This document shows positions 1 through 64,000 of a stretch of DNA of 64,000 nt, piece after piece (positions within the stretch are counted from its first letter, which is position 1; the number at the start of each line of letters is the position of its first letter). The stretch is from the IMG/VR virus record IMGVR_UViG_3300013116_000108, positions 124,001 through 188,000 of that record, one strand, 5' to 3'. The notes beneath the pieces were generated by a model. The model did no database searches, was not told where the DNA came from, and saw only the letters and a list, made by a program, of their open reading frames with translations. The position numbers and the translations under genes are program-made.

Positions 1-679
1 CTTCTTGTTTTAATTGATCACCGTTCATTGTAGTTCCGCCTTGTGGACCAGCAATAGTGGCAAATTTACTTCTTGCTTCTCCTAGCATATACTTACATTG
101 TGCTTTTGTGTAATCGTATATCCAAGGTTTAGTTCTGTGATCTTTTAAAAGTGTTACATCTGGCTTATGGTTGTATAACCAAAGAAGTACACTTTCGCCT
201 GTAGAATTTACTTTTCTAACTATTGTTAGTTTTTTACTTACAGGGTTAAATGTAAAATTAATATGTCCACCAAACATTCTAGCAGTTAATTCTTGATATT
301 GAGTAAACAATTCGTATGTTGCTAGGCCGCCTACTCGTCCTGCCTGCATTAAGTAAACATTAACATAGCCTGCTTCGAATGGCTCAAAACTATTAGCACC
401 ATCTCCGTCGCTAGATCCTATTGTTCTACGAAATACTTGTCTTACTTCTGTAACTTGGCTAGGTAACGTGTACTCTTGTGTATCTGCTACTAGTTCTAAA
501 AAGCCGTAACTTTCTTCAACGCTATTCGAACTACGTTGTCTGTATACATCTGCCGCCTTGTTAAAAGCAATATCATAATGTTGTGGATCTAACTCCACAT
601 CTACCATGCCATCACCTAAACTATATCGCACATAATCAAAGCATTTTTGCTTTTCAGTTTGGAGTTCTGTGTTTGCCAT
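1..679 (-). CDS. gp13: Neck protein, T4 gp13-like (3' end truncated by window edge; absent from ORF track)
   Basis: Manual translation from ATG at 679: MANTELQTEKQKCFDYVRYSLGDGMVDVELDPQHY...MLGEARSKFATIAGPQGGTTMNGDQLK; resembles gp13 neck proteins; AGGA SD and CTAAATA late promoter upstream. Confidence 0.8.
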   Translation of the reverse strand, partial: MANTELQTEKQKCFDYVRYSLGDGMVDVELDPQHYDIAFNKAADVYRQRSSNSVEESYGFLELVADTQEYTLPSQVTEVRQVFRRTIGSSDGDGANSFEPFEAGYVNVYLMQAGRVGGLATYELFTQYQELTARMFGGHINFTFNPVSKKLTIVRKVNSTGESVLLWLYNHKPDVTLLKDHRTKPWIYDYTKAQCKYMLGEARSKFATIAGPQGGTTMNGDQLKQE

Positions 680-703
680 TTTTTGTTCCTACTTTAATAG
701 TAG

Positions 704-710
704 TATTTAG
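704..710 (-). promoter_or_regulatory. Late promoter (CTAAATA, T4 TATAAATA-like) for gp13
   Basis: TAAATA core recurs upstream of most structural transcription units; gp55-like sigma encoded in window. Confidence 0.6.
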
Positions 711-1975
711 CTCGTTAGCAATAGTATTGTTTCGGGATTTAAACGGCCGTTAAGTTTAGTTTCTGTTACTTTGAGGTTTTCGAAGAACTTTTTACGTTGT
801 ATTTTACCACAATTATTAAACTCTTTAAGTTGTTCTTCTGGTTTTCTTAGTGTTTTACACACACTTTGCTTTTCGTCATACCTAATTAGTGTAGTACCTT
901 TAACTTCTAATCCTGTGCCGTCACGTTTTTGTTTAAGCGGATCTATTGAAGAAGTGATGTAATACCCTAACTTTCTAGTTTTTGTGTTATATACCCAAAG
1001 CTCGTTAGCCTTAATAATGTCTACAGGGTTAATACTTACAAGTGCTAGTTTCTCATCAGACTTCTTATATTTTACTCTTGTTACTAGTTTTTCAGCACTT
1101 TTAGGTTTAACTTTACGAGGTTTACGAGTAAGTTTTGCTTCTGACATTAGCATATCACAAGCGTCGCAAATCAATTTATATGCTTGGTACCTACTTTTTA
1201 TTTCTTCATCAGTAAAAACAGCAAAACCTTCCTCAAGTTGACTACGCCAATCTAATTCTTGTTCTGTCATTTTTGCTTTTTGTTTTGCTGTAGGTGGGTT
1301 TAGTAACTCATGTAACTCATTATACCCTGGTTCATAAAAAGTTTTAATAATTTTAGCATGATTACCTTTACATTGATGTACTCTTAACCATTTTAGAGGA
1401 GTAAAAGTTTTTAAATCTATAAGTTCTACTCCAGATTCCATAACGTCATCAATTTCAACTGTCATTCTAATAGCCGCGGCATATAGGCGTTGTTGAATTG
1501 TAGGTTGATATACTTGGACTTTTTCTGCTTCTTCTTTTGCTTTTTCTTCTACAAGAGTTTTACCTTTCTCAATAGCACCTGCTATCTGAACTTTAATCCA
1601 ATCTTTTGTTGGCTTAATAACACCCATTGTACCTGGCAATGATTGCCAGTGTTCATCTTCTTTTTTATTATAATCTGGCATTCCACGTAACAGCATACGG
1701 CAATTTATAGATGTTGTTGTACCTATAACGTAACTAGGAACAGCCTTAGCACACTTAATATCGTCTTTGCTATAGCCATTTTGGTTCATCCATTCGTATG
1801 TATGCTTAACTAATTCATCTGGTTTAAACGTATGGTAATACCAAGAACTAGTTCCTTGCTTAAAACGGTGGTATTGAGCTCCGTCCCATTCTTCCCAACC
1901 ATCCCACTTGGGTTCTAGCAACTTATCAGCCGCTGTTATTCTAGTTGATTTTCGTAGTTGTTTACGTTTTGCCAA
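707..1975 (-). CDS. Hypothetical phage protein, 422 aa
   Basis: Long ORF, TTG start with AGGAG SD; no recognisable catalytic motif. Confidence 0.8.
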   Translation of the reverse strand: MAKRKQLRKSTRITAADKLLEPKWDGWEEWDGAQYHRFKQGTSSWYYHTFKPDELVKHTYEWMNQNGYSKDDIKCAKAVPSYVIGTTTSINCRMLLRGMPDYNKKEDEHWQSLPGTMGVIKPTKDWIKVQIAGAIEKGKTLVEEKAKEEAEKVQVYQPTIQQRLYAAAIRMTVEIDDVMESGVELIDLKTFTPLKWLRVHQCKGNHAKIIKTFYEPGYNELHELLNPPTAKQKAKMTEQELDWRSQLEEGFAVFTDEEIKSRYQAYKLICDACDMLMSEAKLTRKPRKVKPKSAEKLVTRVKYKKSDEKLALVSINPVDIIKANELWVYNTKTRKLGYYITSSIDPLKQKRDGTGLEVKGTTLIRYDEKQSVCKTLRKPEEQLKEFNNCGKIQRKKFFENLKVTETKLNGRLNPETILLLTS

Positions 1976-2045
1976 AGGTTTCTCCTGTTTAACGCTTATA
2001 TAGTCCGGTAAGTAAAAAAGTTGTTGCTTTTGTGATTATTACATT

Positions 2046-2073
2046 ACTATAACATCATTATGTTATTTGTCAA
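2046..2073 (-). promoter_or_regulatory. Sigma70-type early promoter for 707..1975
   Basis: TTGACA-16 nt-TATAGT with TGn extension on minus strand. Confidence 0.55.
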
Positions 2074-2076
2074 CCG

Positions 2077-2083
2077 ATAAATA
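2077..2083 (+). promoter_or_regulatory. Late promoter ATAAATA for gp14-ACP-gp15-Nudix operon
   Basis: ATAAATA 26 nt upstream of ATG 2110, back-to-back with the early promoter. Confidence 0.6.
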
Positions 2084-2109
2084 ATATTACTGTAGAATAG
2101 GAAAAAAAT

Positions 2110-3264
2110 ATGCCAAGAATCTCAATGTGGAAAGAAAATAAGACTTTTGATTATAGTTTCCACGACAACCGAATCCGTGAAATGTTTACAATAGGCGGTA
2201 CAGGTGTTAATATACACAAATATTTAGGTACATTCCAACAAGCATCTGGAGATGCTACAAAACCTAAGTATGACACAATTACAGAGAATCGTATACAAGA
2301 CTTACTATTTTTAGAAAATAGAGATCGAAAATATGATCAAACTGTATATCAGATGCGAGGGTTATATAATGTTCAAGATATTGACTTTGACCTAACACAG
2401 TTTGGTTTATTTTTAGCAAATGATACTCTCTTTATAAACTTCCATATGTCTGACATGATAGACATATTAGGAAGAAAGTTGATGAGCGGAGATGTATTAG
2501 AGCTACCTCATCTAAAAGATTTTTATCCTTTAGACACAGATTTAAGCACATCATTAAGAAGATATTATGTTGTACAAGATGCTAGTAGAGCCGCAGAAGG
2601 ATTTAGTCCTACTTGGTATCCACATTTATGGAGAGTAAAATGTACACCAATAGTGGATTCACAAGAATATCGAGATATTCTTGGTGATAAAGACGATTCT
2701 TCTAGTTTAAAAAGTTTACTATCTACATATAAAAAAGAATTAGAAATTAATAATGCTATTATACAACAAGCAAATAAAGAAGTTCCTAAAACAGGGTACG
2801 ATACAGAAAAATTTTATGTAGTACCAACTAACGAAGATGGTACTCCGGCTAAGGCTAGTAGTAAAACAGCAGATACTACAACAACTAAAGCAAGTTCATC
2901 AAATGATAGCACTAATCAAACTGCTGTTTCGCCTGTAGGTAACGGGTGGCTAGGTGGCTATTTAAGTGGTGACGGATTACCACCAAACGGGTTTCACGTA
3001 ACGCCTGCTATACAATTTCCAACTAGTCCTTTAGAAGGCGAATATATTTTAAGACTTGATTATATGCCTAATAGATTATTTAGATACGACGGTAAACGAT
3101 GGATTAAAGTTGAGGATAATGTTAGAACAACATTAGACGGAACTGGATTAACACAACGTGATTCATTTGTTAATAACACTTCAACATATATAGATAACAA
3201 AGGTGTAGCAAAACCAGGTAAAACTGGTTTAAGTTCAGCACTAGAACCAAAGGCAGACGAATAA
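2110..3264 (+). CDS. gp14: Neck/head-completion protein, T4 gp14-like
   Basis: N-terminal DY..HD..IREMFTIGG, FGLFL..D, GDVLELPHL segments; position between gp13-like and gp15-like genes. Confidence 0.65.
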   Translation: MPRISMWKENKTFDYSFHDNRIREMFTIGGTGVNIHKYLGTFQQASGDATKPKYDTITENRIQDLLFLENRDRKYDQTVYQMRGLYNVQDIDFDLTQFGLFLANDTLFINFHMSDMIDILGRKLMSGDVLELPHLKDFYPLDTDLSTSLRRYYVVQDASRAAEGFSPTWYPHLWRVKCTPIVDSQEYRDILGDKDDSSSLKSLLSTYKKELEINNAIIQQANKEVPKTGYDTEKFYVVPTNEDGTPAKASSKTADTTTTKASSSNDSTNQTAVSPVGNGWLGGYLSGDGLPPNGFHVTPAIQFPTSPLEGEYILRLDYMPNRLFRYDGKRWIKVEDNVRTTLDGTGLTQRDSFVNNTSTYIDNKGVAKPGKTGLSSALEPKADE

Positions 3265-3479
3265 TGGAAAGCGTAATTAAAATAGTTTCTGAATACTTAG
3301 AAGTAGACAATGTTAAACCCGAGTCGCATCTTGTAGATGATTTAGGTGCTGACGACTTTGACACTATTGAATTAATAATAAAAGTTGAAAAAAGTTTAGG
3401 TGTAAAAATTTCAGACGAAGAAGGTAGTAACATAAAAACAGTACAAGACCTTATTAATGTAGTACAAGGAAATCAATAA
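3264..3479 (+). CDS. Acyl carrier protein-like protein lacking the phosphopantetheine serine
   Basis: Aligns by eye to AcpP over its full length (DLGADDFDTIEL vs DLGADSLDTVEL; ISDEE..IKTVQD); TAATG-coupled on both sides. Confidence 0.85.
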   Translation: MESVIKIVSEYLEVDNVKPESHLVDDLGADDFDTIELIIKVEKSLGVKISDEEGSNIKTVQDLINVVQGNQ

Positions 3480-4897
3480 TGAAAACTTTTTTCTATGATG
3501 AACAAATTCGAAGATTTATTTTACAATTTGTTAGAATGTTTTCTCATTACCAAGTAGAATACGGTAAAAATAGAGACGGCAATACAACACTTTATCAAGT
3601 TCCTGTTAGATACGGTGATTCTAGCAGACAAGCGTCTGCTATTATGAAGCATAATAGCGAAAACGGAATACCTACATCACCTCTTATAACTTGTTACATT
3701 TCAGATTTACAATATGACAGAGATAGAATGCAACAACCTAGTCACATCGATAAAATGCATGTTAGAACTAGAGGAATAAATGAAAATACAGGAGCATATA
3801 CTCAACAACAAGGAGAAGCATATACAATAGAACGTCATATGCCAACTCCATATAGACTAAACATGAATGTTGATATATGGACAACTAACACAGAACAAAA
3901 ATTACAGTTGCTAGAACAAATATTAACACTATTCAATCCTGATATGGAAATACAAAGTACAGACAATTATATAGATTGGACTAGTTTAAGTTACGTTGAA
4001 TTAACTGGGCAAACATTTACAAGCAGAAGTATACCTACTGGAACAGATGACCAAATAGATATTTCTACATTACAATTTAGTATGCCTATATGGTTAAGTT
4101 TACCTGCTAAAGTTAAAAAATTAGGAGTTATTAGAAGTGTTGTAAGTGGAATACATGACAATTCAGGTACTATTAAAGACTTAGACATAGGCTTATTATA
4201 CGGTAATAGAGTCTCAATTACGCCTAATCAGTACGGTATTATTTTATTAAACGGACAAGTACAATTAATTGACTCAGCAGATGCTGTTAATCCAAACACA
4301 TCTACTGTTATTAGTACTAGTAGTGTTGGACCTAGACCAGAATGGGAAAGCCTTATTAATAACTGGGGTAAAATGACACCATTAGGAAAAGCCACTATTG
4401 CTAATGGAACTAGCCAATTACGAGTATCAACAACATCAGAACCAGACGGTGCTGAAGTTATAGGAACAGTAGCATTACATCCATCTAGCAAAGATATATT
4501 ATTATTTACTGTAGACAATGACACTATACCAACAAACACTTTAGACCCTATAGATGCTATTGTCGATCCTAGTAAAAAAGGTCCAGGTGCCGGACTGAAT
4601 GCATCAGCAGACGGGCAAAGATACTTGATTATAAATGACATAGGCGCTACGGGTAATGTAGATGGTGCTGATGCTTGGAAGGGTGCTAGTAACGAAGATT
4701 TGATAGCCTCAGCGAACGATATTATACAGTATAAAAACAATAAGTGGCAAGTAGTATACGATGCTTCTACTAAAGCAACTGACACAGATTATCTAACAAA
4801 TAGTAAAACCGGAATTCAATATAAATGGGATGGATCAAAATGGGTAAAAAGTTACGAAGGAGAATACGAGGCGGGATCATGGAGACTAGTACTTTAA
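3479..4897 (+). CDS. gp15: Tail sheath stabiliser / tail terminator, T4 gp15-like, with C-terminal extension
   Basis: FFYDEQIRRFILQF..F, VPVRYG, PTPY.L, QLLEQIL..FNP motifs typical of gp15. Confidence 0.8.
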   Translation: MKTFFYDEQIRRFILQFVRMFSHYQVEYGKNRDGNTTLYQVPVRYGDSSRQASAIMKHNSENGIPTSPLITCYISDLQYDRDRMQQPSHIDKMHVRTRGINENTGAYTQQQGEAYTIERHMPTPYRLNMNVDIWTTNTEQKLQLLEQILTLFNPDMEIQSTDNYIDWTSLSYVELTGQTFTSRSIPTGTDDQIDISTLQFSMPIWLSLPAKVKKLGVIRSVVSGIHDNSGTIKDLDIGLLYGNRVSITPNQYGIILLNGQVQLIDSADAVNPNTSTVISTSSVGPRPEWESLINNWGKMTPLGKATIANGTSQLRVSTTSEPDGAEVIGTVALHPSSKDILLFTVDNDTIPTNTLDPIDAIVDPSKKGPGAGLNASADGQRYLIINDIGATGNVDGADAWKGASNEDLIASANDIIQYKNNKWQVVYDASTKATDTDYLTNSKTGIQYKWDGSKWVKSYEGEYEAGSWRLVL

Positions 4898-5316
4898 CTG
4901 GTGTTGGTTGTTTATTTTGGTCTCGAAAAACTAATCGTTTTCTTTTTGTTTTAAGAAATACTAAAACATATAAATTTACATGGGCCCTTGTAGGTGGTAA
5001 AGTTGAAGTAGATGAAACTGTTTATGAGGCTATGTGTAGAGAAACTATAGAAGAATTAGGTTCGTTGCCTGACATTATCAAAACTATTCCAATAGAAAAA
5101 TTTACACATAAAAAAAATAATTTTATATACGAAACATTTGTTAATATAGTTGAAGATGAATTTATTCCTGTATTAAATGACGAACACGTGGGGTATGCTT
5201 GGGTAGATGTAGATCATTTTCCAAAGCCGTTACACCCTGGATTATATAATACTCTTAATATTGATGCTATTAATGATAAATTAAAAACCTTAGTTAATCA
5301 TTATATTAATGTTTAA
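4879..5316 (+). CDS. Nudix hydrolase
   Basis: Nudix box GGKVEVDETVYEAMCRETIEELG and LNDEH..YAW...PLHPG; likely start ATG 4879 rather than 4825. Confidence 0.85.
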   Translation: METSTLTGVGCLFWSRKTNRFLFVLRNTKTYKFTWALVGGKVEVDETVYEAMCRETIEELGSLPDIIKTIPIEKFTHKKNNFIYETFVNIVEDEFIPVLNDEHVGYAWVDVDHFPKPLHPGLYNTLNIDAINDKLKTLVNHYINV

Positions 5317-6067
5317 AAGATCCTATATCTAATTCTTGTACAAATTCTCTATATGTAAGATAGCGAACATTTTTATACCATTTATAATTATCTGGATATC
5401 CATTAACATTATTATCAACAATAGTAAATGAGGTGTCTGGATATGCTCCAAATATTTGGCACATGTTTGCCTCCCATTTTTCACTTGATACTGAATAATT
5501 CTGTGGCATATAACCAGGCGAGCCAGCATACATATTAGAATTATATCCTTCGCCACCTTTTTGTCCTTCATAACCTATCATATATACACTTCGGTGTTTA
5601 TCAAAACAAGCCATATATACTGCCATTGCTCCAGCATTCATTTGTACACCGTAAGGAATTAAATGAAACTTGCCTGGATGTTGTAAACAATTAGGTGCTG
5701 TCGAATATACAATTCTCTCATCGGCGTATGGTTTATCTGAATATTCTGTACTATTAGCAATTTCGTTAGTTATTTCTTTGCCTGTAGCAATTAAAAAGTC
5801 TGCTTGGAATTCTCTAGACAAAGCATTACAGCCATAAGTTTGGCAAGCCATAGATCCCAACACTCCACCCCTATGGCCAGATAATAAATTTATGTTGAAT
5901 TTATTTCTAGATTCGCCATTACCAATACACACAGCAATACCCATATGAGTATCATTGTATACCGTACGTGGTATCCACTCTCTTGATTCTTTACGTTGGT
6001 TATTTTCGTATCTGACAGATGTTATAAAAAATTCACCGTCATACTCGTCACTGTTCTTTCCTAGCAT
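5306..6067 (-). CDS. Maf/DUF115/CstII-like putative glycosyltransferase
   Basis: CIGNGESR...YGCNAL...YMIGY motifs resembling the GNGPS/CN/YL.G.D pattern of CstII/Maf-type enzymes; paralog of 17528..18181. Confidence 0.5.
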   Translation of the reverse strand: MLGKNSDEYDGEFFITSVRYENNQRKESREWIPRTVYNDTHMGIAVCIGNGESRNKFNINLLSGHRGGVLGSMACQTYGCNALSREFQADFLIATGKEITNEIANSTEYSDKPYADERIVYSTAPNCLQHPGKFHLIPYGVQMNAGAMAVYMACFDKHRSVYMIGYEGQKGGEGYNSNMYAGSPGYMPQNYSVSSEKWEANMCQIFGAYPDTSFTIVDNNVNGYPDNYKWYKNVRYLTYREFVQELDIGSFKH

Positions 6068-6114
6068 ACTCTTACTTATTACCTAATAATATTAGTTAAG
6101 TGTTTTTTGGTCAT

Positions 6115-6143
6115 AAAAAAGGGCGAGTAAAACCCGCCCTTTT
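6115..6143 (-). terminator. Intrinsic terminator after long fibre gene
   Basis: GGGCGGGT-TTT-ACTCGCCC followed by T6 on minus strand. Confidence 0.85.
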
Positions 6144-6164
6144 AAATTTTAGTTAATTGTTTGC

Positions 6165-9100
6165 TTACATTCTGCCAACAACTACTTCAATTGTACCTTC
6201 GCCTTCGTGATCTTCTAATGCTTTACCAATTACTTGGCCCATTTTTGGATCTTCTTCAGCTCTAGCCATACCGTTACCAGCACTTACCATCATGTCACCT
6301 TTTTTGACAGATCCTGTAACTTTACAAGGAACTCTACCAACTAATGCTACAGAACATTTGTTCTCAGCATCCATTTCAGCGTTCATTAAGTAAGCCGGGT
6401 TAGATGTAACAACACCCGCTACTGATTTACAACCATCAATATCACAAAGTGATACTTCATGAGTTCCACCAAAGTGTACAACTGTACCAGGCGCATATTC
6501 GGCATCAGCCGCATAGCACTCAGCCAAGTCAGCGTATTGAGCCGCTGTTGCTGTACCAGTTAGTGTAGCAACTCTCATGTCAGCATAAGAACTAACAGTT
6601 ACGTTGCCTGCTGTAGTACCGTCTTCAGAAGTGTTAATAGCCGCAAATTGATCAGCACTTTCGTCCCAAATCATTGCCACGTTAGCACTTGATCCACGCT
6701 CTACAACCCAACCCGAGTCATAAGCAGGAGAACCAGACTGTCCAGTAGCCCAAATTTGTAGCGGATCTTCAACAGTTGTGTTAGTTGAACTAACAGTTGT
6801 TGTTGAACCGTTTACAGTTAAGTTACCTGAAACAATCATGTTTCCTGTACAAGTAGCGTCATCATTCAATTGAATGATACCAGTTCCGTTTGATTGAAGT
6901 ACTAAGTTTTCGTTAGTTACAGCATTTTTAACTGAGTTACCAATAACTGTAACGTTACCTGCTTTAGCACCATCTGGTAATAACACACCAGTTGCCGAGT
7001 CATCAGCGTGAGCTGAAATACTGACACCAGAGCCCATTGTAGTAGCTCTGTTTAGTTCAATACCAGAACCAGCAGATAGTTGTAGTTTACCAGAGCCTGA
7101 ACCACCATTAACACTTAGGTTTTGGTTAGCATCAGTACCCATAGTAATTGTACCACTATCATCTTGTAGTACTTGTTTACCATTAACGTATAATGATCCA
7201 GAGGATACATACAAGTCTTTCCATTGAGCGTTTGAGGCACCCAAGTCATGTCCTGTTGTTCCGTTGGAGTTAACGTTTGGTATAAGACCAGCACTTGTAA
7301 ATTTAGCAATAGATGTACCAGCAACTGTGAACTGAATTTCGTCAGCATCAGCAGTTGGCTCAACATTAATGCTAGTGTCCGCATCAGCATCTTGCATATC
7401 AGTGATAGTTGATGTAGTAGTTAATACTCTAGCATCAATTGTATCACCAGTAGCAGGTGCTTCTGTGAACGTTAGTGTTGTTCCACTTACAGCGTAAGCA
7501 GTAGTAGGAATCTGTACCACACCATTGATTGCTACCAATGTTGTAGAAGTAGTTCCTGCTGAACTTAGTGTAAATGCGGTAGTAGAATCGTTACCAGAGA
7601 ATGAATCTGCTGTCATAACTGTAAAGTCAGCACCAGCGTTCCATTCAGAACCAGTGTAGATTTCTTGTGTACCTAAAGTAGTGTTGAATCTATACATACC
7701 TGTAGCAGGTGATCCCGGACGTTGTGCCGTTGTACCTACCGGTATAATCATAGAGTCAGTAGCAGAGATGTGTAATGTAGCATCAGTAGTCGGCGAAGCC
7801 GTTCCTAAACCTACGTTACCTGTAGAACCTTGAACAAATAAAGCGTTAGCATCATTGTCTGATTCGATTCTAAAGTCAACATCTGCACTTGCTTCGTTAA
7901 CAACAATCTCTTGACCAGCAACACCTTCAATTAAAAGTTTGCCAGATGTAGATGAAATTGTATTTCCATCTATTGAGATATTGTCAACAGCCGCCGCTGT
8001 AGTTGTTAATGTAGTACCATCAAATGTTAAGTTAGCACTATCTTCTAAAGCACCACCAGTACCAGCGTATGTAACACGTCCACTTGTTAGGTCTTCAATA
8101 ACAGCATCTGCCAAAGTAGCAGTTCCGTCAACCTCTAAGTGTCCAGCCGCTGTAACTTTACCAGTTACGTCTAATGTACCACCAACTGCTGTGTTACCAC
8201 TAGCATGAGCAACTGTGAAACTTGAAGAAACACTAAATGTTGTTCCATCAAATGTTAAGTTAGCATCATCTTCTAAAGCACCGCCTGTACCAGCAATAGT
8301 AATTCTATTGTTAGTCAAGTCAGATACTGTAGCAGAGTTCATTGTAACACCAGCGGATGTAGCCGATAGAGCCGTTGTTGAATCTAGTTCAACAGTAAAG
8401 GCACCATTTGACCCAGTATCACTGATTGTAGCAGTTGAGTTATTTTCAACTAGTCTTGTAACTTCACCTGTAGCGGAGTCAACATACGCCTTAGTAGCCG
8501 CATCTTGAGCCGAAGTAGGATCAGCAACACCAGTTACTTTGTTAGATCCCATTGCGATTGTTTGAGATCCAGCAACTGTTAACGAACCATTGATTGCTGT
8601 AGCACCGTTTGATGTTAATGTACCGGCAACTGTAGCCGCGCCATCAACGTCTAGTAATCCACCCATGTGTAGGTTTTCAGCAACACCCATACCACCAAAA
8701 ACTACTAAAGCACCTGAAGTGTTTGAAGTAGATCCAGTTGTAGCGTTTGCGTCAATACGTCCTGTCACATCTAATGTACCAGCAACTACTGTATTACCAG
8801 TAGCACTTGCTACTGTCATCTTGTTAGTAGCAACACTAAAGTCACCCGCAACATCACCAGCGCCACTAATATCTAAACCAGCACCAATGTACTGTCCAGT
8901 AGTAGTTACGTTAGTTCCGTCATATGTGAATCCAGCGCCATCTTCTAAGATACCGTTAGTTCCTGCTGTTACAACACGACCGTCAGTTAATGTGCCTGAA
9001 GTTACAGAGCCAACAACAATATTACCTGCTGTTCCACTCATTACTTCTGAAGTGTTAGTAACGTCTGTCAAGTAAACAAAAGCATCTGCTGAGTTATCAT

Positions 9101-11162
9101 AACCAAAGTAGCCAAGTTTAGCACTTCCGTCATAATATCTAAATTCAATACCTCTGTCTTTACCGTCGTCTGAACCAGGAGCAGAATCACCACCCAATGT
9201 AAAGATTGGATCATCAATAGTTACAGTTGTTGAGTTTGTAGTTGATGTTGTACCGTTAACTGTTAAGTTACCAGTAACAATAAAGTTCTCAGACATAGTA
9301 ATATCTGAACCGCCTCTAGCAATAGCACCACCATTAAATGTCATGCCGCCTGCTGTAAACGTAGATCCGTCGAATGAACCAACTTCTGTGTTGTCAGTTG
9401 TGAAAGTAATCTTTCCATCTGAACCAGTGTCAGTTACAACAACACTTGAATCTAGTTTAGAGATAGTATCACCTGCCGCCGAAACTGCGTTATCCGCATA
9501 GGCTTTCGTAGCAAGGTCTAAGTTATCACTTGGTGAGTAAGAACTGTGAGCTCTAATTTGTAAGGCACCTGCCGCTGTCGCACCAACTGTTAAAACATCA
9601 GTTGCTGTTCCACCAACATTAGCGTTTAATACAATAGCACCATCTTCTGTACTGTTTGTAACGTCAATAGCCTTACCAAGTAATTCAGCAAATTGTGTAG
9701 CATTGCCACCGTCGTCATCACCAGTCCAAGCAATAGAACCTAAAGCATCACCGTCTGCCGGAGAAGCACTATCTTTTACGAAGTGTATTCTTCCGCCTTC
9801 ACCGTCAGCGTTAGTATTCTTAAGTTGAACGTCTGGTTTGGAACCACCGGACTGCTCTAATAAAAGATCAGAACCAATTGTACCGTTAACTGTAATAGTG
9901 TCGCCTGCGGCGTCACCTAAAGTTACAGCACCGTTTAAAGTAGTAAGTCCAGCAACTGTAAGAGTACCGTCAACATCAGCGTTACCGCCCATGTGTAAGT
10001 TCTCAGCAAGTCCTAAACCACCATCAACGATTACAGCACCAGTAGTATTACTAGTTGATGATGTAGTAGCGTTAAAGTTTGAGATGCCTGTTACGTTTAA
10101 AGTATCTCCAACAACTACGGCACCTGCCGCACTTGCTGTAAAGTTACCACCAACGTCTAAAGCACCTTCTGTTACTATTTGTCCGCCTGTATAAATGTCT
10201 TCTGCGACACCTACACCACCGTCAACAATTAAAGCACCAGTTGTCTTTGAAGACGATGCCGTTGTTGCGTTTAAGTTGACAGCACCAGTTACATCAAGTG
10301 TACCACCGACAGTAGTATTACCACTTGCCGCTGTTACAGTAAATTCACTGCCGTCGCCAACTGCGAACGTAGTACCATCAAAGTGTAGGTTAGCGTCATC
10401 TTCGACAACACCACTCGCACCTGCGATTAGTACTCTGTTATCTGTTAAGTCAGAAATTTTAGCACTTGCTAAAGTTACTTCTGACGATGTAGCAGAGAAA
10501 ACTGTAGTTGAATCGATTTCCATTGCTACCGATCCAGTACCACTGTCGTCTACTGTTACTGTTGTATTTCCTTCTACAAGACGTGTACTTGAACCTAGTT
10601 GAGTATCAACATAGGCTTTAGTTGCCGCGTCTTGGTCCGCACTTGGATCAGCAACGCCAGTAATTCTATTACTGCCTAATGCTAAGTTTCCGTTCGGATT
10701 AATTGTAAAGTCTCCTGAGCTAGTAGTAATTCCATTAGCATCAAGAGTGGTATTGTCAACGACCAACGAACCCGCCTGTAAAGCGGCGTACGATGAAATG
10801 GTAATGTTGCCTGCTGTTGATCCAGTTTCTGTAGTAGTCGCTACAACGAATTGATCAGCACTTTCGTCCCAACCAATAAACACGTTTGCGTCGTCACCAC
10901 GTTCTGTGACCATTCCAGAGTCAACTGCTCCAGAGCCAGATGCTCCAGAAGATAGTACCATTAAAGGATCTGCTACTGTAGTATTAGTACTGTTTACAGT
11001 AGTAGTAGTTCCTGAGACCGTTAAGTTACCAGATATTGTTAAATTCGAACCATATGTAATCGAATCAGCAAGTTTACCAGCCGTAATTGCGTTATCCGCA
11101 ATCTTCGCCGTTGTGACCGCCGAGTCGGTAATCTGGTTCGTTTTTATTCTAGTTACAGCCAT
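6165..11162 (-). CDS. Long repetitive tail-fibre/virion fibre protein with C-terminal intramolecular chaperone-like domain
   Basis: Gly/Thr/Ser-rich beta repeats (DAATKAYVD, ANLTFDGTT, GALIVDGGVG); C-terminal ADLAE.Y...GVVT.NPAYLMN...VALVGRVPCKV...IGKALE domain; start ATG 11162 with GGAG SD. Confidence 0.8.
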   Translation of the reverse strand: MAVTRIKTNQITDSAVTTAKIADNAITAGKLADSITYGSNLTISGNLTVSGTTTTVNSTNTTVADPLMVLSSGASGSGAVDSGMVTERGDDANVFIGWDESADQFVVATTTETGSTAGNITISSYAALQAGSLVVDNTTLDANGITTSSGDFTINPNGNLALGSNRITGVADPSADQDAATKAYVDTQLGSSTRLVEGNTTVTVDDSGTGSVAMEIDSTTVFSATSSEVTLASAKISDLTDNRVLIAGASGVVEDDANLHFDGTTFAVGDGSEFTVTAASGNTTVGGTLDVTGAVNLNATTASSSKTTGALIVDGGVGVAEDIYTGGQIVTEGALDVGGNFTASAAGAVVVGDTLNVTGISNFNATTSSTSNTTGAVIVDGGLGLAENLHMGGNADVDGTLTVAGLTTLNGAVTLGDAAGDTITVNGTIGSDLLLEQSGGSKPDVQLKNTNADGEGGRIHFVKDSASPADGDALGSIAWTGDDDGGNATQFAELLGKAIDVTNSTEDGAIVLNANVGGTATDVLTVGATAAGALQIRAHSSYSPSDNLDLATKAYADNAVSAAGDTISKLDSSVVVTDTGSDGKITFTTDNTEVGSFDGSTFTAGGMTFNGGAIARGGSDITMSENFIVTGNLTVNGTTSTTNSTTVTIDDPIFTLGGDSAPGSDDGKDRGIEFRYYDGSAKLGYFGYDNSADAFVYLTDVTNTSEVMSGTAGNIVVGSVTSGTLTDGRVVTAGTNGILEDGAGFTYDGTNVTTTGQYIGAGLDISGAGDVAGDFSVATNKMTVASATGNTVVAGTLDVTGRIDANATTGSTSNTSGALVVFGGMGVAENLHMGGLLDVDGAATVAGTLTSNGATAINGSLTVAGSQTIAMGSNKVTGVADPTSAQDAATKAYVDSATGEVTRLVENNSTATISDTGSNGAFTVELDSTTALSATSAGVTMNSATVSDLTNNRITIAGTGGALEDDANLTFDGTTFSVSSSFTVAHASGNTAVGGTLDVTGKVTAAGHLEVDGTATLADAVIEDLTSGRVTYAGTGGALEDSANLTFDGTTLTTTAAAVDNISIDGNTISSTSGKLLIEGVAGQEIVVNEASADVDFRIESDNDANALFVQGSTGNVGLGTASPTTDATLHISATDSMIIPVGTTAQRPGSPATGMYRFNTTLGTQEIYTGSEWNAGADFTVMTADSFSGNDSTTAFTLSSAGTTSTTLVAINGVVQIPTTAYAVSGTTLTFTEAPATGDTIDARVLTTTSTITDMQDADADTSINVEPTADADEIQFTVAGTSIAKFTSAGLIPNVNSNGTTGHDLGASNAQWKDLYVSSGSLYVNGKQVLQDDSGTITMGTDANQNLSVNGGSGSGKLQLSAGSGIELNRATTMGSGVSISAHADDSATGVLLPDGAKAGNVTVIGNSVKNAVTNENLVLQSNGTGIIQLNDDATCTGNMIVSGNLTVNGSTTTVSSTNTTVEDPLQIWATGQSGSPAYDSGWVVERGSSANVAMIWDESADQFAAINTSEDGTTAGNVTVSSYADMRVATLTGTATAAQYADLAECYAADAEYAPGTVVHFGGTHEVSLCDIDGCKSVAGVVTSNPAYLMNAEMDAENKCSVALVGRVPCKVTGSVKKGDMMVSAGNGMARAEEDPKMGQVIGKALEDHEGEGTIEVVVGRM

Positions 11163-11208
11163 TTCCACAACTCCTTATATAAAAGATTGTAAGGTTTCTT
11201 TGTAATGT

Positions 11209-11215
11209 TATTTAT
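11209..11215 (-). promoter_or_regulatory. Late promoter ATAAATA for long fibre gene
   Basis: TAAATA core in the intergenic gap. Confidence 0.55.
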
Positions 11216-11251
11216 CGTGGATTGGAAAAAGTAATGTATGTAGTTAGAATT

Positions 11252-12529
11252 TTAGTGTAAATCGACCCATGTACTACTAGCATATCCTTGAAACTTATTA
11301 GTTGTAGAATTGTATATTACGGCACCGTTTGACGGTGATAAAGCGTTACGTTGTGTTGTTGTATAACTAGCAAATTGAACTAGTTGACTATGTGTTGTTG
11401 CTGTGCTTGTAACTGTTAACTTGTCTGTTCCTGCTACTTTTATATGAACAGTATCACTATCAGAAGTACGTTCTACTTCTATTTTAGTGTCGCTATCAGC
11501 GTCTTGTATTCTGTCTAAATGTGTTATACTTGTAAACGTTCGAACACTAATTTTATCACCCGTTGCTGGTGCTGTTGTAAATGTTAGTGTTGTTCCACTT
11601 ACTGAAAAGTCAGTTGTTGGAACCTGTACCACACCGTTTAATGATACAAAAACTGTATTGGTAGAAGCACTATTACTTAAAGTAAATGTAGTATCACTAC
11701 CATCACCGTCAAATGTGTCATTTGTTAAACTGTTTGTGTCCGGGTCACCTACTCTAACCCAAGCACTATTTTTATATACTTCAACTATGTCTAAAGTTGA
11801 GTTATATCTAATTTCACCTTCATCTGGTGACGTTGGCCTTTGTGCTGTAGTACCATAAGGTAACTTCATACTTGAAGTAGTATTAATCTTAACAATACCT
11901 GTACCTTGAGGATCTAAAATTAAATCATCATTAGTAGGCGTTGATAATGTAGTGCCATCTGCTGTTATATCTCCTAAAGAACTACTTGCTCCACCAACAC
12001 CAAATGATCCTGTGTATCTTGCTCCTGATACATAAACTGACTTGCCTGTAAAGTTTACACCGTTTGGTAAGTTACTACCAATAAAATGTACAACACCGGA
12101 TTGATAATCAAAGAACCATTCGTCGTTGTTGCCAGAACCTGTAGCAAATACTTGAGTACCTCCACTTGCGGCTGTACCTGCATTTCCTGATGTATGTATA
12201 TAAACTTTTAACTGATAAGTTGAACCTATTTCAGGTGGAATCCAATCTGTTAAGCCTGTTTTCCAAGTTCTATTAGCGGCCGCTGTTCCGTCATTAGTAC
12301 ATTCATCTGGAGCACTTGTAGGATAAACTGTTACTACTGATGTATTTGACCCTGGCATAACAGAGGGTATATCACTTGCTTGTTGCCAAACTTTGTCGCC
12401 TCTTAATAATAGAGGAGATGCTATTGCTTCGTTGGGTGCTTTCTTGGCTGAGTTGGTGTCTGTTTTAGTAGCACCGTAACCGAGCTTCTTCCAAAGATAG
12501 TCTACTTTTTTAGCGTCTGATATAGCCAT
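11252..12529 (-). CDS. Virion structural/fibre protein
   Basis: Shares GTTAQRP...RYN and GDGS.TTFTL...NGVVQ.PTT...TLTFT.APATGD modules with the long fibre. Confidence 0.7.
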   Translation of the reverse strand: MAISDAKKVDYLWKKLGYGATKTDTNSAKKAPNEAIASPLLLRGDKVWQQASDIPSVMPGSNTSVVTVYPTSAPDECTNDGTAAANRTWKTGLTDWIPPEIGSTYQLKVYIHTSGNAGTAASGGTQVFATGSGNNDEWFFDYQSGVVHFIGSNLPNGVNFTGKSVYVSGARYTGSFGVGGASSSLGDITADGTTLSTPTNDDLILDPQGTGIVKINTTSSMKLPYGTTAQRPTSPDEGEIRYNSTLDIVEVYKNSAWVRVGDPDTNSLTNDTFDGDGSDTTFTLSNSASTNTVFVSLNGVVQVPTTDFSVSGTTLTFTTAPATGDKISVRTFTSITHLDRIQDADSDTKIEVERTSDSDTVHIKVAGTDKLTVTSTATTHSQLVQFASYTTTQRNALSPSNGAVIYNSTTNKFQGYASSTWVDLH

Positions 12530-12531
12530 CT

Positions 12532-15500
12532 TTAAGCATCCTCAATCTCTAAAGCAGTAATCGAATCACCACTTACTAATTTAATTCTAACTAGGATAGT
12601 ATTACCTGTAGTGTTAGCCATATTCTCAGAACCAAGTGTTAATGTACTACTTTCATTTGATACTGTTGAACCTGTAGTTACTCTATCTCCTGGTGTATTA
12701 GCACAACCGTTTGATCCGTTACCACCTGCTCCTGTATTACTACCCGGAACACCTGATCCAGCGTAAGTATCTGTAGCATCTATCCAGCCATTTAAACCAC
12801 TAGCACTATCAATAGCAGAGCCAGGTGCCGCAATCCATACCCCTGATAACTTTCCACTAAACTTAAATTTAAAGTTAGCGGCCGGTGTTCTACGGAAAGC
12901 AAAAGTAAAGTATTGAGCTCCACTTCTTCCTGTTGATAAATCAGGACCTGCTGGTAAGTAGCCTGAACTTAAATCTGTTGTATAATGTTGTAATGTTCCA
13001 AATCTACAAATTGCTTCTTGTGTTCCTGCTACTGTAACAGCACCACTCCAAGCATTACTTGTATAATAATTTGTACTTCCTGTGAAACTAGGTGTATCAC
13101 TAGCAGTACCAAAGCCTGTAATTCTTACACCATCATCTGTATGTGTACTTCCGTTACCTAAACTATCTGAAATTGGAATACCTGCTTCATCGTCCATAGA
13201 TAATAATGTATTTGTGTATAACTGAATGTTTGTTGAACCTTCAGAATATGAACTAGTACCATTACAGTTACTAGCCCTTAATTTAATTCTTTGAACTGAG
13301 CGCCTTTGAGTACTTAAAAGAGGTACATTTAAAACGCCTAAAGTATAAGCACCACCAACACCTGTGTTTACTTTTGGTATTCCACTATCTAACATTGTTG
13401 TACTACCATCAATATTAGCGTATGTAAAATTCAAATTAGATATAACGTGTCCTGATGTTCCTTCTTGGTTACTACCTGGATCAACTTCAACTGGAGAACT
13501 TGTATCTTTATATGCTTGTCCTGTAAAGTTGGCTACCGTTGATCCTGTAATAGCAACACTAGGAGAACCTGTATTATAATAAGGTATACCTGAAATATAT
13601 CTAAATACTCCGTCTACTCCACCTGATATTGTTCCTATTGTTGCTGTAGGACTTGACGTCATATCATCTTTAACAATGTGAACTACATTAGTGTTTCCAC
13701 CTCCTGAACTTTCCAGTCTTTGAGCACTAGATCCAATACTATAATCAGATAATGCTTCAGTTATTTTTGCTGTTGCTACAAGATATGCTCTCTGTGGATA
13801 AGAAGAAACTACTTGATCATAATCTCTGTGATTTGTTATTACCAACGTGTCATCTGTTGTATTATTAGCACCACCTTCTGATGTTGTAAAAGTTCTAGCA
13901 CCTTTACTTACATTATTAATTTTTGATGTAAGTGTTTGATTTGTACCATCATAGTGGTTAGTTATAAAGTTTGACACAGTATTTGTGTCGAGTGTAGAAG
14001 TACTTGTATAACGTCTAGATGTTGATGTGCTTAACGAATCTCCTGGAGATTGAGATGTAAATGAACTTGTATTGTCTGTAAATCCATGACATAACTTTGG
14101 TGAACTTCCCTGGTATGAATCATTTAATGTTAAACTCTTAGTACTTAAATTTGCTGGTGCTGACGGTACAGAATTCATTTGGAATGTTATTCCTGTATAT
14201 GAATCTGATTGTGCTGTTATGTCTGGTGTAGCATTTACTGTAAGATTTAAATTATAATTACCTGCTGATTTTCCAGCATAGTTATGAGTTATAGCATTAC
14301 CAATAGTACCTGCTGTCGATCCGTCTTCAGTTGGTGTATCATTAGAACTTCCATCTGCCCAGTTAATTGTATAGTTGGCTCCTGTTACATTAGGACTAAC
14401 AGCATTAGTCATTGTAACTAACGCTCTGTTGTTTCCATCTAAATCTGTATAATCATATATGTCATATTGGTTATCACCACTTCCGTCACTTGTTGTTACA
14501 GCCGATGCTGTAGCACTTGCTCTCATATCAGGTTCAACGTGTACTGTAAAGTTTGATGTAGCAAAAGGTGAACTAGAGTGATCACTTAAAACTTCTAAAT
14601 AACCTGTGTAATCTACATTAGTACCAGCATTTTGTTGAGCATTAGTTAATGTATAAGTGTGACTTAAATTACTTGTGCCTGTATCTCCAGGTTGTCCACT
14701 ACCGGTGTTAACTGTTGTTGTAGTTCCATCACCCCAAGTATATCTGTATTGAATTCCGTATGTTGAATAAGAACCAATAGTTGATTCTGTATTGTTTGTA
14801 AATGTTACAGGGTGTCCACTTGTTCCTGCTTCGTTAATTCCGCTTGTACTTGACAACGATACTGTTGGTGTATGATCATCATAAATTTTATGTGATCTTG
14901 AAAGATCTGTTGGTACATCACTAGGTAGTGCTGTAGTGTGACTATCTAATGTTAATTCTACTGTTCTTGTTTGTTCTTGTTCAGTACTTGCTGTAAACGT
15001 GTGAGCAAGTCTGCCTCCACCTACACCGCCTGCTGAACTATCACTTGATATAACATCATTACTTGATCCATCACCCCATGCCCAAGTGTATTGAACTGTT
15101 GCTCCACTTGTATTTGTTGTATTATTCTGGAAGTAAATTGTAGCACCATCATCCCATTGTGTAATAGGTGAACCACCACTTGAGGCCGCGTATGCGGCAA
15201 AACCTACTACAGGAGTCGCTGTGTATATAACAATATAACTTGCTCTTGTTTTGCTTACACTTGAACCTGTTCCAGTACCATTATGATTTTTTGCTGTTAC
15301 TGTAACAGTAAAAGGTGAATTAGTATTTGAATTGTAAGTATGCGAAGGTGTACTATCTGATGTATTAGTTGTTGCTGTTTCTCCAGTACCCCAATCAATG
15401 TCATATCTTGTTGGATTGCCATCTGCTGTAATTGTAAGTGTTACTGTAGTACCAGCACCGCCTGATGTTACATCTGCTGAAAAATCAATATTTGTAACAG

Positions 15501-15963
15501 CAGTATTATTAATAATATTATTTGATAATTCGTTTAAATCGTCTAATGCTGTACTAATATTAGTAGTGTCTTGCCAGTTATTAATAGCACCTGTTGGATA
15601 TATTGTACTATCATCAGGATAGCTCATTGTAACATCACGTCCTGTTACTAATCCGCCACCTGAAACACTTGTCCAAGATAAATTTCCTGAACCGTCTGTT
15701 GTTAAAACTTGAGATGACCCACCACCTGTAATTGTAATATCTTCAACAGCGCCTAAATCTAAATCACCACCAACCGCACGGATTGATCTTCCTTCTATTG
15801 TTACGTTGTCTACTTGTAAACTTTTGGTGGGGGAGTTTGTGTTTATTCCGATGCGGTCATTGACCACGTCAATGTATAATAAATCTGTTTCAAATGCTAT
15901 ATCTGTGCCTAAACGCTCAAGATTTGCCTTAAGCATGGCGCCAGAAATACGTCCTATGGCCAT
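12532..15963 (-). CDS. Virion structural protein with PKD/Ig-like repeats
   Basis: Four Y.(I/W).W(G/A)(D/T)G...H(T/N)(Y/F) PKD-like motifs; Ser/Thr/Gly-rich; AGGAG SD. Confidence 0.75.
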   Translation of the reverse strand: MAIGRISGAMLKANLERLGTDIAFETDLLYIDVVNDRIGINTNSPTKSLQVDNVTIEGRSIRAVGGDLDLGAVEDITITGGGSSQVLTTDGSGNLSWTSVSGGGLVTGRDVTMSYPDDSTIYPTGAINNWQDTTNISTALDDLNELSNNIINNTAVTNIDFSADVTSGGAGTTVTLTITADGNPTRYDIDWGTGETATTNTSDSTPSHTYNSNTNSPFTVTVTAKNHNGTGTGSSVSKTRASYIVIYTATPVVGFAAYAASSGGSPITQWDDGATIYFQNNTTNTSGATVQYTWAWGDGSSNDVISSDSSAGGVGGGRLAHTFTASTEQEQTRTVELTLDSHTTALPSDVPTDLSRSHKIYDDHTPTVSLSSTSGINEAGTSGHPVTFTNNTESTIGSYSTYGIQYRYTWGDGTTTTVNTGSGQPGDTGTSNLSHTYTLTNAQQNAGTNVDYTGYLEVLSDHSSSPFATSNFTVHVEPDMRASATASAVTTSDGSGDNQYDIYDYTDLDGNNRALVTMTNAVSPNVTGANYTINWADGSSNDTPTEDGSTAGTIGNAITHNYAGKSAGNYNLNLTVNATPDITAQSDSYTGITFQMNSVPSAPANLSTKSLTLNDSYQGSSPKLCHGFTDNTSSFTSQSPGDSLSTSTSRRYTSTSTLDTNTVSNFITNHYDGTNQTLTSKINNVSKGARTFTTSEGGANNTTDDTLVITNHRDYDQVVSSYPQRAYLVATAKITEALSDYSIGSSAQRLESSGGGNTNVVHIVKDDMTSSPTATIGTISGGVDGVFRYISGIPYYNTGSPSVAITGSTVANFTGQAYKDTSSPVEVDPGSNQEGTSGHVISNLNFTYANIDGSTTMLDSGIPKVNTGVGGAYTLGVLNVPLLSTQRRSVQRIKLRASNCNGTSSYSEGSTNIQLYTNTLLSMDDEAGIPISDSLGNGSTHTDDGVRITGFGTASDTPSFTGSTNYYTSNAWSGAVTVAGTQEAICRFGTLQHYTTDLSSGYLPAGPDLSTGRSGAQYFTFAFRRTPAANFKFKFSGKLSGVWIAAPGSAIDSASGLNGWIDATDTYAGSGVPGSNTGAGGNGSNGCANTPGDRVTTGSTVSNESSTLTLGSENMANTTGNTILVRIKLVSGDSITALEIEDA

Positions 15964-16035
15964 TTAATCTCCTCCACCTCTATTCATTCCTGGGTGAGCC
16001 CGGGTATAATATAACAGATAATTCTGCTACAATAT

Positions 16036-16043
16036 TATTTATA
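16036..16043 (-). promoter_or_regulatory. Late promoter TATAAATA
   Basis: Perfect T4 late consensus 72 nt upstream of ATG 15963. Confidence 0.7.
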
Positions 16044-16055
16044 CAATTATAAAAA

Positions 16056-16466
16056 TTAAGATAAAACGCTGGTTGTTGTTGAATCAAAGCCTATAAAGGC
16101 ATAAATTCTGTGTCCGTTTGGAGGAGCACTTGTAAATGTAATATCTCTACCTGAAACAGTATAAGCCTGAGTAGGCTCTTGTGGAACGTTACCTACTATA
16201 ACAATAACATTTTTTACATCTGCTGGTGCTGTAGTGAAAAAATTAGTAAACGTTGTTGTTGATCCGTCACCTGTTGCTGTATCAAGACCCATTCCTAATG
16301 TGCCTTGAGGTGTTACAGATCTAAAAGCAGTACCGTCATAGTATTCCATTCTGTTTGTATCTTCGTTAAAACGAAATGTTCCTTTATCTGGGGAGTCAGG
16401 TCTTTCTGCTGTAGTTCCAGATGCTGTAGAAATTCCTGTTGATTTAGCCTTTAAAAAATATCCCAT
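16056..16466 (-). CDS. Small virion structural protein (fibre module)
   Basis: GTTAERP...FRFN and GDGSTTTF...ITFTSAP modules; likely start MGYFLK at 16466. Confidence 0.7.
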   Translation of the reverse strand: MGYFLKAKSTGISTASGTTAERPDSPDKGTFRFNEDTNRMEYYDGTAFRSVTPQGTLGMGLDTATGDGSTTTFTNFFTTAPADVKNVIVIVGNVPQEPTQAYTVSGRDITFTSAPPNGHRIYAFIGFDSTTTSVLS

Positions 16467-16468
16467 TT

Positions 16469-16777
16469 TTAAATACCTACGTATGAAACAGTAGCATATA
16501 CTGATGAAGCGTGAGAACACAATGCTTGTATTGTATCACCATTTGATAATACAATTTTTTCAGCACTCATAATATATGTGTCGCCGGCATTAATTGATAA
16601 TGATTTAATAATTCTATTTGTAGCATCTGCTGTACCGCTATTTGCTACAAGATGGACATCAATAGTTCTTGCCGAAGCATTATCATTTGTAAAAAATATA
16701 GATGTAGTTGCCGAATCACCACTGCTCGTATAAACTGTACCTATGCTTGTTCCTAAAGTTGCTTTTGCTAACGCCAT
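16469..16777 (-). CDS. Small virion structural protein, 102 aa
   Basis: AGGA SD, in fibre operon, beta-rich sequence (..LSNGDTIQA..). Confidence 0.7.
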   Translation of the reverse strand: MALAKATLGTSIGTVYTSSGDSATTSIFFTNDNASARTIDVHLVANSGTADATNRIIKSLSINAGDTYIMSAEKIVLSNGDTIQALCSHASSVYATVSYVGI

Positions 16778-16786
16778 TTTCTTTTC

Positions 16787-17515
16787 CTAAAATATCAATC
16801 CGTATACGATTGCTTTACTCTTACTTACCATTTCTTGTGCCGAACCTGATGGTGCTTGAACGTAAACTCCTGTTCCTCCACCGCCTGGTGCTTTAGCATA
16901 AACTAATGATTTTCCCGAAACCGCACTCGGATCTGTTGTTTGTGTTAATCTCAAAAGGGCATCTGTAGTAACATTTCCAGTAACGTCTAAAGTAGTTGAT
17001 ACTGTTGCCGCTCCAGTAACTGCCAGTGTTGTACCATCAAAGGTTAAATTTGCTTCGCCTTGTAAAGCATTTGCTCCTGTAACTGTTGTTATAGTATTGT
17101 CTGTAGATCCAGTTAATGCTACACCACCTGCTACTCCATCAACGTATGCTTTTGTAGTTAAGTGTGTTGCTGATGTAGGTGTTCCGCCTGATACTGTTGT
17201 TAATGTACTTCCTTCTTTAAAAGTAAAACTATCAACACTATCATCATATAATATTGTTACATTTGTTGCTGATCCTCTTTCGATTTCAATACCAGCCGTT
17301 GTCGCTGTAATACCAGCACCAGATTCATCTTTATTTAAAACAATAGTGTTATCTGAGATTGTAGAATTAGTTGTTTCTACTTCAGTTGTAGCACCTGTTA
17401 CAATAAGATTACCTGCTACAGTAAGCGAGTGAGTTGTTACGGTAACATTAGAATCTGTACCACTAGTAGTGATCTTATAATGTCCGTCAAATCTTTTCTC
17501 TGAAATTTTTGCCAT
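16787..17515 (-). CDS. Short fibre/structural protein
   Basis: Same GNL.VTG.TT.V...DN.I.LN...GIEIERG, TKAYVD and ANLTFDGTT modules as the long fibre. Confidence 0.7.
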   Translation of the reverse strand: MAKISEKRFDGHYKITTSGTDSNVTVTTHSLTVAGNLIVTGATTEVETTNSTISDNTIVLNKDESGAGITATTAGIEIERGSATNVTILYDDSVDSFTFKEGSTLTTVSGGTPTSATHLTTKAYVDGVAGGVALTGSTDNTITTVTGANALQGEANLTFDGTTLAVTGAATVSTTLDVTGNVTTDALLRLTQTTDPSAVSGKSLVYAKAPGGGGTGVYVQAPSGSAQEMVSKSKAIVYGLIF

Positions 17516-17527
17516 TTTTAATTATCC

Positions 17528-18181
17528 TTATACATTATTTATTTCTTTTTCGAACTGTTCAAACGTGATTTCTCTGTGATTTGAGCATTCTTTCCATTGT
17601 TCTGGCACAAAATTATTCAAAGCACCTATTCTAGCAAAATTTTTATCTGAATATTCTAACATTATTCGTCTAATTTGATCGACCCAGTTCATATAATATG
17701 TTGCGGCCGCTGTAGAAGGCTTGTAAGCATTTGTGCCGGAATATATATTATTAATATCATTGTCTCTATCACCCACACCCATTAGATCAAATCCCATAAA
17801 ATAAATGTATCTGTGACCTTCAAAACAGGCATAAGTTAAAGCAACAGGGCCACTACTATATCCCCAATTATGCTCTATTTTTCTACTATGTATATTTTCG
17901 TAATCAGTATCTTGCCACTTTCTATCCACGTGTGTTTTAATAAGTTTGCCAGGCCGTCTTGTATAAAAAGGAATTTTAGCAGGAATATTTTCTAAAACAT
18001 CAGGATTAATTTCTGATAGCTCTATCTCTTCTCTCATTTTGTCATCAGTAGCAATTAAAACATCAGGGAGAAAATCTCTATATAAAGCGTTACAGCCATA
18101 TATAGTTCCTTTGCCTCTTAATGTATTTAAATCAAAATGAGATCTTGATAATCCGTTGCCAATTACAAATGCTTTATCCAT
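17528..18181 (-). CDS. Maf/DUF115/CstII-like putative glycosyltransferase
   Basis: AFVIGNGLSR...YGCNALYRDF.PD.LIA.D...SSGP.A...YFMGFD; paralog of 5306..6067. Confidence 0.55.
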   Translation of the reverse strand: MDKAFVIGNGLSRSHFDLNTLRGKGTIYGCNALYRDFLPDVLIATDDKMREEIELSEINPDVLENIPAKIPFYTRRPGKLIKTHVDRKWQDTDYENIHSRKIEHNWGYSSGPVALTYACFEGHRYIYFMGFDLMGVGDRDNDINNIYSGTNAYKPSTAAATYYMNWVDQIRRIMLEYSDKNFARIGALNNFVPEQWKECSNHREITFEQFEKEINNV

Positions 18182-18192
18182 TATATACCTTC

Positions 18193-18234
18193 AAAAAAAA
18201 ATGACTGCTAATAATAGTAATTAGCAGTCATTTT
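18193..18234 (-). terminator. Intrinsic terminator after 18256..18633
   Basis: TGACTGCTAAT-7 nt-ATTAGCAGTCA followed by T9 on minus strand. Confidence 0.8.
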
Positions 18235-18255
18235 GAATTATAATGATCTATCTGA

Positions 18256-18633
18256 TTAGATAGCAACTATTGTCATTTTATTAACAGCAGAGTCATCCGA
18301 AATTGACCATGTGTATCTTACACCGTCAAAATCAGTACAAGATCTGTTGTACATTTTTTTGATATTTTTATAAGTTGTAGTACCGTTAATTACAGCAGAA
18401 ATAGACATTTCGTTAGCGCCTAAGTTCTCAGATGCTTTATCAACTAGTGTACATACACCTTCGTTACCTGAATCATCTTTAGCATCATCAACTAAAAATT
18501 TGTTTGATGATCTTTGTGATTTAATCATTCCTTGTACTGAAGCCGAGTTTGAACCTACTTTACAGTTAACATTAATGTTACCTGAATCTGTATCAACTTC
18601 ACCAAAGTGTTTTTTATTTACTGGACGTCCCAT
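18256..18633 (-). CDS. Hypothetical late protein, 125 aa (possible virion component)
   Basis: AGGAG SD, own late promoter and terminator. Confidence 0.75.
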   Translation of the reverse strand: MGRPVNKKHFGEVDTDSGNINVNCKVGSNSASVQGMIKSQRSSNKFLVDDAKDDSGNEGVCTLVDKASENLGANEMSISAVINGTTTYKNIKKMYNRSCTDFDGVRYTWSISDDSAVNKMTIVAI

Positions 18634-18722
18634 TTTTTTCTCCTAAGTTACGTTTTAAGTAATACGCGGTGGGTCAATTCCGCATAAGTCCACACCATTT
18701 GTGGCACGATTTTTGACAGTAG

Positions 18723-18729
18723 TATTTAT
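18723..18729 (-). promoter_or_regulatory. Late promoter ATAAATA
   Basis: TAAATA core ahead of a ~85-nt structured leader. Confidence 0.6.
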
Positions 18730-19347
18730 CTAAATAATATACTTTTTAACAACCTCATAAACACATTTATGACCGTAAGCATTAAGTTTTCTATCAGGGG
18801 CACAATCTTTATAAAAAGAACCAACATTAGTTAAATCAGGATGTTGCTCCATTACCCAACCCCAAAATTGATTTATATCACCTCTGTTTATATATGGTAT
18901 AACTATTAATTTATCTGTAGATTTTCTATAACTTTCTTGTATAAAAATTAAACACTTTTTATTATGAGCCCAACTATTTAATATATCATATGTAAAATTA
19001 GATTGCCATTCGCAATACTCGTGTGTCATATGAGGTCCTAAATTTTCTGTAATGTTATGTAAAGGTCCTGTTACGTCCCAGTTTAATGATCTGTTTGACG
19101 AGGGCATTACACTAACAAAAAAATCATTATAACCATTATCTATATTACTTTTTAAAATTGTACTAGCATAATACAACGGACTAATGCCTATTGTGTGTTC
19201 TTTTGATGGCTTATGTAATGTTATAACATTTTCAAAATCTTTACCTAACAACTCCCACCAGTGTTCTCCAGATTTTACATTAAAGCCATTATATGGCCCA
19301 GGACTTGCTATAAGTTGATCGCCGTATGTTATTAAATTTTTGCCCAT
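18730..19347 (-). CDS. Hypothetical protein, possibly degenerate SGNH/GDSL fold
   Basis: N-terminal LITYGDQ (cf. GDS) and C-terminal D..LN.YGHK (cf. DxxHxNxxGH); likely start 19347. Confidence 0.55.
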   Translation of the reverse strand: MGKNLITYGDQLIASPGPYNGFNVKSGEHWWELLGKDFENVITLHKPSKEHTIGISPLYYASTILKSNIDNGYNDFFVSVMPSSNRSLNWDVTGPLHNITENLGPHMTHEYCEWQSNFTYDILNSWAHNKKCLIFIQESYRKSTDKLIVIPYINRGDINQFWGWVMEQHPDLTNVGSFYKDCAPDRKLNAYGHKCVYEVVKKYII

Positions 19348-19401
19348 AATATTATTTAACATAATATATTCTCAAAAAAATGTCAACCAAAAAATAGTCA
19401 T

Positions 19402-19431
19402 AAAAAAAGGTAAACACGAAGTTTACCTTTT
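19402..19431 (-). terminator. Intrinsic terminator closing the candidate ncRNA
   Basis: AAAAGGTAAAC-TTCGT-GTTTACC followed by T7 on minus strand. Confidence 0.8.
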
Positions 19432-19696
19432 CTCTTTTACTTTACCGTGAGTAAAAACGTGTGTATTAAGGCACAACCCTAAACAAGCAAAATAGGGAGG
19501 ACTCGGTTATACCTCCAACCCCTTGACCGGATACCATTCCTAATCCAGGGAGCCTAGTTCCGCTCGGTAGAGCGATGTGATTCTTAGTTTCTCAACTTTG
19601 AACCTGGGTACCACCCCTAACTAGCCTAGTTCGACGCTCTGGTAAACGCCTCTTCCTAGCACTATAAACAAAAGTTAATTATTCTTTTGTTGCTAT
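19402..19696 (-). ncRNA. Candidate free-standing structured ncRNA (~295 nt), family unknown
   Basis: No ORF in track; own sigma70 promoter and terminator; GC-richer than flanks; series of hairpins incl. GAGA tetraloop; duplicated hairpin+GAACTAGGCT unit. Confidence 0.65.
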
Positions 19697-19702
19697 GTTA
19701 CT

Positions 19703-19731
19703 AATATAGCAAACATTTACTATATTGTCAA
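19703..19731 (-). promoter_or_regulatory. Sigma70-type promoter driving candidate ncRNA
   Basis: TTGACA-17 nt-TATATT with A-rich upstream tract. Confidence 0.75.
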
Positions 19732-19769
19732 CCTTTTTTTTAATTTTTTTGGAAAAAGATATTTTGGCC

Positions 19770-19796
19770 AAAAAGAAAGGCGCCTAAGCGCCTTTC
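19770..19796 (-). terminator. Intrinsic terminator after major capsid gene
   Basis: GAAAGGCGC-TTAG-GCGCCTTTC followed by T5. Confidence 0.85.
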
Positions 19797-19821
19797 TAAA
19801 TACTTCTAAAGTTCTTTACTA

Positions 19822-20994
19822 TTAAGCAAACGAGATGTTTGACATAGCAATTTCACCCAAGTAGTCACCAGCATTACCAAGTGATGATGCTGTGTTAGTT
19901 AACTCAACATAACCGTATCTAGTCATGAAGCCAACTACTGGCTCTAAAGTATCAGGATCAAGTACAACACCTGAAGACATTAGAGGAACGTATGGGCAAT
20001 AGAACGCCGCCGCGTCTGCTTCGCTTGAACCTTTGTATCCAACTAGTACTGCTGAGTCATCAGCCGCATAAGTGTCTACGTAGATTTTCATAGCGCCATT
20101 CAATGTACCTACAAACTTGTTGTTTGTTGGTGCTTCAAATGAACCTTCAGTTGTTCTTGCGAACGCTGAAGTAGAAGCAGATTGAAGTACTGTAAGAGCT
20201 TGTGGAGAAACCACAGCCCAGTTACCAGCACCACGTCTAGTTCTTTGAGCAATTTTATTTGCTGTTCTGTTGATTAATACAGCCAGAGCCGCATGTTCGT
20301 CACCAACGTAAGTAGCAGTACCACTTACAGCCGTTTGGTTGTAAGTTTCTTCAGTAGCCGCTAGTGATCTTAAAGAAGTAAGAACTTCTTGGTCGATCTC
20401 AGCAGTAATTTCTTGAGCCAAAGCGGCCATAATTTCTGCTTCAACGTCGATTCCGTGCATTGATTGAGCGTCTTGAGCCGATTCAAATGTCCAACGAGCT
20501 GATAATTTACGAGTTTTCGCTTCAACTGGTTGCTTTAAGATTTGAATGTTCAATTTCTTACCTGGTGCACCTTCTAAAGTAGCCGTAGAAGCACCTGCTC
20601 CTGGGTTACTATCGTTACCTGAGTAAGATTCTGCAATCTTGAACGGAGATAATGCTTCGTCACCAGCAGTGATGTTTGTAGCACCACCTGTAGTAGTATC
20701 AGCATATCTAACTCTTAGTGTATGAATTTGACCTACTGGGCCTTGCATAGGCTGAACACCAACGATTTCGTTAGCGATAACAGTAGGCATAACACGTCTG
20801 ATTACTGGTAGTATCACACGGTTTAATGTAGCAACGTTACCGGCAGATGTCGCGCCAGCAGTTGCCGCCTCTTTTAAGTATGAGCGGGTATTCTCTAAAA
20901 CAACGCTCATAGTTGATTTAGAATTTCCATCTAAACCTTCCATAAGTGCCGATTTAGTATCATCCCAACGGCTTTCAATTAATGTATCTGACAT
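19822..20994 (-). CDS. gp23: Major capsid protein, T4 gp23-like
   Basis: IRRVMP..IA.EIVGVQPM.GP, AKTRKLSARWT.E.AQD...HGID.EAE, FYCPYVPL, GFMTRYG motifs. Confidence 0.97.
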   Translation of the reverse strand: MSDTLIESRWDDTKSALMEGLDGNSKSTMSVVLENTRSYLKEAATAGATSAGNVATLNRVILPVIRRVMPTVIANEIVGVQPMQGPVGQIHTLRVRYADTTTGGATNITAGDEALSPFKIAESYSGNDSNPGAGASTATLEGAPGKKLNIQILKQPVEAKTRKLSARWTFESAQDAQSMHGIDVEAEIMAALAQEITAEIDQEVLTSLRSLAATEETYNQTAVSGTATYVGDEHAALAVLINRTANKIAQRTRRGAGNWAVVSPQALTVLQSASTSAFARTTEGSFEAPTNNKFVGTLNGAMKIYVDTYAADDSAVLVGYKGSSEADAAAFYCPYVPLMSSGVVLDPDTLEPVVGFMTRYGYVELTNTASSLGNAGDYLGEIAMSNISFA

Positions 20995-21013
20995 TTTTAT
21001 GTCTCCCTTATAA

Positions 21014-22105
21014 TTACATTCCAGCCAATTTCTGAAGAAGAACTATGTTGCCTTCATCAGCGTCTTGGCTTTGTTTAGTTTTATTTCCAGTAACTTCTCT
21101 ACGAGTTTCCGCTAAAACTTCTTTCTTTGGTGCCTCGTCTTTTAGTACTGCTGGCAAATATTTGTCGTATGCTGATTGTATCTTATCAGTTGCGACACTT
21201 TCGAGTAAACTTTGCATTACTTCAGCCTGCTTGTTTGCTAACGGCTTCATTAATTCATTGAGTTTTTCTTTTCTTTCGATACCCTCGTTAATTTGCTCAA
21301 TTCTTGCCTTTTGAGCTTCAACTTCTTTAGCAGATGCTTCTGATTTCTCAGTTGCTTCTTTTAATTGCTTGTCTTTGTCAACAATTACTGCTTCTAAATC
21401 TTTCATTTCTTGATTTTCATTCAAGTAACTAGTAGAATATTCAGCGGCAAATGTTTCAAACAATTTGCGACCAAAGTTGTTTTCACGAGCCTGTTTGATA
21501 TCTTCTTTAAGTTGAGTTAGTTCGTCTCTTAAAGTACCTGTTACGGCTTCCTTAACAAGTTTGCTTGATTTCTCTACAAATTTCTTCTTGAGTGTATCAA
21601 GTTGATCTTTTGCTTCAGCAACTAATCTTACTTTAGTTTCCACAACGTCTTTCTTATCTTTGTGGAATTCAGTAATTTCAGATGCTAAGTTTTCAATTAC
21701 AAACTTTTCAAGTTTTTCCATTGTAGCAGACTGTGACTTACGATCTGATCTAAGTTCACTAATTTCTTCTGCTAATTTCTTAACTAGGAAATTATTAAAC
21801 TTTTCAGCAGATTCAGTCATTTTCGCATTAAGTTTAACACGATCTTCTGCTAATGCTTTCTTTTCAGCAACTACTTGCTCAATTTCAGCACTTAGGTTTT
21901 CCGTAACCATCTTATCGAGAGCCTCAACCATAGTTTGTTTATCATGCTCATAACGTCCGGCGAATTCCTCGCGGAGATCCTGAGTAACTTCTTCACGGAT
22001 TTCTTTTAACTTGGTATCCCAAGCCTCAGTAATCTGTGCTCTAGTTTCCTCATTCACTAAATCGCTATCAAGCAACGGTTTGATGACTTCTAACATATTG
22101 GTCAA
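21014..22105 (-). CDS. gp22: Prohead core scaffolding protein, T4 gp22-like
   Basis: Coiled-coil E/K-rich protein between protease and capsid genes. Confidence 0.8.
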   Translation of the reverse strand: MTNMLEVIKPLLDSDLVNEETRAQITEAWDTKLKEIREEVTQDLREEFAGRYEHDKQTMVEALDKMVTENLSAEIEQVVAEKKALAEDRVKLNAKMTESAEKFNNFLVKKLAEEISELRSDRKSQSATMEKLEKFVIENLASEITEFHKDKKDVVETKVRLVAEAKDQLDTLKKKFVEKSSKLVKEAVTGTLRDELTQLKEDIKQARENNFGRKLFETFAAEYSTSYLNENQEMKDLEAVIVDKDKQLKEATEKSEASAKEVEAQKARIEQINEGIERKEKLNELMKPLANKQAEVMQSLLESVATDKIQSAYDKYLPAVLKDEAPKKEVLAETRREVTGNKTKQSQDADEGNIVLLQKLAGM

Positions 22106-22734
22106 CTCCTAACTTTTAGTTCTTGGATGAGCTTTAATACTTCATCCTTTAAATACCTCTGTACCTTATTATCATGCTGTGCTTCTTTGGCAATTTCTAA
22201 AACTTTATGACCATGTGTCATGTTCAAAAGTCCTTCGTATATTGCCGTAGGGTAGGCATTAGGTGCAGAAGGTTGTGCTACGACATCTATCGTAACTATC
22301 TCGAATTCGCTCACCTGTCCGGTGGCTTCATTGACATTGCCGCTTCCGCGACTGCTTACTCCCAATTTTACACCATTGTCCACCATAGTTTTCACTAGTT
22401 GTCCCATTGGTGTAGGGAGAATCTTTAATTTACCAAATCCGTTTGGACCATCCATCCACATATTTTCTACCATGTGGCATACCCTGTCTAGGTTAACTTG
22501 TAACCCTTCTGGGTGGTCTACTTCTCCAAGGACGCTATTGCCTGTAGAGATTTGGTCATTTAATGTTTTTACTGCCGAAGCAATTTCGTTCACAGGATAT
22601 ACACGTTGGTTAGCATTTTTTACCCCACCTTGTATACAAATTCCTTTCATGTACAAGTCCTTGCCTTCGTTAGCAGATTCTATTACTAGATTTGCTTGAT
22701 CGAACGTTAAGTTTTCTTGTAGTAAAGGTTTCAT
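22102..22734 (-). CDS. gp21: Prohead protease, T4 gp21-like
   Basis: NANQRVYP, LGEVDHP, GVSSRGSG, DVVAQPSAPNA motifs. Confidence 0.95.
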   Translation of the reverse strand: MKPLLQENLTFDQANLVIESANEGKDLYMKGICIQGGVKNANQRVYPVNEIASAVKTLNDQISTGNSVLGEVDHPEGLQVNLDRVCHMVENMWMDGPNGFGKLKILPTPMGQLVKTMVDNGVKLGVSSRGSGNVNEATGQVSEFEIVTIDVVAQPSAPNAYPTAIYEGLLNMTHGHKVLEIAKEAQHDNKVQRYLKDEVLKLIQELKVRS

Positions 22735-22745
22735 TTCCTATGTCC

Positions 22746-23630
22746 TTATTTTGTTACCGGCTTTGGTGCTGGCTTTAACGCTTGTTTTCCGCCTGGCTTG
22801 TTTTGGTTTCCAGCGTCAGAAGTTTTTGGAGATGCCGCTTTAGCACCTTTTTCTTCTGCTGAGCCTTTAGCGATATTACCGGCAGAACCGCCCATATCGT
22901 TTTTGCCTGCTACTGGACCTGATTTTCCTTCGCCGCCTTCTGAAGTTACTGGAGCAGGTGCTTTTTGTGTATATTCTACAACTTGCTCTGCTTCTTCTTC
23001 AACTTCGTCTTTTGCTTCTTCAACTGGTGCTTCTTCGCCTTCAAACGCTACTGCTTCTTCAGGTTCCATGTCCATTTCTGGTTCCATGTCATCTGCTGGT
23101 GCTTCGTCGTCTGCTGGAGCATCGCCAGTCATATTTTCAAATTCTGATCTTAAATCATCAATCGCAGTTTGAAGGTCTAAAATTTCATCTTCCATACGCT
23201 CAGCGTCTTCTGGATCCATTTTTTCTTCACCTGCGTCTAAGCCCATGTCGTCAGCCATGTCGCCAGCGTCTGCTTCAGGATCTTCATCCTCAGCATCGTC
23301 TTCGCCCATGCCTACTTCGTCGGCTTTAATGTCAGCAACCAAATCAGCAGTTTCGTCTTGAGACAAGTTTTCTTCAACTTCGTCTGTCGCTTCTTCTACT
23401 TTTTCTTCGGATGCTTCTTCTACTGTTTCGTCGGCTTCTTCCACTTTTTCGTCTGCTTCTTCAACTGCTTCTTCTGAAGCCTCATCGATATCAGCAAGAT
23501 CTTCTTCGTCGATTAAGTTTTCGTAAATTTTACGAGACTCATCAACAGCGATCTCATGAAAAAGGTCTTTAGCCTTATCTTCTTCCTCATTGACTACTAG
23601 TTCAATAAGTGATTTCCATTTGTCATTCAT
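22746..23630 (-). CDS. Highly acidic prohead core protein (gp67-like position)
   Basis: D/E-rich low-complexity protein with EEA.E.VEE repeats, between portal and protease; AGGAG SD. Confidence 0.6.
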   Translation of the reverse strand: MNDKWKSLIELVVNEEEDKAKDLFHEIAVDESRKIYENLIDEEDLADIDEASEEAVEEADEKVEEADETVEEASEEKVEEATDEVEENLSQDETADLVADIKADEVGMGEDDAEDEDPEADAGDMADDMGLDAGEEKMDPEDAERMEDEILDLQTAIDDLRSEFENMTGDAPADDEAPADDMEPEMDMEPEEAVAFEGEEAPVEEAKDEVEEEAEQVVEYTQKAPAPVTSEGGEGKSGPVAGKNDMGGSAGNIAKGSAEEKGAKAASPKTSDAGNQNKPGGKQALKPAPKPVTK

Positions 23631-23774
23631 GTTCGAACTCCTTGTTAATACACGAGATATGGCGCATTTTCGTAATAGTATTTACAAATATGCTAATATA
23701 ATTCGTTAAAACATCAGATAATCGCAACTTTTGGCAATATTTCTGATATTTTATTGTTTTTAATTAATTGTTGT

Positions 23775-24008
23775 TTATAAATCGTCGCCTGAGTCTTGTT
23801 GCCCGTACTGTGCCTTAATTTTCTCTATCATTTTTGATTTTTCAAATTTCTTGGCGTCATGCATTCTTCTCAAGCCATTGATTTGACCCAAAGTAAGTTT
23901 ACTCTTTCGAGTGTTACCTTGTACAATGATACTTTGATCCTGTTCAGGATCGTAAAAATCTTTTAAATTATTTTTACTGTCTTTATTATCTAATTCAAAT
24001 AGTTTCAT
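23775..24008 (-). CDS. Small hypothetical head-module protein
   Basis: 77-aa ORF between portal and core genes, directly behind ATAAATA. Confidence 0.7.
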   Translation of the reverse strand: MKLFELDNKDSKNNLKDFYDPEQDQSIIVQGNTRKSKLTLGQINGLRRMHDAKKFEKSKMIEKIKAQYGQQDSGDDL

Positions 24009-24024
24009 GTTAATATTTATTCAA

Positions 24025-25698
24025 TTAAATTGAAATATCCTCTTCTGCTCCTGCTTCAGGTTCTGCTTCTGTGTCTCCACCTTCGCCACCCGCATCAGCA
24101 TCGCCTAGGTCATCACCACCTAAACTATCCAAATCGCCACTCAATCCGCCCGGAGTAATTCCGGCACTTCTAAGTGATTTACTTCCTATAGCAGATTCTG
24201 AGTCACCTTGTTCCTCACGCCATAGTCTGTCATTCTCTGCCATTTCTTCTTCAGTAAGACCTAAAAATCTTTCTAAAGCAAATCTTTTAGAGACATATTT
24301 TAAACCTTCCATCTGTGTAAAGTTGCTAATACGACTAGCATCAATATCACTTTGTCTATAACTAGCAAAGTTTTGAGGTTCATTAAACTCAATATCAAAT
24401 ATTGAATTATCAATGTTAACACCTCTCCAACGTAACCACAATTTAAATTCAGCGTCCATTGTACTTGCTACTAAACTTTGTAGTCGCATACAATACTGAT
24501 TAAATCTATGTTCTTGTATTAGTGCTACACCTACTTTGCCATCTGCTACTGTGTTAGTAGCGTCATCGCCTGATGTGGGCAAATATGTTGCTGGTATTCT
24601 TAAACCTCTGTACAGTTTATTAGTAAAGTATTTTAAGTCTGAAATTTCACCTAGGTTTTCACCACCTGGTAATGTTTCAACTTTAGAACCTCTACCTTCT
24701 GCTGTTTGAGGAAAGAAATAATCTTCATTTGTTGATAATGGATTGTAAGTAGCATCCATCATACTTTGTCCACCACCTGTTTGTGTTGGAATACGTCTTT
24801 GGTGTATTTCGTTTTTAACTCTTTCAACATAACCCATTGCCATGTGTGTTGGCATGTTACCTACGTCAATGTAAAATACTCTACGCTCAGGTGCTCTTTG
24901 AACCCTGTATATAATAATAGCGTCTTCTAATAATTCTTTTTGTTTGAATACTTTAAAAATATTTTCTAATACACTTGTGCCGAATGGCCAGTTATTATCT
25001 AACCCTTCAGTTAAACTTAAATGTACAACGTTTTCAGCATCTATAGAATTTTCAGTTACTTCAGTTTGTCTGCCTTGGTACTGTCCAGCCTGGTTATGTC
25101 CTGTTGTACTAGAACTAGGTGACATGTTTGCTGTTTCTGTGTGTGCTGGTGCTGTAATTGTTAAGTTTTCAAAATTAGGAGCAATATCTTTTAATACATA
25201 AACTTCAGGTGCTTTACCTTTTGCTTCGTTAACAACAACCTTCACTACGTTTTGTGGCTCAACCCAAAACCATTCAAATGTTTCTGGGTCTCTAATAAAT
25301 GTTTGATCTCCGTACTTGAGTACGTTACGAAACATTTTAAAAATTCTTTTATTAAAATCGTTTAAACTAGTCCAATTTTTAAGTTGTTCACTTAAAACTT
25401 TTACTTCTGTTTCTGTTGGATTTTCTTTAAATTTAAATGTAAATGGTGTTCCGTTTTCAGGAGACTTCATTGTACAAAATTCTGCTAGAATATCAATTGC
25501 TGTATTAACTTCTGAATCCATATCCATAGATTCATATTGATGATATCTTTCAATTCTATTCGGGTGTCCTACATATACTTCTGGTAATTGGCTTTGGTAA
25601 TTTTTAAAACCTAAATCGGCTTTAGAGTATCCACCAGCATTGCTAAGAGGACTTAGGGCGCCTGTGTCTACTGTTTTAAAATATTTTTTCCAACTCAT
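24025..25698 (-). CDS. gp20: Portal vertex protein, T4 gp20-like
   Basis: LLEDAIIIYRVQRAPERRVFYIDVGNMP, EDYFFP..EGRGSKVETLPGGENLG motifs. Confidence 0.96.
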   Translation of the reverse strand: MSWKKYFKTVDTGALSPLSNAGGYSKADLGFKNYQSQLPEVYVGHPNRIERYHQYESMDMDSEVNTAIDILAEFCTMKSPENGTPFTFKFKENPTETEVKVLSEQLKNWTSLNDFNKRIFKMFRNVLKYGDQTFIRDPETFEWFWVEPQNVVKVVVNEAKGKAPEVYVLKDIAPNFENLTITAPAHTETANMSPSSSTTGHNQAGQYQGRQTEVTENSIDAENVVHLSLTEGLDNNWPFGTSVLENIFKVFKQKELLEDAIIIYRVQRAPERRVFYIDVGNMPTHMAMGYVERVKNEIHQRRIPTQTGGGQSMMDATYNPLSTNEDYFFPQTAEGRGSKVETLPGGENLGEISDLKYFTNKLYRGLRIPATYLPTSGDDATNTVADGKVGVALIQEHRFNQYCMRLQSLVASTMDAEFKLWLRWRGVNIDNSIFDIEFNEPQNFASYRQSDIDASRISNFTQMEGLKYVSKRFALERFLGLTEEEMAENDRLWREEQGDSESAIGSKSLRSAGITPGGLSGDLDSLGGDDLGDADAGGEGGDTEAEPEAGAEEDISI

Positions 25699-25737
25699 AG
25701 TGTTTGTTTCCTATCCCAATTAAACTGGGTGTAATGC

Positions 25738-25744
25738 TATTTAT
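25738..25744 (-). promoter_or_regulatory. Late promoter ATAAATA for portal gene
   Basis: TAAATA core, followed by CCCAG-TTTAA-TTGGG hairpin and AGGA SD. Confidence 0.6.
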
Positions 25745-25751
25745 GTACTTT

Positions 25752-28442
25752 TTAACCTTGCTGAGCAATATCCTGAATATGTCTATTACTTTTTCTATTA
25801 GATCCAAGTATAGCATTTAATTTAGAAACTGTTACATTGCCAATTTCTTTGTTATTTTCTAATTCATTTGTAGCAGTAGCAAGTAATTCACTTAAAAGTT
25901 TATTTGTTTTTTCAATACCTGCTGTAACTGACATAGATCCGCTTGTTGTTGCTAGTTCATCATTAGGTGTAATAGTTCCTCCAGTTGACGGTGTAAATAG
26001 TTCTGGCCCTCTTTCACCAACAATATAAGGATTGTCCATTCCTACAGAGCGAATGTTTCCGCCATACTGTTTAAATTGCTGTGGTTTAAACTGCCCATCA
26101 TAGGCATCAAAACTTGTATTAGCATTTAACCACGATACTATTTCGCCTGCTTTAATGTAACCTGGTGAATTTTCGCCATTCTTTCTATAAAAATCTATAG
26201 CCTCTTGTACATTACTTTGCTCTGCTTGGAATTGTCTCTTCCAATATGGCTTGTCTTTAGAACCTGCTTCTAAGTATTGAGCATATATCTCATCAAACAT
26301 CATTCCAAAGCCAGGGCCAAATCCGCCTAAGTTGTCATCACTGTCATGAGATGCTACTGTGGCACCTTTTGGTCCTTTAATTGACCATTGTTTTGCTTTT
26401 AGTTGGCCAAGATATGATTCAGCAGATTTAAGTAAGTCGCCATCTACTGATACATGTTTAGCCTCATTTACTAGAGCGGCAACTTCAGATGAAACTTGAG
26501 CGGCATCTTGTGTACCTAATTTTACGCCGCTACTTTTGGCTACTGCATCTGCTAGTTTAGATGGGTCAGCAATAAATTCAGCATTTTCTTCTGGAGATGA
26601 TTTGGCTATGATTGCCATAGCAGATTGTTTTTGGTTACCAGAGAATCCTGTACCTTCACCATCATTTTGTGCCGCGAGATCTGCCGCTACAACTAGGTTT
26701 TTCCTTCCTTCTGTCTCGTCGCCGTTTCCTATTTCTTCAAAAGCAATTTGATTCTTTAGTTGATTTGAAGCACCACCTAAAACATAATCTAGAGGATCAG
26801 CCGCAAAGTATTTTAATTCTTTAGATATTAACCCAAAGGATTTTGAGATATCTTCTCCTGCTTGTGTTACAGAATCAATCATGGTGTTGATTTTTTCTTG
26901 TATTGTTGGTTCTCCGTTTGCGCCGTCACCAAAGCCTTTGGCAAAATCCGCAACAGCGTCATTAATTGCTGATTTAAGTGAACCTGAAACTTCTGTTAAT
27001 GTAGCACCCATCATCAAGATCGCACCGCCGGCACCATCGGCTTTTTTGCTGTCGCTGGAACCAACTGCTTTGCCTAAATTATTAAATTGTGTTTGTAATT
27101 TTTGAACATCACTGGCCGCCTGTGTCATTACAGTAGCAACGTCACTAACACCATATAAGCCTTCAAACTCTTCACCACTTGCCGCAATACTTGGCAATAT
27201 GTCTCTTATACCTTCTTTGAATTCATCTTGGCTTATCTTTCCTGTTGCTACAGCGTCACCTAAGTCTCTTAATTTTTGTGCCGCATCGCTGTTACCAGCA
27301 ACAAAGTTTTTGATAGTCTGGTTACCAGCCGCCATCTCTAGTGCTAAATCTTTACCAGCAACACCCGCCATTAATACTTGAGATATTGCTGAATCTTGTC
27401 CTGCTGTACTAAAGACTAATTGTAAAGCCTTTTGAGCTTCAAGTGTAGCACCTTGTAATCTTATGTTAGCATCTGCTCTCAAATCATTTTGGGCCATTTC
27501 TTCTGCTAACTGTTGTCTACTTTTACCTGTTAGTCCTACTAGTGTGTTTAAGTCTGAAATGTATTCTTTATACAACTGAGTTTGTTGTCTGTACCCCATG
27601 TTTTGAAAATTAGTATTTCTTGATTGTGTTTGGGTATACTTTGCTAGTTGTTCTGCTTGTTCTTCATAAGACAGACCTAAAGCATATAATTCACCTCCTA
27701 CTGTATGATGAACTGTGTCTGCTAGTTCTACAAATCGTTTAGCACCTAGAGAAACACTACCACCAAAGGCCGCTAATCCTGAAGCATTTTGTTGGACAAT
27801 TTGTGTATAAGAATTCATTGTCAAACCCAACTGTTGTATTTGAGATGCTGTTCTAACAATGTCGCCGTTGTAGTTTGCTCCACTTTGACTTAATGCTATA
27901 AATCCATCATACATGTTTTGGGCATAGGCGGCAATCGCCATTGCGGCCGCTCCAGAGGCCGCTCCAAGTCCTGACAGAGCCGCTCCAACACCTGGTATCT
28001 TAGTTCCCATAACTTGGAAACTATCTGCTACTGCTCCTAACCCGTCACCTAGTGCTCCAGCACCTTGCTGTATAGCCCTACCTAACGTGTCAAAACTAGC
28101 AGGTCCTCTTATAAGATCATTAAGTACATTACCGGTATTTTTTACAATTTTACCTAAAGCACCAGCAACTGCTTTGCCTCGATCGGTCATTGTTTTATCG
28201 AGATCCTTCATCGTATCGTCGAAGTTACCCGACCAATCTTTCATACTAATGCTTAGATCTTTGTTTACTTTGGCTAGTTTTTTAATTTCGTCTTGTGTTT
28301 TTTTAGTTTCTGGATCAGATTTAGGCTTTGACCTTTGGCCATTCATTGTTTCAACAGCCTTTAATAGGTCTTTAAGAGTTTCTTCAGTTGCTACATCACT
28401 GACTATGATTTCGTTATCTTCTGTGTTAATTCTTATTGCCAT
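25752..28442 (-). CDS. Tape-measure-like tail protein
   Basis: Long Ala/Gly/Gln-rich helical protein with C-terminal YIVGERGPELF.P..G.I.PN motif. Confidence 0.7.
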   Translation of the reverse strand: MAIRINTEDNEIIVSDVATEETLKDLLKAVETMNGQRSKPKSDPETKKTQDEIKKLAKVNKDLSISMKDWSGNFDDTMKDLDKTMTDRGKAVAGALGKIVKNTGNVLNDLIRGPASFDTLGRAIQQGAGALGDGLGAVADSFQVMGTKIPGVGAALSGLGAASGAAAMAIAAYAQNMYDGFIALSQSGANYNGDIVRTASQIQQLGLTMNSYTQIVQQNASGLAAFGGSVSLGAKRFVELADTVHHTVGGELYALGLSYEEQAEQLAKYTQTQSRNTNFQNMGYRQQTQLYKEYISDLNTLVGLTGKSRQQLAEEMAQNDLRADANIRLQGATLEAQKALQLVFSTAGQDSAISQVLMAGVAGKDLALEMAAGNQTIKNFVAGNSDAAQKLRDLGDAVATGKISQDEFKEGIRDILPSIAASGEEFEGLYGVSDVATVMTQAASDVQKLQTQFNNLGKAVGSSDSKKADGAGGAILMMGATLTEVSGSLKSAINDAVADFAKGFGDGANGEPTIQEKINTMIDSVTQAGEDISKSFGLISKELKYFAADPLDYVLGGASNQLKNQIAFEEIGNGDETEGRKNLVVAADLAAQNDGEGTGFSGNQKQSAMAIIAKSSPEENAEFIADPSKLADAVAKSSGVKLGTQDAAQVSSEVAALVNEAKHVSVDGDLLKSAESYLGQLKAKQWSIKGPKGATVASHDSDDNLGGFGPGFGMMFDEIYAQYLEAGSKDKPYWKRQFQAEQSNVQEAIDFYRKNGENSPGYIKAGEIVSWLNANTSFDAYDGQFKPQQFKQYGGNIRSVGMDNPYIVGERGPELFTPSTGGTITPNDELATTSGSMSVTAGIEKTNKLLSELLATATNELENNKEIGNVTVSKLNAILGSNRKSNRHIQDIAQQG

Positions 28443-28468
28443 ATTCTCATTTCACCATTATATACTCA

Positions 28469-28507
28469 TATAAATAGTTAGACTAACTACTATTATAATG
28501 TATTTAG
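28469..28507. promoter_or_regulatory. Face-to-face late promoters serving a divergent gene pair: TATAAATA (+, 28469-28476, gp26) and CTAAATA (-, 28501-28507, tape measure)
   Basis: Both motifs lie in the 78-nt divergent gap. Confidence 0.55.
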
Positions 28508-28520
28508 CGGAGGAAAATCC

Positions 28521-29447
28521 ATGAGTGATAAAGAAACAAATCAAGACATGCCAAAAATGGCTACAGAGATTGAAACACCAGAAAAGGCAGTTAATCCTTT
28601 GCAGGCATATTTTCGCAGACCAGCAATTTATGTCCAACTGCCAAGTGGCGGTAAGTTCAACGAGCCGGGCGAACTTGAAATTCCCGTTAACGGAGAAATT
28701 CCAGTTTATCCGATGACAGCAAAAGATGAAATCTTAATGAGAACACCTGATGCTTTAATGAACGGTGCTACTACAGTTGAAGTTATCCAAAGTTGTTGTC
28801 CAAACATTAAAAATGCTTGGAAATTAAGTGCGTTAGATATTGACTTAATTCTTGTTAGTATTAGAATTGCGACATACGGCGAGTCTACTGAAATTAAAGG
28901 TGTTTGTCCAAAATGTAACGAAGAAAACAATTACGAGTTAGATTTAAGAACTATTACAGACAAAGTAACACAACGTGAGTATAAACCGTCAATTACAGTT
29001 AGCGATTTAAAAATACATTTTAAACCATTAACTTACGAAGCAGTTACTAAAGAAGCAATTAAAAACTTTGAACAGCAAAGAATGATTCAAGGCCTTGCTA
29101 CTGATGATACATTAGCAGAACAGGATCGAATTAATAGATTCCAAGATGCTTTTGTAAGATTAACTGTTTATTCGGTTGGGATACTAGCAGAAGCAGTAGG
29201 TCATATTGAAATGGCAGATGGTACTAAAATTTCTGATAGGCAACAAATTAGTGAATTTATAGCAAACTGTGATCGAACAATTTACAATACAATTAAGACA
29301 CACTTAGAAGAAAGTAAAACTAATTCAACTATAGAACCTATCCAATTTGAATGTGCCGGTACTACTGACACAGAAGGAAAACATACACCTTGCGGTGAGA
29401 AATGGCAACAACCATTTACTATTGATAATTCAACTTTTTTCGGATAA
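28521..29447 (+). CDS. gp26: Baseplate hub assembly protein, T4 gp26-like
   Basis: NPL..YFRRP.IY..LPS.G, PMTAKDE, ID.ILV.IR.ATYG, CPKC motifs, C-terminal FF. Confidence 0.8.
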   Translation: MSDKETNQDMPKMATEIETPEKAVNPLQAYFRRPAIYVQLPSGGKFNEPGELEIPVNGEIPVYPMTAKDEILMRTPDALMNGATTVEVIQSCCPNIKNAWKLSALDIDLILVSIRIATYGESTEIKGVCPKCNEENNYELDLRTITDKVTQREYKPSITVSDLKIHFKPLTYEAVTKEAIKNFEQQRMIQGLATDDTLAEQDRINRFQDAFVRLTVYSVGILAEAVGHIEMADGTKISDRQQISEFIANCDRTIYNTIKTHLEESKTNSTIEPIQFECAGTTDTEGKHTPCGEKWQQPFTIDNSTFFG

Positions 29448-29452
29448 GGCTT

Positions 29453-29671
29453 TTGGCGTTAGATAATGAAAGCATTATCAAACTTCTCCAAGATTTTGAT
29501 AATGAGTCAAAAGCCCTACAAAAAGATTTATTGGAGACAACCTGGTATATGAGAGGAGGTATATCTTATAGCGAAGCCATGATGTTGTCACCAAATGAGC
29601 GTAAACAAATACACGATATAATTAAGCAAAATATTAAAAATACTGAAACTACTAAGTTACCTTTAATATAA
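29453..29671 (+). CDS. gp51-like baseplate assembly protein; probably also expressed as -1 frameshift extension of gp26
   Basis: WYMRGGISYSEAM.LSP.ER motif; only a TTG start; frame is open back through a TTTTTTC slippery site in gp26. Confidence 0.65.
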   Translation: MALDNESIIKLLQDFDNESKALQKDLLETTWYMRGGISYSEAMMLSPNERKQIHDIIKQNIKNTETTKLPLI

Positions 29672-29741
29672 ATTCACAATTTAAACATAGTTAAACCAAA
29701 TAACATATTTTAATATAAAGACTACCTGTTTAAATATTCTT

Positions 29742-29930
29742 ATGTACACTCACTATAATGTCATTAATGAACGTACACGCGACGTATACTGTACTGTCTT
29801 TTCTCCAGAAGAAGCACAGCAAGTAATAGACATGCAAAAAATTAATCACCCGCATGAAAGTTTTATAGTTAAAAAAATAAAAACTAGTTCTATAAAACCA
29901 GGCTTTGGGAGAGATCCAGATTTACATTAG
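29742..29930 (+). CDS. Small hypothetical protein, 62 aa
   Basis: ATG exactly 5 nt after TAAATA. Confidence 0.6.
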   Translation: MYTHYNVINERTRDVYCTVFSPEEAQQVIDMQKINHPHESFIVKKIKTSSIKPGFGRDPDLH

Positions 29931-30031
29931 GTCAGACACATACGATTTAACAGAAGACGGGTATTGGGAAATACATTTTGTAGATGATCCATGCGACGAT
30001 GTTTCGCATTGGTTTTTATAAGTCAGAGTTT

Positions 30032-30458
30032 TCTGAAACATTAACAACATTAAAGAACAGTAATGTTATCAACTTCGTTGATAAGTTTTTTCGCTTTCGC
30101 TCAAAACATTTTTTAATTAGATATTAACGAAATAGTATTTCGTTATCATTCAGATATTTTATCCATACTTCGCCCGCTAGGGGCAAAGTAAGGTTGTCAT
30201 CATTCGAGTAACTCACCCATCATATCTAAGAAGATTTAGTATTACTACTAACGGAGGCGGCAACCCGCATACCCCCTACTTCAGCCTTCGCATTAGTCAC
30301 GGAACGTTATGTATATCGAGATATCCAACATACAAATCGCTGAGGTTGTGTCTGTTCTACAGAGCCTCATCTTTTAGCCTTGAAGTTAATTGGCCTTTAC
30401 TTGGTACAACCCAGATTCCGAACACGGGTGTCCGTGTCCTCAAGGGCATGTTTTCAGA
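30032..30458 (-). ncRNA. Candidate large structured RNA / cis-element (~430 nt), family unknown
   Basis: No ORF in track; >10 hairpins, with G-U pairs and GNRA loops favouring the minus strand; ends pair (TCTGAAAACAT / ATGTTTCAGA). Confidence 0.55.
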
Positions 30459-30471
30459 GTACCTATATAGT

Positions 30472-30519
30472 TGTTAAAAGTGCTGTTAAAAGTGCTATTA
30501 AAAATGCTGTTAATAGTAT
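30472..30519 (+). repeat. Four tandem 12-bp repeats (TGTTAAAAGTGC consensus)
   Basis: tgttaaaagtgc tgttaaaagtgc tattaaaaatgc tgttaatagtat. Confidence 0.8.
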
Positions 30520-30525
30520 GTTATA

Positions 30526-31038
30526 CTAGGCACATAATGTTTTAACTAAATCTGAATTTCTTGTAAAAAATTCTTCAAAGTCTGATATGCGCCAGTTAGA
30601 GCCTGTAGTGTTTGACCAATAGTCGATGTAGTTTTTTGCTTTTGATTTGTGTCTAGATTCGATTGCGATAAATTTGCCTACTTGATTGAATTTCATTATT
30701 AATATATTGAAGTCGCCTGTTTCTGCTACATCCATTAGTTGTGATATCCACTCTTCTAACATTGGGATAGGTTCTGGTTGTAATAGTCTGTGAAATGGGA
30801 ATTGTTTATAAAACTTACATTCCGCATTAAGTTTAGGAAAACTTTGTCCGGGAACAATATCACCCTTAAAGGCTCTTACTTGCCCTTCATGAAGTATTTC
30901 CATTCTTGCTTTATTAGACCCGCCCACGTAAGCACCGGATCCTGGAGCTCTTATAAACGATTCACCGTATAGTCCGGACAAGAATTTTGCGACATCTCGT
31001 TCCCAACCTGATCCTTTTGCTTTTTGTGGGCTTGGCAT
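30526..31038 (-). CDS. PD-(D/E)xK nuclease, Holliday junction resolvase-like
   Basis: KAKGSGWER.VA..L...R.PGSGA...GDIV...AECK motif. Confidence 0.75.
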   Translation of the reverse strand: MPSPQKAKGSGWERDVAKFLSGLYGESFIRAPGSGAYVGGSNKARMEILHEGQVRAFKGDIVPGQSFPKLNAECKFYKQFPFHRLLQPEPIPMLEEWISQLMDVAETGDFNILIMKFNQVGKFIAIESRHKSKAKNYIDYWSNTTGSNWRISDFEEFFTRNSDLVKTLCA

Positions 31039-31076
31039 AAATTTAAATTATTCTTTCTTATAAGAAAGAACCCTAA

Positions 31077-31256
31077 TTACATAGCGTTCTTTTTTTCTTG
31101 TATTTCTGCTCTACGTGACTTACCTAGTTTTGCTAATTCACCTAGTGCCTTACGAGCTCTAGTTGCCGCCGCCTTGTTTCCTTTTTCGTCAAACTTTGCC
31201 GCTTCTTCTACATAAGACTCATATGCTTGTGTTATTTGTTCATGTAATGTTGACAT
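31077..31256 (-). CDS. Histone H1-like (Hc1 family) small basic protein
   Basis: KF.EKGNKAAATRARKAL.EL.KL.K..R signature; start ATG 31256 with AAGGAG SD. Confidence 0.75.
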   Translation of the reverse strand: MSTLHEQITQAYESYVEEAAKFDEKGNKAAATRARKALGELAKLGKSRRAEIQEKKNAM

Positions 31257-31316
31257 TACTATCTCCTTTATATAAAGGCTGTACATACAGCCATTGTTAT
31301 TTAATGTTATAGGTAC

Positions 31317-31880
31317 CTACGACAGCGATTTCTGAACTATTTCTTTAATCTCGTCCCACGAGTTGAAACAATCTAACTGAAATTGCCATCTACTATCAGG
31401 AGAATAATTAACGCCGTGGCGATGTCCACCAGCATTAATAAATGTTATTTTTGTATAATTGTGATCGTATAATAATTCGTCGTTTTCGTTATACCATTGA
31501 ATTCTCTGAGGAAATGATAATGGAATTATTAATCCAGCAGGCCTAAAATGGTCTTGATGTATATCAACTTGTGTAGCAGTTTCTTGAAAATTAGTTCTTA
31601 CTAGTTGGAATCCTGCCTGTCCACTACCGGGCATACTTTCATCTTTTTCAAAGTTAAATTTTAATCCAAATTTTTCAAAATACCTAACCCAATAATCTAC
31701 AATAGGTTCTTTTAAAATTGCTGGATTATAAACAACTTCTAACCCTAACGGTATACCGTGTTTACTATGATACATTTCAAATTCATTATCATACTTGTCG
31801 TACAAATACGAAAACTCATCTATGTTGTATCCTATAGGAGTTTCTATTACAAAATTATCTTTGGTTCGTTCAGTGTACAA
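31317..31880 (-). CDS. Putative 2OG-Fe(II) oxygenase / cupin-fold protein
   Basis: HQD...H.V...R spacing of the HxD..H facial triad; TTG start uncertain. Confidence 0.5.
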   Translation of the reverse strand: MYTERTKDNFVIETPIGYNIDEFSYLYDKYDNEFEMYHSKHGIPLGLEVVYNPAILKEPIVDYWVRYFEKFGLKFNFEKDESMPGSGQAGFQLVRTNFQETATQVDIHQDHFRPAGLIIPLSFPQRIQWYNENDELLYDHNYTKITFINAGGHRHGVNYSPDSRWQFQLDCFNSWDEIKEIVQKSLS

Positions 31881-33703
31881 GTTAATGTCTGCCTTATTTT
31901 AAAGTTATCGCTGACTCTATCACTTCCTTCTAGAAGCATATGAGCAGTAGTTGATGTAGCGCCATTTAATGTTGGCGTAAATTCTATTGTTGTTTTTCTT
32001 CTTACATCATGTATAAAGTCATAGTTAAATGTTTTAGTAATTGGATATTCAACATCATAATCAAATAGTCTAGCATCGCAATACTTAATAAGTTCTGTTA
32101 AGATGTCTTTATCAATGCTGTATTGCTCGAGAAATGTTTTTGCTTCAGCATAAAACTCATCTCGTTTTTCTGTTAAGTTTTCTCTGTAGCCTAAACTTTG
32201 ACTTGCTAATCCAAATACATAATCGTCTATTCTTCCTTTTGCTTTATCAAAATGTTTTCTAATTAAACCGTTACTGTTAATAACATAATTGTACCAGTCG
32301 TTATAAAATTCTTTTTTAGATACAATATTTTCTCTATCTAAATAATCTGCGGCATCACGTAAAAAATTAAATTCGTGTCCTGTTCTTGTAGTCCATGTCC
32401 ATTCCCAGATATGTTTTAAGTCATCTTCCGATAGCCATTTTGTAGAAACTACAAGTTCAATATCTTCTTTTGTTTCTTCGTTTAGTACTCCAGGAAAAGG
32501 TTTACGAATAGTTTTAAATCCAAACTCTTCTCTACTTTTTCTGCTACCTAATTCAGCATTTGGTAATAATGCTAAAGGATATAGATATGTTGTTAATTCT
32601 TGATAATTTGTAATTTCTAAATATGTGTCTTTCCAACTATCTACTGTTTCTCCGGGATTACCTACAATAAGTTCACAGTCAAATGGCAAACCTAATTCAG
32701 CACAACGTTTAGCAAAATATTCATAATCGTTACTATCCATATTATCACGTTTTATAAGTTCTAATGCTAATGGTGTTAGTGTTTGTAAACTCATAATAAA
32801 ACTTTTAATAAGTCCGGCATCATACATTTTCTTTGCTATTTGTAAAATGTGTTCGTTGGCATTTTTTGCCCAGTTAACAAAGAATGTTTTAGGATAACCG
32901 TATTTCTTTTTTGTAGCGATAATCATATCAGCAATAGCATTATCTCTATCTTTTAAAATACCAAAGTTAGCATCAACACTATACAAGAATCCTATTTTAT
33001 TTTTACCCGCATATTCTATTTCTGCTTCTAATCTGTTAATGTCGTGATTAACTAGTTTACTATATGTAAGTCCTCCCCAATCACAAAATGAACAAGCATA
33101 AGGACATCCTCTGTTTGTTTCAAACAGCATAGCATGATGTGATTTTATCTTAGGCATTGAGCCTGACAAATAAGGACTTGGTAATTTACTTAAATCACGT
33201 TGTCTAGTTACTCTTTTATTATCTGCTACATTATTAGTCCAATGTGTTCCAAAGTTAACAGCAGTATTAGGTTGTGTGTCAATGTATTCTTTATTTGGAT
33301 TTAGTAATATGTTTTTAAATATTTCTTCTCCTTCTTGGAAAACAACAACGTCAACATACTTGTGACCGTTCCACCATTCATGTTTGCTGTCTTGCGGAAC
33401 TTGTGGACCACCGTAAATAATCATACACTCTGGCCAACGTTTTTTAATTTTTTCTGCTAGTTGGTTAGTAAAATTTTCATTCCAAATGTAAACACTAAAT
33501 CCAAATATAAAAGGATCTACTATTTCGTTTACTATTTCGTCAATGTCTTTCTTTTCATAATAAAGACCTGCTAATTGATAATTGTTTTTAACTTGTTCAT
33601 CTAATTCAGCATAAGTCCATAACCCGGCAACACTATACGGCAAGAATTTATGATTGCCAGGGTTAATAGTCATACTAAAGTTTGCTAGATAAACATTTTT
33701 CAT
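31847..33703 (-). CDS. Cobalamin-binding radical SAM enzyme
   Basis: N-terminal B12-binding-like region (GFSVYIWN, IIYGGPQ, EGE) and ETNRGCPYACSFCDWG CxxxCxxC motif. Confidence 0.9.
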   Translation of the reverse strand: MKNVYLANFSMTINPGNHKFLPYSVAGLWTYAELDEQVKNNYQLAGLYYEKKDIDEIVNEIVDPFIFGFSVYIWNENFTNQLAEKIKKRWPECMIIYGGPQVPQDSKHEWWNGHKYVDVVVFQEGEEIFKNILLNPNKEYIDTQPNTAVNFGTHWTNNVADNKRVTRQRDLSKLPSPYLSGSMPKIKSHHAMLFETNRGCPYACSFCDWGGLTYSKLVNHDINRLEAEIEYAGKNKIGFLYSVDANFGILKDRDNAIADMIIATKKKYGYPKTFFVNWAKNANEHILQIAKKMYDAGLIKSFIMSLQTLTPLALELIKRDNMDSNDYEYFAKRCAELGLPFDCELIVGNPGETVDSWKDTYLEITNYQELTTYLYPLALLPNAELGSRKSREEFGFKTIRKPFPGVLNEETKEDIELVVSTKWLSEDDLKHIWEWTWTTRTGHEFNFLRDAADYLDRENIVSKKEFYNDWYNYVINSNGLIRKHFDKAKGRIDDYVFGLASQSLGYRENLTEKRDEFYAEAKTFLEQYSIDKDILTELIKYCDARLFDYDVEYPITKTFNYDFIHDVRRKTTIEFTPTLNGATSTTAHMLLEGSDRVSDNFKIRQTLTCTLNEPKIIL

Positions 33704-34314
33704 TTTGCCTTAAATATCCTCAGGGAATGATAGTGTTGATGTGTTGTAACTAAACTAGGCCAAGGTCCAATACATTCCACCTCAGTTAAAAATTGTTGTT
33801 TGTTCCAACCGGATTCTTCCATGTAATTATAGTCTTCCATATTTGGTGTTGTTATAACTAATATACCATCTTCATTTAAGCATTTAGAAATATTTTCGGC
33901 AGGTGCTGAACTTAAATGTCCTTTTGTAAACAATCCACTTGCTAATATAATATCGTATTTCTTAGGCAATGGTTGTTTTACAATATCAATAATACTGACA
34001 TTTCTATAATGCTCTTCTGCTTTTTTTATAAACTGTTCAGTTAGATCATATCCGTCTACATTAGAATACCCAGCCTGCCATAGTATTTCTCCACCGGGGC
34101 CTGGTCCACAACCTAAATCAGCAATCTCAATTTCCCATTGCTTTGGGTAGTTTTTTATTACATAATCAGTTGTTTTAACTGGTCCCAACCAGCCTGCTTC
34201 TTCGCATATATCTTTGGTGTACGTTTCCCAATGTTCATAAAGTTTTCTTTGTTCTTGTTTGTTGTCAAATCCATTATTGTAACTGTCGCCTAAATTTTTA
34301 TTGAGATTGCTCAT
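33700..34314 (-). CDS. Class I SAM-dependent methyltransferase
   Basis: IADLGCGPG, VDGYD, YDIILASG.F..GH motifs; likely start 34314 (TAATG coupling). Confidence 0.85.
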   Translation of the reverse strand: MSNLNKNLGDSYNNGFDNKQEQRKLYEHWETYTKDICEEAGWLGPVKTTDYVIKNYPKQWEIEIADLGCGPGPGGEILWQAGYSNVDGYDLTEQFIKKAEEHYRNVSIIDIVKQPLPKKYDIILASGLFTKGHLSSAPAENISKCLNEDGILVITTPNMEDYNYMEESGWNKQQFLTEVECIGPWPSLVTTHQHYHSLRIFKAK

Positions 34315-35726
34315 TATTTTTTTATCCAATCTGGGTTATCAATTAGTGTGTTATGTATATTTACTCTACTTACTTTAGGAATACACGTTGCTTGGCGTAA
34401 TATTGCGACTGTGCTTACTAAACTTGTGTATTTTACAGGCTGTTTAAATGGTTGCATTTTATCTTTACACCATTCTTGTAATTCTTGAGGAGAAACATCA
34501 CCATTGTATATACAAGCCGGTACAAAGTGTAATTTTTCGTCAGGTTGTGGATAAACATAAACCTCTTTAACACCTGGGTGTTGTGAAATAATATGCTCAA
34601 TTTCAAATGGATATACTTTACCGCCACCTCTTACAATTATAAGTTCATTTGATCTTCCTTTTAATATCCAGTTACCTTCTTCGTTTATTTCAGCAATATC
34701 TCCTGTGTCCCACCAATCACCGTCCGGTGTCATAGGACCTCTAAATTCAATAGTGCTATTTTCTGTTGACAGTCTGTATTCAGCACCGGCATTTACAAGA
34801 CACTCAATTGGCTTGCCTATTGTATCAAAATTGTTACTATAATTAACAAGTGTCATGCCTGTTGCGGCATCACCATATCCACATATCCAATTACTATGGC
34901 CAAAGAACTTTTCAAATTCTTCTTTTTGCCCATCAATAAGTGCGGCACCACTATACTCAAATACTTCGATACTGTGTCCACCGTTGTCACCTTTGTCAAT
35001 TACTTTTTGCCATGCTAGTGGAAAGCCTGCTAACCAAGTAGGTTTAACCCATTTAGCCGCCTCGGCATATTCTTCTTGCTCGTATATAAGATGGCAATGC
35101 CCACCTTTTGCTATTGTTGTAAATGTAACTTCTTGTCCCCAGCCAATGTAAGGACCCATAGAATTAATTGTTCTGTTTGTTTCTGGACTACGATACCATT
35201 TGTTTCCACGTTCACGATAATAATGTGTAACGTCTTGACTTGTGCCATAGTTGTTTTCATCTAGCTCGTAAGGTACAGGATAACTTTTAGTCCAGCCGTA
35301 TGGATGACTAGTTCCACTACTATAATAAAGCATTATTTCTTTGTCAAGAACTGTACTTTTTTCATAATGTAAATGTTCTAAATCAACAGTACCATCTAAG
35401 TTAACATAAACAATAGCATTAGATTTGTTAGCATCTAATCTAAATTTCCAGTCACCCTCTTCACCGTTCTTATATGCTTGTTTTAAATCTTCACCCCATG
35501 GTAAAGTTGTCGCACACATATCTAAAGCCGCGGCAAATAGATACAAATATGTATGAACAGAGTTAATACCTACTACGCTTATTCTGTGACCAGCATGGTA
35601 TCCTTGTTCTTTGTACCAAGCATTAATCTTGTGTATCTCTTTAATAAATTCGTTGTATGTTAATTTTGTATTTTTATCACTCAGAGCTATATTCTCCGAT
35701 GGTACTAATAAGTGATACGGCCTCAT
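34314..35726 (-). CDS. AMP-forming adenylation enzyme (ANL / acyl-CoA synthetase family)
   Basis: YSSGTS loop, GYG, WDTGD, GRSNELIIVRGG.KVYP.EIE, C-terminal PKV motifs. Confidence 0.85.
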   Translation of the reverse strand: MRPYHLLVPSENIALSDKNTKLTYNEFIKEIHKINAWYKEQGYHAGHRISVVGINSVHTYLYLFAAALDMCATTLPWGEDLKQAYKNGEEGDWKFRLDANKSNAIVYVNLDGTVDLEHLHYEKSTVLDKEIMLYYSSGTSHPYGWTKSYPVPYELDENNYGTSQDVTHYYRERGNKWYRSPETNRTINSMGPYIGWGQEVTFTTIAKGGHCHLIYEQEEYAEAAKWVKPTWLAGFPLAWQKVIDKGDNGGHSIEVFEYSGAALIDGQKEEFEKFFGHSNWICGYGDAATGMTLVNYSNNFDTIGKPIECLVNAGAEYRLSTENSTIEFRGPMTPDGDWWDTGDIAEINEEGNWILKGRSNELIIVRGGGKVYPFEIEHIISQHPGVKEVYVYPQPDEKLHFVPACIYNGDVSPQELQEWCKDKMQPFKQPVKYTSLVSTVAILRQATCIPKVSRVNIHNTLIDNPDWIKK

Positions 35727-35736
35727 CTATGCTCCT

Positions 35737-37500
35737 TTAATTGATTTTAACGTCGTTGTTGTAACTGGTAAATCCGTTTTCTTTAGTTACTGTTAGAACA
35801 TTATTTACCCTACCCGCTAATTCATCTCTATGAGAAATAAGCCAAATAGATTTGTGGCGTTCTCTAGAAATCTTTTTAAGGACTGCTAGAGAACTTTCCA
35901 CACCTGAGGTGTCCATGCCTGAGTCAACTAACTCGTCGATGAATAACAAGTTTATAGGTTGGTATAAGTTTTCCCAAACATCACGGAATGACCAACTCAA
36001 TGCTAGAATTAATCTATTCCTTTCACCTCTGGACAAGTTATCAAAGTCAAGATCACGTCCTAATTCTGTAATCTCGATTGATAAATCATTTTGAAAAACT
36101 ACTTTATGAGGTAGTCCAATTTTGTCAAGATAATATGTTAAACGTTTATTTAAAAATGCTAAGTTTTGTTCAATAATACGTTTACGAACAAAACTATCTT
36201 TACTTGTTAATAATTTGTATAAAAACTCTTGATGTTCTTTTTTGAAATTTAAATCTTCTAATAGTTCAAATGATACTTCTTGGATTCCTGTTTCTTCCAT
36301 TTCAGTTATTTGTTCATTATAAGTGTTTTCTTCTGCTTGTTTATTTGTTAACTGATTTTCTAAAGTAGTTAACGTACTCTTATGATTGTGTGCTTCAGTT
36401 AAGTCAGAATAAAATGTTTCTGGCTTATCGCCAACGGGTTCTCTTAATGCTATATTATCTGTTACTTTTAATCCAGCATCAACTATTTCCTGTGCTATAT
36501 CCTCAACTTGCTTTTCGAGACTTGTTAATTTTTCTTCATATTCCTTTAAGTGTTTAATATCTTGGCCACAACTATCGCATGTATGATTTTTAACATGTTC
36601 TAAACTAGCAACAAGTTTGTCAGACTCCTTAACTAGTCTTTCTAGTTGTCGTTCGCTACTTGCTATGTCTGTTTCTACATCTTTTTGTTGCCTTTTGCGG
36701 TCTCTAAAGTCGTTTAACAGTTTGTGTTGTTCAAGTTCTTTGTCTATATCAACGTCACCTAAATCAATAATTGCTTTTTCTAATTTTTGTATTTGCTCAT
36801 CTTTATTATCCTCCCACATCTTACTTCGACGTTTGAGGTTTTCTATTTGTTCTTTAATATGTTCGTTTGCTTTTTCGACACCTTGTATTCTAAATTCTTC
36901 TTCTTTAGCCCGGTCTCGATTAACTTTCATTTCTTCTCTAAGTCGTTCTGCTTTTTCACTTAGTAAAGTAATACCCAACAGTTGCTCAATAATAGCACGT
37001 TGGTCATTATTTTTTAAACTTAAAAAAGGTTCTGTGTAAGTGTTAAGCGCCACAACATGTTTGAACATCTCGTGACCCATTTCAAGTAATCGATTTATTT
37101 CGTGTTGTGTTTCTCTGCTATCACCTTGAGCATTATCATCTGCTTCTTGTTCTTGATTATCTACATAAAATTTTAATAAGTTAGGCTTACGTCCACGTTC
37201 AATTTTATACTTTTTTCCCTTCTTTTCAAACTCTAAACAAACAAGCATATTCTTGCCATTTGTTTTATTAATTAAATTATCAGCCCTAATTTTAGTAAGT
37301 GCTTGTCCATACAAGGCATAACTTAAAGCATTAATAATTGTAGTTTTACCAGTACCGTTTCTAGCACCTGTGTCGTCTCCACCTAAGTCGAGGTTTTCGC
37401 CTAATACTAATGTTAAATCCTCTCTGTTAAAATCAATCGCTTGTGTGCTGTTACCCACACTCATAAAATTCTTGACTGTGATACTATTCAAATTAAACAT
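35737..37500 (-). CDS. gp46: Recombination endonuclease ATPase subunit, gp46 (Rad50/SbcC-like)
   Basis: KNFMSVGN, NGTGKTT Walker A, CDSC hook, LSRGE signature, LFIDE Walker B, ISH. Confidence 0.95.
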   Translation of the reverse strand: MFNLNSITVKNFMSVGNSTQAIDFNREDLTLVLGENLDLGGDDTGARNGTGKTTIINALSYALYGQALTKIRADNLINKTNGKNMLVCLEFEKKGKKYKIERGRKPNLLKFYVDNQEQEADDNAQGDSRETQHEINRLLEMGHEMFKHVVALNTYTEPFLSLKNNDQRAIIEQLLGITLLSEKAERLREEMKVNRDRAKEEEFRIQGVEKANEHIKEQIENLKRRSKMWEDNKDEQIQKLEKAIIDLGDVDIDKELEQHKLLNDFRDRKRQQKDVETDIASSERQLERLVKESDKLVASLEHVKNHTCDSCGQDIKHLKEYEEKLTSLEKQVEDIAQEIVDAGLKVTDNIALREPVGDKPETFYSDLTEAHNHKSTLTTLENQLTNKQAEENTYNEQITEMEETGIQEVSFELLEDLNFKKEHQEFLYKLLTSKDSFVRKRIIEQNLAFLNKRLTYYLDKIGLPHKVVFQNDLSIEITELGRDLDFDNLSRGERNRLILALSWSFRDVWENLYQPINLLFIDELVDSGMDTSGVESSLAVLKKISRERHKSIWLISHRDELAGRVNNVLTVTKENGFTSYNNDVKIN

Positions 37501-38516
37501 TAAAGATTCCTGTAAATTTCCGTTAAGAGATTTTTATCATAAAAATCTGTTTCGACTGCTTCGAGTTGACTGTATACAATACTGTCTACAGATTCAAAAT
37601 TAATTTCAACTGTTTCATCTACTTGAGTGTCTTCTAATTTTTGTTGTATTAAACTTAGTTCTCGTATGGGATATTTTTCCATAAAGTTTTCTCGTATGAA
37701 ATTTGCTTCTTCGTAACTAATTTCAATATCAAGCATAACCCTAGCATACGTTTTAGGTAATAGATACTTGTCTGGATCGTCAAGCAGTTGTCCTAGTTTT
37801 AGTGTTTTGTACTTAGGAGCATCAGGCCATGCTATATACTCAGGCTGTCCTCCCCACTCTAGTATCATTACACCTCTATCATCATCCCAAGCATCTGAAT
37901 AATTATGTGGGAAAGCGTTACCAATATATGTAATGTTTCCTCTTGTTTGTCGTTTGTGAAAGTGACCACTAAAAGCATGTTCTACTCCGCCAAAATCGTC
38001 GTCGTGTAGTTCGCCTATGTCGGGCATTTGTACCATAGCATTCATATAGAAATGAGGCAACTCTAAATGCCCAAACATATATTTGGCTTTAATTTTACTA
38101 ATACCCTTGTGTTCATCGCCTACTAACCAAGGTACAATAGCAACGTTACCGTCAACAGTAACATCATTGTAAATTTTAATATTGGGATAATTTTTAATCC
38201 ATGCTATAGAATTAAAGTCACGTTTATCACGATAGTATTCATCATGATTACCCGGAATGAATACAATTTTTTCAAATGCTTTGCTTAAAGCATCAATGGC
38301 TTTAATACTATAGTTAAGTGTAGCAACATTAATTGCCGCTCTATGATGATGCCAGTCGCCAAGAAATAAGCAAGTGTCACATTCTTGTTCTTTACCTTGT
38401 TTGATCACCCATTCAACAAACTCTAAACAATCGTCATTAAACAATGTAGAATTAGACTTGTTACCAAAGTGAATGTCTGTAAAGGCTATCGCCTTTTTAA
38501 ATAAATTATCTGCCAT
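37500..38516 (-). CDS. gp47: Recombination endonuclease nuclease subunit, gp47 (Mre11/SbcD-like)
   Basis: DIHFG, GDWHH, GNHD, GHLE, SGHFH metallophosphoesterase motifs. Confidence 0.95.
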   Translation of the reverse strand: MADNLFKKAIAFTDIHFGNKSNSTLFNDDCLEFVEWVIKQGKEQECDTCLFLGDWHHHRAAINVATLNYSIKAIDALSKAFEKIVFIPGNHDEYYRDKRDFNSIAWIKNYPNIKIYNDVTVDGNVAIVPWLVGDEHKGISKIKAKYMFGHLELPHFYMNAMVQMPDIGELHDDDFGGVEHAFSGHFHKRQTRGNITYIGNAFPHNYSDAWDDDRGVMILEWGGQPEYIAWPDAPKYKTLKLGQLLDDPDKYLLPKTYARVMLDIEISYEEANFIRENFMEKYPIRELSLIQQKLEDTQVDETVEINFESVDSIVYSQLEAVETDFYDKNLLTEIYRNL

Positions 38517-38561
38517 TATACCAACCTGTTTACAACATTATTACACAAAGTAAATGCTTTG

Positions 38562-39485
38562 TCAATCTTTTTCTTCTAAATCTTTCCCGTCATCTGTTTC
38601 CTCATAAGGCTTGCCGTGTTCTTGTTCCCATTCTTCAGCCGTCCATCTTCTCATTTCACTATTTGGATTTTTAAGTATCATCTTTCCTGATTTAATATCG
38701 TTCTCTGTTTGTCTTGTAAAACTTGGCATCAGCCCTGCTTCTTCTAAAATGTCATCTCGGATAATTTGATTTTTCTTTTCTAAATTTAATACTCTTGTAA
38801 AACTATTTGTAATTGCCGCTGTATAATAAGCAAACGGATTTTGTGATTTAGACTCGTCAAATTGTAAACCAATTTGTGCCAGTTGTAGCAATGCTGTACT
38901 TCGCATTTCGTCGTTGTAAGTATATCCTCTCCAATTTGATCTTGTAGCATATCTTTCACATAACTTTATAAACATTTTGGCTAAATTAGGATTAATGTTA
39001 CCGTGATCTTTATTAAAATATCCATTTTCTAGGCCGCCCTCCCAGTGACTCTTGCCAACCATTATTAATTCTCCACTAACTTCGTCAAATCTATAATGAA
39101 CAAATGGGGGGAAATTACACCTAACATGACGGTCTGCTAATGTTTTAGGATTCTTTTTTCTACCCGGCTCTTCTGGTATGTGATCAAATGTCATAACACG
39201 AAATACTACTTCATGTTTTTGGATTTTTTTCCAATCAATCGCAAATTCTGCCTGTTTTACTTTTTGTCCAGATTCAATTGCCTCTGTATAGGCAAGTTTT
39301 GCTAGTCGATCTGCCCGGTTTCGTTTTGCTTCGGCTGTGGTTCTTATATTAATTCTATCTACGCTTGGTAGAATAATATCATATTGTGAGTCAGTTTCGT
39401 CGTCTATATATGAACTGTAACTGTTCTTACTGTTGTGTATCTCCTTCAAAAGATCTCTATTATTTAAATATTTTTTTCTGGCCAT
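38562..39485 (-). CDS. gp55: Late-transcription sigma factor, T4 gp55-like
   Basis: YLNNRDLL, NWRGYTYNDEM, FDESKSQNPFAYYT...NSF motifs; upstream of gp47/46. Confidence 0.8.
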   Translation of the reverse strand: MARKKYLNNRDLLKEIHNSKNSYSSYIDDETDSQYDIILPSVDRINIRTTAEAKRNRADRLAKLAYTEAIESGQKVKQAEFAIDWKKIQKHEVVFRVMTFDHIPEEPGRKKNPKTLADRHVRCNFPPFVHYRFDEVSGELIMVGKSHWEGGLENGYFNKDHGNINPNLAKMFIKLCERYATRSNWRGYTYNDEMRSTALLQLAQIGLQFDESKSQNPFAYYTAAITNSFTRVLNLEKKNQIIRDDILEEAGLMPSFTRQTENDIKSGKMILKNPNSEMRRWTAEEWEQEHGKPYEETDDGKDLEEKD

Positions 39486-39524
39486 TTATTGACTCCTTAA
39501 ATTATATACTCATATAATAACACA

Positions 39525-39532
39525 TATAAATA
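39525..39532 (+). promoter_or_regulatory. Late promoter TATAAATA for baseplate operon
   Basis: Perfect consensus 34 nt upstream of ATG 39567. Confidence 0.7.
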
Positions 39533-39566
39533 CAAAGAGCAAGAACTAAAAAGGATTTAATTAACT

Positions 39567-40286
39567 ATGGCAAATAGTAGCAACGATAAACGAAAAAAAG
39601 ACTTATTTTCGCAAGTAGGCAAGAAATACTCTTGGGAACCATCCGAAGGTGGTCGGGATTTTTCTTATCATCGGTATTCTGTTGAGAAGAAAAGAGTAAA
39701 ACTATCGTTGCCTCCTAAAACTAAAAACCTTTTTTATGATGGTGCTAATGAGTACGATCGTTGGTTATTAGAACCACTTAAAAAAGTAAACGGTGTTATA
39801 TTTCCGTTTGTACCACAAATTATTATTAACAATGCCGCTAATTATAGTGCTCAAAGCCCTGCTCATACTAATTATCCATATCAGGTTTACCAGAACTCTA
39901 GTATTGGAACCGTTAACTTATTTGGACAGTTTTCAGCACAAACACAAGATGAAGCAAAGTATGTTAGAGCAGTTATCTTGTTTATGAGACTAGTAACAAA
40001 AAGTTTTAGAAATAATGATCCTAATGCTGGTAATCCTCCAATTATACTAAGGTTAACCGGACACGGTAGCAATTTACTACCTAATGCTCCAGTAGTTGTT
40101 CAATCATTTGATTTAACATTGCCTAATAGTGTAGATTATATTACAATTCTTGATCATAAAAAAGATAGAATACCTACAATGACTGATATCTCTATAACAA
40201 TGACACCTATTTACAGTAGATCTGATCTTACACAATTCTCAATGGACGACATAGCAAACGGTAAGAATTTGAAAGGATTTATGTAA
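39567..40286 (+). CDS. Baseplate/tail-tube initiator-like protein (gp48/gp54-like)
   Basis: GVIFPFVPQI...Y..HTNY...G.PP.I..L.G.G...P.VV.SF tube-fold pattern; position before gp53. Confidence 0.55.
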   Translation: MANSSNDKRKKDLFSQVGKKYSWEPSEGGRDFSYHRYSVEKKRVKLSLPPKTKNLFYDGANEYDRWLLEPLKKVNGVIFPFVPQIIINNAANYSAQSPAHTNYPYQVYQNSSIGTVNLFGQFSAQTQDEAKYVRAVILFMRLVTKSFRNNDPNAGNPPIILRLTGHGSNLLPNAPVVVQSFDLTLPNSVDYITILDHKKDRIPTMTDISITMTPIYSRSDLTQFSMDDIANGKNLKGFM

Positions 40287-40585
40287 TGGCTAAGTATCTT
40301 GCAACTAGTCCTTATTTTAATACAACAAAAGGTATAAACCAATTAAATGTATTAGCAAAAAGAAATGTCCCTTCAAGCAATAACGATCGTGTGTATACAA
40401 TAGCAAAAGAGTATGAACATCGACCAGACTTATTAGCATATGACTTGTACGGTGACGTAAATTTATGGTGGGTGTTTACTAACAGAAACCCTGACGTAAT
40501 TAAAGATCCTATATTTGACTTCTTGTCAGGAACTACTATCTACTTGCCACAACAAAATTTGTTAAAAGAATCACTAGGAATTTAA
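40286..40585 (+). CDS. gp53: Baseplate wedge protein, gp53-like (LysM-like)
   Basis: RPDLLAYDLYG...LWWVF..RN motif. Confidence 0.8.
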   Translation: MAKYLATSPYFNTTKGINQLNVLAKRNVPSSNNDRVYTIAKEYEHRPDLLAYDLYGDVNLWWVFTNRNPDVIKDPIFDFLSGTTIYLPQQNLLKESLGI

Positions 40586-40586
40586 A

Positions 40587-43154
40587 ATGTCTGATATCAG
40601 GCCTAACAAATTACATGAACTAGCATCATATAGTGTACAATATGACTTGTATATGATGCATCCTGAAGACTTTAATCACATACAAGATACACTTATGTAT
40701 AATGTAGATGGTGAAGGTAATTTACAATCATTAGCATTTCAGTTTGTTGAAAACAGTACTGATAGGTTATTAATAAGTTCAAGTGGGAATGTAACTGAAG
40801 AATCTAAGTGGCAATTACAAGCGGACGGCGGCGTTAATATTCTTTCATCAAAAACAAATAGACATTTCGTAGGAAAAAATTATCATATAGATAATATCAG
40901 TATTAACAGTTATATTTCACCTAGTAAAAAAACAGGCGGAGCAAAATATACAAATGCTACATTAACTATATCTGAACCATATGGTGCTACACTAATTGAA
41001 AATTTAATAAAAGCAACAGTAGATTTAGGACAAAAAAAATATCATGAGATGCCTTACATGTTAAAATTAACATTTAAGGGGTGGGATCAAGACGGAAACG
41101 TATCAAGTACACAATTTCAAAACTTAACAACTAAATGGCTCATGGTAAAAATTGGTAATATTGATTTTAAAGTAGATCAAGACGGTACAAATTATACTAT
41201 CGAAATGTTTAATTACTCGGATACTGCGTTTGGAATGGTGTACGGGTCTTTACCTGCTGATATACAAGTTAATGCTAAAACTTTAGGAGAATTTTTCCAA
41301 TTCCAAGATATAGGTGATATGAGCGATGGCGGTAGTGGGTATGTTGGAGGTAGTGATGGTAATATCGGTGTCACTGAAACTAAAACAATGACCTCAAGTG
41401 CTAACGGACCTGTAGGTCAAGGTAATTCTACTGAAACTGTTACAGGTACATATGCTACATCTAAAACATACAAAAGTTTCGCGTCAATTCTAAATACACC
41501 TGATAAAGATTTTAAAGGATTACAAGATACATACGCTTTTGCTTTAGACGTTGGATGTGGTCCTGAAGCCTTAACAGCATTTAAATATGCGATGATATTA
41601 AAAGCAGATTCTTTAGATGCTAACAATATGCCAGTATACTCAGATCTTATAACAGCGGCCGGCATTGAAACTGCTGGAATTTCTGCTAATCCTAATGCTC
41701 CAGGATCAACAGCATTACAACTTAGTAAAGGTATGGGTATTGAAACTATCCTTAAAACAGTAATATCAACTAGTACGTTTATGACCAATCAAGTTACTGT
41801 TAAGCCTAACCCTAACGGCATGTGGAACGGCCCACCAGGCAGTCCGGGGGCACCACCGGCAGTAATATATACATTAGATGAAGATACTCCGCTGTGGCTG
41901 TATAAGTTAACTCCTGTGATTAGAATTGGCAGTTGGGACGAAGTAAGAAATCAATATCAAAAGCATATTACATATGTTGTATCATTATTCAAATCAAATG
42001 GTAGAGCTGAAACGTCAACTCCTCTACATGGTATTACCGATGTTGTTAAATCTTATGATTATGTTTACACAGGACAAAATAAAGATGTACTAGAATTTGA
42101 CTTAGCATTTAATACAGCAGGACTTGATCAAAGAATTATAGGTGGATATAGAGAAGGCTTAGAAGCATCAGTGGATACAAATAACCTGCCGCCGAGTGTA
42201 AGGGCACAACAAGAGAGTAATAATCCGATCGCTCAGTACCATGTTGATCCTTTTACTACATCATATCATCATACTAGACACAAACAAGGAATTTGGGGGT
42301 CTGGTAGTGAGTCAGATTATCGAACTGTTATGGCTAGAAACTTTATGTCAAGAATATATCAAGGTGGTGCTGACCAATTAACCGCACAATTAACAATAGT
42401 AGGTGATCCAGATTTTATTACACAGCAAGAAGGTTTTGGTATATCAAAACATAGTTCATTATATGTAAATAATTCTGTTAATACACATAAAGATCCAATT
42501 ATAAAACTAAACTTTTTTACACCACCAGACATTAACACACAAACAGGTTTGTTAGAAACACATTCAGGATTAGGTGATGCTGTTTATGGTAAACATGAAA
42601 ATTTAATCGCAGGAAATACTATAAGTGTGTTTAGTGGATATTACAGAGTTCTAACAATTGAAACATCTATAGAAGATAATATATTTAGGCAAGTGCTAGA
42701 TATAATAAGAGTTGAAGTACAAGAAGAACCTACAGAAGAAGAAAAAGAATCTACATTAGACGCAGATATAGATGACGCTCAGAAAAAATTAGACAGAGAC
42801 AATAAAGAGGCTAAAAAGTATGATTCCTCTATCTACACTAGAATGACTAGTACATCAGAAATATCAGGTGGAAGTAGTAAACGTGTTTATTCTAAATACA
42901 TAGCAGGATATAGGTACAATGTTGGAGAGGATGCTGGTGTAGAAGCAGGATTAACTACAATGTCTAAGACTCAAATACAAGATGGAATTTATACCAAAAC
43001 TACTAAAAGAGTTGTTTACCCGGGCGGAGTAGGCAGGGAAACAACAGTTGATAATTCACTGCCTGAAGGTCAAAGGATTACTGTAAAACCTGTAGTTATG
43101 AAAGGTCCTCAAAGTTGGGCATACGATAAACCAAAGAATGATAGCCGTAAATAA
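40587..43154 (+). CDS. Baseplate hub protein (gp27-like position)
   Basis: Between gp53 and gp5; LTI.EPYG, YDY.YTG.N.DV, L.I.GDP, SG.YRV motifs. Confidence 0.55.
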   Translation: MSDIRPNKLHELASYSVQYDLYMMHPEDFNHIQDTLMYNVDGEGNLQSLAFQFVENSTDRLLISSSGNVTEESKWQLQADGGVNILSSKTNRHFVGKNYHIDNISINSYISPSKKTGGAKYTNATLTISEPYGATLIENLIKATVDLGQKKYHEMPYMLKLTFKGWDQDGNVSSTQFQNLTTKWLMVKIGNIDFKVDQDGTNYTIEMFNYSDTAFGMVYGSLPADIQVNAKTLGEFFQFQDIGDMSDGGSGYVGGSDGNIGVTETKTMTSSANGPVGQGNSTETVTGTYATSKTYKSFASILNTPDKDFKGLQDTYAFALDVGCGPEALTAFKYAMILKADSLDANNMPVYSDLITAAGIETAGISANPNAPGSTALQLSKGMGIETILKTVISTSTFMTNQVTVKPNPNGMWNGPPGSPGAPPAVIYTLDEDTPLWLYKLTPVIRIGSWDEVRNQYQKHITYVVSLFKSNGRAETSTPLHGITDVVKSYDYVYTGQNKDVLEFDLAFNTAGLDQRIIGGYREGLEASVDTNNLPPSVRAQQESNNPIAQYHVDPFTTSYHHTRHKQGIWGSGSESDYRTVMARNFMSRIYQGGADQLTAQLTIVGDPDFITQQEGFGISKHSSLYVNNSVNTHKDPIIKLNFFTPPDINTQTGLLETHSGLGDAVYGKHENLIAGNTISVFSGYYRVLTIETSIEDNIFRQVLDIIRVEVQEEPTEEEKESTLDADIDDAQKKLDRDNKEAKKYDSSIYTRMTSTSEISGGSSKRVYSKYIAGYRYNVGEDAGVEAGLTTMSKTQIQDGIYTKTTKRVVYPGGVGRETTVDNSLPEGQRITVKPVVMKGPQSWAYDKPKNDSRK

Positions 43155-43156
43155 AA

Positions 43157-44539
43157 ATGAAAAAAGTAATTAACCAAACAGATCCATTAAGAACAGGACA
43201 AGGATTTACACAAGCAACTCTGCCTGGTGGTCCATATATTGCTGAAGTTAAATCAGTAGGCGACCCTATGAAAAATAACAGAGTATCTGTGGCACTATTA
43301 GACACTAGTGACCACACTAGTAATGACGACCCTACACACTGGATTGATGTTGGAATTGCCTTACCTCATTATGGTATTACACCACATTCAACAAAAGGTA
43401 GTTCTCGTAGTGTTGAAGAATACGACGGTGGAAGTAGTTACGGTATAACAATTCCTGAACCTGATATTGGTACTAGGTGTTTAGTTGTTTTTGCTAATAG
43501 TGATAGAAGCAAAGGATTTATAATCGCATTTTTACCTAATACTTTTCAAAACACAACTACTGTAGGCAGAGGTGTTGCCAAACTCAAAGGAAAAATAGCA
43601 TTTAACGATGCGGACAAATCAGAATTTTACAGTTTAAGTACTATGTTTCCTGTGTTAGAGAAAAATTTAAAAACCTTAAAGTCAGTTTCAATTAGCGGAA
43701 TACAAAAATTGAAATGGAGTTTTGATAAACTTATGACTGATATTCTTATAACGCAAGGTTTATTATTAGACAGAGTAAGAGGAATCACATCATCTAGCAC
43801 AGAAAGGCAATCTCCTAATAGTGTTATTGGTATATCTTCAAAAGGTAGACAACTACCCGACCCAGCAGATAACATAGACATATTAAACAAATATATAACT
43901 GACCCAACTACTTTAACTCTTAGCGAAGTAGATACGTTATCAAGAAAGCCTGGACATAATTTAGTACTCGACGATGGCGGCATAGATGGTGAAAATAATT
44001 TAATTAGATTGCGTTCTAGTAAAGGTGCTCAAATACTATTACATGATACAAAAGATTTAATTTACATAGCAAATTCAAAAGGAACTTCATGGGTTGAAAT
44101 AACTTCAGCAGGTAAAATAGATATATTTGCTAGTGACTCAGTTAGCCTACATACAAAAGGTGACTATAATATTACAGCAGATAGAAATTTAAATTTAAAA
44201 GCCGCAAACATTAACTTAGAATCAACTGGTGCTACTGATATTGTAACAACAGGCATTACATCAATTGACTCTGGAGGAGTAATAGGATTAACATCAGGCG
44301 GAAACATATTACAAAAAGGTACACAAATACATCTCAATTCAGAAGATAATCAACCACCAGCACATACTGGACAATCTCCAGCAAGAGTACCAAATAAAGA
44401 ACCATGGGGACAACACGAAGATTATGATCCAGAATCGTTTACACTTGAAAAAACAGCAGTAGGTACAGAATCACAAGTAAGTGTTAAACTAAACACCGAT
44501 GGAACTATAACAACTGGTACTAGTACTACAGGAGAATAA
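43157..44539 (+). CDS. gp5: Baseplate central spike, gp5/VgrG-like (OB fold + beta-helix, no lysozyme domain evident)
   Basis: V....DP....RV.V, SYG...PDIGT.CLV.F, GH.LV.DDG, IRLRS..G.QILLHD and beta-helix repeats. Confidence 0.75.
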   Translation: MKKVINQTDPLRTGQGFTQATLPGGPYIAEVKSVGDPMKNNRVSVALLDTSDHTSNDDPTHWIDVGIALPHYGITPHSTKGSSRSVEEYDGGSSYGITIPEPDIGTRCLVVFANSDRSKGFIIAFLPNTFQNTTTVGRGVAKLKGKIAFNDADKSEFYSLSTMFPVLEKNLKTLKSVSISGIQKLKWSFDKLMTDILITQGLLLDRVRGITSSSTERQSPNSVIGISSKGRQLPDPADNIDILNKYITDPTTLTLSEVDTLSRKPGHNLVLDDGGIDGENNLIRLRSSKGAQILLHDTKDLIYIANSKGTSWVEITSAGKIDIFASDSVSLHTKGDYNITADRNLNLKAANINLESTGATDIVTTGITSIDSGGVIGLTSGGNILQKGTQIHLNSEDNQPPAHTGQSPARVPNKEPWGQHEDYDPESFTLEKTAVGTESQVSVKLNTDGTITTGTSTTGE

Positions 44540-44541
44540 TT

Positions 44542-45663
44542 ATGGCGAAGGTAACTAGGGTAGGAGTTGACTCGCATCTTGGACACGCTTCACCTACTCC
44601 AAATCCATATCATGTAACACCGTATGCTACGGGTTCTAGTGACGTTATAACAAATGATCAAAATACTGTAAGAGTAGGAGACGTAACGGCTTGTGGCGAT
44701 CCTGCTGTTGGAAGTAGTTCATCAGTTTTTATAAACGGTCGCGGAGTACATAGGCAAGGAGACATTACAGGAGGACACGGCAGTTGGATACCTAATGCTT
44801 CTGCTAGTGGAAGTGATACTGTATTTGCCGGTGACTATGCTACTGAAGATTTAGGAGACGATACTATTGTATATCGTTTACCGCCTTTAGAAACACCCGA
44901 GCCTGTTGAGGGCGAACCAGATTCTATATACATGAAAAGTCATACACCTGGCGGCGGTGCTTTACCTCCTAGAGTAGATGGTGGTCCTGTTGTTGCGGCA
45001 GGTAATTCCGATCAAGCAACAGAAAATTTTGAACCAGGACCTCCAGGAGATTGTACAAGAAAAGACATTGGATCAGTTTCGTCTAAGTATGAATCAAATG
45101 GTAATGCTAGTGCTATAGGGCACGACTCAACAGGTGGATGGAGTTGGGGAGCATATCAAATTGCTACTAAAGTAGGAACATTTAAAAACTATATGAACTT
45201 TTTAAACAAACGATACAATGCCATTTATAATGAGTTAGAGAGTGTAGGCGGAAACTCAGCATTTACACAGGGTACAGATTCAGCAAAAGCAAAGTGGAAA
45301 GAACTTAAATCAAATCCAGACTTCTTACAAAGTCAACATGACTTTATCCAAGTAACACACTACGATAAACTTGTAGCAAAAATTAAATCACAAACAGGCT
45401 TAGATATCTGTGATGGCACACATTGTAATGGTTTACAAGATGCTATATGGAGTATATCTGTACAACACGGCCCAGGTTCTAGTATACCTAAAAAAGGAAT
45501 TACAGCCGCCGGCGAAGGTGCTACTGATGTACAATTAATTAATGCTATCTATGATGAACGTGATAACGTAAACAAATATTTTGCTTCTTCAACCGCGGCT
45601 GTTAAGTCGTCTGTTGCTAATAGATTTGCTCAAGAAAGAGCAGACTGCTTGTCTATTTGCTAG
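44542..45663 (+). CDS. PAAR spike-tip protein fused to lysozyme-like muralytic domain
   Basis: N-terminal PAAR pattern (RVGD..ACG....GSSSVFING..VHR.GD...H); C-terminal SKYESNG...SWGAYQ...SVQHGPG. Confidence 0.75.
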   Translation: MAKVTRVGVDSHLGHASPTPNPYHVTPYATGSSDVITNDQNTVRVGDVTACGDPAVGSSSSVFINGRGVHRQGDITGGHGSWIPNASASGSDTVFAGDYATEDLGDDTIVYRLPPLETPEPVEGEPDSIYMKSHTPGGGALPPRVDGGPVVAAGNSDQATENFEPGPPGDCTRKDIGSVSSKYESNGNASAIGHDSTGGWSWGAYQIATKVGTFKNYMNFLNKRYNAIYNELESVGGNSAFTQGTDSAKAKWKELKSNPDFLQSQHDFIQVTHYDKLVAKIKSQTGLDICDGTHCNGLQDAIWSISVQHGPGSSIPKKGITAAGEGATDVQLINAIYDERDNVNKYFASSTAAVKSSVANRFAQERADCLSIC

Positions 45664-45793
45664 TTTTATCAGAATTTTTCTTTGCTAATGGCCTAGCAAC
45701 ACTATCTTTTGAACGTTTTCTAAGTTGTGCTAAAGCACTTGCTTTACGTTTTAGTTCTGCTAAGGGTTTCTTTAAATCCCATTTAAAGTTCAT
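45653..45793 (-). CDS. Small basic peptide, 46 aa (below ORF-track cutoff)
   Basis: MNFKWDLKKPLAELKRKASALAQLRKRSKDSVARPLAKKNSDKTSK; strong AAGGAGG SD; follows riboswitch. Confidence 0.7.
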   Translation of the reverse strand: MNFKWDLKKPLAELKRKASALAQLRKRSKDSVARPLAKKNSDKTSK

Positions 45794-45816
45794 ATCACCC
45801 TCCTTATGTTAAGTTA

Positions 45817-45865
45817 GGTGCGTTCCTTCGGCGTATGCCTACTTCCGGCCTAATGGCTGAACGGT
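45817..45865 (-). promoter_or_regulatory. Glutamine riboswitch (glnA / Downstream-peptide type)
   Basis: ACCGTTCA-GCC-ATTA-GGC-CGGAAGTA-GGC-ATAC-GCC-GAAG-GAACGC: P1 CGTTC/GAACG, two short stems, GGAAGTA/GAAG core of the glnA motif. Confidence 0.8.
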
Positions 45866-45870
45866 AAGGA

Positions 45871-45877
45871 TATTTAG
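45871..45877 (-). promoter_or_regulatory. Late promoter CTAAATA directly ahead of riboswitch
   Basis: Predicted +1 (45865) is the first base of the aptamer. Confidence 0.55.
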
Positions 45878-45904
45878 TTATTTGTTGTGGCAAAAATGCC
45901 ACAA

Positions 45905-46444
45905 TTATTCTCCTTTTACGGTAATCCCTAATTGAGTCATTTTGCTTGTTGCTTGTTCTACTGAACCAATAGAAGCACATGCTTCTTTAATTACTGTAAC
46001 ATTGTAACCTAGTTTAACAGCATCTGTGGCGCTCCATGCCACACAATAATCATATGCTACACCAACAAAGTCTAAATCTGTAATACCGAGTTGTTGTAGA
46101 TATCCGTGTAAGCCTGTTGTTGTAGTATGATCGTTTTCGTAGAAAGCACTATAACTATCTATGTGTTGTCTAAACCCTTTACGAACAATTAATTGTGCTT
46201 TGTGTGTATCTAATTCGTCTACACATTCAGCACCTTTTGTATTTGCTACACAATGAACTGGCCATGTTGTTTCAAAACTACTGTGGTTTTTTGGATGCCA
46301 ATCTTGTGTAATAATAATGTGCGAATATTGATCTTGTAATTCATTTATCTTTGGTATAACGTTCTCAGCGCCTTCAACAGGTAAACTTCCCCAACTCATA
46401 AAGTCGTTTTGAACATCAACTATTATTAATGCTTTATTTTCCAT
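45905..46444 (-). CDS. pncA: Nicotinamidase/pyrazinamidase
   Basis: DVQNDF...GSL.V, QDWHP.NH.SF, WPVHCV, RKG....DSYSAF, GVA.DYCV; likely start MENKAL at 46444. Confidence 0.9.
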   Translation of the reverse strand: MENKALIIVDVQNDFMSWGSLPVEGAENVIPKINELQDQYSHIIITQDWHPKNHSSFETTWPVHCVANTKGAECVDELDTHKAQLIVRKGFRQHIDSYSAFYENDHTTTTGLHGYLQQLGITDLDFVGVAYDYCVAWSATDAVKLGYNVTVIKEACASIGSVEQATSKMTQLGITVKGE

Positions 46445-47177
46445 ACATGTCATAATACCACCTAGCATGAATATTTTGTAGAGAAAAATATTCATCGTCC
46501 ATCCATTCAGGGTTACTTTTTAATATGTTTACTTCAATACAACTTGATGTTTCTGCTAATACCCATTCCGCACTTTGTTTTATAATTTCGTCTGGGTGTA
46601 ATACATATGTTTTATCAATATATGGTCGTTCACCTTCTAGTTGTTCACCATCTGTTGTGCTAACATTAACAAACAAACTACTTACTATATTGTTGTGTTC
46701 ATTATCACCATAAAACTTTCTATACAATCCTCGCAATATATCTTTTGCTTTTGTAAAACTGTTCCAATAAGGAATATCATATAAATCAGCAGTTGAACCT
46801 ATTGCTACAATTCGTAGATGCTCTGAATTATTTCCTAGTTTATATAATGCAGGAGTTATGTTAACAAATGTAGTTACATTGCTATGAAATATGCTGTCAT
46901 CTAAGCCGTCACCGTCATTATCTATAACAGGATGATTCTCATCTTCAAATCTAAACTCTCCAGGTAAGTGTATATACACAACTAATCTATCTGATATTTC
47001 ACTAAAGAAATCTTCAGGCACAGGCGACATTAAGTCACATGTCATGTGTGTATATTCTAATCCATCAACAGGAGTTTCACTACGACTAATGCCGTAAATT
47101 TTTCCGTAATTTTTTAGGTGGTGGGCATATGCTAACCCAATATCTGATCTTATGCCAGCAATAACAAATGATATCAT
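46434..47177 (-). CDS. Divergent short-chain dehydrogenase/reductase-like protein
   Basis: IAGIRSDIG Rossmann start, GISRS, CDL, IVAIGS; catalytic YxxxK appears as FTKAK. Confidence 0.6.
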   Translation of the reverse strand: MISFVIAGIRSDIGLAYAHHLKNYGKIYGISRSETPVDGLEYTHMTCDLMSPVPEDFFSEISDRLVVYIHLPGEFRFEDENHPVIDNDGDGLDDSIFHSNVTTFVNITPALYKLGNNSEHLRIVAIGSTADLYDIPYWNSFTKAKDILRGLYRKFYGDNEHNNIVSSLFVNVSTTDGEQLEGERPYIDKTYVLHPDEIIKQSAEWVLAETSSCIEVNILKSNPEWMDDEYFSLQNIHARWYYDMYGK

Positions 47178-47197
47178 GTTTTTCTTTCTCTTAAAAT

Positions 47198-48409
47198 TTA
47201 TAGTTCTTCTCTATTTGTAGCGGCATCCCAGGCTTTACTATGTAACCCACCCCCACACATTTGTTGGCATTCGTAAGTACATAATTTGTGACTTGGATCT
47301 TTCCACGTTAAAGGTAAGATACTTTGAAAGTATTCATGATAAAATATTTCTTCTGCTGTATGTTGTTCTAAGTTGTTCCAACCTACACCATATTCTTTCT
47401 CTAACTTGTTATAATGTGTCATATCTTCTTGCTTTGTAGCCGCAATGTGGTTACAAGGCCATAAGTTCATTTCGCTATCAATATACATCATTTTATTTTC
47501 TTTAAAGTCGCAGGTAACTTGCGACATGTCTGATGATTCAATGATATCTTTATAAATTTTAGCGCCAGCATCTGTAATGTTTAATTCTTTTGCTGTTTCG
47601 GTTATCTCAATGTCTTGTTGATAAGATGTTCCATCAACATATTGAATCTTGCTTATTTCATCACCTTTAACTTCTTTACGATTTTTTGCTACTTTCTTAA
47701 TATCTGTTTCAACTGTAATTGCTTTTGGTGTATTTTGACTTTTTTCTAAGTGTTTAGCATTTTTATTTTCAACTTCGGCATAGTTATATTCCCAATTCCT
47801 AGTAGAAACATGCTTGTCAAATTGCCAAAAACCCATGTCCTTTGCTAGTTGTTGTGCTTCATCGACTTGATGTTTGTTATGCTCGAACACAATCATTTTC
47901 CATCTTGCTTTTCCGCCAGCATTAATATATGCTTGAGCATTAGCCATTACACGTTCGTGTTTAATTCCTATACGATATAACTTGTTAGTATCTGCTAATC
48001 CGTCAATACTAAATGTCATAATCTTTTCTATGCCTTGTGCCCTTTCGGCATAACCCATTGCTTTACCTACTCTAGCCCAACTTTCTGGTGATCTCATACT
48101 ACCGTTAGTTTCCACATCTATAATATAAGGACGTTTTGCTGTCTCAATAATAATTTCTTCCCAGTCAGGTGTCATAACAGGGTCGCCGTGACAACCACAA
48201 AATACCATATTAACTGGATTATCAATAGTAACAATATGTTTCATTCCGTCTAAAAACTTGTTCCATTGTGGGGCAAGTATGTGCCTTTGCCTCAAAGTAG
48301 GACGAACAATGCTAGTTCCCATGAAATGTCGAGGACATAATGGACAAGCAACGTTACAAAATGTTGATGTTTCTACTTGAAATGAATCTATTTCTTTAAA
48401 ATTAAACAT
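47198..48409 (-). CDS. Radical SAM protein with C-terminal SPASM/Twitch-like Cys cluster
   Basis: CNVACPLC, GDP, ETNG, FSIDG motifs; C-terminal C...WPC...C..C...C. Confidence 0.9.
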   Translation of the reverse strand: MFNFKEIDSFQVETSTFCNVACPLCPRHFMGTSIVRPTLRQRHILAPQWNKFLDGMKHIVTIDNPVNMVFCGCHGDPVMTPDWEEIIIETAKRPYIIDVETNGSMRSPESWARVGKAMGYAERAQGIEKIMTFSIDGLADTNKLYRIGIKHERVMANAQAYINAGGKARWKMIVFEHNKHQVDEAQQLAKDMGFWQFDKHVSTRNWEYNYAEVENKNAKHLEKSQNTPKAITVETDIKKVAKNRKEVKGDEISKIQYVDGTSYQQDIEITETAKELNITDAGAKIYKDIIESSDMSQVTCDFKENKMMYIDSEMNLWPCNHIAATKQEDMTHYNKLEKEYGVGWNNLEQHTAEEIFYHEYFQSILPLTWKDPSHKLCTYECQQMCGGGLHSKAWDAATNREEL

Positions 48410-48450
48410 AATTATTATATACTCACTTAATGATTACGATAAATATTTAT

Positions 48451-48882
48451 ATGAGTACTTACAGAGGATTTTCAACTCTTGGTAGCGAGTTTGCTACTCC
48501 TACAGTAACCGACTTTTTGGCGGCAAAAACTGATCTACAAAACAGTTTAAATGTTCGCTTGGGAGAACGAATAATGCGTCCAGAATTTGGTTGTGTTATT
48601 TGGGATATGTTATATGAACCGTTTACTGATGAGTTAGTTGATGACTTAATTGAAAATATTACTGATATAGGAAAAAGCGACCCGAGACTTGAACTGCTAG
48701 ACATTAGACCCACACAATATGAACACGGTATACAAGTGTCAATGATACTAAGATATATTCCTACTGATCAAACAGAAGCCATGATATATTCATTTAATCA
48801 AGAGGCGGCAGAAGTAGTACAAGACACAGTAAATATAGACAACACAGACAATTTAAACACAGGAACAGCAAATGGCTACTAG
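48451..48882 (+). CDS. gp25: Baseplate wedge protein, gp25-like
   Basis: R.GERIMRPEFGC.IW..LYEP...DPR motif; likely start 48451. Confidence 0.9.
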   Translation: MSTYRGFSTLGSEFATPTVTDFLAAKTDLQNSLNVRLGERIMRPEFGCVIWDMLYEPFTDELVDDLIENITDIGKSDPRLELLDIRPTQYEHGIQVSMILRYIPTDQTEAMIYSFNQEAAEVVQDTVNIDNTDNLNTGTANGY

Positions 48883-51800
48883 CACAAGACAAACAAATTT
48901 ATTCGTAAGCGAAGATTGGAAAAAAGTTTATCAAACTTTTAAAAGTGCTGATTTTGAAAGTTATGACTTTGAAACATTAAGATCAACAATGATATCATAC
49001 CTAAGGAAACAGTTTCCTGAGGATTTTAACGACTTTGTTGAAAGTTCAGAGTATATTGCTCTTATTGATTTAATTGCTTTCTTTGGGCAATCATTAGCAT
49101 ATAGGCAAGATTTAAATGCTAGAGAAAACTTTTTAGAGACAGCAGAACGAAGAGATTCTATTTTACGTCTTGCTAGTTTGCTATCATACAAGCCTAAACG
49201 AAATACTACTTCTATAGGATTATTAAAAATTGTTAGCATTAGTACAACTGAAGATGTTTTCGATTCAAACAACAATAACCTAAGTGGGAAAACTATATTT
49301 TGGGATGATTCTGTAAATAGTGATTACGAAGAACAATACAATACAATTATTAATGCGGCTTTAAGTTCTGCTCAAAGAATTGGTAAGCCTGCAAACGAAG
49401 TAACTACTGGATCAATCAAAACTCAAGAATATGAACTAAACTTGTTAGCAAATACACAACCGTTATTACCGTTTACAGCAGTTACTAATGGTGCTGATAC
49501 TAAATTTGAATTAGTTAACGGAACAATATCAGGAGAAAGTTACATTTACGAAAAATCTCCAATTCCAGGATCTACATATAACTTTTTATATAGATCAGAT
49601 GGGAAAGGAAATGCTTCTGCTAATACTGGTTTCTTTACAATGTTCAAGCAAGGCACACTAGGACAAATTGATTTTAATCTTACTAGCGGCTTGCCTAATA
49701 TCACATACAGCATTGATAAGGCTAACATTAATAATACTGACGTTTGGTTATATGAACTAGAAGATGACGGCACAGTAGGCGATGAATGGACGCAAGTACC
49801 TGCTATTAGCGGATCAAATGTTATCTATAATAGTTTAAGTTTATCAAATAGAAAGTTGTTTGCTGTTGAGTCGATGGTTGATGATAAAATTAAACTAGTA
49901 TTTGCTGATGGTGTGTTTGCTGACATTCCTAAAGGAACTTTTAGATGCTATTTTAGGCAAAGTGCTGGAACTACTTACTCTATAAAAAGTACAGACATCA
50001 ACAATGTTGAATTAAATTTTAACTATATTAGTAGAACTAATCAAGAAGAAAATTTATCTATAGGATTAACACTACAACAAAATATTAATACAGCAAACAG
50101 AAACGAAACATTAACTAATGTTAAAAAACTAGCACCGCAGGCGTACTATACACAAAACAGAATGGTTAACGGTGAAGACTATAATATCTATCCGTTAACA
50201 CAATTTACAAGTATCATTAAATCAAAAGCAGTTAATAGGGCGGCAAGTGGTATTAGCAGATTCTTAGATGTTAAAGATACTACAGGTAAATTTAGTAGTA
50301 CAAATATATTCAGTGATGATGGTGTATTTTACAAAGAATACACAACTAAAAAAGACACATTTAGTTTTCTAAACGATAATGAAATTATTGATGTAATTAA
50401 AAATACGTTAGAACCAAATTTAGCCAGCAAACCAATGTATCATTTTTACTTAGATAAATTTGTATCTCAAGCATTCGCAAACAAAGTTACTTGGGTTAAG
50501 GTATCGAGTACATCTAACACTACAACAGGATACTTTAAAGATGCTACCGGAGAAGCAATACAAATTGGAACAGGTGTGTCAAATGTAAACAAGTATCTTA
50601 CACTAAACAGCATGATTAAATTTATACCTGAAACTGGAAAACACTTTATGTCTAACGGTTCTCACATGGACGGTACTGATACAGATCACATAGGTGCTAC
50701 AATGCAGACGTGGTCATCTATAAAATTAATAGATACTAACGGATTGGGAGGACTAGGTAACGGATTAAAATCAGCAGGCGTTGGTGCTGTTACACTTAAT
50801 GAATTAGTACCAACAGGTGCTACTGTTGAAAGAGTATTTCCTAAATGGGTAAGTGATATTCCTACATCATTAGAAAACACAATTAAAACAAATATTAAAG
50901 AATATAAAGACTTTGGTTTAAGGTTTGATCATATTACTAGCACATGGTCTATTATTACTAGTGACAATTTAGCAGTTGATAAAGGCTACAGTGATGACAA
51001 TGCTGGAAATACTAGTGGAACAAAAATTGATGCTAGTTGGCTAGTACAATTTACAACCGACGGTGTACAATACACGATTAAAACTAGACAATTAGATTAC
51101 TACTTTGCTAGTAAAGACGAAACTAGATTTTACTTTGATAAGGCTATAAAAATTTACGATAGTGTCACAGGAACTACAATCAAAGATAGATGTACAGTAT
51201 TAAAAGTTAACAATAGACCAACAAGTAACAAACCATTAGAAGAAGATTATGCTTTGGATATTATCGATATGGTTACTGAAGTTGACGGATACAAAGATAA
51301 CACAAAAGTTAAAGTAACACTTGGTGATGCTGATAATGATAGTGTAACAGATAACCCAGAAATGTTTGAAAAAATTGTTGGCGTAGACGATCCTACAGGC
51401 TTAGCAAAAAATAGAAAATTTGTGTTCTTTAAGCAATTTTATGATTACGATAACATCGAAAGGTATCAACCTATAGGACAAAAAGTAATTTGTTACGATT
51501 ATAAGACAATGAGGGAAATACACAGCAATAAAGGTCTGTTTCCAGAAGGTAAAGTATTTTATGCTACAACTGAAAATAAATTTACTACATCATTTAAAGA
51601 CGCTACAGGAACATTAAAATTAACACCGGCGGCTAACCCAGGCGAACAGTTTGGAGGAAATCTTGGATCAGAAGTACAAGCATATAAAGTTTATATAGGG
51701 CGTGATAATTTAAAATTTCAATACAAACACAATGCTCCTAATAACAGACGTATTGATCCTAGTCCGAGCAATTTAATTGACATGTACATCTTAACTCAAT

Positions 51801-52399
51801 CGTATTCAGACTTGTATAGAGAATGGATTTTAGATGTTACAGATAAAATTATAAAGCCAACAGAACCTACAGCAGAAAACTTGAGAGCGTCATTTAGCAC
51901 TATTGAAAATTCTAAAAGTATTTCAGATACAATAATATATCACTCAGCAAAATTTAAACCATTGTTTGGCGATAAAGCAGACACTAGTTTACAAGCAATC
52001 TTTAAAGTTGTAAAACTACCAGGCGCTGGCATTAGTGACTCTGAAGTTAAAGCATCTATTATTGATGCTATTAATGACTACTTTAATGTTTCAAATTGGG
52101 ACTTTGGTGATACTTTTTACTTCTCAGAATTAAGTGCTTTCTTACATAATACGTTAGCAAATAAAATAAGTTCTGTTGTTATTGTACCAAAAAGCACAAC
52201 ACAAGTATTTGGTAGTTTATTTCAAATCCGCAGTAATTACGATGAAATTTTAATCAGTGGAGCAACAGTTGACGATGTAGAAATAATTGATAGTATAACA
52301 GCAACTAAGATACAAGCAGGTGGTTCTATATCGAGTTTAGATACTACTACAAACACAACAGCAAGTGCTGTTACAACTAGCGGGAGCACCTCGTACTAA
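48872..52399 (+). CDS. gp6: Baseplate wedge protein, gp6-like (extended)
   Basis: DFETLR..MI.YL....P..FND, ENFL.TAERR.S..RLA..L.Y.P, F.DGVF, QNRMVN.EDY motifs; follows gp25. Confidence 0.85.
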   Translation: MATSTRQTNLFVSEDWKKVYQTFKSADFESYDFETLRSTMISYLRKQFPEDFNDFVESSEYIALIDLIAFFGQSLAYRQDLNARENFLETAERRDSILRLASLLSYKPKRNTTSIGLLKIVSISTTEDVFDSNNNNLSGKTIFWDDSVNSDYEEQYNTIINAALSSAQRIGKPANEVTTGSIKTQEYELNLLANTQPLLPFTAVTNGADTKFELVNGTISGESYIYEKSPIPGSTYNFLYRSDGKGNASANTGFFTMFKQGTLGQIDFNLTSGLPNITYSIDKANINNTDVWLYELEDDGTVGDEWTQVPAISGSNVIYNSLSLSNRKLFAVESMVDDKIKLVFADGVFADIPKGTFRCYFRQSAGTTYSIKSTDINNVELNFNYISRTNQEENLSIGLTLQQNINTANRNETLTNVKKLAPQAYYTQNRMVNGEDYNIYPLTQFTSIIKSKAVNRAASGISRFLDVKDTTGKFSSTNIFSDDGVFYKEYTTKKDTFSFLNDNEIIDVIKNTLEPNLASKPMYHFYLDKFVSQAFANKVTWVKVSSTSNTTTGYFKDATGEAIQIGTGVSNVNKYLTLNSMIKFIPETGKHFMSNGSHMDGTDTDHIGATMQTWSSIKLIDTNGLGGLGNGLKSAGVGAVTLNELVPTGATVERVFPKWVSDIPTSLENTIKTNIKEYKDFGLRFDHITSTWSIITSDNLAVDKGYSDDNAGNTSGTKIDASWLVQFTTDGVQYTIKTRQLDYYFASKDETRFYFDKAIKIYDSVTGTTIKDRCTVLKVNNRPTSNKPLEEDYALDIIDMVTEVDGYKDNTKVKVTLGDADNDSVTDNPEMFEKIVGVDDPTGLAKNRKFVFFKQFYDYDNIERYQPIGQKVICYDYKTMREIHSNKGLFPEGKVFYATTENKFTTSFKDATGTLKLTPAANPGEQFGGNLGSEVQAYKVYIGRDNLKFQYKHNAPNNRRIDPSPSNLIDMYILTQSYSDLYREWILDVTDKIIKPTEPTAENLRASFSTIENSKSISDTIIYHSAKFKPLFGDKADTSLQAIFKVVKLPGAGISDSEVKASIIDAINDYFNVSNWDFGDTFYFSELSAFLHNTLANKISSVVIVPKSTTQVFGSLFQIRSNYDEILISGATVDDVEIIDSITATKIQAGGSISSLDTTTNTTASAVTTSGSTSY

Positions 52400-55300
52400 T
52401 GGCTAAAAGAAAGACAAGTTCGTTTTTACCTAAGGCGTACCAAACAGAAAAAAATAAAAAGTTTTTAAGTGGAACATTAGACCAGTTAATGAACAGTTCC
52501 AACCTTACAAGGATGGACGGATATATTGGTCGTAGGTATTCGCCAAGTTATAAAACTACAGATAATTATTTGGCATCTTCTGGATTAAGAAGTAATTATC
52601 AATTAGAACCTGCTATTGTACTTAAAAAAGATTCAAACATCGCAAGTGATAACGATGTTGGTTCAATTGTAACATACGACGACCTGCTCCACAAACTAAA
52701 AAATAATAGTGTTAATACAACTGATCACAATAAACTTTTTAATCAAGAATTTTATAACTGGTCAGGGTTTATTAATTTTGACACTCTTGTAAACTACGGA
52801 AGTTATTACTGGCTTAAAGATGGGCCTAATGCTGTTACTGTAACAGGTAAAGATATTAAAACATCAGGAGCATGGTCAACAAAATACGATTCTGTAAACA
52901 ACGAATATACAGTCTCAGAAATAAAAGGCAAGAACCCTACAATTTACTTACGTCGGGGCGGCAATTATACGTTTACAGCAGATCAAACAGCAGAATTTTA
53001 TATACAAACAGAGCCAGGGTCAATCACTGGAATTGAGAAGGCATCTCCTACAAAAAGCACTAGAGAAATTTATGGTGTTGAAAACAACGGCAGTAAGAAT
53101 ATAACATTTACAGTTCCGCCAATTGATGCTCAGTCATGGTTTGATACAGATTTATCTCTTTTACAAGATGTTAATTTAGTAAGTAATTTACCATGGAACA
53201 AAGTACAGGGACGAGATGTCGACAACCTTATTTCATTAGATAGTGGTATTGACAATCAACGTGTATTAGATGGCAAGACTATTATATTCATACAAGATTC
53301 TGATTCTGCAACAGATAACACTAACTGGACAACTACTGGTATAGATTATACTCAAGCACCTTATAAAGACACAGGATTTTCTGTAAACAACGGACAAGTT
53401 GCTACAGTAGATAGACAAGGTGTCTATCAAATTAGTATTGTTAGTAATAAAATTGTATTATCAAAAGTTGCTAATATAACTTTTACTGATAAAGTTTATG
53501 TTACAGAAGGATCAACATACGCCGGAAGGCACTTCTACAAAGCAGTAGAAACTAATCACATTACAGTTATTCCTATACTAACAGCAAAACTAGATACACT
53601 TTACTATCAGCATGCCACAGATAAAACAGCATATGGAACAATTAAAATAGTTAGTGACGTTGCTCAATCAATCGAGCCGGCTGACTTTTTAGGGAAAAAA
53701 ACTTATACCGCACCTAACGGTGTTGTGTTTACTAACGGACTAAAAATAACATTTGATACAACTATAACAGAAACAAAATATAAAAATAAGTCGTTTTATA
53801 TAGAAGGTGTAGGCGACAGCATACACCTAGTAGATACTACATTAACTATTTCTGAAACAGGCTCTGAAACTAAAGATTATATTGTAATGGCGAGAGGTGC
53901 CAAAGATATGAATGCCTGGAGTAGAGCAAACAAATGGTTTCATAAGGATGTTATTACAGCGGCCGCAACGTATAACAATGAAATAATAAGTGTTGACGAT
54001 AGTTTAAGAGCAGTAAGACCTATCATTGAATACAATGCTGGGTTACATTTATACAACCACGGTACTACTGGTATTAGTGGTGTTTCGCTAATTGATACAA
54101 CAACTACAGACGCACTATCTAATATAAATGGCACAAGTGGTTCCTATGTTGATAGCACAGAATTAAAAGCCTTTGACAGAATTATTTTTACAAAAGATAA
54201 TGACTTACAAACTAGGAAAACTATTTGGACTGTTGGTTGGAGAGATATTAACGGTGATTCAACTGTTGATTTCTTAACACTTGGAAATGATGACGCATCA
54301 GAAGTTACTACAGGCAGTAGTGTTGTTCTTAACAAAGGTCTAACAGGTAAAGGAAAAACATACCACTGGGACGGTACTAATTGGATCGCTTCACAAACTA
54401 AAACAAAAATAAATCAATACCCTATTTTTGAATTATATGATAGCAACGGTGTTAGTATTAATGATACATCAACATATCCGTCGAGTGACTTTTTAGGAAA
54501 TAGTTTATTTAAGTATAGTACAGGAACTGGAACAAACGATACAGAATTAGGGTTTCCGTTAAAATACAGAACATTTAATAATATAGGTGATATTTTATTT
54601 GATAACACCTACGTCAACGAAACATTTAATTATAAGAAAACAACAGGTGTAACAGAAATAAGCACAGCAACCACGTTAGCAAAAATAACACATCCTTATA
54701 GCGGAGCAGTGACTTATTCAAATGGTTGGACTAAAGGTATCCAAAAAAGTAGACAGTATCAGCAAGTAGAATATACAGTCGAAGATGTAACTGTTAAGTC
54801 ATACAACTTAGGAGCAAATCCAGATGTATCGACAACAGCATTGCCAACAACATTTGTTTATATTAATAACAAACGTACAAAGAATTTTACAATAGCATTA
54901 GAAGAAGGATTTTATAACTGTAAAATAGAAGATACTCTTTCATTAGGCGATTCTATTACTATTCAGTTTTACAGTCAAACAACTTCTAAAATAGGATACT
55001 ATGTGGTTCCTAAGAATTTAGAAAGCAACGGACAAAATGAAAAGTTTGCTAATATTACTTTAGGACAATTACAAAATCACATTACCGCATTAATTGATAC
55101 TAATAAATTTTTTACAGGTTCGTTACAAGGAAGTAATAATTTAAGAGACTTATCCGGAGCAAAAGAGACAGAAGGACTAATAACACAGCACAGTTCACCA
55201 ATGATCCTTCCTATGATTTTTAGTGAGCACAGCAACGTAAACTATGTTAATTCGTTAAAGTTTGCTAATGCTGAATATGAAAAATTTAAATCTAAATTCT

Positions 55301-58300
55301 TAAATTCTTTAGAAACTTTAGACGGATTAGACTTAACAAATGTAAGTGAAACTGTTGATACTATCATGGAACATGTTAATGCTAATAAAAGTTCAACGTT
55401 TCCTTTTTATACGTCAGACATGGTTCCTTACGGAGCGGATGTAGAAATAACAACATACACTATTACTGACGATAGAGACAAAACATACGAGATTGACAGT
55501 ATATTTGACAATACACTTCCAAGTAATAGAGCTATATTGGTTTACTTAAATGATGTACAACTATACAATGACATCGACTATACATTTGAATCAACTAGTT
55601 CAAACATTAGGCTTATTAAAACAATAGCAATTGGCGACGTGTTAAAAATTGCCGACTACAATAACACACTAGGAAACTACGTTGCTCCTACACCGACTAA
55701 ACTGGGACTGTATCCAAAGTTTAAACCTGAAATAGTCAGCGACAACACTTACGCTGACACACAAACTATTATTATTGGGCACGACGGTAGTAGAACTATA
55801 GCATATGGCGATACTAGAGATAATGTTATATTAGAACTTGAAAAAAGAATTTACAATAATATTAAAACACATTATCAAGAAAACGTATTTGATATTAAAA
55901 AGTATACTCCAGGGCGTTGGAGAGAAACTGATACAACAGTAGCAGAAGTTAATGATATTTTAGAAGATGAGTTTTTACGTTGGACTACTAAACATAGAAT
56001 TAGTTATACTGATAACACATTCTTTGATGCTAACGATTCTAAAACTTGGAACTATAAAAACTTTACAGATAAACTAGACAAAAGTTTATTCAAGCAAAGC
56101 CACTGGAAGGGATTGTTTGTATATTATTACGATACTTATAAACCTCACACTAATGCTTGGGAAATGTTTGGTTGGACTGAAAAACCAACTTGGTGGGAAA
56201 CCAGGTATGGTGTAGCACCTTATACATCAGGCAACGAAGTATTATGGAATGATGTAAGAGACGGTCACCGATATACTAGTGCTACAGAATTTACAGCAAG
56301 TACTTTGTATAAAAGAGAAAACATATATTCAATGATGCCTGTAACAGAAAATGGAGAAATATGTTCTCCTATTGATTGCTTAACTACTAACGCAGGCGAT
56401 TTGTCACCAAGCCATTCATGGAAATACGGAGACGGTGCTCCGCCGGAAATTGCTTGGAAAAACTCTAGTAGTTACCCATTTAGTGTACAACATTTATTAT
56501 CACTAATTAGGCCAGCAGAATACTTTAGTCAACTGTTTAATAAAAGTCAAATAGTTAGAGGAGCATTAACTGATCAGTTAGTGCTAACATCAACTAACCA
56601 GCGTCAAACACCTTCGGATTTAAAAGTTGATACTTCTACTACAAGATACGAGGGCTGTGGAAACTATATTGCCGATTATTTACGTTGGTTAAATGTAGAT
56701 GTACAAACAAATTTAACAGACATACTTAAAAACTTAGATATTAAATTGGTACACAAATTAGAAGGCTATACAGATAAAAAACTTATTAAAGTATTAGCAG
56801 AACAAGTGTCGCCAACTAGTACAAGTAACTCTGTTTATGTACCAGATGAAGACTACGCTATCCATTTACATAAAACAGGCCCAATTAAAACTATACCATA
56901 CAGTGGTGTAATTATTCAAGGCAATGCTAGTGGATATACTGTATTTGGTTATAATTTAAATAATCCAAGATTTACTATTCACAAGCCTATAGAAAACGGC
57001 AACTTTAAAATACATGATGTTAACGACGATCGTGTTGTAGAATACGAAGATTATTCTACAGAAGAGGAATCTATTCCTTACGGAACTTCGTTTGATACAA
57101 AACAAGAAGTAGCAAATTTCTTGTTCTCTTACCAAAAATATTTGACAAACAGTGGTTACGATTTTGATAATAGAATGGAAGACTTTGGTACACAAAAAAT
57201 TGTAGCAAACTGGACGATGAGTGTTAAGGAATTTGTTCATTGGTCTGGGCAAGGCTGGACACCAGGGTCAGTTATTACAATAAGCCCTAGTTCACTAAGA
57301 GTTAGATGCTTAACGTCAATGGGTGTTGCTGATACTTTGTCTAACAGTCAAGCCGAGACAAATGTATTAAACGCTAACTATGAACCACTAAGACCGGGTT
57401 CGTATAAAATGAACAGGCAAGACAACGAATTTGAATTAACACCAAATGAAATTGCCGGAGGCATTTATTTTGTTAATGCTAAACTTGTTGAGTATGAACA
57501 TGTTTTAGTGTTTAACAATGTGACAAGATTTAATGACGTAATATACCAGCCTGGATTAGGCAACAGACAATATAGACTAAGAATAGTAGGAAATAAAACA
57601 GGTGGCTGGGATGGTAGTTTATCAGCAGAAGGATTTATTTACAATGATGGCAACGTTCCTGGTTGGGTAGAAAATACAAACTATTCGCGAGGTGACATTG
57701 TTAAATTTAGAGACAGGTTATATACAAGTTCAGTATCACATACAAGCTCAAATAAATTTGTATATGAAAACTGGACACAAACTGATTCATTTAAAATAGG
57801 ATTACTTCCTAACTTTGATACATTAGGTAAAAACTTTGAAAGTTTTTACGACATTAATGCTGTTAACTTAGAAAGCGAAACAGACAAGTATGGCAAGGGT
57901 TCTATTGGCTATCAAAATAGAGAATACTTCAATCAAATTGGCATGGATGATGTTAGCCAAGTTAAGTTTTATCAAGGAATGTTACAAGAAAAAGGTACAA
58001 CAAATGCTGTTAACAAATTAATTAGAAGCAAGTTTGATAAAATTAGTAGTGACATTAATTTTTATGAAGAGTGGGCTATTAGAAATGCTGAATACGGAGC
58101 AACTGACTTAAACTCTAGAGTTGAAATACAACTAAACGAAGAAGGATTTATAGATAATCCACAACCTATTACAACACTTAACACAACACAAGAAAAGTCT
58201 AGTGTTGACAGCAAGACTGAATATCTAACAAGTGAGTTATTTAAAGCACCAGCAGATATAAGTTATGACTGGGTTCCAGTAAGGAAAAATTATGTTGATG

Positions 58301-61300
58301 GACATAAGGACAATGTGTTTTATGACGACTTGTATCCAAATGCTGGATACCCTAAATTAACAGATGCTGATGCTACATTATTTTACAACAAAGACACAGA
58401 TACATTAAAAGATTTAACACCTGACATGAATGTAGGTTATACCCTTTGGGTCGCAGAAGATGAAACTGGCGATTGGGATATGAAATATTTAGATACTACT
58501 TCTATAGAAGTTACTAACTGTGACGGTGGAACAACAGGTGCTACTTATACTTGGACAACCGCAGATGATCATTCATTACAAATAGGTGATATTGTTGTTG
58601 TTAAAGGGTTCCACACAGATGATACTAAATTACTACGAAATGGTGTATATACTATTCAAACAGTACCAACTACATCAACATTTACAACAATGGGCGGTGG
58701 TGAATCAGGTAAAGATTCAGAAGCAGGTTCTAGTGTATTATTAAAATTTAAAAGTATTAGATTTAAAGACGGTGAGCAAATTACAGCACCTAAACTAGGA
58801 TGGCAAACAAACGACAAGTTTTATGTAGACAAAGATGAAGCAGGTTATTGGTTTGTAGCAAAGAAAAATACAAAGTTTACTCAGCAACAATCACTTACAC
58901 CATTACTTGGAGTTGCTAATGAAGAGTTTGGCGATGCTATTTGTTCTGACATGGATAATCAATGGCTAGTTGTTGGACAAAAATCACAAAATAGAATACA
59001 AATATATACTCCAAATCCTGCAGAATTATCACAAAATGCCGTAATCAATAATAGTGTTAATGGAGTTTTAGAATTAGGTGCCAGCGTTAGTACAGGCGCT
59101 CCGGTTTGGACAAAGCCACCTTCAACAACAGACTATAAGCAAGTACAAGGAATGTTTAGAGAAGATTTCCTAGGAAAATATGAAGAATGGGACAACGGCA
59201 AGCGTTGGATAGTAGTTGGAGCACCAGGCACTGATAGCAATAAAGGTGCTGTATTATTTTATTATTACGATTCAAAAAGTGGCACATTTTTGCCAGGAAC
59301 TATCGACCAGCCAACAGGATTAACAACAAGTGCTAAGTTTGGTAGTGTTGTAAAAATGAGTGCTAATGAATTATGGTGTGCTGTTTCGGCACCAGGTGAT
59401 AAAAAAGTATTTTTATACAATAGAATGGCCGTGTCAGGAGAAAGCACTTACAACACCACAGGCGACGGTAGTACAACAGAGTTTGTATTAGACATTTGGT
59501 GGAGCAAAATAACATCAGCCTCAGAATTATATATTCGCTTAGATTCAACTGAGCAAATGGCTACTAGAGATTTTACATACAACGCAAACACTAGAACAAT
59601 TACATTTACTAGTGCTCCTGCGAATGGCACAGCAATCAGTATATCATACTTAGGCGGTTGGAGACTCGCAAAAACATTTACAGGAACAACTGCTGACTAC
59701 GGTGCGAGTATTAGTTTAGATAGTAACGGTCGACATTTAGTTATTGGTGCTCCTAATACAACAACTGTAGGATCTGTTACTACAACAAACATGGGCGCCG
59801 CTGAAATTAAAACAAGGCACTGGCAATGTTTCACTGGCGATGGAACAACAAAGGCATTTACAGTTGACGTGTCAGATCTAACTGGTGTTATTGTTTACCA
59901 AAACGGAACACCAATTGATAGTATCGGTTCAGATAGTGCTGTGTTATGGACAGTATCCGGCAATACGCTTACGTTTACATCAGCACCGCAATCAAATGAT
60001 GAAATAGCAATATGGACAAATGAATGGCTATCATTACAAACAATTATACCAAGTGGCAATGGCAGACAAGAAAATGGACAATTTGGATCATCAGCAATAG
60101 AAATAGATGAAGCAGGTCAAACAATTTATGTTGGTGTTCCCGAAGCAGACGGTGTTATAGAAAATTCAGGATTAATACAAGTATTTGAAAGAAATCAAAA
60201 GATAAACCAAGGCAAACTAATTTTATCTTCAGAGAAAGAAGGATTTTCATCATACAACGCAGGTGAAAGTTTTTATATAAACGGGTATAAAGTTACAGCA
60301 TCAGGAACTACTATTGAGTCAATATCAACAGATATTAATAATGCTAATATACCGGGCATTACATCAACAGTTACAGGTGATAGCCCTAATCAAATTTTAA
60401 GTGTTAGCCATAGTTCTGGAGTATTAAATACTATCGATATCACCCCAGGAGTAACAGGCACTATATACAAAGACATTGGGTTGAAACCTTTTACTACACC
60501 AACAGACATTACACTGAATCAAGAAATTACTAGTGGACATAAGTTTGGCGAAGTTATTAGAGTTAGCAGAAATAATGACTTATTAGTTGTTGGTTGCCCA
60601 AGCGGGTCAACTCGTGTTTACACAACAATAGACAACAAAAAAACATTGTTTGATGGCAGTGGCACTAGATTTACTGTTCAAACATATTATACAGGTTCGG
60701 CTCACGTATTCCAAAAATTAGGAAAGAATTGGGTTGAAGCAGATAGTTTGTACACAAACAATACATCTATTAATGATAAATTTGGTTCTAGTATAGCAAT
60801 TAGTAATGATACAGTTTATGTTGGAGCACCATGGGAAGATGATGGCAATACACAGAACACAGGTAAAATTATAAGATACGGCAAGTCAGGTGAGTTGTTT
60901 AGCATCGACGAAAGAGAAACAGCATTAGTTGATATTGACAGGATTAATAAAGCATTCTTATATAATAAAAGTACAAACAATATTTTAGCATACTTAGATT
61001 ATATTGATCCTATTAAAGGTAAAATATTAGGTGAAGCAGAACAAAACATTGATTATAAAACATCATGGGATCCTGCTGTATATAATTATAGCACCGGAGT
61101 ACATCAAGTCAACAATGGAGATGATCCGTGGATTGCTGAATCATTTATTGGAAAGATTTGGTGGGATTTAAGTGAACTTAAATTTATTAATTACGAACAA
61201 GGTGATGCAGATTACAAATCATTATTTTGGGGAGGATTATTTCCTGGAAGTAAAATAGGAATTTATCAATGGGTCGCATCAGATGTGCCTCCTGTTAACT

Positions 61301-64000
61301 ATACCCCAGGTGTTGCGAAATATGGCAATGATGCTTATGTACAAGTTGACAAAATTAATAATGCTACTAATAACTTAGAAACAACGTACTACTTCTGGGC
61401 ATCAGGTATAACTGAGATTAACATTGATAAAACGTTAAGTACTGAAGGTATTGTAAAACTTATCCAAGACCCTACAACAAACGGTGGACCATTTATACAG
61501 TTTATTGGAAATAACCAATTAGCACTAGTTAATGTATCTAGATATTTAGAAGCAACAAATACAGTACTAGCAGTAGAGTATGATAAAAAACCAAATGATA
61601 AGATACTACATACAGAATGGGAATTAATACCTGAGGGTAGTCCGACTCTCGAAATCCCGGAAGATTTATTTAATAAAATTAAAGACAGTTTAGCAGGAGC
61701 AGATAAGACAGGTAACATCGTTCCTGACATTAATCTTAGTGCAGGCGACAAGTACGGTATTAAAATAAGACCAAGACAAGGTGTGTTTATGAATAGATAC
61801 CTTGCTTTAAAAGAATACCTAACGTATGTAAATGCTGTTATTAAAAAGTATAATATAGTAGATAACTTAGACTTTAGTCTATTAAATGAAGAAGAGGCAT
61901 TGCCCCTATCGACGTCAGGCACATATGATGAAAAAGTTAAAACGTTAACTGAATTATCTTATATTAGAGTAGCAACTAAAGACATAGGTTATAATGCCTT
62001 AGTTGAAACAGATTCAGAAGTAAACGGCAGGTGGGGTATACACACTTTACAAAGTGACGGCACATGGTTGAGAACTAGAACACAAAGTTATGATACTAAA
62101 AAGTTTTGGAGTTACATAGACTGGTATGAACCAGGTTATACAGTAGATACTAACATTGATTATCGTTATACCGACTTTAATAAAGTATACGAAAACGAGA
62201 GTGTAATAGCAGATAAAAGTATTATTAAAATTACAACTGGTGATAGTTGGGATTTATATGTTAAGGAAGATGGAAAACATAATCTTATAGGTCAAAAAAA
62301 CGGTACTTTGAAGTTTGGTGATAATTTATACGATTATGTCAAAACTAATTACGGATTTGATACAGATGGGTATGACTTTAACTTAATGGATACTGAGCCT
62401 CAAATAGAAACTAGAAATATTATTGACTCTATTAAAAATCAAATACTAATTAACGATTTACAAAATGAACATAACAAATTAATGTTTGTGTTGTTAAAGT
62501 TTGTACTTCAAGAACAAAACTATGTTGATTGGATTTTTAAAACAAGTTTTGTTCAAGTTAAACATAACTTAAGAGCATTAGATCAATTTCCTACATATCA
62601 AAGAGATAACCAAGAATTTGTTAAAAATTATATTAACGAAGTAAAACCTTATCACACAAAGATTAGAGAATATGTGTTAGGTTATAACAAACAAGAAACA
62701 TATGACAGTGACGTTTCGGACTTTGACCTACCTTCGACTTATGACCAAATTACTAAAACATTTAGATCACCTAATAAAGAAAAAAGCCACGATAGTAACA
62801 CAATAGAAAATAGCAATGCTTATAAAATGTGGAGAGAAAACTATACATACTCAGTTGATAGTGTACGATTATCACGTTGGGGGATAGGATATCAAACAGC
62901 ACCTGTATTAACATTCTCAGCACCACAAATAGCAGGAGGCGTTACTGCTACGGCAACATGTACAATAAAAGACAATCATATAGATGTAGTAACAATGACT
63001 AACAAAGGTAGTGGTTATACTGAACCTCCAACAGTAACAGTATCCGGCGGTAGCCCTACAACTGATGCTATTATACATCCTGTACTAGGAAATGCTAAAA
63101 CTAGAAAAATAAAAGAGACATTAAAATTTGACAGAATCAAATTTAGTTCAGATGTTAAAACATGGGCAAAAAATACTGCTTACACAACTAGTGATATTAT
63201 TCAATATAATAACGAAGCATACACAGTTAATGAAAACTTTACATCTGGAGCGTCGTTTGATAGCGACAAGTTAACAGTTAAAGCAGATAACACATTTAAT
63301 AATGCTATGGACAGAACAATGGCATACTATAATCCAGAAACAGGAAGTGATGCTGTAGATTTAGGAACAATATTTAAAGGCATTACATACCCAGGAACAA
63401 AAGTACAAGGCCCGCTATTTTCGGCTGAACCTGGATTTGACAAATCTAAATTTGACAATAAAGCATTTGATAATTATGATGTCGACAGCGATGGTAGATT
63501 TGTTTTAAGTTCTAGAAATTTAGATTTAGATTTAGAAAGCAAATTTAATGATACACAACTAGGATTAAGACCTGAAGATATTATTATTGACGGTAGTAGC
63601 AAGTTTGTTGACGCCTATAGTTCACATGCTCCAGAAGAGTTTGTACCGGGTAGAGTATTTGATAGTTTAAGTATTAATGTACGAACGTCTCCAAGTACAG
63701 ATACAGACAGCGACGGGGCATTAGGATTTCCGATCTATGCTATTAACTATAAAGGTGATGGAGCAAACAAGGTATTTAAATTTGGCGATGACAAAACAGG
63801 AACAGACCAAGAAGTTATTGTTTGGTCAAAATTAGGAGGCAGAAAAGCCAGTACCGATTATACAATTGATTGGACATTAAAGACAGTAACGTTCAACACA
63901 GCACCTGCGGTAGGCGAAATAATTGAATTAACAAGTTTTGGAAACACAGGAAACTCTGTATTACTTGATTATGAATTTACAGCATATTCTAGTACTTCTA
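52399..64000 (+). CDS. Giant baseplate/structural protein (gp7-like position), >3,860 aa, truncated by window; contains FG-GAP repeats
   Basis: ATG 52399 overlaps gp6 stop (TAATG); frame reads open at spot checks and the ORF track lists no + strand ORF ending in this span; FG-GAP-like repeats ~58900-60850. Confidence 0.85.
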   Translation, partial: MAKRKTSSFLPKAYQTEKNKKFLSGTLDQLMNSSNLTRMDGYIGRRYSPSYKTTDNYLASSGLRSNYQLEPAIVLKKDSNIASDNDVGSIVTYDDLLHKLKNNSVNTTDHNKLFNQEFYNWSGFINFDTLVNYGSYYWLKDGPNAVTVTGKDIKTSGAWSTKYDSVNNEYTVSEIKGKNPTIYLRRGGNYTFTADQTAEFYIQTEPGSITGIEKASPTKSTREIYGVENNGSKNITFTVPPIDAQSWFDTDLSLLQDVNLVSNLPWNKVQGRDVDNLISLDSGIDNQRVLDGKTIIFIQDSDSATDNTNWTTTGIDYTQAPYKDTGFSVNNGQVATVDRQGVYQISIVSNKIVLSKVANITFTDKVYVTEGSTYAGRHFYKAVETNHITVIPILTAKLDTLYYQHATDKTAYGTIKIVSDVAQSIEPADFLGKKTYTAPNGVVFTNGLKITFDTTITETKYKNKSFYIEGVGDSIHLVDTTLTISETGSETKDYIVMARGAKDMNAWSRANKWFHKDVITAAATYNNEIISVDDSLRAVRPIIEYNAGLHLYNHGTTGISGVSLIDTTTTDALSNINGTSGSYVDSTELKAFDRIIFTKDNDLQTRKTIWTVGWRDINGDSTVDFLTLGNDDASEVTTGSSVVLNKGLTGKGKTYHWDGTNWIASQTKTKINQYPIFELYDSNGVSINDTSTYPSSDFLGNSLFKYSTGTGTNDTELGFPLKYRTFNNIGDILFDNTYVNETFNYKKTTGVTEISTATTLAKITHPYSGAVTYSNGWTKGIQKSRQYQQVEYTVEDVTVKSYNLGANPDVSTTALPTTFVYINNKRTKNFTIALEEGFYNCKIEDTLSLGDSITIQFYSQTTSKIGYYVVPKNLESNGQNEKFANITLGQLQNHITALIDTNKFFTGSLQGSNNLRDLSGAKETEGLITQHSSPMILPMIFSEHSNVNYVNSLKFANAEYEKFKSKFLNSLETLDGLDLTNVSETVDTIMEHVNANKSSTFPFYTSDMVPYGADVEITTYTITDDRDKTYEIDSIFDNTLPSNRAILVYLNDVQLYNDIDYTFESTSSNIRLIKTIAIGDVLKIADYNNTLGNYVAPTPTKLGLYPKFKPEIVSDNTYADTQTIIIGHDGSRTIAYGDTRDNVILELEKRIYNNIKTHYQENVFDIKKYTPGRWRETDTTVAEVNDILEDEFLRWTTKHRISYTDNTFFDANDSKTWNYKNFTDKLDKSLFKQSHWKGLFVYYYDTYKPHTNAWEMFGWTEKPTWWETRYGVAPYTSGNEVLWNDVRDGHRYTSATEFTASTLYKRENIYSMMPVTENGEICSPIDCLTTNAGDLSPSHSWKYGDGAPPEIAWKNSSSYPFSVQHLLSLIRPAEYFSQLFNKSQIVRGALTDQLVLTSTNQRQTPSDLKVDTSTTRYEGCGNYIADYLRWLNVDVQTNLTDILKNLDIKLVHKLEGYTDKKLIKVLAEQVSPTSTSNSVYVPDEDYAIHLHKTGPIKTIPYSGVIIQGNASGYTVFGYNLNNPRFTIHKPIENGNFKIHDVNDDRVVEYEDYSTEEESIPYGTSFDTKQEVANFLFSYQKYLTNSGYDFDNRMEDFGTQKIVANWTMSVKEFVHWSGQGWTPGSVITISPSSLRVRCLTSMGVADTLSNSQAETNVLNANYEPLRPGSYKMNRQDNEFELTPNEIAGGIYFVNAKLVEYEHVLVFNNVTRFNDVIYQPGLGNRQYRLRIVGNKTGGWDGSLSAEGFIYNDGNVPGWVENTNYSRGDIVKFRDRLYTSSVSHTSSNKFVYENWTQTDSFKIGLLPNFDTLGKNFESFYDINAVNLESETDKYGKGSIGYQNREYFNQIGMDDVSQVKFYQGMLQEKGTTNAVNKLIRSKFDKISSDINFYEEWAIRNAEYGATDLNSRVEIQLNEEGFIDNPQPITTLNTTQEKSSVDSKTEYLTSELFKAPADISYDWVPVRKNYVDGHKDNVFYDDLYPNAGYPKLTDADATLFYNKDTDTLKDLTPDMNVGYTLWVAEDETGDWDMKYLDTTSIEVTNCDGGTTGATYTWTTADDHSLQIGDIVVVKGFHTDDTKLLRNGVYTIQTVPTTSTFTTMGGGESGKDSEAGSSVLLKFKSIRFKDGEQITAPKLGWQTNDKFYVDKDEAGYWFVAKKNTKFTQQQSLTPLLGVANEEFGDAICSDMDNQWLVVGQKSQNRIQIYTPNPAELSQNAVINNSVNGVLELGASVSTGAPVWTKPPSTTDYKQVQGMFREDFLGKYEEWDNGKRWIVVGAPGTDSNKGAVLFYYYDSKSGTFLPGTIDQPTGLTTSAKFGSVVKMSANELWCAVSAPGDKKVFLYNRMAVSGESTYNTTGDGSTTEFVLDIWWSKITSASELYIRLDSTEQMATRDFTYNANTRTITFTSAPANGTAISISYLGGWRLAKTFTGTTADYGASISLDSNGRHLVIGAPNTTTVGSVTTTNMGAAEIKTRHWQCFTGDGTTKAFTVDVSDLTGVIVYQNGTPIDSIGSDSAVLWTVSGNTLTFTSAPQSNDEIAIWTNEWLSLQTIIPSGNGRQENGQFGSSAIEIDEAGQTIYVGVPEADGVIENSGLIQVFERNQKINQGKLILSSEKEGFSSYNAGESFYINGYKVTASGTTIESISTDINNANIPGITSTVTGDSPNQILSVSHSSGVLNTIDITPGVTGTIYKDIGLKPFTTPTDITLNQEITSGHKFGEVIRVSRNNDLLVVGCPSGSTRVYTTIDNKKTLFDGSGTRFTVQTYYTGSAHVFQKLGKNWVEADSLYTNNTSINDKFGSSIAISNDTVYVGAPWEDDGNTQNTGKIIRYGKSGELFSIDERETALVDIDRINKAFLYNKSTNNILAYLDYIDPIKGKILGEAEQNIDYKTSWDPAVYNYSTGVHQVNNGDDPWIAESFIGKIWWDLSELKFINYEQGDADYKSLFWGGLFPGSKIGIYQWVASDVPPVNYTPGVAKYGNDAYVQVDKINNATNNLETTYYFWASGITEINIDKTLSTEGIVKLIQDPTTNGGPFIQFIGNNQLALVNVSRYLEATNTVLAVEYDKKPNDKILHTEWELIPEGSPTLEIPEDLFNKIKDSLAGADKTGNIVPDINLSAGDKYGIKIRPRQGVFMNRYLALKEYLTYVNAVIKKYNIVDNLDFSLLNEEEALPLSTSGTYDEKVKTLTELSYIRVATKDIGYNALVETDSEVNGRWGIHTLQSDGTWLRTRTQSYDTKKFWSYIDWYEPGYTVDTNIDYRYTDFNKVYENESVIADKSIIKITTGDSWDLYVKEDGKHNLIGQKNGTLKFGDNLYDYVKTNYGFDTDGYDFNLMDTEPQIETRNIIDSIKNQILINDLQNEHNKLMFVLLKFVLQEQNYVDWIFKTSFVQVKHNLRALDQFPTYQRDNQEFVKNYINEVKPYHTKIREYVLGYNKQETYDSDVSDFDLPSTYDQITKTFRSPNKEKSHDSNTIENSNAYKMWRENYTYSVDSVRLSRWGIGYQTAPVLTFSAPQIAGGVTATATCTIKDNHIDVVTMTNKGSGYTEPPTVTVSGGSPTTDAIIHPVLGNAKTRKIKETLKFDRIKFSSDVKTWAKNTAYTTSDIIQYNNEAYTVNENFTSGASFDSDKLTVKADNTFNNAMDRTMAYYNPETGSDAVDLGTIFKGITYPGTKVQGPLFSAEPGFDKSKFDNKAFDNYDVDSDGRFVLSSRNLDLDLESKFNDTQLGLRPEDIIIDGSSKFVDAYSSHAPEEFVPGRVFDSLSINVRTSPSTDTDSDGALGFPIYAINYKGDGANKVFKFGDDKTGTDQEVIVWSKLGGRKASTDYTIDWTLKTVTFNTAPAVGEIIELTSFGNTGNSVLLDYEFTAYSSTS

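What the first reader, a model, noticed from the sequence alone, without database searches (positions are those of the whole stretch)
2110..4897. Acyl carrier protein with Ser-to-Asp at the pantetheine site, embedded between neck genes
Seen: 3264..3479 is ACP-like along its length, but the invariant D-S-L reads D-D-F (GAC GAC TTT). It is TAATG-coupled to gp14 upstream and gp15 downstream, so it should be made late with virion proteins. Established: without that Ser an ACP cannot be phosphopantetheinylated or carry acyl chains, and host ACP is also a binding partner of proteins such as SpoT and MukB. Inference: this is a non-loadable ACP mimic/decoy, with Asp possibly imitating the phosphate, that titrates host ACP partners. 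Alternatively it is an ACP fold co-opted as a virion or assembly factor.
Basis: partly seen in the sequence, partly recalled or inferred. Interest (0 to 1): 0.65.

Follow-up and report, generated by a model that had tools for sequence, protein, structure and literature searches.

The report
Serine-less acyl carrier protein of marine phages
A marine jumbo phage carries a small, well-conserved copy of the bacterial acyl carrier protein that has lost the one serine needed to carry fatty acids, so it must act purely by binding other proteins; it belongs to a widespread, undescribed phage family that moves between late-gene slots rather than being a neck part.

Summary
ORF 3264..3479 (71 aa) is a full-length AcpP-type acyl carrier protein: Pfam PP-binding at 33 bits, PDB ACPs at E 4e-12, and an AF2 model with pLDDT 91 and TM 0.9 to AcpP. 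Its D-S-L motif reads D-D-F. It is TAATG-coupled on both sides, and independent metagenomes confirm the codon.

It is not a singleton. About 94 protein clusters (57-100% identity, marine) share an invariant L-G-A-D-x-F-D motif. Position x, the former Ser, is the most variable site of the protein: 10 residue types, site omega about 1, against 0.24 for the whole gene. None of the 45 closest clusters has Ser; they carry D, N, E, V, G, A, I or P. So loss of the prosthetic group is conserved, but Asp as a phosphate mimic fails in this lineage.

The gene is accessory and mobile. PA5oct-like phages, about 79 related loci and two 300 kb relatives have gp14-position and gp15 genes without it. Other inserts occupy that junction elsewhere. 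Family members in other phages sit inside endolysin/spanin cassettes, after DUF6267, or beside radical SAM genes.

Best reading (inferred): a permanently apo ACP that docks on ACP-client proteins late in infection. The function is untested.

The parts
2110..3264 (+). Upstream gene, 384 aa: a PA5oct-type virion structural protein in the position of gp14. Homology to T4 gp14 was not shown.
   Evidence: phrog_11591 E 3.7e-92. No Pfam hit. No PDB sequence hit. hhalign against T4 gp14 gave probability 0.1. Homologues in PA5oct-like phages are annotated as structural proteins.
3262..3266 (+). TAATG overlap: the stop of the upstream gene shares a base with the start of the ACP-like gene.
   Evidence: Read directly from the sequence. 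Tight spacing is kept in all 15 contigs of the clade.
3264..3479 (+). Serine-less AcpP-type acyl carrier protein homologue, 71 aa.
   Evidence: PF00550 33 bits. PDB ACPs E 4e-12. AF2 pLDDT 91, TM 0.9 to AcpP. dN/dS 0.24-0.30.
3342..3371 (+). Start of helix II, L27-G-A-D-x-F-D-T-I-E36. L27, G28, A29, D30, F32, D33 and E36 are invariant across the family.
   Evidence: Entropy is 0 at these seven columns in 88 family members, and none of their codons shows a nonsynonymous change in 41 unique genes.
3354..3356 (+). Codon 31, GAC (Asp), in place of the phosphopantetheine-bearing Ser. It is the most variable site of the family.
   Evidence: 10 residue types, entropy 3.04 bits. 19 nonsynonymous against 3 synonymous changes, site omega about 1.0. 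Confirmed by independent contigs.
3477..3481 (+). TAATG overlap: the stop of the ACP-like gene shares a base with the start of the gp15-like gene.
   Evidence: Read directly from the sequence.
3479..4897 (+). gp15-type tail terminator / sheath stabiliser, 472 aa. The N-terminal ~230 aa are homologous to T4 gp15; the rest is a long C-terminal extension.
   Evidence: PF16724 E 2.2e-27 over residues 5-234. The profile hits T4 gp15 structures 4huh and 3j2m at E 1.5e-4.
4825..5316 (+). NUDIX hydrolase, the last gene of the four-gene co-directional unit. Its synteny with gp15 is conserved even in PA5oct-like phages.
   Evidence: PF00293 E 2e-15. Synteny is shown. The unit is bounded by genes on the opposite strand at 707..1975 and 5306..6067.

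Best explanation
Shown: this is an AcpP-derived four-helix protein that has lost the prosthetic-group serine. It is kept under purifying selection as a single-copy accessory gene. Related marine myophages carry family members in different, mostly late-gene, slots: here between the gp14-position protein and gp15, and elsewhere inside endolysin/spanin cassettes. The N-terminal half of helix II, the face that real ACPs use to dock on their client enzymes, is invariant. The former Ser position itself is free to vary.

Inferred: the protein works only by protein-protein binding. It acts as a permanently 'apo' ACP that occupies the ACP-docking site of one or more ACP-client proteins of the host. Candidates are the holo-ACP synthase or an acyl-ACP-dependent acyltransferase of phospholipid or lipid A synthesis. 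In canonical docking, residue 31 would face the client's empty pantetheine tunnel, which would explain why only that residue is unconstrained. The expected effect is a block or diversion of host lipid metabolism late in infection, around assembly and lysis. It is not a neck component. The gp14/gp15 junction is simply a permissive insertion site.
For: The fold and sequence are those of type II FAS ACP.

The family has about 94 clusters, and 79 of 88 full-length members lack Ser. L27, G28, A29, D30, F32, D33, E36 and E42 are invariant, while site 31 has 10 residue types.

Codon counting on 41 unique genes gives a whole-gene dN/dS of 0.24. Site 31 has omega about 1 (19 nonsynonymous, 3 synonymous changes). 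Codons 27-30, 32, 33 and 36 have no nonsynonymous change. In the '60% clade' the site uses CCA, TCA and GCA, which is simple first-position drift.

With Ser36 of E. coli ACP aligned to site 31 without gaps, family D30, E36 and E42 correspond to D35, E41 and E47. These residues ion-pair with AcpS (bioRxiv 10.1101/2025.01.28.635281).

Apo-ACP is a known strong inhibitor of glycerol-3-phosphate acyltransferase and of growth in E. coli (review PMC3896788). Apo-AcpP binds and activates MukB as well as holo-AcpP does (PMC8602292). So Ser-independent ACP-partner binding is established biology.

The gene is accessory and mobile. It is absent between the same neighbours in PA5oct-like phages and in about 79 related loci. 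It is absent from two relatives of 300 and 317 kb. The genome holds one copy only, yet that genome also carries DUF6267, SNase, DnaB and radical SAM homologues of the phages that hold the gene in other slots. Other contexts are endolysin-ACP-i-spanin-o-spanin, endolysin-spanins-ACP, DUF6267-ACP and radical SAM-ACP. In relatives the gp14/gp15 junction holds GIY-YIG endonucleases, heme oxygenase plus bilin reductase, or an unknown ORF.

No phosphopantetheinyl transferase is found in the 204 kb record.
Against: No binding partner, host or phenotype is known, so the decoy mechanism is inference from conservation and from E. coli precedents.

Several helix II and loop positions that are acidic in AcpP are basic or variable here: K40, K43, and an invariant K48 where AcpP has Glu. 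Leu37 is an invariant Phe. The client, if any, may therefore not be a classical AcpP client.

Nine family clusters carry Ser at the site, so some members might still be loaded.

In clade 2 only D or E occurs (four codons, five D/E interchanges, no other residue). This suggests the site is not contact-free in every lineage.

The genome record is only 56% complete, so a phage partner enzyme or PPTase could lie outside it.

No transcript evidence for the gene was obtained.
Confidence: 0.4

Rival explanations
1. Adaptor or subunit of a phage-encoded enzyme, or an activator rather than an inhibitor. The ACP fold would be used as an obligate small partner, as AcpP is for MukB. Candidate partners are the radical SAM or DUF6267 proteins that these phages share.
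For: Some family members lie directly after DUF6267, with a radical SAM/SPASM gene downstream, or directly after two radical SAM genes. The window's genome has a DUF6267 homologue and three radical SAM paralogues. AcpP acts as a Ser-independent activating subunit of MukB.
Against: In most loci, about 55 of 65 contigs, the neighbours are structural or lysis genes, not these enzymes. In the window's genome the gene is more than 50 kb away from DUF6267 and the nearest radical SAM gene. No co-variation or complex evidence exists.
Confidence: 0.2
2. Neck or tail-completion assembly factor, or a minor virion protein: the ACP fold co-opted to chaperone or cap the gp14-position protein or gp15.
For: The gene is translationally coupled to both neighbours. 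The position is conserved in all 15 contigs of the clade. Most contexts are late-gene contexts.
Against: PA5oct-like phages, about 79 related loci and two nearly complete 300 kb relatives keep homologous neighbours without any ACP-like gene. The same family sits in lysis cassettes or next to replication genes in other phages. The same junction accepts unrelated inserts.
Confidence: 0.1
3. Arms-race decoy. The former Ser site is under diversifying selection because a host factor, such as a defence sensor or an ACP-modifying or ACP-cleaving enzyme, recognises exactly this spot.
For: In the window clade, codon 31 shows 7 nonsynonymous changes where about 3.1 are expected under neutrality (site omega about 2.3; Poisson P about 0.04). 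There are eight residue types among 45 close clusters, flanked by invariant residues.
Against: Family-wide site omega is about 1.0 with no significant excess (P 0.33). The method is crude parsimony on few sequences. The residues seen are those that commonly begin helices, as neutral drift would give.
Confidence: 0.1
4. Phosphate-mimic decoy as proposed by the first reader: Asp31 imitates the phosphoserine linkage so that the protein passes for holo-ACP and titrates holo-ACP partners such as SpoT.
For: Acidic residues are the commonest class at the site in two of the three clades. Clade 2 has only D or E, through five interchanges.
Against: The window's closest relatives (87-93% identity) have N, G, E or V. 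Others in the clade have I, P or A. A carboxylate cannot replace the 20 Å pantetheine arm that SpoT-type partners need.
Confidence: 0.05
5. Decaying remnant of a once functional phage ACP with no present function.
For: The catalytic residue is lost and the site evolves neutrally.
Against: Whole-gene dN/dS is 0.07-0.30 in three clades. Eight or more residues are invariant across sequences down to about 57% identity. The frames are intact in all loci, and the gene is retained after relocation to several slots.
Confidence: 0.03

Closest known systems
Bacterial AcpP (type II fatty acid synthase acyl carrier protein; Pfam PF00550)
   Same: Same length and the same four-helix topology. 38-42% identity to solved AcpPs, TM 0.9. 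The L-G-A-D motif and the helix II acidic residues equivalent to D35, D38, E41 and E47 are conserved.
   Different: Ser36 is replaced and the position is free to vary. Leu37 is an invariant Phe. Glu53 is an invariant Lys. The gene is encoded by a phage among late genes, with no PPTase or fatty acid synthesis genes detected nearby.
Ser-bearing ACP homologues of cultured phages (phrog_5934; for example Prochlorococcus phage P-HM1, Burkholderia phage BCSR5, Olleya phage Harreka_1, Vibrio phage P018-4)
   Same: Small phage-borne PP-binding proteins, usually annotated as auxiliary metabolic genes. The P-HM1 gene also lies among structural genes.
   Different: All four that were checked keep the D-S-L-D motif. 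They are at most 49% identical to the window protein. No cultured phage in the collection carries a member of the G-A-D-x-F-D family.
Apo-ACP as an inhibitor in E. coli (overproduced unmodified ACP blocks glycerol-3-phosphate acyltransferase and growth)
   Same: An ACP without its prosthetic group acts by binding a client enzyme. This is the mechanistic precedent for the proposed mode of action (PMC3896788).
   Different: That is an experimental overexpression effect of the host's own protein. Here the apo state is hard-wired genetically and the gene is phage-encoded. The target is unknown.
AcpP as a prosthetic-group-independent subunit of MukBEF
   Same: Shows that an ACP fold can serve as a structural or regulatory partner whether or not Ser36 is modified (PMC8602292).
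   Different: That finding comes from E. coli. There is no evidence that this phage's unknown marine host has MukBEF. No interaction was tested here.

Membership tests
Acyl carrier protein / PP-binding (PF00550) | Sequence match above the curated threshold | tested here: met
   33 bits against a gathering score of 20.8, residues 3-66 of 71. PDB ACPs at E 4e-12.
Acyl carrier protein / PP-binding (PF00550) | Four-helix bundle with the attachment site at the N-terminus of helix II | tested here: met
   AF2 pLDDT 91, with helix II starting at residue 31. TM 0.90-0.94 to AcpP structures.
Acyl carrier protein / PP-binding (PF00550) | Conserved Ser of the D-S-L motif that receives 4'-phosphopantetheine | tested here: not met
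   D31 (GAC, 3354-3356) aligns on the Ser. 79 of 88 family members lack Ser. The protein therefore has an ACP fold but is not a functional carrier.
Acyl carrier protein / PP-binding (PF00550) | Actual phosphopantetheinylation and acyl loading | not testable with these tools
   Needs AcpS/Sfp assays with mass spectrometry.
Acyl carrier protein / PP-binding (PF00550) | Cognate PPTase or ACP-dependent enzymes encoded alongside | tested here: not met
   No PF01648 match in the 204 kb record at E up to 1. The neighbours are structural genes and a NUDIX hydrolase. The record is only 56% complete.
T4-type neck / tail-completion module | Downstream gene is a gp15 homologue | tested here: met
   PF16724 E 2e-27. 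T4 gp15 structures at E 1.5e-4.
T4-type neck / tail-completion module | Upstream gene is a gp14 homologue | tested here: not met
   No Pfam or PDB hit. hhalign against T4 gp14 gave probability 0.1. The fold model was too poor to search. Position alone suggests an analogue.
T4-type neck / tail-completion module | The ACP-like gene is a conserved member of the module | tested here: not met
   Absent in PA5oct-like phages, in about 79 related loci, and anywhere in two 300 kb relatives.
Phage accessory gene (moron / auxiliary gene) | Patchy presence among related genomes and a variable insertion slot | tested here: met
   At least five different contexts. The junction also hosts GIY-YIG endonucleases and heme oxygenase plus bilin reductase in relatives.
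Phage accessory gene (moron / auxiliary gene) | Own promoter or terminator, or deviant base composition | tested here: not met
   No promoter-like or terminator-like sites beyond chance (24 found, 19 expected). GC is 0.31-0.33, the same as the flanks. The gene is read through by translational coupling.

The most novel reading that the evidence does not exclude
A widespread family of marine phage proteins has turned the universal fatty-acid carrier into a prosthetic-group-free binding module. This hard-wired apo-ACP would be made with the lysis and assembly genes and would shut down or redirect the host's ACP-dependent membrane-lipid enzymes, or an SMC-type partner, to time or aid lysis. The former active-site residue, pointing into the client's empty tunnel, would be the only position free to drift or to be pushed by an arms race.
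Probability: 0.25. Interest if true: 0.75.

Novelty: new variant of a known kind. Interest (0 to 1): 0.55.

Why it matters
ACP is one of the most connected proteins of the bacterial cell, and phage-borne ACPs are routinely annotated as 'auxiliary metabolic genes' that would boost lipid synthesis. This family shows that such an annotation can be wrong in kind. About 90% of its members cannot carry anything, yet they are strongly conserved and abundant in ocean metagenomes. If the protein is a built-in apo-ACP inhibitor or adaptor, it would be a new host-takeover principle. It would also be a ready-made natural probe for prosthetic-group-independent ACP interactions. The recurrent placement in endolysin/spanin cassettes would link lipid metabolism to lysis control. 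The case also gives a clean natural experiment: a former active-site residue evolving neutrally between invariant neighbours.

Tried and rejected
1. Complex prediction with the gp14-position protein, the gp15-like protein and the ACP-like protein, using my own alignments: score 0.00, 'no answer'. This is not evidence either way.

2. Fold of the gp14-position protein: pLDDT 49, unusable, so no fold search was run. The profile against PDB and hhalign against T4 gp14 found nothing.

3. Expression: the only RNA run holding any of the stretch gave one 189-nt contig inside gp15 (4103-4290). This says nothing about the ACP-like gene.

4. PPTase search in the genome: none found, but the record is 56% complete.

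5. Literature: six full-text searches found phage ACPs mentioned only as auxiliary metabolic genes, and no description of a Ser-less phage ACP family. Only the held open-access library was searched.

6. 'Ser-bearing members are ancestral': rejected. They nest among Pro and Thr members in the tree and use TCA next to CCA and GCA.

7. 'Foreign composition marks a recent transfer': rejected.

8. The large representative-protein search was not used.
Full report
**The object.** The window is part of a 204 kb IMG/VR virus record, 56% complete by CheckV. An identical protein also occurs on a 291 kb contig. ORF 3264..3479 (+) encodes 71 residues. It matches Pfam PP-binding over nearly its whole length (E 7.4e-8, 33 bits, gathering score 20.8). 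It also matches the PHROG 'acyl carrier protein'. It aligns end to end with solved type II ACPs (best E 4e-12), and its second Asp falls on the Ser of the A-D-S-L-D motif. An AF2 model built on 42 relatives has pLDDT 91 and the canonical helices (2-12, 31-45, 51-55, 60-70). It superposes on E. coli and H. pylori AcpP at TM 0.90-0.94. Codons 3351-3359 are GAC GAC TTT. Both gene junctions are TAATG overlaps. Contigs of independent sequencing runs, one from a different study, cover the gene without a difference in it.

**The neighbours.** The downstream gene is a real gp15 homologue with a long C-terminal extension. The upstream gene is a PA5oct-type virion structural protein (phrog_11591). I could not link it to T4 gp14 by Pfam, by PDB profile search, by hhalign or by fold. 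It is 'gp14' by position only. The four genes at 2110..5316 (structural protein, ACP-like, gp15-like, NUDIX) form one co-directional unit bounded by opposite-strand genes. There are no internal promoter-like or terminator-like sites beyond chance, and there is no compositional break.

**Not a singleton: a large Ser-less family.**
- The word-based protein search returned 118 relatives.
- About 94 clusters, at 57-100% identity, come from marine metagenomes including Tara. They share the motif L-G-A-D-x-F-D.
- The next-best hits are ordinary ACPs with G-A-D-S-L/M-D.
- In 88 full-length members the flanking positions L27, G28, A29, D30, F32 and D33 are invariant, as are E36 and E42.
- Position 31 is the most variable of the whole protein: P24, D13, E10, N9, S9, G7, V5, T5, A4, I2, with entropy 3.04 bits.
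- None of the 45 clusters closest to the window protein (74% identity or more) has Ser. They carry D, N, E, V, P, I, G or A.
- A tree places the family as one clade apart from true ACPs (SH-aLRT 93) and needs at least 21 changes of state at the site. The Ser-bearing members nest among Pro and Thr members rather than at the base.

**Selection.**
- Pairwise Nei-Gojobori dN/dS is 0.15-0.25 for diverged pairs.
- Parsimony counting on 41 unique genes from IMG/VR and ENA loci gives a whole-gene dN/dS of 0.24.
- Codon 31 has 19 nonsynonymous and 3 synonymous changes, giving site omega about 1.0, the highest in the gene. The excess over neutrality is not significant (P 0.33).
- Codons 27-30, 32, 33 and 36 have no nonsynonymous change at all.
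- The three clades differ. In the window clade, codon 31 has 7 nonsynonymous changes where about 3.1 are expected (omega about 2.3). My Poisson estimate from these figures is P about 0.04. In clade 2 only D or E occurs, with all four GAN codons and five interchanges. In the '60% clade' the loci show Pro (CCA/CCG), Ala (GCA) and Ser (TCA).
- So loss of the prosthetic group is old and conserved. Asp is not conserved in the window's lineage. A negative charge may matter in one other lineage only.

**Where the gene sits.**
- PA5oct-like Pseudomonas phages (Arenbergviridae) have the structural protein directly followed by the gp15-like gene and NUDIX, with no ACP.
- Of 80 IMG/VR loci retrieved with the gp15-like protein, only one, from the window's close clade, has the ACP-like gene. 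The other 79 have gp15 at about 50% identity and lack it.
- Two relatives of 300 and 317 kb (81% and 89% complete) have no PP-binding match anywhere.
- In some relatives the same junction holds GIY-YIG homing endonucleases, a heme oxygenase plus a ferredoxin-dependent bilin reductase, or an unknown 285-aa ORF. It is an insertion hot-spot.
- Family members in other phages lie between an endolysin and an i-spanin/o-spanin pair (about 25 contigs), or directly after the spanin pair (about 16 contigs). I checked the transmembrane segment and the lipobox of these spanins.
- Other members lie after a DUF6267 protein near DnaB, or after two radical SAM genes.
- The window's genome has one copy only. 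It also has DUF6267, SNase (72% identical), DnaB (57%) and radical SAM homologues of those phages. The gene has therefore relocated within a related group of phages.
- Four ACP homologues of cultured phages that I checked all keep D-S-L-D.

**How it most likely works.** What is shown is the following.
- The fold is that of an ACP.
- The attachment residue is missing.
- The rest of the protein is under purifying selection.
- The start of helix II is invariant.
- The former Ser site evolves neutrally or faster.
- Presence among relatives is patchy, the slot varies, and the neighbours are mostly late genes.

The following is inference. With Ser36 of E. coli ACP on site 31 and no gaps in helix II, family residues D30, E36 and E42 correspond to D35, E41 and E47. 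These form ion pairs with AcpS and belong to the general partner-recognition helix. Apo-ACP is a strong inhibitor of glycerol-3-phosphate acyltransferase and of growth. Apo-AcpP serves MukB as well as holo-AcpP does. I therefore propose a hard-wired apo-ACP that docks on ACP-client proteins. Residue 31 would point into the client's empty pantetheine tunnel, which explains why it alone is unconstrained. The result would be a block or diversion of host lipid metabolism late in infection, and the repeated placement in lysis cassettes fits this. My confidence is about 0.4.

There are points against this reading. Several AcpP acidic positions are Lys here, and Leu37 is an invariant Phe. Clade 2 keeps an acidic residue. 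Some members carry Ser. Host and partner are unknown.

'Non-loadable ACP under selection' is supported. 'Asp mimics phosphate' is not supported for this lineage. SpoT titration conflicts with the statement that SpoT does not bind apo-ACP. The 'virion or assembly factor' reading has nothing in its favour beyond adjacency. The complex prediction gave no answer and counts neither way.

**Novelty.** ACP homologues in phages are known, and so are prosthetic-group-independent roles of ACP. I did not find a conserved, abundant, Ser-less phage ACP family with a freely evolving former active site and a lysis/late-gene association in the literature held here. I rate it a new variant of a known kind, of moderate to good interest, with function still to be tested.

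Noticed in passing
L055:4438-4998, L099:4516-4995, L097:3816-4998, L039:4119-4976 (the junction equivalent to window 3264..3479): In related phages the gp14-position/gp15 junction carries other inserts. These are GIY-YIG homing endonucleases (two loci), a heme oxygenase plus a ferredoxin-dependent bilin reductase, and an unknown 285-aa ORF with no Pfam hit. It is an insertion hot-spot.
   Followed up: yes
L016:4371-6028; L115:2683-4219: In other marine myophages the Ser-less ACP lies inside a genuine lysis cassette. One layout is endolysin, ACP, i-spanin (N-terminal TM), o-spanin (lipobox). The other is M15 peptidase, i-spanin, o-spanin, ACP. No holin was identified. A 124-nt gap precedes the ACP gene in the first type.
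   Followed up: partly
L027:559-5207: A 111-aa family member (G-A-D-D-F-T) with a 36-residue N-terminal extension follows two large radical SAM-domain proteins. A QueC-like gene lies nearby. This may be a different functional context.
   Followed up: no
window 3479..4897: The gp15-like protein is 472 aa, but only residues 5-234 match the T4 gp15 domain. The C-terminal ~240 residues are conserved among relatives (invariant W, G and Y residues) and have no assigned fold.
   Followed up: no
window 4825..5316 and L001:6254-6745: A NUDIX hydrolase directly follows, and by ORF call overlaps, the gp15-like gene. This holds in the window, in nearly all ~80 related loci, and in PA5oct-like Pseudomonas phages. 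It is an unusually stable enzyme/structural-gene pairing.
   Followed up: partly
window 6165..11168 (-): A 1667-aa ORF with internally repeated Thr/Gly/Ser-rich segments and higher GC (0.39-0.45, against 0.31-0.37 in the flanking genes). Probably a fibre protein.
   Followed up: no
G000:C1 69063-70879, 67519-68517, 74980-75906; window 47261-48397 (G000 171261-172397): The genome holds a DUF6267 homologue and three radical SAM/SPASM-like paralogues. In a related phage the Ser-bearing ACP variant sits directly after DUF6267.
   Followed up: partly
L121, L127, L128, L166: Motif variants occur within the family: L-G-S-D-P-F-D, D-L-D-A-D-S-F-D, and a distant member at 36% identity with Thr at the site. 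So even the 'invariant' Gly and Ala are occasionally replaced.
   Followed up: no

What the first reader, a model, noticed from the sequence alone, without database searches (positions are those of the whole stretch)
29433..29671. Probable programmed -1 frameshift fusing gp26 to the gp51-like ORF
Seen: gp26 ends ACT TTT TTC GGA TAA, i.e. a canonical X XXY YYZ heptamer T TTT TTC (29435-29441) one codon before the stop. The -1 frame continues without a stop (..FF RIRLLALDNES..) into the gp51-like ORF, which otherwise has only a TTG start and a weak SD. Downstream, GCTTT (29449-29453) can pair with AAAGC at the loop of GATAATG-AAAG-CATTATC (29462-29479), a possible stimulator. Established: lambda-type G/GT tail assembly chaperones are made by such frameshifts next to the tape measure gene. 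Inference: the T4-type gp26/gp51 pair here, adjacent to the tape-measure-like gene, is a G/GT-equivalent, and the terminal FF of gp26 reflects the slippery site.
Basis: partly seen in the sequence, partly recalled or inferred. Interest (0 to 1): 0.7.

Follow-up and report, generated by a model that had tools for sequence, protein, structure and literature searches.

The report
Conserved frameshift in phage baseplate-hub gene
A marine jumbo phage, like all its sampled relatives, very probably makes a short and a long version of its T4-type baseplate-hub assembly protein from one gene by a programmed -1 ribosomal slip, while other phages, including T4 with genes 26 and 51, use two separate genes.

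Summary
The gp26-like gene (28521-29447) carries T TTT TTC (29435-29441) one codon before its stop. The -1 frame then runs 76 codons to 29671.

All 70 analysable homologous loci (32-100% identity), and five of six further jumbo phages (RaK2, PA5oct, XaC1, CBB, a Vibrio phage), have the same in-frame heptamer. RsoM2USA has a T9 run instead. The -1 extension is always 70-82 aa. It is conserved from the first codon after the slip, often with no start codon.

A stem starts 6 nt after the heptamer (29448-57 pairing with 29506-15) and shows compensatory changes.

Other phages encode the same long protein in one frame. In all five with enough flanking sequence, a short paralog lies immediately upstream and its Phe-Phe codons are relaxed. 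T4 has gp26 (short) and gp51 (same domain plus a C-terminal tail).

So the frameshift is strongly supported by comparison, though no protein has been seen. The G/GT parallel holds as a functional analogy only: there is no homology to lambda-type chaperones, and the gene diverges from the tape-measure-like gene. I found no prior description.

The parts
28521..29447 (+). gp26-like baseplate-hub assembly gene, 0 frame: 308 aa, ending ...NSTFFG, stop TAA
   Evidence: ORF list. PF12322 T4_baseplate at 6.6e-16. phrog_150 baseplate hub. It is the only PF12322 gene in the 204-kb record.
29435..29441 (+). Slippery heptamer T TTT TTC (X XXY YYZ). Two tRNA-Phe can re-pair one base back.
   Evidence: Sequence. 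Present in frame in 70 of 70 loci and in 5 of 6 further isolates, the sixth having T9. Also present in phAPEC6. Codon statistics.
29442..29447 (+). Six-base spacer: last 0-frame sense codon GGA and the 0-frame stop TAA (29445-47)
   Evidence: In relatives the 0-frame stop lies 1, 3 or 4 codons after the heptamer and its type varies.
29448..29457 (+). 5' arm (GGCUUUUGGC) of the conserved downstream stem. It contains the TTG at 29453.
   Evidence: MFE -21.2 kcal/mol, z -3.15. Alignment A1 columns 14-23 with 75-84: 79% of cells paired, 35 double-change cells, 0 of 500 shuffles reach either value.
29506..29515 (+). 3' arm (GUCAAAAGCC) of the conserved stem
29441..29671 (+). -1-frame extension: 76 codons (RIRLLALDNES...WYMRGG...KLPLI) plus TAA. 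The trans-frame product is 307 + 76 = 383 aa.
   Evidence: In alignment A2, R1, L4, W35, M37, R38 and G39 are invariant. Helical AF2 model, pLDDT 90. The same domain is the in-frame C-terminus of 20 proteins of 319-351 aa.
29462..29479 (+). It is present but is not the conserved element.
   Evidence: 53% of cells paired against 50% in shuffles, 14 of 500 shuffles as high. It is absent from the MFE and centroid folds.
25752..28442 (-). Divergent neighbour: an 896-aa tape-measure-like virion protein. Its identity as a tape measure was not established here. The T4-type portal gene follows at 24025-25698.
   Evidence: The same synteny is seen in RaK2, whose neighbour is annotated as tape-measure-like, and in PA5oct, XaC1, CBB, Phosso, L081 and phAPEC6.

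Best explanation
The gp26-like gene is decoded in two ways.

Most ribosomes read TTT TTC GGA and stop at TAA. This gives a 308-aa protein that is essentially the complete PF12322 (T4 gp26/gp51) domain.

A fraction of ribosomes pause with the two tRNA-Phe on UUU UUC, while a 10-bp stem that begins 6 nt downstream sits at the mRNA entrance. Both tRNAs slip back one base onto U UUU UU. Decoding then resumes at CGG and adds 76 residues. These form three helices that pack onto the gp26 body, giving a 383-aa protein.

The short and long proteins are both needed, in some set ratio, as non-virion chaperones for assembling the baseplate hub and tape-measure core. T4 gp26 and gp51 play this role, and lambda G and GT are the functional analogy.

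What is shown: the sequence features, their conservation, and the one-gene against two-gene alternation.

What is inferred: the slip itself, its efficiency, and the chaperone role.
For: 1. The heptamer is invariant at nucleotide level in 52 of 52 non-redundant loci at 32-100% protein identity and 34-48% GC. The preceding codon varies in amino acid (N, S, H, T, R) but always ends in T. Elsewhere in the same genes Phe-Phe is TTT TTC in only 7 of 30 cases.

2. The -1 product is always 76-77 aa from the slip (70-82 aa in distant isolates). It begins R-x-R/K-L-L, with synonymous changes such as AGG CTT TTG, CGC CTC TTA and CGG CTC CTG. R1 and L4 are invariant.

3. 14 of 50 loci have no ATG, GTG or TTG in extension codons 0-10, and 8 have none in codons 0-29. 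The -1 frame is closed 0-3 codons upstream of the heptamer in most loci. Gene callers start the small ORF at many different positions.

4. A stem begins 4-6 nt after the heptamer in 36 of 50 loci (26 at exactly 6 nt). Median z is -3.7. Compensatory pairs are seen: 0 of 500 shuffles match, and slid controls give 27-54% paired against 79% observed. Distant isolates also have a stem starting 6-7 nt downstream.

5. Twenty natural proteins of 319-351 aa carry the extension in frame after the PF12322 domain. Their junction reads ..F-R-x-K/R-L-I.. and is coded non-slippery.

6. In 5 of 5 such loci with enough flanking sequence, a short PF12322 paralog lies immediately upstream. It ends 3-5 residues after the Phe position, and its codons are relaxed: TTC TTT, TTC TTG, TTT ATC.

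7. T4 has two PF12322 genes, gp26 (208 aa, FF coded TTC TTT) and gp51 (domain plus a 48-aa tail). Atu_ph07, RaK2, PA5oct and the window's own record each have one.

8. The full-length long-form profile aligns end to end with the gp51 family (residues 9-329 with 3-249, E 3.6e-5), including the tail.

9. The AF2 model of a natural long form has pLDDT 94.9 and pTM 0.90, with the extension packed on the body.

10. DNA contigs and RNA-library contigs from independent marine samples cross the T6 tract without an indel.
Against: No protein or ribosome data exist for any of these phages, so the slip and its efficiency are inferred.

Some lineages have an ATG in the -1 frame at or near the stop: Atu_ph07, Phosso, phAPEC6 and L010. 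A free small protein could therefore also be made there.

The stem arms also encode the conserved R-L-L and S-K-A motifs. Part of their conservation is thus coding constraint, and RNAalifold on all 50 sequences gave no consensus.

One two-gene phage keeps AAT TTT TTC in its short paralog. That codon choice can therefore persist without a downstream frame.

The assembled contigs used hide rare transcript variants.
Confidence: 0.88

Rival explanations
1. There are two separate proteins. The downstream ORF is translated on its own, by termination-reinitiation or coupling at the gp26 stop (TTG at 29453, or ATG overlapping the stop in relatives). The -1 relationship is then a by-product of overlapping stop and start codons.
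For: Atu_ph07 and Phosso have ATGA, and phAPEC6 has TAATG, at the junction. Most loci have TTG at extension codon 4. GenBank records annotate a separate small ORF, or none at all.
Against: 14 of 50 loci lack any canonical start in extension codons 0-10, and 8 lack one in the first 30 codons. Conservation starts at the Arg codon that overlaps the heptamer, upstream of every candidate start. The window's TTG lies 3 nt after AAGG and inside the stem. Natural in-frame fusions show the extension is the C-terminal part of the same polypeptide. This rival does not explain the invariant T TTT TTC or its relaxation in two-gene phages.
Confidence: 0.06
2. Transcriptional slippage. RNA polymerase adds one extra U in the T6 run, and standard translation of that minority mRNA gives the same fusion protein.
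For: The site is a homopolymer. RsoM2USA has T9, which is long enough for polymerase slippage. The assembled contigs used cannot exclude a minority +1U transcript.
Against: T6 is short for bacterial or phage polymerase slippage (established knowledge; review PMC5009743). The pattern is phase-specific: it is always NNT TTT TTC and never NNV TTT TTT, which tandem tRNA slippage needs and polymerase slippage does not. The stem at 6 nt has the geometry of a ribosomal stimulator. An RNA-library contig identical to the window crosses the site with T6.
Confidence: 0.04
3. There is no recoding. Phe-Phe is simply a conserved C-terminal motif, and the downstream ORF is an unrelated small gene or is non-coding.
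For: T4 gp26 also ends ..EFFELL with no downstream frame.
Against: The conservation is at nucleotide, not amino-acid, level. The extension length and sequence are conserved in more than 5000 protein clusters. In-frame fused homologs exist.
Confidence: 0.01

Closest known systems
Lambda gpG/gpGT and the conserved tail-assembly-chaperone frameshift of long-tailed phages (Levin 1993; Xu, Hendrix, Duda 2004, 2013, 2014; summarised in PMC5009743)
   Same: A -1 slip near the end of a morphogenesis gene yields a short protein and a C-terminally extended protein with a shared N-terminus. The gene lies next to the tape-measure-like gene. By analogy with T4 gp26/gp51, the products are assembly factors rather than virion parts.
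   Different: The protein family is different. It is PF12322 with a Cys4 site, and no Phage_TAC family hit or fold match was found. The gene is transcribed divergently from the tape-measure-like gene, not between the tube and tape-measure genes. The heptamer is T TTT TTC, not G GGA AAG. A conserved long stem stimulator is present. Binding to the tape measure or tube was not tested.
T4 gp26 (hub assembly protein) and gp51 (hub assembly catalyst/chaperone)
   Same: Both carry the same PF12322 domain. The 0-frame product ends just after the conserved Phe-Phe, as gp26 does. The trans-frame product has a helical C-terminal tail, as gp51 does, and aligns colinearly with gp51 to its last residues. 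The function is taken from T4 genetics (PMC3004832, Table 2).
   Different: T4 uses two divergently transcribed genes and no recoding. T4 codes FF as TTC TTT. The T4 pair forms its own clade, so its duplication looks independent. The gp51 tail is about 28 aa shorter, and its homology to the extension is weak at sequence level.
Uncultured jumbo phages with tandem short and long PF12322 genes (L080, L081, L082, L084, L086)
   Same: The synteny is the same (portal, tape-measure-like gene, then the hub genes). The extension domain is the same (E 1e-15 to 1e-24).
   Different: The long form is encoded in one frame with a non-slippery junction, and the short form by a separate upstream paralog.
E. 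coli dnaX tau/gamma
   Same: A bacterial-type -1 slip on a heptamer, with a downstream stem-loop, gives two products of one gene in a set ratio.
   Different: In dnaX the shifted product is the shorter one, and an upstream Shine-Dalgarno-like stimulator is used. None is evident here.

Membership tests
Programmed -1 ribosomal frameshift site | X XXY YYZ heptamer in the 0-frame phase | tested here: met
   T TTT TTC at 29435-41. Present in 70 of 70 loci and in 5 of 6 further isolates, the sixth having T9.
Programmed -1 ribosomal frameshift site | The -1 frame is open and conserved as protein from the slip onward, without needing its own start | tested here: met
   The extension is 76-77 aa everywhere, with R1 and L4 invariant. 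14 of 50 loci have no start in codons 0-10.
Programmed -1 ribosomal frameshift site | A stimulatory RNA structure 5-9 nt downstream | tested here: met
   Stem 29448-57 with 29506-15 after a 6-nt spacer, z -3.15. Covariation exceeds all shuffles and slid controls. The spacing is conserved. This evidence is computational only.
Programmed -1 ribosomal frameshift site | The trans-frame protein is actually made | not testable with these tools
   No proteomic or ribosome-profiling data were available. Natural in-frame fusions show only that the architecture is viable.
Lambda-type tail assembly chaperone pair (G/GT) | Short and long proteins share an N-terminus through a -1 shift near the 3' end | tested here: met
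   Inferred from sequence comparison: 308 aa and 383 aa.
Lambda-type tail assembly chaperone pair (G/GT) | The gene lies between the major tail tube gene and the tape-measure gene, on the same strand and immediately upstream of the tape measure | tested here: not met
   The gene is adjacent to, but divergent from, the 896-aa tape-measure-like gene, and the portal gene lies beyond it. In Atu_ph07 the neighbour is not the tape-measure gene.
Lambda-type tail assembly chaperone pair (G/GT) | Sequence or fold membership in phage TAC families | tested here: not met
   Pfam gives only PF12322. Foldseek against the PDB finds nothing. The VIA wide search finds only helical hairpins with Z up to 8.1.
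Lambda-type tail assembly chaperone pair (G/GT) | The products are absent from virions, bind the tape measure (short part) and bind the tube protein (extension) | not tested
   The only indirect evidence is that T4 gp26 and gp51 are listed as hub assembly chaperones (PMC3004832). In addition, phAPEC6 gp232 and gp233 are not named in that paper's virion proteome table.
T4 gp26/gp51 family (PF12322 T4_baseplate) | The PF12322 domain scores above Pfam's cut-off | tested here: met
   59.1 bits against a cut-off of 24.5. The BFVD fold matches are T4-like hub assembly proteins, with E down to 6e-17.
T4 gp26/gp51 family (PF12322 T4_baseplate) | Two conserved Cys pairs (CxxC ... CxxC) | tested here: met
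   C96, C99, C244 and C247 are invariant in alignment A3. The same pairs are present in T4 gp26; in T4 gp51 only the first is an obvious CxxC.
T4 gp51 (long form with Gp51_C tail, PF28602) | A C-terminal tail homologous to Gp51_C | tested here: inconclusive
   The end-to-end profile alignment reaches the last residues of gp51. The tail-only comparison gives P 0.02. hmmsearch scores are no better than decoys. The Atlas search gives a lead to PF28602 at score 0.90. PF28602 is not in the local Pfam copy.

The most novel reading that the evidence does not exclude
T4-type contractile tails have their own counterpart of the lambda G/GT rule, non-homologous to it. Hub and tape-measure assembly needs a short and a C-terminally extended form of one PF12322 chaperone in a set ratio. 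Evolution has switched repeatedly between one gene with a -1 frameshift (RaK2-, PA5oct- and Atu_ph07-like and marine jumbo phages) and two genes (tandem pairs in other jumbo phages; genes 26 and 51 in T4). If so, the long-unexplained roles of T4 gp26 and gp51 become one testable problem.
Probability: 0.45. Interest if true: 0.85.

Novelty: new variant of a known kind. Interest (0 to 1): 0.78.

Why it matters
The conserved tail-chaperone frameshift is a hallmark of long-tailed phages, but T4-type myoviruses have had no recognised equivalent. The roles of T4 gp26 and gp51 are still vague.

This site suggests that a large and environmentally abundant group of jumbo phages uses recoding on the gp26/gp51 family. 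More than 5000 protein clusters of the extension are known. The site also links gp26 and gp51 as the short and long forms of one chaperone.

In none of the ten GenBank/RefSeq regions examined is the frameshift annotated: the extension is absent or called as a small 'hypothetical protein'.

The alternation between one-gene and two-gene arrangements is a natural experiment on why fixed-ratio co-expression matters. Phages that grow on laboratory E. coli (121Q, PBECO4, phAPEC6) carry the same site, so it can be tested directly.

Tried and rejected
- **Extension fold search.** Foldseek of the 76-aa extension model against BFVD gave no hit below E 1. A small helical domain carries too little signal for this search.
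- **Long-form fold searches against the PDB.** Foldseek and the VIA wide search found no solved relative and no tail-assembly-chaperone fold.
- **Profile tests against gp51.** A single-sequence hhalign against T4 gp26 and gp51 was insensitive. hmmsearch of the extension profile against the gp51 family scored no better than shuffled decoys.
- **RNAalifold on all 50 junctions.** The named helix was therefore tested by pair counts instead.
- **Other proposed RNA elements.** Its 3' partner is the 4-nt loop plus the closing base of a 7-bp hairpin, which is sterically implausible. That hairpin is not conserved, and neither is the inner hairpin of the window's MFE fold.
- **Rfam and tRNA scans of 29300-30700.** Nothing was found.
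- **Reads.** Only assembled contigs were available, so rare transcript variants cannot be seen.
- **Literature.** Six full-text searches found no paper describing a frameshift in gp26, gp51 or baseplate-hub genes. The CBB, Atu_ph07 and phAPEC6 papers do not mention one.
- **Complex prediction.** It was not sent. The partner and the binding region are unknown, the chains would exceed the size limit, and a negative result would be uninformative.

Full report
**What is in the window**

The ORF at 28521-29447 on the + strand encodes 308 aa. It is a member of the T4 gp26/gp51 family: PF12322 at 6.6e-16 and phrog_150 'baseplate hub'. It ends ACT TTT TTC GGA TAA. T TTT TTC therefore lies at 29435-29441, in the X XXY YYZ phase, one codon before the stop.

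After a -1 slip the next codons are CGG ATA AGG CTT TTG. The frame then stays open for 76 codons, to a TAA at 29669-71. The predicted fusion protein is 383 aa. The only canonical start in that frame is the TTG at 29453.

The neighbours on the minus strand are the major capsid protein, the prohead protease, a T4-type portal (24025-25698) and an 896-aa tape-measure-like protein (25752-28442). The last of these is transcribed divergently from the gp26-like gene. The window is part of a 204-kb marine jumbo-phage record.

**Conservation of the slip site**

A scan of IMG/VR gave 69 loci with gp26 homologs at 32-100% identity. Including the window and the phages Atu_ph07 and Phosso, 70 of 70 analysable loci carry the in-frame heptamer.

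Among 52 non-redundant loci the pattern is always NNT TTT TTC G. The preceding codon changes its amino acid (Asn, Ser, His, Thr, Arg) but never its third base. Elsewhere in the same genes, Phe-Phe is coded TTT TTC in only 7 of 30 cases. The chance expectation per sequence is about 0.06.

The 0-frame stop varies. It lies 1, 3 or 4 codons after the heptamer and may be TAA, TGA or TAG.

By contrast, the -1 frame always gives 76-77 residues, beginning R-x-R/K-L-L. These are spelled with different synonymous codons in different lineages. R1, L4 and a WxMRG core are invariant.

The -1 frame is closed 0-3 codons upstream of the heptamer in most loci. Fourteen of 50 loci have no ATG, GTG or TTG in the first eleven extension codons, and eight have none in the first thirty.

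RaK2, PA5oct, XaC1, CBB and a Vibrio jumbo phage share the heptamer and a 70-73-aa -1 ORF. RsoM2USA has a T9 run and an 82-aa ORF. The coliphage phAPEC6 has CAT TTT TTC GAG TAA. In RaK2, PA5oct and RsoM2USA the ORF is not annotated at all.

**The stimulator**

Folding the sequence downstream of the heptamer shows, in most loci, a long-range stem. Its 5' arm starts 6 nt after the heptamer.

- In the window the stem is 29448-57 pairing with 29506-15. The MFE is -21.2 kcal/mol and z is -3.15.
- On the 50-sequence alignment A1 this helix is paired in 79% of cells, against 70% in shuffles and 27-54% when the partner is slid.
- It has 35 double-change cells, for example U-A to C-G and G-C to A-U. 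None of 500 shuffles reach either value.
- About a dozen loci use another 3' partner, but the 5' arm keeps its position. The first helix starts 4-6 nt downstream in 36 of 50 loci, and the median z is -3.7.
- Distant isolates also have a stem 6-7 nt downstream.

The pairing of GCTTT with that hairpin's 4-nt loop is sterically implausible.

One caveat applies. The stem arms also encode the conserved R-L-L and S-K-A motifs, so RNA-level and protein-level constraints are entangled.

**The long protein exists in nature without a frameshift**

A profile of the extension was searched against 1.84 billion representative proteins and found 534 hits.

- Most are ORFs of 44-98 aa whose called starts fall at many different profile positions.
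- Twenty are proteins of 319-351 aa with the extension as their in-frame C-terminus, after a PF12322 domain.
- Their junction reads ..F-R-x-K/R-L-I.. and is coded non-slippery, for example AGT TTC AGA.

In all five loci with enough flanking sequence, a short PF12322 paralog of 281-329 aa lies immediately upstream. It ends 3-5 residues after the Phe position. Its codons are relaxed (TTC TTT, TTC TTG, TTT ATC), although one paralog keeps AAT TTT TTC.

One of these loci lies on a 327-kb contig with the same synteny as the window: portal, tape-measure-like gene, then the hub genes.

This is the natural control. Where two genes supply the short and long forms, the heptamer is no longer held.

**Link to T4**

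T4 gp26 (208 aa) is PF12322 from end to end. It terminates ..EFFELL, with FF coded TTC TTT. T4 gp51 (249 aa) is PF12322 over residues 1-201, followed by a 48-aa tail.

T4 has two PF12322 genes. Atu_ph07, RaK2, PA5oct and the window's own record each have one.

A full-length profile of the long forms aligns colinearly with the gp51 family from residue 3 to residue 249, tail included (E 3.6e-5). The tail on its own is only weakly similar:

- the tail-only comparison gives P 0.02;
- hmmsearch scores are no better than decoys;
- the Atlas search gives a lead to PF28602 Gp51_C.

In a domain tree, T4 gp26 and gp51 form their own clade. The in-frame long forms of jumbo phages fall in two clades. This suggests more than one switch between the one-gene and two-gene solutions, but the tree is unrooted and has long branches.

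**Structure**

An AF2 model of a natural long form (P0116) is confident, with pLDDT 94.9 and pTM 0.90. The junction Phe lies in a helix, and the extension forms three helices packed on the body.

BFVD matches are T4-like hub assembly proteins. No solved structure, and no lambda-type chaperone fold, matches it.

**Function**

Leiman et al. list T4 gp26 and gp51 as hub assembly chaperones (PMC3004832). Lambda G and GT are made 30:1 by a -1 shift. They bind the tape measure and the tube protein, and neither is present in virions (PMC5009743).

In phAPEC6 the tape-measure-like neighbour gp231c is in the virion proteome table. The gp26-like gp232 and the small ORF gp233 are never mentioned.

The G/GT parallel is therefore a reasonable functional analogy. 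It is not a family membership. The gene order differs, there is no homology, and binding partners were not tested.

**Rival explanations**

- *Independent initiation or coupling.* This cannot be the general mechanism, because many loci lack a start codon and conservation begins upstream of every candidate start. It may still add a free small protein in lineages with an ATG at the junction.
- *Transcriptional slippage.* This is unlikely on a T6 run and does not explain the phase-specific pattern. Contigs from DNA and RNA libraries cross the tract without an indel, but they cannot exclude rare variants.

**Prior knowledge**

Six full-text searches, and the genome papers of CBB, Atu_ph07 and phAPEC6, gave no mention of a frameshift in this gene. 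No database record examined annotates one.

**Verdict**

The proposed stimulator is replaced by a different, conserved stem. The G/GT equivalence is supported as an analogy only. This is a new variant of a known kind of recoding.

Noticed in passing
L078 (T4) 2803-3090, minus strand: The T4 record annotates gene 26' as an internal in-frame product. It is the C-terminal 95 aa of gp26. T4 gene 26 therefore also yields two proteins, by a different route.
   Followed up: no
L077 (Ralstonia phage RsoM2USA) about 2268-2276: This lineage has GTT TTT TTT TCC, a T9 run, instead of T TTT TTC. Its -1 ORF is 82 aa and a strong hairpin lies 12 nt downstream. T9 is long enough for polymerase slippage, so the mechanism may differ here.
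   Followed up: partly
L001 4825-4827; L002 4825-4827; L088 2031-2033: Atu_ph07 and Phosso (ATGA) and phAPEC6 (TAATG) have an ATG in the -1 frame overlapping the gp26 stop, while keeping the heptamer. Both a fusion protein and a free small protein might be made in these phages.
   Followed up: partly
L080 1270-1295; L086 about 1015-1040: The short paralogs of two two-gene phages keep AAT TTT TTC or AAT TTT TTA near their ends, although the -1 frame stops at once. This may be a relic of a frameshifting ancestor.
   Followed up: partly
window 31847-34329, minus strand: A 618-aa B12-binding radical SAM protein (PF04055, PF02310) is followed by a 209-aa ORF whose sequence looks like a methyltransferase (my reading; not scanned). 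These are unusual auxiliary genes for a phage.
   Followed up: no
window 30130-30525: About 400 nt have no ORF of note and look richer in G+C than the surroundings. Rfam and tRNA scans found nothing.
   Followed up: partly
window 28025-28105, minus strand (residues 803-829 of the 896-aa protein): The C-terminal region contains ..VGERGPELF.. and gives the protein's only PHROG hit (phrog_30701, E 0.008). From memory, similar G-E-x-G-P-E motifs occur near the C-terminus of many tape-measure proteins. This is a lead only.
   Followed up: no
window 28900-29900 in public runs: The phage or close strains occur in marine metagenomes of at least seven studies. RNA-library contigs cover the gp26 3' end and the junction (X16 is identical to the window over 29382-29536).
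   Followed up: partly

What the first reader, a model, noticed from the sequence alone, without database searches (positions are those of the whole stretch)
30032..30458. ~430-nt densely structured element with paired ends, downstream of the resolvase-like nuclease
Seen (minus strand): 5' TCTGAAAACAT (30448-30458) can pair with 3' ATGTTTCAGA (30032-30041). This encloses a CCTTGAG/TTCAAGG multibranch containing GGACACGG-ACAC-CCGTGTTC, then TGAGG/CCTCA containing TCTGT-AGA-ACAGA, and TGTATGTTG/CGATATACA. Next come GCGG-GTTG-CCGC, TTAGTA-GTAA-TACTAA and TACTTTGCCC-CTAGC-GGGCGAAGTA, flanked by twin GAATGATRAC motifs, then TAACGAAATA-C-TATTTCGTTA, a GAAA-loop stem and TTATCAAC-GAA-GTTGATAA. It is the largest non-coding gap in a gene-dense window, at a convergence of transcription. 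I could not find group I P7/J8-7 or group II domain V motifs. Inference: a large phage ncRNA co-transcribed with the Hc1-like and nuclease genes (possibly an RNP partner), or an RNA-primed replication origin/packaging signal.
Basis: partly seen in the sequence, partly recalled or inferred. Interest (0 to 1): 0.78.

Follow-up and report, generated by a model that had tools for sequence, protein, structure and literature searches.

The report
New large pseudoknotted phage RNA gene
The flagged stretch is a real gene for a roughly 400-base, elaborately folded non-coding RNA of an undescribed family, found in many uncultured marine phages and, as several copies per genome, in cultured jumbo phages of E. 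coli, Pseudomonas and relatives, so its unknown job can now be tested in the lab.

Summary
On the minus strand, about 30066-30470, lies a structured RNA just downstream of the PD-(D/E)XK resolvase gene. It matches no Rfam family.

- **Family size:** homologs occur in 109 IMG/VR loci (72 distinct sequences) and in 63 of the 120 metagenome stretches returned.
- **Structure:** in the core, 93.6% of cells are paired against about 47% in slid controls. 22 of 37 pairs show two-sided compensatory changes.
- **Strand:** G-U outnumbers A-C pairs 232 to 22 in the core, which fixes the RNA strand.
the "paired ends" and the GCGG/CCGC hairpin are not conserved. The real core is an H-type pseudoknot, GUGAC/GUUGC crossing GGGGG/CCUCC.
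- **Expression:** metatranscriptome contigs cover Hc1-like gene, nuclease and RNA together.
- **Cultured relatives:** distant homologs with the same pseudoknot geometry lie in ORF-free gaps of PA5oct, CBB and XaC1. Rak2-like phages carry 3-5 copies per genome. One PA5oct copy lies inside the published transcript "ncRNA004". One copy each in CBB and PA5oct sits in the same resolvase-RNA-hub position as here.

The function is unknown. My best guess is a trans-acting RNA scaffold, RNP core or ribozyme.

The parts
30066..30470 (-). Whole conserved structured RNA (5' domain, pseudoknotted core, 3' domain)
   Evidence: nhmmer family alignments cover this span. Covariation. Single copy in the 204-kb record.
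30403..30463 (-). 5' domain closed by P1: GGUAC 30459-30463 with GUACC 30403-30407
   Evidence: P1 is GCUAC/GUAGC in L002 and L004 and GCAAC/GUUGC in the main marine clade.
30420..30439 (-).
   Evidence: Compensatory changes in L002, L004 and L005. The hairpin varies in length across the family.
30376..30445 (-).
   Evidence: Both sequences are conserved in two clades. There is no covariation, and the test against shuffled partners was uninformative.
30369..30373 (-). P5 5' strand AAGAU, closing the core domain
   Evidence: Pairs with AUCUU at 30231-30235. Nearly invariant, 98.7% of cells paired.
30342..30368 (-). H1: GAGG/CCUC with the conserved loop GCUCUG-UAGAA-CAGA
   Evidence: 4 of 4 pairs covary. 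The same loop motif with GAAG/CUUC, GAUG/CAUC or GUUG/CAAC stems occurs in the three PA5oct copies.
30305..30339 (-). H2 hairpin (outer CG/CG, inner UGUAUGUUG/CGAUAUACA)
   Evidence: 9 of 10 pairs have two-sided changes.
30296..30304 (-). Invariant UUCCG, then the pseudoknot PK2 5' strand GUGAC (30296-30300)
   Evidence: PK2 is 100% paired in 53 sequences and 4 of 5 pairs covary. The same helix is present in all 9 jumbo-phage copies examined.
30253..30282 (-). Invariant GAAGUAGGGGG (30272-30282), PK2 3' strand GUUGC (30260-30264) and CCGCCUCC (30253-30260). P8 is GGGGG/CCUCC, crossing PK2.
   Evidence: Invariant in the marine family. P8 is confirmed by covariation in jumbo copies: GGAAG/CUUCC, AGAAG/CUUCU, GAGAG/CUUUC, ACUGG/CCAGU, UGAGG/CCUCG.
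30231..30251 (-). H5 hairpin UUAGUA-GUAA-UACUAA (30236-30251) and P5 3' strand within AAUCUUCUU (30228-30236)
   Evidence: 5 of 6 H5 pairs covary. AAUCUUCUU is invariant.
30196..30210 (-). Twin motif A (UACUCGAAUGAUGAC)
   Evidence: It varies in parallel with motif B across 50 sequences.
30166..30190 (-). H7 hairpin UACUUUGCCC-CUAGC-GGGCGAAGUA
   Evidence: 95.6% of cells paired, 4 pairs with two-sided changes.
30142..30155 (-). Twin motif B (AUCUGAAUGAUAAC)
   Evidence: No complementary partner in the RNA, its flanks or the 204-kb record.
30125..30145 (-). H8 hairpin UAACGAAAUA-C-UAUUUCGUUA
   Evidence: A hairpin at this position has 5 of 5 pairs covarying and 81% of cells paired.
30085..30107 (-). 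H9: GUUUU-GA-GC-GAAA-GC-GA-AAAAC (tandem G.A pairs plus GNRA loop)
   Evidence: The outer stem covaries in 5 of 5 pairs. It is only 69-72% paired because clade V pairs this segment differently.
30066..30084 (-). H10 terminal hairpin UUAUCAAC-GAA-GUUGAUAA
   Evidence: 100% paired, 6 of 7 pairs covary. No U tract follows it.
30032..30041 (-).
   Evidence: Absent in L003 and L004 and not present in the family.
30526..31038 (-). Upstream PD-(D/E)XK nuclease or resolvase gene (170 aa)
   Evidence: Pfam PF24608, E = 1.4e-22. PHROG 'RusA-like Holliday junction resolvase'.
31077..31286 (-). Hc1-like small basic protein gene (69 aa)
   Evidence: Pfam PF07432, E = 1.6e-14. Conserved in the marine clades, 35% identity to the L043 homolog.
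29991..30009 (+). Terminator-like hairpin ending the converging plus-strand genes

Best explanation
**Shown**
- Window 30066-30470 (minus strand) is a gene for a roughly 400-nt non-coding RNA. Selection acts on its fold.
- The fold has three parts: a multi-helix 5' domain; a core closed by AAGAU/AUCUU that holds two hairpins, an H-type pseudoknot (GUGAC/GUUGC crossing GGGGG/CCUCC) and about 45 invariant unpaired or junction bases; and a 3' domain of five hairpins carrying two copies of a co-varying 8-12-nt motif.
- It belongs to a previously undescribed family. Marine large myoviruses carry one copy, always in the order resolvase, RNA, baseplate-hub operon. Cultured jumbo phages (Rak2-like phages, PA5oct) carry several copies.
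- RNA of this region is present in marine metatranscriptomes.

**Inferred**
- In this phage the RNA is made as the 3' part of the Hc1-like/resolvase transcript. In PA5oct each copy examined has its own consensus sigma-70 promoter.
- The RNA works in trans as a folded molecule.
- The invariant pseudoknotted core is a binding or active site for a partner that is the same in all these phages and hosts. The variable periphery, including the twin motifs, tunes a lineage-specific bivalent contact.
- The most likely kind of mechanism is therefore an RNP core, scaffold or decoy. A ribozyme is the main alternative.
For: - **Fold:** z = -3.9 on the minus strand against -1.8 on the plus strand.
- **Family size:** 109 IMG/VR loci giving 72 distinct sequences, plus 63 of the 120 metagenome stretches returned.
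- **Core covariation:** 93.6% of cells paired against about 47% in slid controls. 22 of 37 pairs have two-sided changes. Covariation score 0.469 against 0.05-0.09.
- **3' domain covariation:** 80.7% paired against 35-41% in slid controls, with 29 of 38 pairs changing on both sides.
- **Strand:** G-U to A-C pairs are 335:83 overall and 232:22 in the core.
- **Independence from the nuclease:** the invariant stretches persist although the upstream nuclease has been swapped between unrelated families.
- **Expression:** metatranscriptome contigs cover the Hc1-like gene, nuclease and RNA but not the flanks.
- **Cultured relatives:** covariance model R1 hits ORF-free gaps in PA5oct, CBB and XaC1. All 9 jumbo copies examined have the same PK2/P8 pseudoknot. 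In the six CBB and XaC1 copies the spacing also matches (span 34-37 nt, L2 of 7-8 nt); in PA5oct the long loop is expanded. P8 was not modelled as pairs in R1, yet it is compensated.
- **Synteny:** copies lie in the resolvase-hub gap of both CBB and PA5oct.
- **Published transcript:** one PA5oct copy lies inside the RNA-seq-defined ncRNA004.
- **Promoters:** 12/12 sigma-70 consensus promoters precede two PA5oct copies.
- **Not a known family:** no Rfam family matches any member.
Against: - No partner, activity or phenotype is known.
- The link between the marine and jumbo groups rests on modest, roughly calibrated CM scores (E = 0.001-0.6 per genome), shared topology and synteny. A sequence-only profile of the jumbo copies does not find the marine family.
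- Contigs from RNA libraries cannot define transcript ends and may include DNA.
- No promoter or canonical terminator was found for the RNA in this window.
- Repeated GCGAA/UUCGC segments allow alternative pairings. This would fit a switching or cis-regulatory element as well as a scaffold.
- PA5oct ncRNA004 is weakly expressed, at 0.02-0.08% of phage reads.
Confidence: 0.55

Rival explanations
1. The RNA is a ribozyme. The invariant pseudoknotted core would be a catalytic centre, for self-processing from the resolvase transcript or for another RNA or phosphoryl-transfer reaction, and the peripheral domains would stabilise it.
For: - Its size, the roughly 45 invariant junction nucleotides, the H-type pseudoknot, the GNRA loops and tandem G.A motifs, and a variable periphery around a fixed core all resemble large ribozymes.
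- In the marine clades the RNA abuts the nuclease stop codon, so release by cleavage would make sense.
Against: - No match to any ribozyme family.
- No conserved cleavage-site context was identified.
- The jumbo copies have their own promoters, so they would not need self-processing at the 5' end.
Confidence: 0.17
2. The RNA is a structured pre-primer or origin RNA of the ColE1 RNA II type. It would fold, form a persistent hybrid with the template and prime replication, which would explain several dispersed copies in jumbo genomes.
For: - Rak2-like genomes carry 3-5 dispersed copies, and PA5oct has strong promoters in front of two copies.
- Alternative pairings exist among the GCGAA/UUCGC segments.
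- The RNA sits next to recombination and replication genes. In Phosso an RNase HI gene lies beside the syntenic 1-kb gap.
Against: - Known primer RNAs do not show this degree of pseudoknotted, invariant core.
- No composition or skew signal separable from gene orientation was seen.
- T4-type origins need no conserved RNA fold (established knowledge).
Confidence: 0.1
3. The element acts in cis as a 3'-UTR element. It would stabilise or regulate the Hc1-like/resolvase mRNA, or insulate converging transcription, possibly by switching between alternative folds.
For: - In the marine clades it directly follows the nuclease ORF and is present on the same metatranscriptome contigs.
- Competing complementary segments exist.
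Against: - In CBB and PA5oct the syntenic copy is divergent from the resolvase gene, and other copies lie among unrelated genes with their own promoters.
- 400 nt with an invariant core is far more than mRNA protection needs.
Confidence: 0.1
4. The element is a guide or adaptor RNA for the adjacent small nuclease. The twin, lineage-specific motifs would be two identical targeting segments for a dimeric resolvase-type enzyme.
For: - A nuclease gene sits immediately next to the RNA in all 61 marine loci that have upstream sequence.
- The GIY-YIG partner is a bare catalytic domain of 140-150 aa.
- The twin motifs co-vary in parallel.
Against: - Three unrelated nuclease folds occupy the site.
- The same GIY-YIG family is common in cultured phages. 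In Melnitz, the closest cultured match and the only genome checked, no RNA is found.
- Jumbo paralogs lack any adjacent nuclease.
- No complementary target was found in the genome.
Confidence: 0.05
5. It is not an RNA at all but a protein-coding or purely DNA-level element (iterons, a pac site, or chance structure).
For: - Short ORFs of 30-47 aa overlap the region.
- The twin motifs could be read as repeated protein-binding sites.
Against: - Close relatives differ by 1-2-nt indels, and changes are compensatory across helices.
- The strand-specific G-U excess is 335:83.
- RNA-library contigs cover the region.
Confidence: 0.02

Closest known systems
PA5oct 'ncRNA004' (Lood et al. 2020, PMC7318152), a transcribed ORF-free region at 246116-246734 of Pseudomonas phage PA5oct
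   Same: It holds a paralog with the same elements in the same order: AAAGGAU, H1 with the GCUCUGGUCGAAACAGAG loop, UUCCG, PK2 (GGCAU/GUGCC) and P8 (UGAGG/CCUCA). It is experimental evidence that a family member is transcribed.
   Different: It was reported only as a read-covered region, with no structure, family or function. It is longer (619 nt), has a roughly 100-nt insertion in the pseudoknot's long loop and a different periphery. It is not adjacent to a resolvase.
GOLLD and ROOL RNAs (large ornate RNAs common in phages and prophages)
   Same: They are large, heavily structured, phage-borne and of unknown function. They have a conserved core with variable periphery.
   Different: There is no sequence or model similarity, and the Rfam models give no hit. 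This RNA is smaller (about 400-600 nt). It has a different genomic context (resolvase/baseplate hub rather than tRNA clusters). It is multi-copy in jumbo phages. Whether it forms multimers is untested.
Glutamine (glnA) riboswitch, one of which lies in this same window at 45817-45865
   Same: It shares the GAAGUAGG string, which forms an E-loop in glnA RNA (established knowledge), and it is also a pseudoknotted fold.
   Different: The glnA model hits only the true riboswitch and not the element, even at E up to 10. The element is 8 times larger and is not upstream of a regulated gene.
ColE1 RNA II pre-primer
   Same: It is about 550 nt, is multi-hairpin, uses alternative folds that decide function, and contains a G-rich segment.
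   Different: RNA II has no conserved pseudoknot core of this kind. No origin has been mapped here. The resemblance is conceptual only.
omega-RNA, reRNA and bridge RNAs of IscB, TnpB and IS110 (structured RNAs encoded next to a nuclease or recombinase)
   Same: A structured RNA of 200-400 nt abuts a small nuclease gene, and it has lineage-specific short segments.
   Different: The neighbouring enzymes are PD-(D/E)XK, GIY-YIG or EndoVII resolvase-type nucleases rather than RuvC/TnpB/IscB or DEDD. There are no transposon ends. The adjacency is lost in the paralogs.

Membership tests
The family defined here (marine clade, Rak2-like and PA5oct copies, including PA5oct ncRNA004) | (U/A)CCG followed by a 5-bp helix PK2 that crosses a 5-bp helix P8 ending at C-CGC-P8'. 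L2 is about 7 nt and the span about 35-40 nt where the long loop has no insertion. | tested here: met
   Window: GUGAC/GUUGC and GGGGG/CCUCC, span 39 nt, L2 of 7 nt. The same holds in 7 marine representatives and in 9 jumbo copies, with covarying PK2 and P8.
The family defined here | Core closed by AAAGAU/AUCUU and holding H1 with a GCUCUG...GAAA...AG loop and an H2 hairpin | tested here: met
   for the marine members. for the three PA5oct copies. The CBB and XaC1 copies align only partly here.
The family defined here | Gene order resolvase, RNA, small ORF, baseplate hub, with the RNA converging on the hub operon (the orthologous copy) | tested here: met
   Window. CBB copy at 174477-174995 between EndoVII and the hub. 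PA5oct copy at 75989-76363 between the resolvase and the hub. In marine clade C the hub gene is inverted.
Any Rfam 15 family (including GOLLD, ROOL, HEARO, OLE, raiA, RNase P, 6S, SRP, riboswitches and small ribozymes) | A covariance-model match at the gathering score, or at least a suggestive E-value | tested here: not met
   Nothing at the gathering score in the window region or in 13 other members. Only chance-level hits up to E = 10 in the region. Nothing at E of 0.1 or below in the jumbo copies.
tmRNA (including the two-piece form known from related marine myophages) | A tRNA-like domain with acceptor and T arm, and a tag reading frame | tested here: not met
   ARAGORN finds no tRNA or tmRNA in the whole window. 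No Rfam tmRNA hit.
Group I intron | Interrupts a gene, with the strand order P3-[P4-P6]-P7-P3'-P8-P7' | tested here: not met
   The nuclease and Hc1-like ORFs are complete and only 38 nt apart. The strand order here is PK2-P8-PK2'-P8' with the hairpin after both, not between them. No Intron_gpI hit at E up to 10. The G-binding site could not be tested.
Group II intron | Domain V hairpin with the AGC triad and a bulge, six-domain wheel, flanking exons | tested here: not met
   No Rfam group II hit. H9 (GAGC-GAAA-GCGA) has only 9-10 pairs, has no bulge and covaries as a simple hairpin.
Glutamine riboswitch or Downstream-peptide motif | Three-stem junction with an E-loop and pseudoknot that matches RF01739 | tested here: not met
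   RF01739 hits 45817-45865 at 58 bits but not the element. Only the string GAAGUAGG is shared.
Guide RNAs of RNA-guided nucleases (omega-RNA/reRNA) | Obligate adjacency to a TnpB, IscB or Cas-type effector, with a variable guide at one end | tested here: not met
   The neighbours are PD-(D/E)XK, GIY-YIG or EndoVII. The paralogs have no nuclease neighbour. No target was found for the variable motifs.
ColE1-type primer RNA or phage origin transcript | Transcript that forms an R-loop at a mapped origin and is processed to a primer | not testable with these tools
   No replication-initiation data are available. Composition profiles are dominated by gene orientation.

The most novel reading that the evidence does not exclude
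The family is a new class of large ribozyme or RNA-centred machine of big phages. The invariant H-type pseudoknot core would carry out or nucleate a biochemical activity, such as RNA processing, nucleotide chemistry or capture of a host factor. That activity would be needed by marine myoviruses and by Rak2-like and PA5oct jumbo phages alike, and the twin co-varying motifs would act as a bivalent specificity element.
Probability: 0.2. Interest if true: 0.95.

Novelty: categorically new. Interest (0 to 1): 0.82.

Why it matters
- **Rarity:** large RNAs with pseudoknotted, sequence-invariant cores are rare. Those whose function has been solved are ribozymes, RNP cores or ligand sensors.
- **Undescribed:** this one is absent from Rfam and from the literature I could search. 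One PA5oct copy was noted only as a transcribed gap.
- **Abundance:** it is common in ocean phage contigs and is expressed in marine metatranscriptomes.
- **Tractable systems:** it is present as 3-5 copies in more than 60 sequenced, cultured jumbo phages of E. coli, Salmonella, Klebsiella, Erwinia, Yersinia, Pectobacterium and Xanthomonas, and it also occurs in Pseudomonas phage PA5oct. Two PA5oct copies sit behind consensus sigma-70 promoters. A metagenomic curiosity therefore becomes a question that ordinary phage genetics and biochemistry can answer.
- **Annotation:** it corrects annotation in those phages, where tiny 'hypothetical proteins' are called inside the RNA genes. It also shows that three unrelated resolvase families have replaced each other beside a conserved RNA gene.

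Tried and rejected
- blastn of three family members against cultured phages found nothing.
- A pattern scan of 185,579 prokaryote genomes returned 63 stretches, and nhmmer confirmed one full-length member: a 23-kb contig binned as Legionellales. The four Pelagibacter hits are one coding sequence and lack the rest of the motif. A cellular origin is therefore rejected.
- The tmRNA idea, prompted by related marine myophages, is rejected by ARAGORN and Rfam.
- Melnitz, Phosso and Atu_ph07 give no hit with nhmmer or the CM.
- The search for a complement of the twin motifs found none in the RNA, in the flanks of 50 loci, or in the own 204-kb record, where 31 loose matches compare with 59 for the control pattern. 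Intramolecular pairing or a self-encoded antisense target is not supported.
- The test of the CUUGAG:CUUAGG pseudoknot against shuffled partners was uninformative.
- An nhmmer profile of the jumbo copies does not retrieve the marine family.
- I did not attempt a reciprocal CM. The shared piece is short, and the pseudoknot cannot be modelled as nested pairs.
- Complex prediction with the Hc1-like protein and the RNA was not folded by the tool, so it gives no evidence either way.
- Searches of the literature for the invariant strings, in the IMG/VR structured-RNA survey, in a 2026 coevolution-mining preprint and in a jumbo-phage review found no description.
- A naive all-against-all pairing scan on the raw MAFFT alignment was too noisy. 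I replaced it with anchored sub-alignments.
Full report
**1. What is at the locus**

The window belongs to a 204,100-bp IMG/VR virus record, estimated 56% complete. The element is present there once.

On the minus strand the gene order is:
- a B12-binding radical-SAM gene (31847-33703);
- an unknown 187-aa ORF;
- an Hc1-like 69-aa gene (31077-31286; Pfam PF07432);
- a 170-aa PD-(D/E)XK nuclease (30526-31038; PF24608; PHROG 'Holliday junction resolvase');
- the ORF-poor stretch in question.

Converging on it from the plus strand are a baseplate-hub gene (28521-29447), two small ORFs and a terminator-like hairpin at 29991-30009.

The stretch is richer in G+C (0.39-0.43) than its surroundings (about 0.30-0.35).

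**2. Check of the observation**

The minus strand folds 3.9 sd better than dinucleotide shuffles, and the plus strand only 1.8 sd better. No Rfam family matches, either at gathering scores across the window or at E up to 10 within the region. ARAGORN finds no tRNA or tmRNA.

**3. Relatives**

The nuclease protein led to six close IMG/VR relatives that keep the element, with visible compensatory changes.

A pattern built from two invariant strings, GAAGTAGGGGG...AATCTTCTT, hit 102 viral stretches where about two would be expected by chance. An nhmmer profile confirmed 109 loci with 72 distinct sequences and an effective number of about 39.

In prokaryote genomes the only full-length member is one 23-kb contig binned as Legionellales; the four Pelagibacter hits are a single coding sequence.

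Synteny is strict in the marine loci: a radical-SAM or 2OG-oxygenase gene, the Hc1-like gene, a small nuclease, then the RNA within -10 to +63 nt of the nuclease stop, then the hub gene.

The nuclease is of two unrelated kinds. It is a 140-150-aa SegE-type GIY-YIG domain in 50 loci and PD-(D/E)XK in 11 loci, including the window. The Hc1-like protein is conserved across clades.

**4. Structure**

On a 53-sequence alignment of the core, the structure I derived has 93.6% of cells paired. Controls with the partner slid by 1-3 columns give about 47%. 22 of 37 pairs have two-sided changes, and the covariation score is 0.469 against 0.05-0.09.

The core consists of:
- P5: AAGAU 30369-30373 with AUCUU 30231-30235.
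- H1: 30342-30368.
- H2: 30305-30339.
- The invariant UUCCG.
- PK2: GUGAC 30296-30300 with GUUGC 30260-30264. It is 100% paired and 4 of 5 pairs covary.
- P8: GGGGG 30272-30276 with CCUCC 30253-30257. It is invariant in the marine family and crosses PK2.
- H5: 30236-30251.

Its loop is the 3' strand of PK2, and GCGG/CCGC is not maintained, for example in L087.

The 3' domain is 80.7% paired against 35-41% in controls, with 29 of 38 pairs changing on both sides. H7 is 95.6% paired, H8 81%, H9 69-72% and H10 100%.

The 5' domain is closed by P1 (GGUAC/GUACC here, GCUAC/GUAGC in L002, GCAAC/GUUGC in the main clade).

The conserved RNA ends at H10, at 30066.

G-U pairs outnumber A-C pairs 335 to 83, and 232 to 22 in the core. 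Selection therefore acts on an RNA transcribed from the minus strand and not on DNA.

**5. Unexplained features**

The pairs seen include:
- AGAUGAUG with AGAUGAUG;
- ACAUGA with ACAUGA;
- AGAUAAUG with AGAUAAUG;
- GAAUGAU with GAAUGAU;
- GCGAAUAG with GCGAAUAG;
- GUAAGAUA with GUAAGAUA;
- AGCAGA with AGCAGA.

No complementary segment exists in the RNA, in the flanks or in the 204-kb record.

Likewise, the junction segment GCGAAG (30286-30291) varies in parallel with the 3' strand of H7. Both are complementary to the 5' strand of H7 and to the CUUCG loop of H8, so alternative pairings are possible.

**6. Expression**

Contigs from four independent marine metatranscriptome studies cover:
- 30094-31038 (nuclease plus RNA; 947 nt);
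- 30231-31313 (Hc1-like gene, nuclease and the 5' half of the RNA; 1081 nt);
- 30217-30495;
- 30121-30326 (an exact match).

The radical-SAM side (31348-32400) and the plus-strand ORF side (29740-30007) are uncovered.

This fits a transcript running from the Hc1-like gene through the RNA. It does not define transcript ends, and DNA carry-over cannot be excluded.

**7. Link to cultured phages**

The hub and resolvase proteins place this virus near the jumbo phages PA5oct, CBB/Rak2-like, XaC1, Atu_ph07 and Phosso.

A covariance model of the core (R1) scored 137 bits on the window. It also hit three cultured phages, each time on the sense strand of a gap 563-911 nt long without ORFs:
- PA5oct 13108-13319, E = 0.02;
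- CBB 336575-336727, E = 0.001;
- XaC1 303567-303685, E = 0.6.

Melnitz, Phosso and Atu_ph07 gave nothing.

The CBB gap sequence finds 250 places in 62 Rak2-like phage records, with 3-5 copies per genome among the records listed. CBB has five copies, one of them exactly between EndoVII and the small-ORF/hub operon and converging on the hub as in the window.

PA5oct has three copies. One lies between its resolvase and hub genes. Another lies inside ncRNA004, a region defined by RNA-seq as transcribed and ORF-free.

All nine copies examined carry (U/A)CCG followed by PK2 crossing P8. The helix sequences are:
- PK2: GUUGU/ACAAC, GUUAC/GUAAC, GUUGC/GCAAC, GGGAU/GUCCC, GGCAU/GUGCC, GGGAG/CUCCC.
- P8: GGAAG/CUUCC, AGAAG/CUUCU, GAGAG/CUUUC, ACUGG/CCAGU, UGAGG/CCUCG, UGAGG/CCUCA, UGAGU/GCUCA.

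In CBB and XaC1 the spacing matches the marine family: span 34-37 nt and L2 of 7-8 nt. In the PA5oct copies the long loop is expanded (span 50-200 nt, L2 of 4-12 nt).

R1 modelled P8 as unpaired columns. The compensated P8 helices are therefore independent support for homology, and they give P8 the covariation it lacks in the marine clade.

Two PA5oct copies are preceded by 12/12 consensus sigma-70 promoters. Rfam finds nothing in these copies.

Caveats:
- R1's E-values are rough.
- A sequence-only profile of the jumbo copies does not recover the marine family.
- The peripheries differ, and in CBB4 and CBB5 they seem rearranged.

**8. Interpretation**

It is firmly shown that this is a functional, folded RNA of a new family. 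How it works is inference.

- It is not a cis-regulator of one gene. The downstream hub gene is inverted between clades and appears to have its own AATAAATA late-type promoter in clade C. The jumbo copies sit among unrelated genes.
- It is not tied to one nuclease, because three nuclease folds occupy the neighbouring site.
- The invariant core, kept while proteins around it are replaced, argues for interaction with something common to all these phage-host systems, or for catalysis.
- The co-varying twin motifs argue for a lineage-specific bivalent contact.

I therefore favour a trans-acting RNP core, scaffold or decoy. A ribozyme comes second and a structured primer RNA third. The probabilities are given in the rival list.

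**9. Novelty**

I found no Rfam family and no paper that describes this RNA. The only prior trace is PA5oct 'ncRNA004', listed as a transcribed region.

Noticed in passing
window 45817-45865 (-), ORF start at 45793: A bona fide glutamine riboswitch (RF01739, 58 bits) lies directly upstream of a Shine-Dalgarno sequence and a small ORF (MNFKWDLKK...).
   Followed up: partly
window 18631-18705 (-): A match to the 'freshwater-2' RNA motif just above its gathering score (51.3 against 49.9 bits).
   Followed up: no
window 30471-30512 (-): Between the nuclease stop and the RNA lies a short tandem repeat (about 12-nt units, AGCACUUUUAAC). Its copy number and sequence differ among the closest relatives: it is absent in L002-L004 and has different units in L005.
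   Followed up: no
window 30526-31038; L023 7715-8140; CBB NC_041878 173868-174344: Three unrelated nuclease families occupy the same position next to the conserved RNA gene in related phages: PD-(D/E)XK, SegE-type GIY-YIG and EndoVII. This looks like non-orthologous replacement of the resolvase.
   Followed up: partly
L374 and L375 (CBB copies 4 and 5) compared with L371-L373: The segment ...AUAGAUCCGUCCAAAAUUUGAG... lies before the pseudoknot in CBB copies 1-3 but after it in copy 4, and similarly in copy 5. This suggests permuted or rearranged paralogs.
   Followed up: no
L229/L380 (PA5oct 75700-77180): The tiny annotated ORFs gp338-gp341 (117-153 nt) lie in or beside the syntenic RNA copy, behind a perfect sigma-70 promoter. 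They are probably not protein genes.
   Followed up: partly
L230 (Sinorhizobium phage Phosso 229759-230772): A 1-kb unannotated gap lies between the resolvase gene and an RNase HI gene, in the syntenic position. The core model R1 found no match there.
   Followed up: partly
window 30251-30293, metatranscriptome run X20: A 2,699-nt RNA-library contig (depth 17.6) matches only the invariant core. It is most likely a different family member, also present in an RNA library.
   Followed up: no
L197 (contig PBLX01000043.1, MAG labelled Legionellales): This 23-kb contig carries a full-length family member (260 bits). It is probably a phage contig binned into a bacterial MAG.
   Followed up: no
L165 4440-4480 (Methylophilales phage Melnitz): After the Melnitz GIY-YIG homolog there is no RNA. 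The string CAUAGCAAC, which is the 5' start of the RNA in the main marine clade, is followed by GUUG and a TATAAATA late-promoter-like box. This could be a remnant or a coincidence.
   Followed up: no
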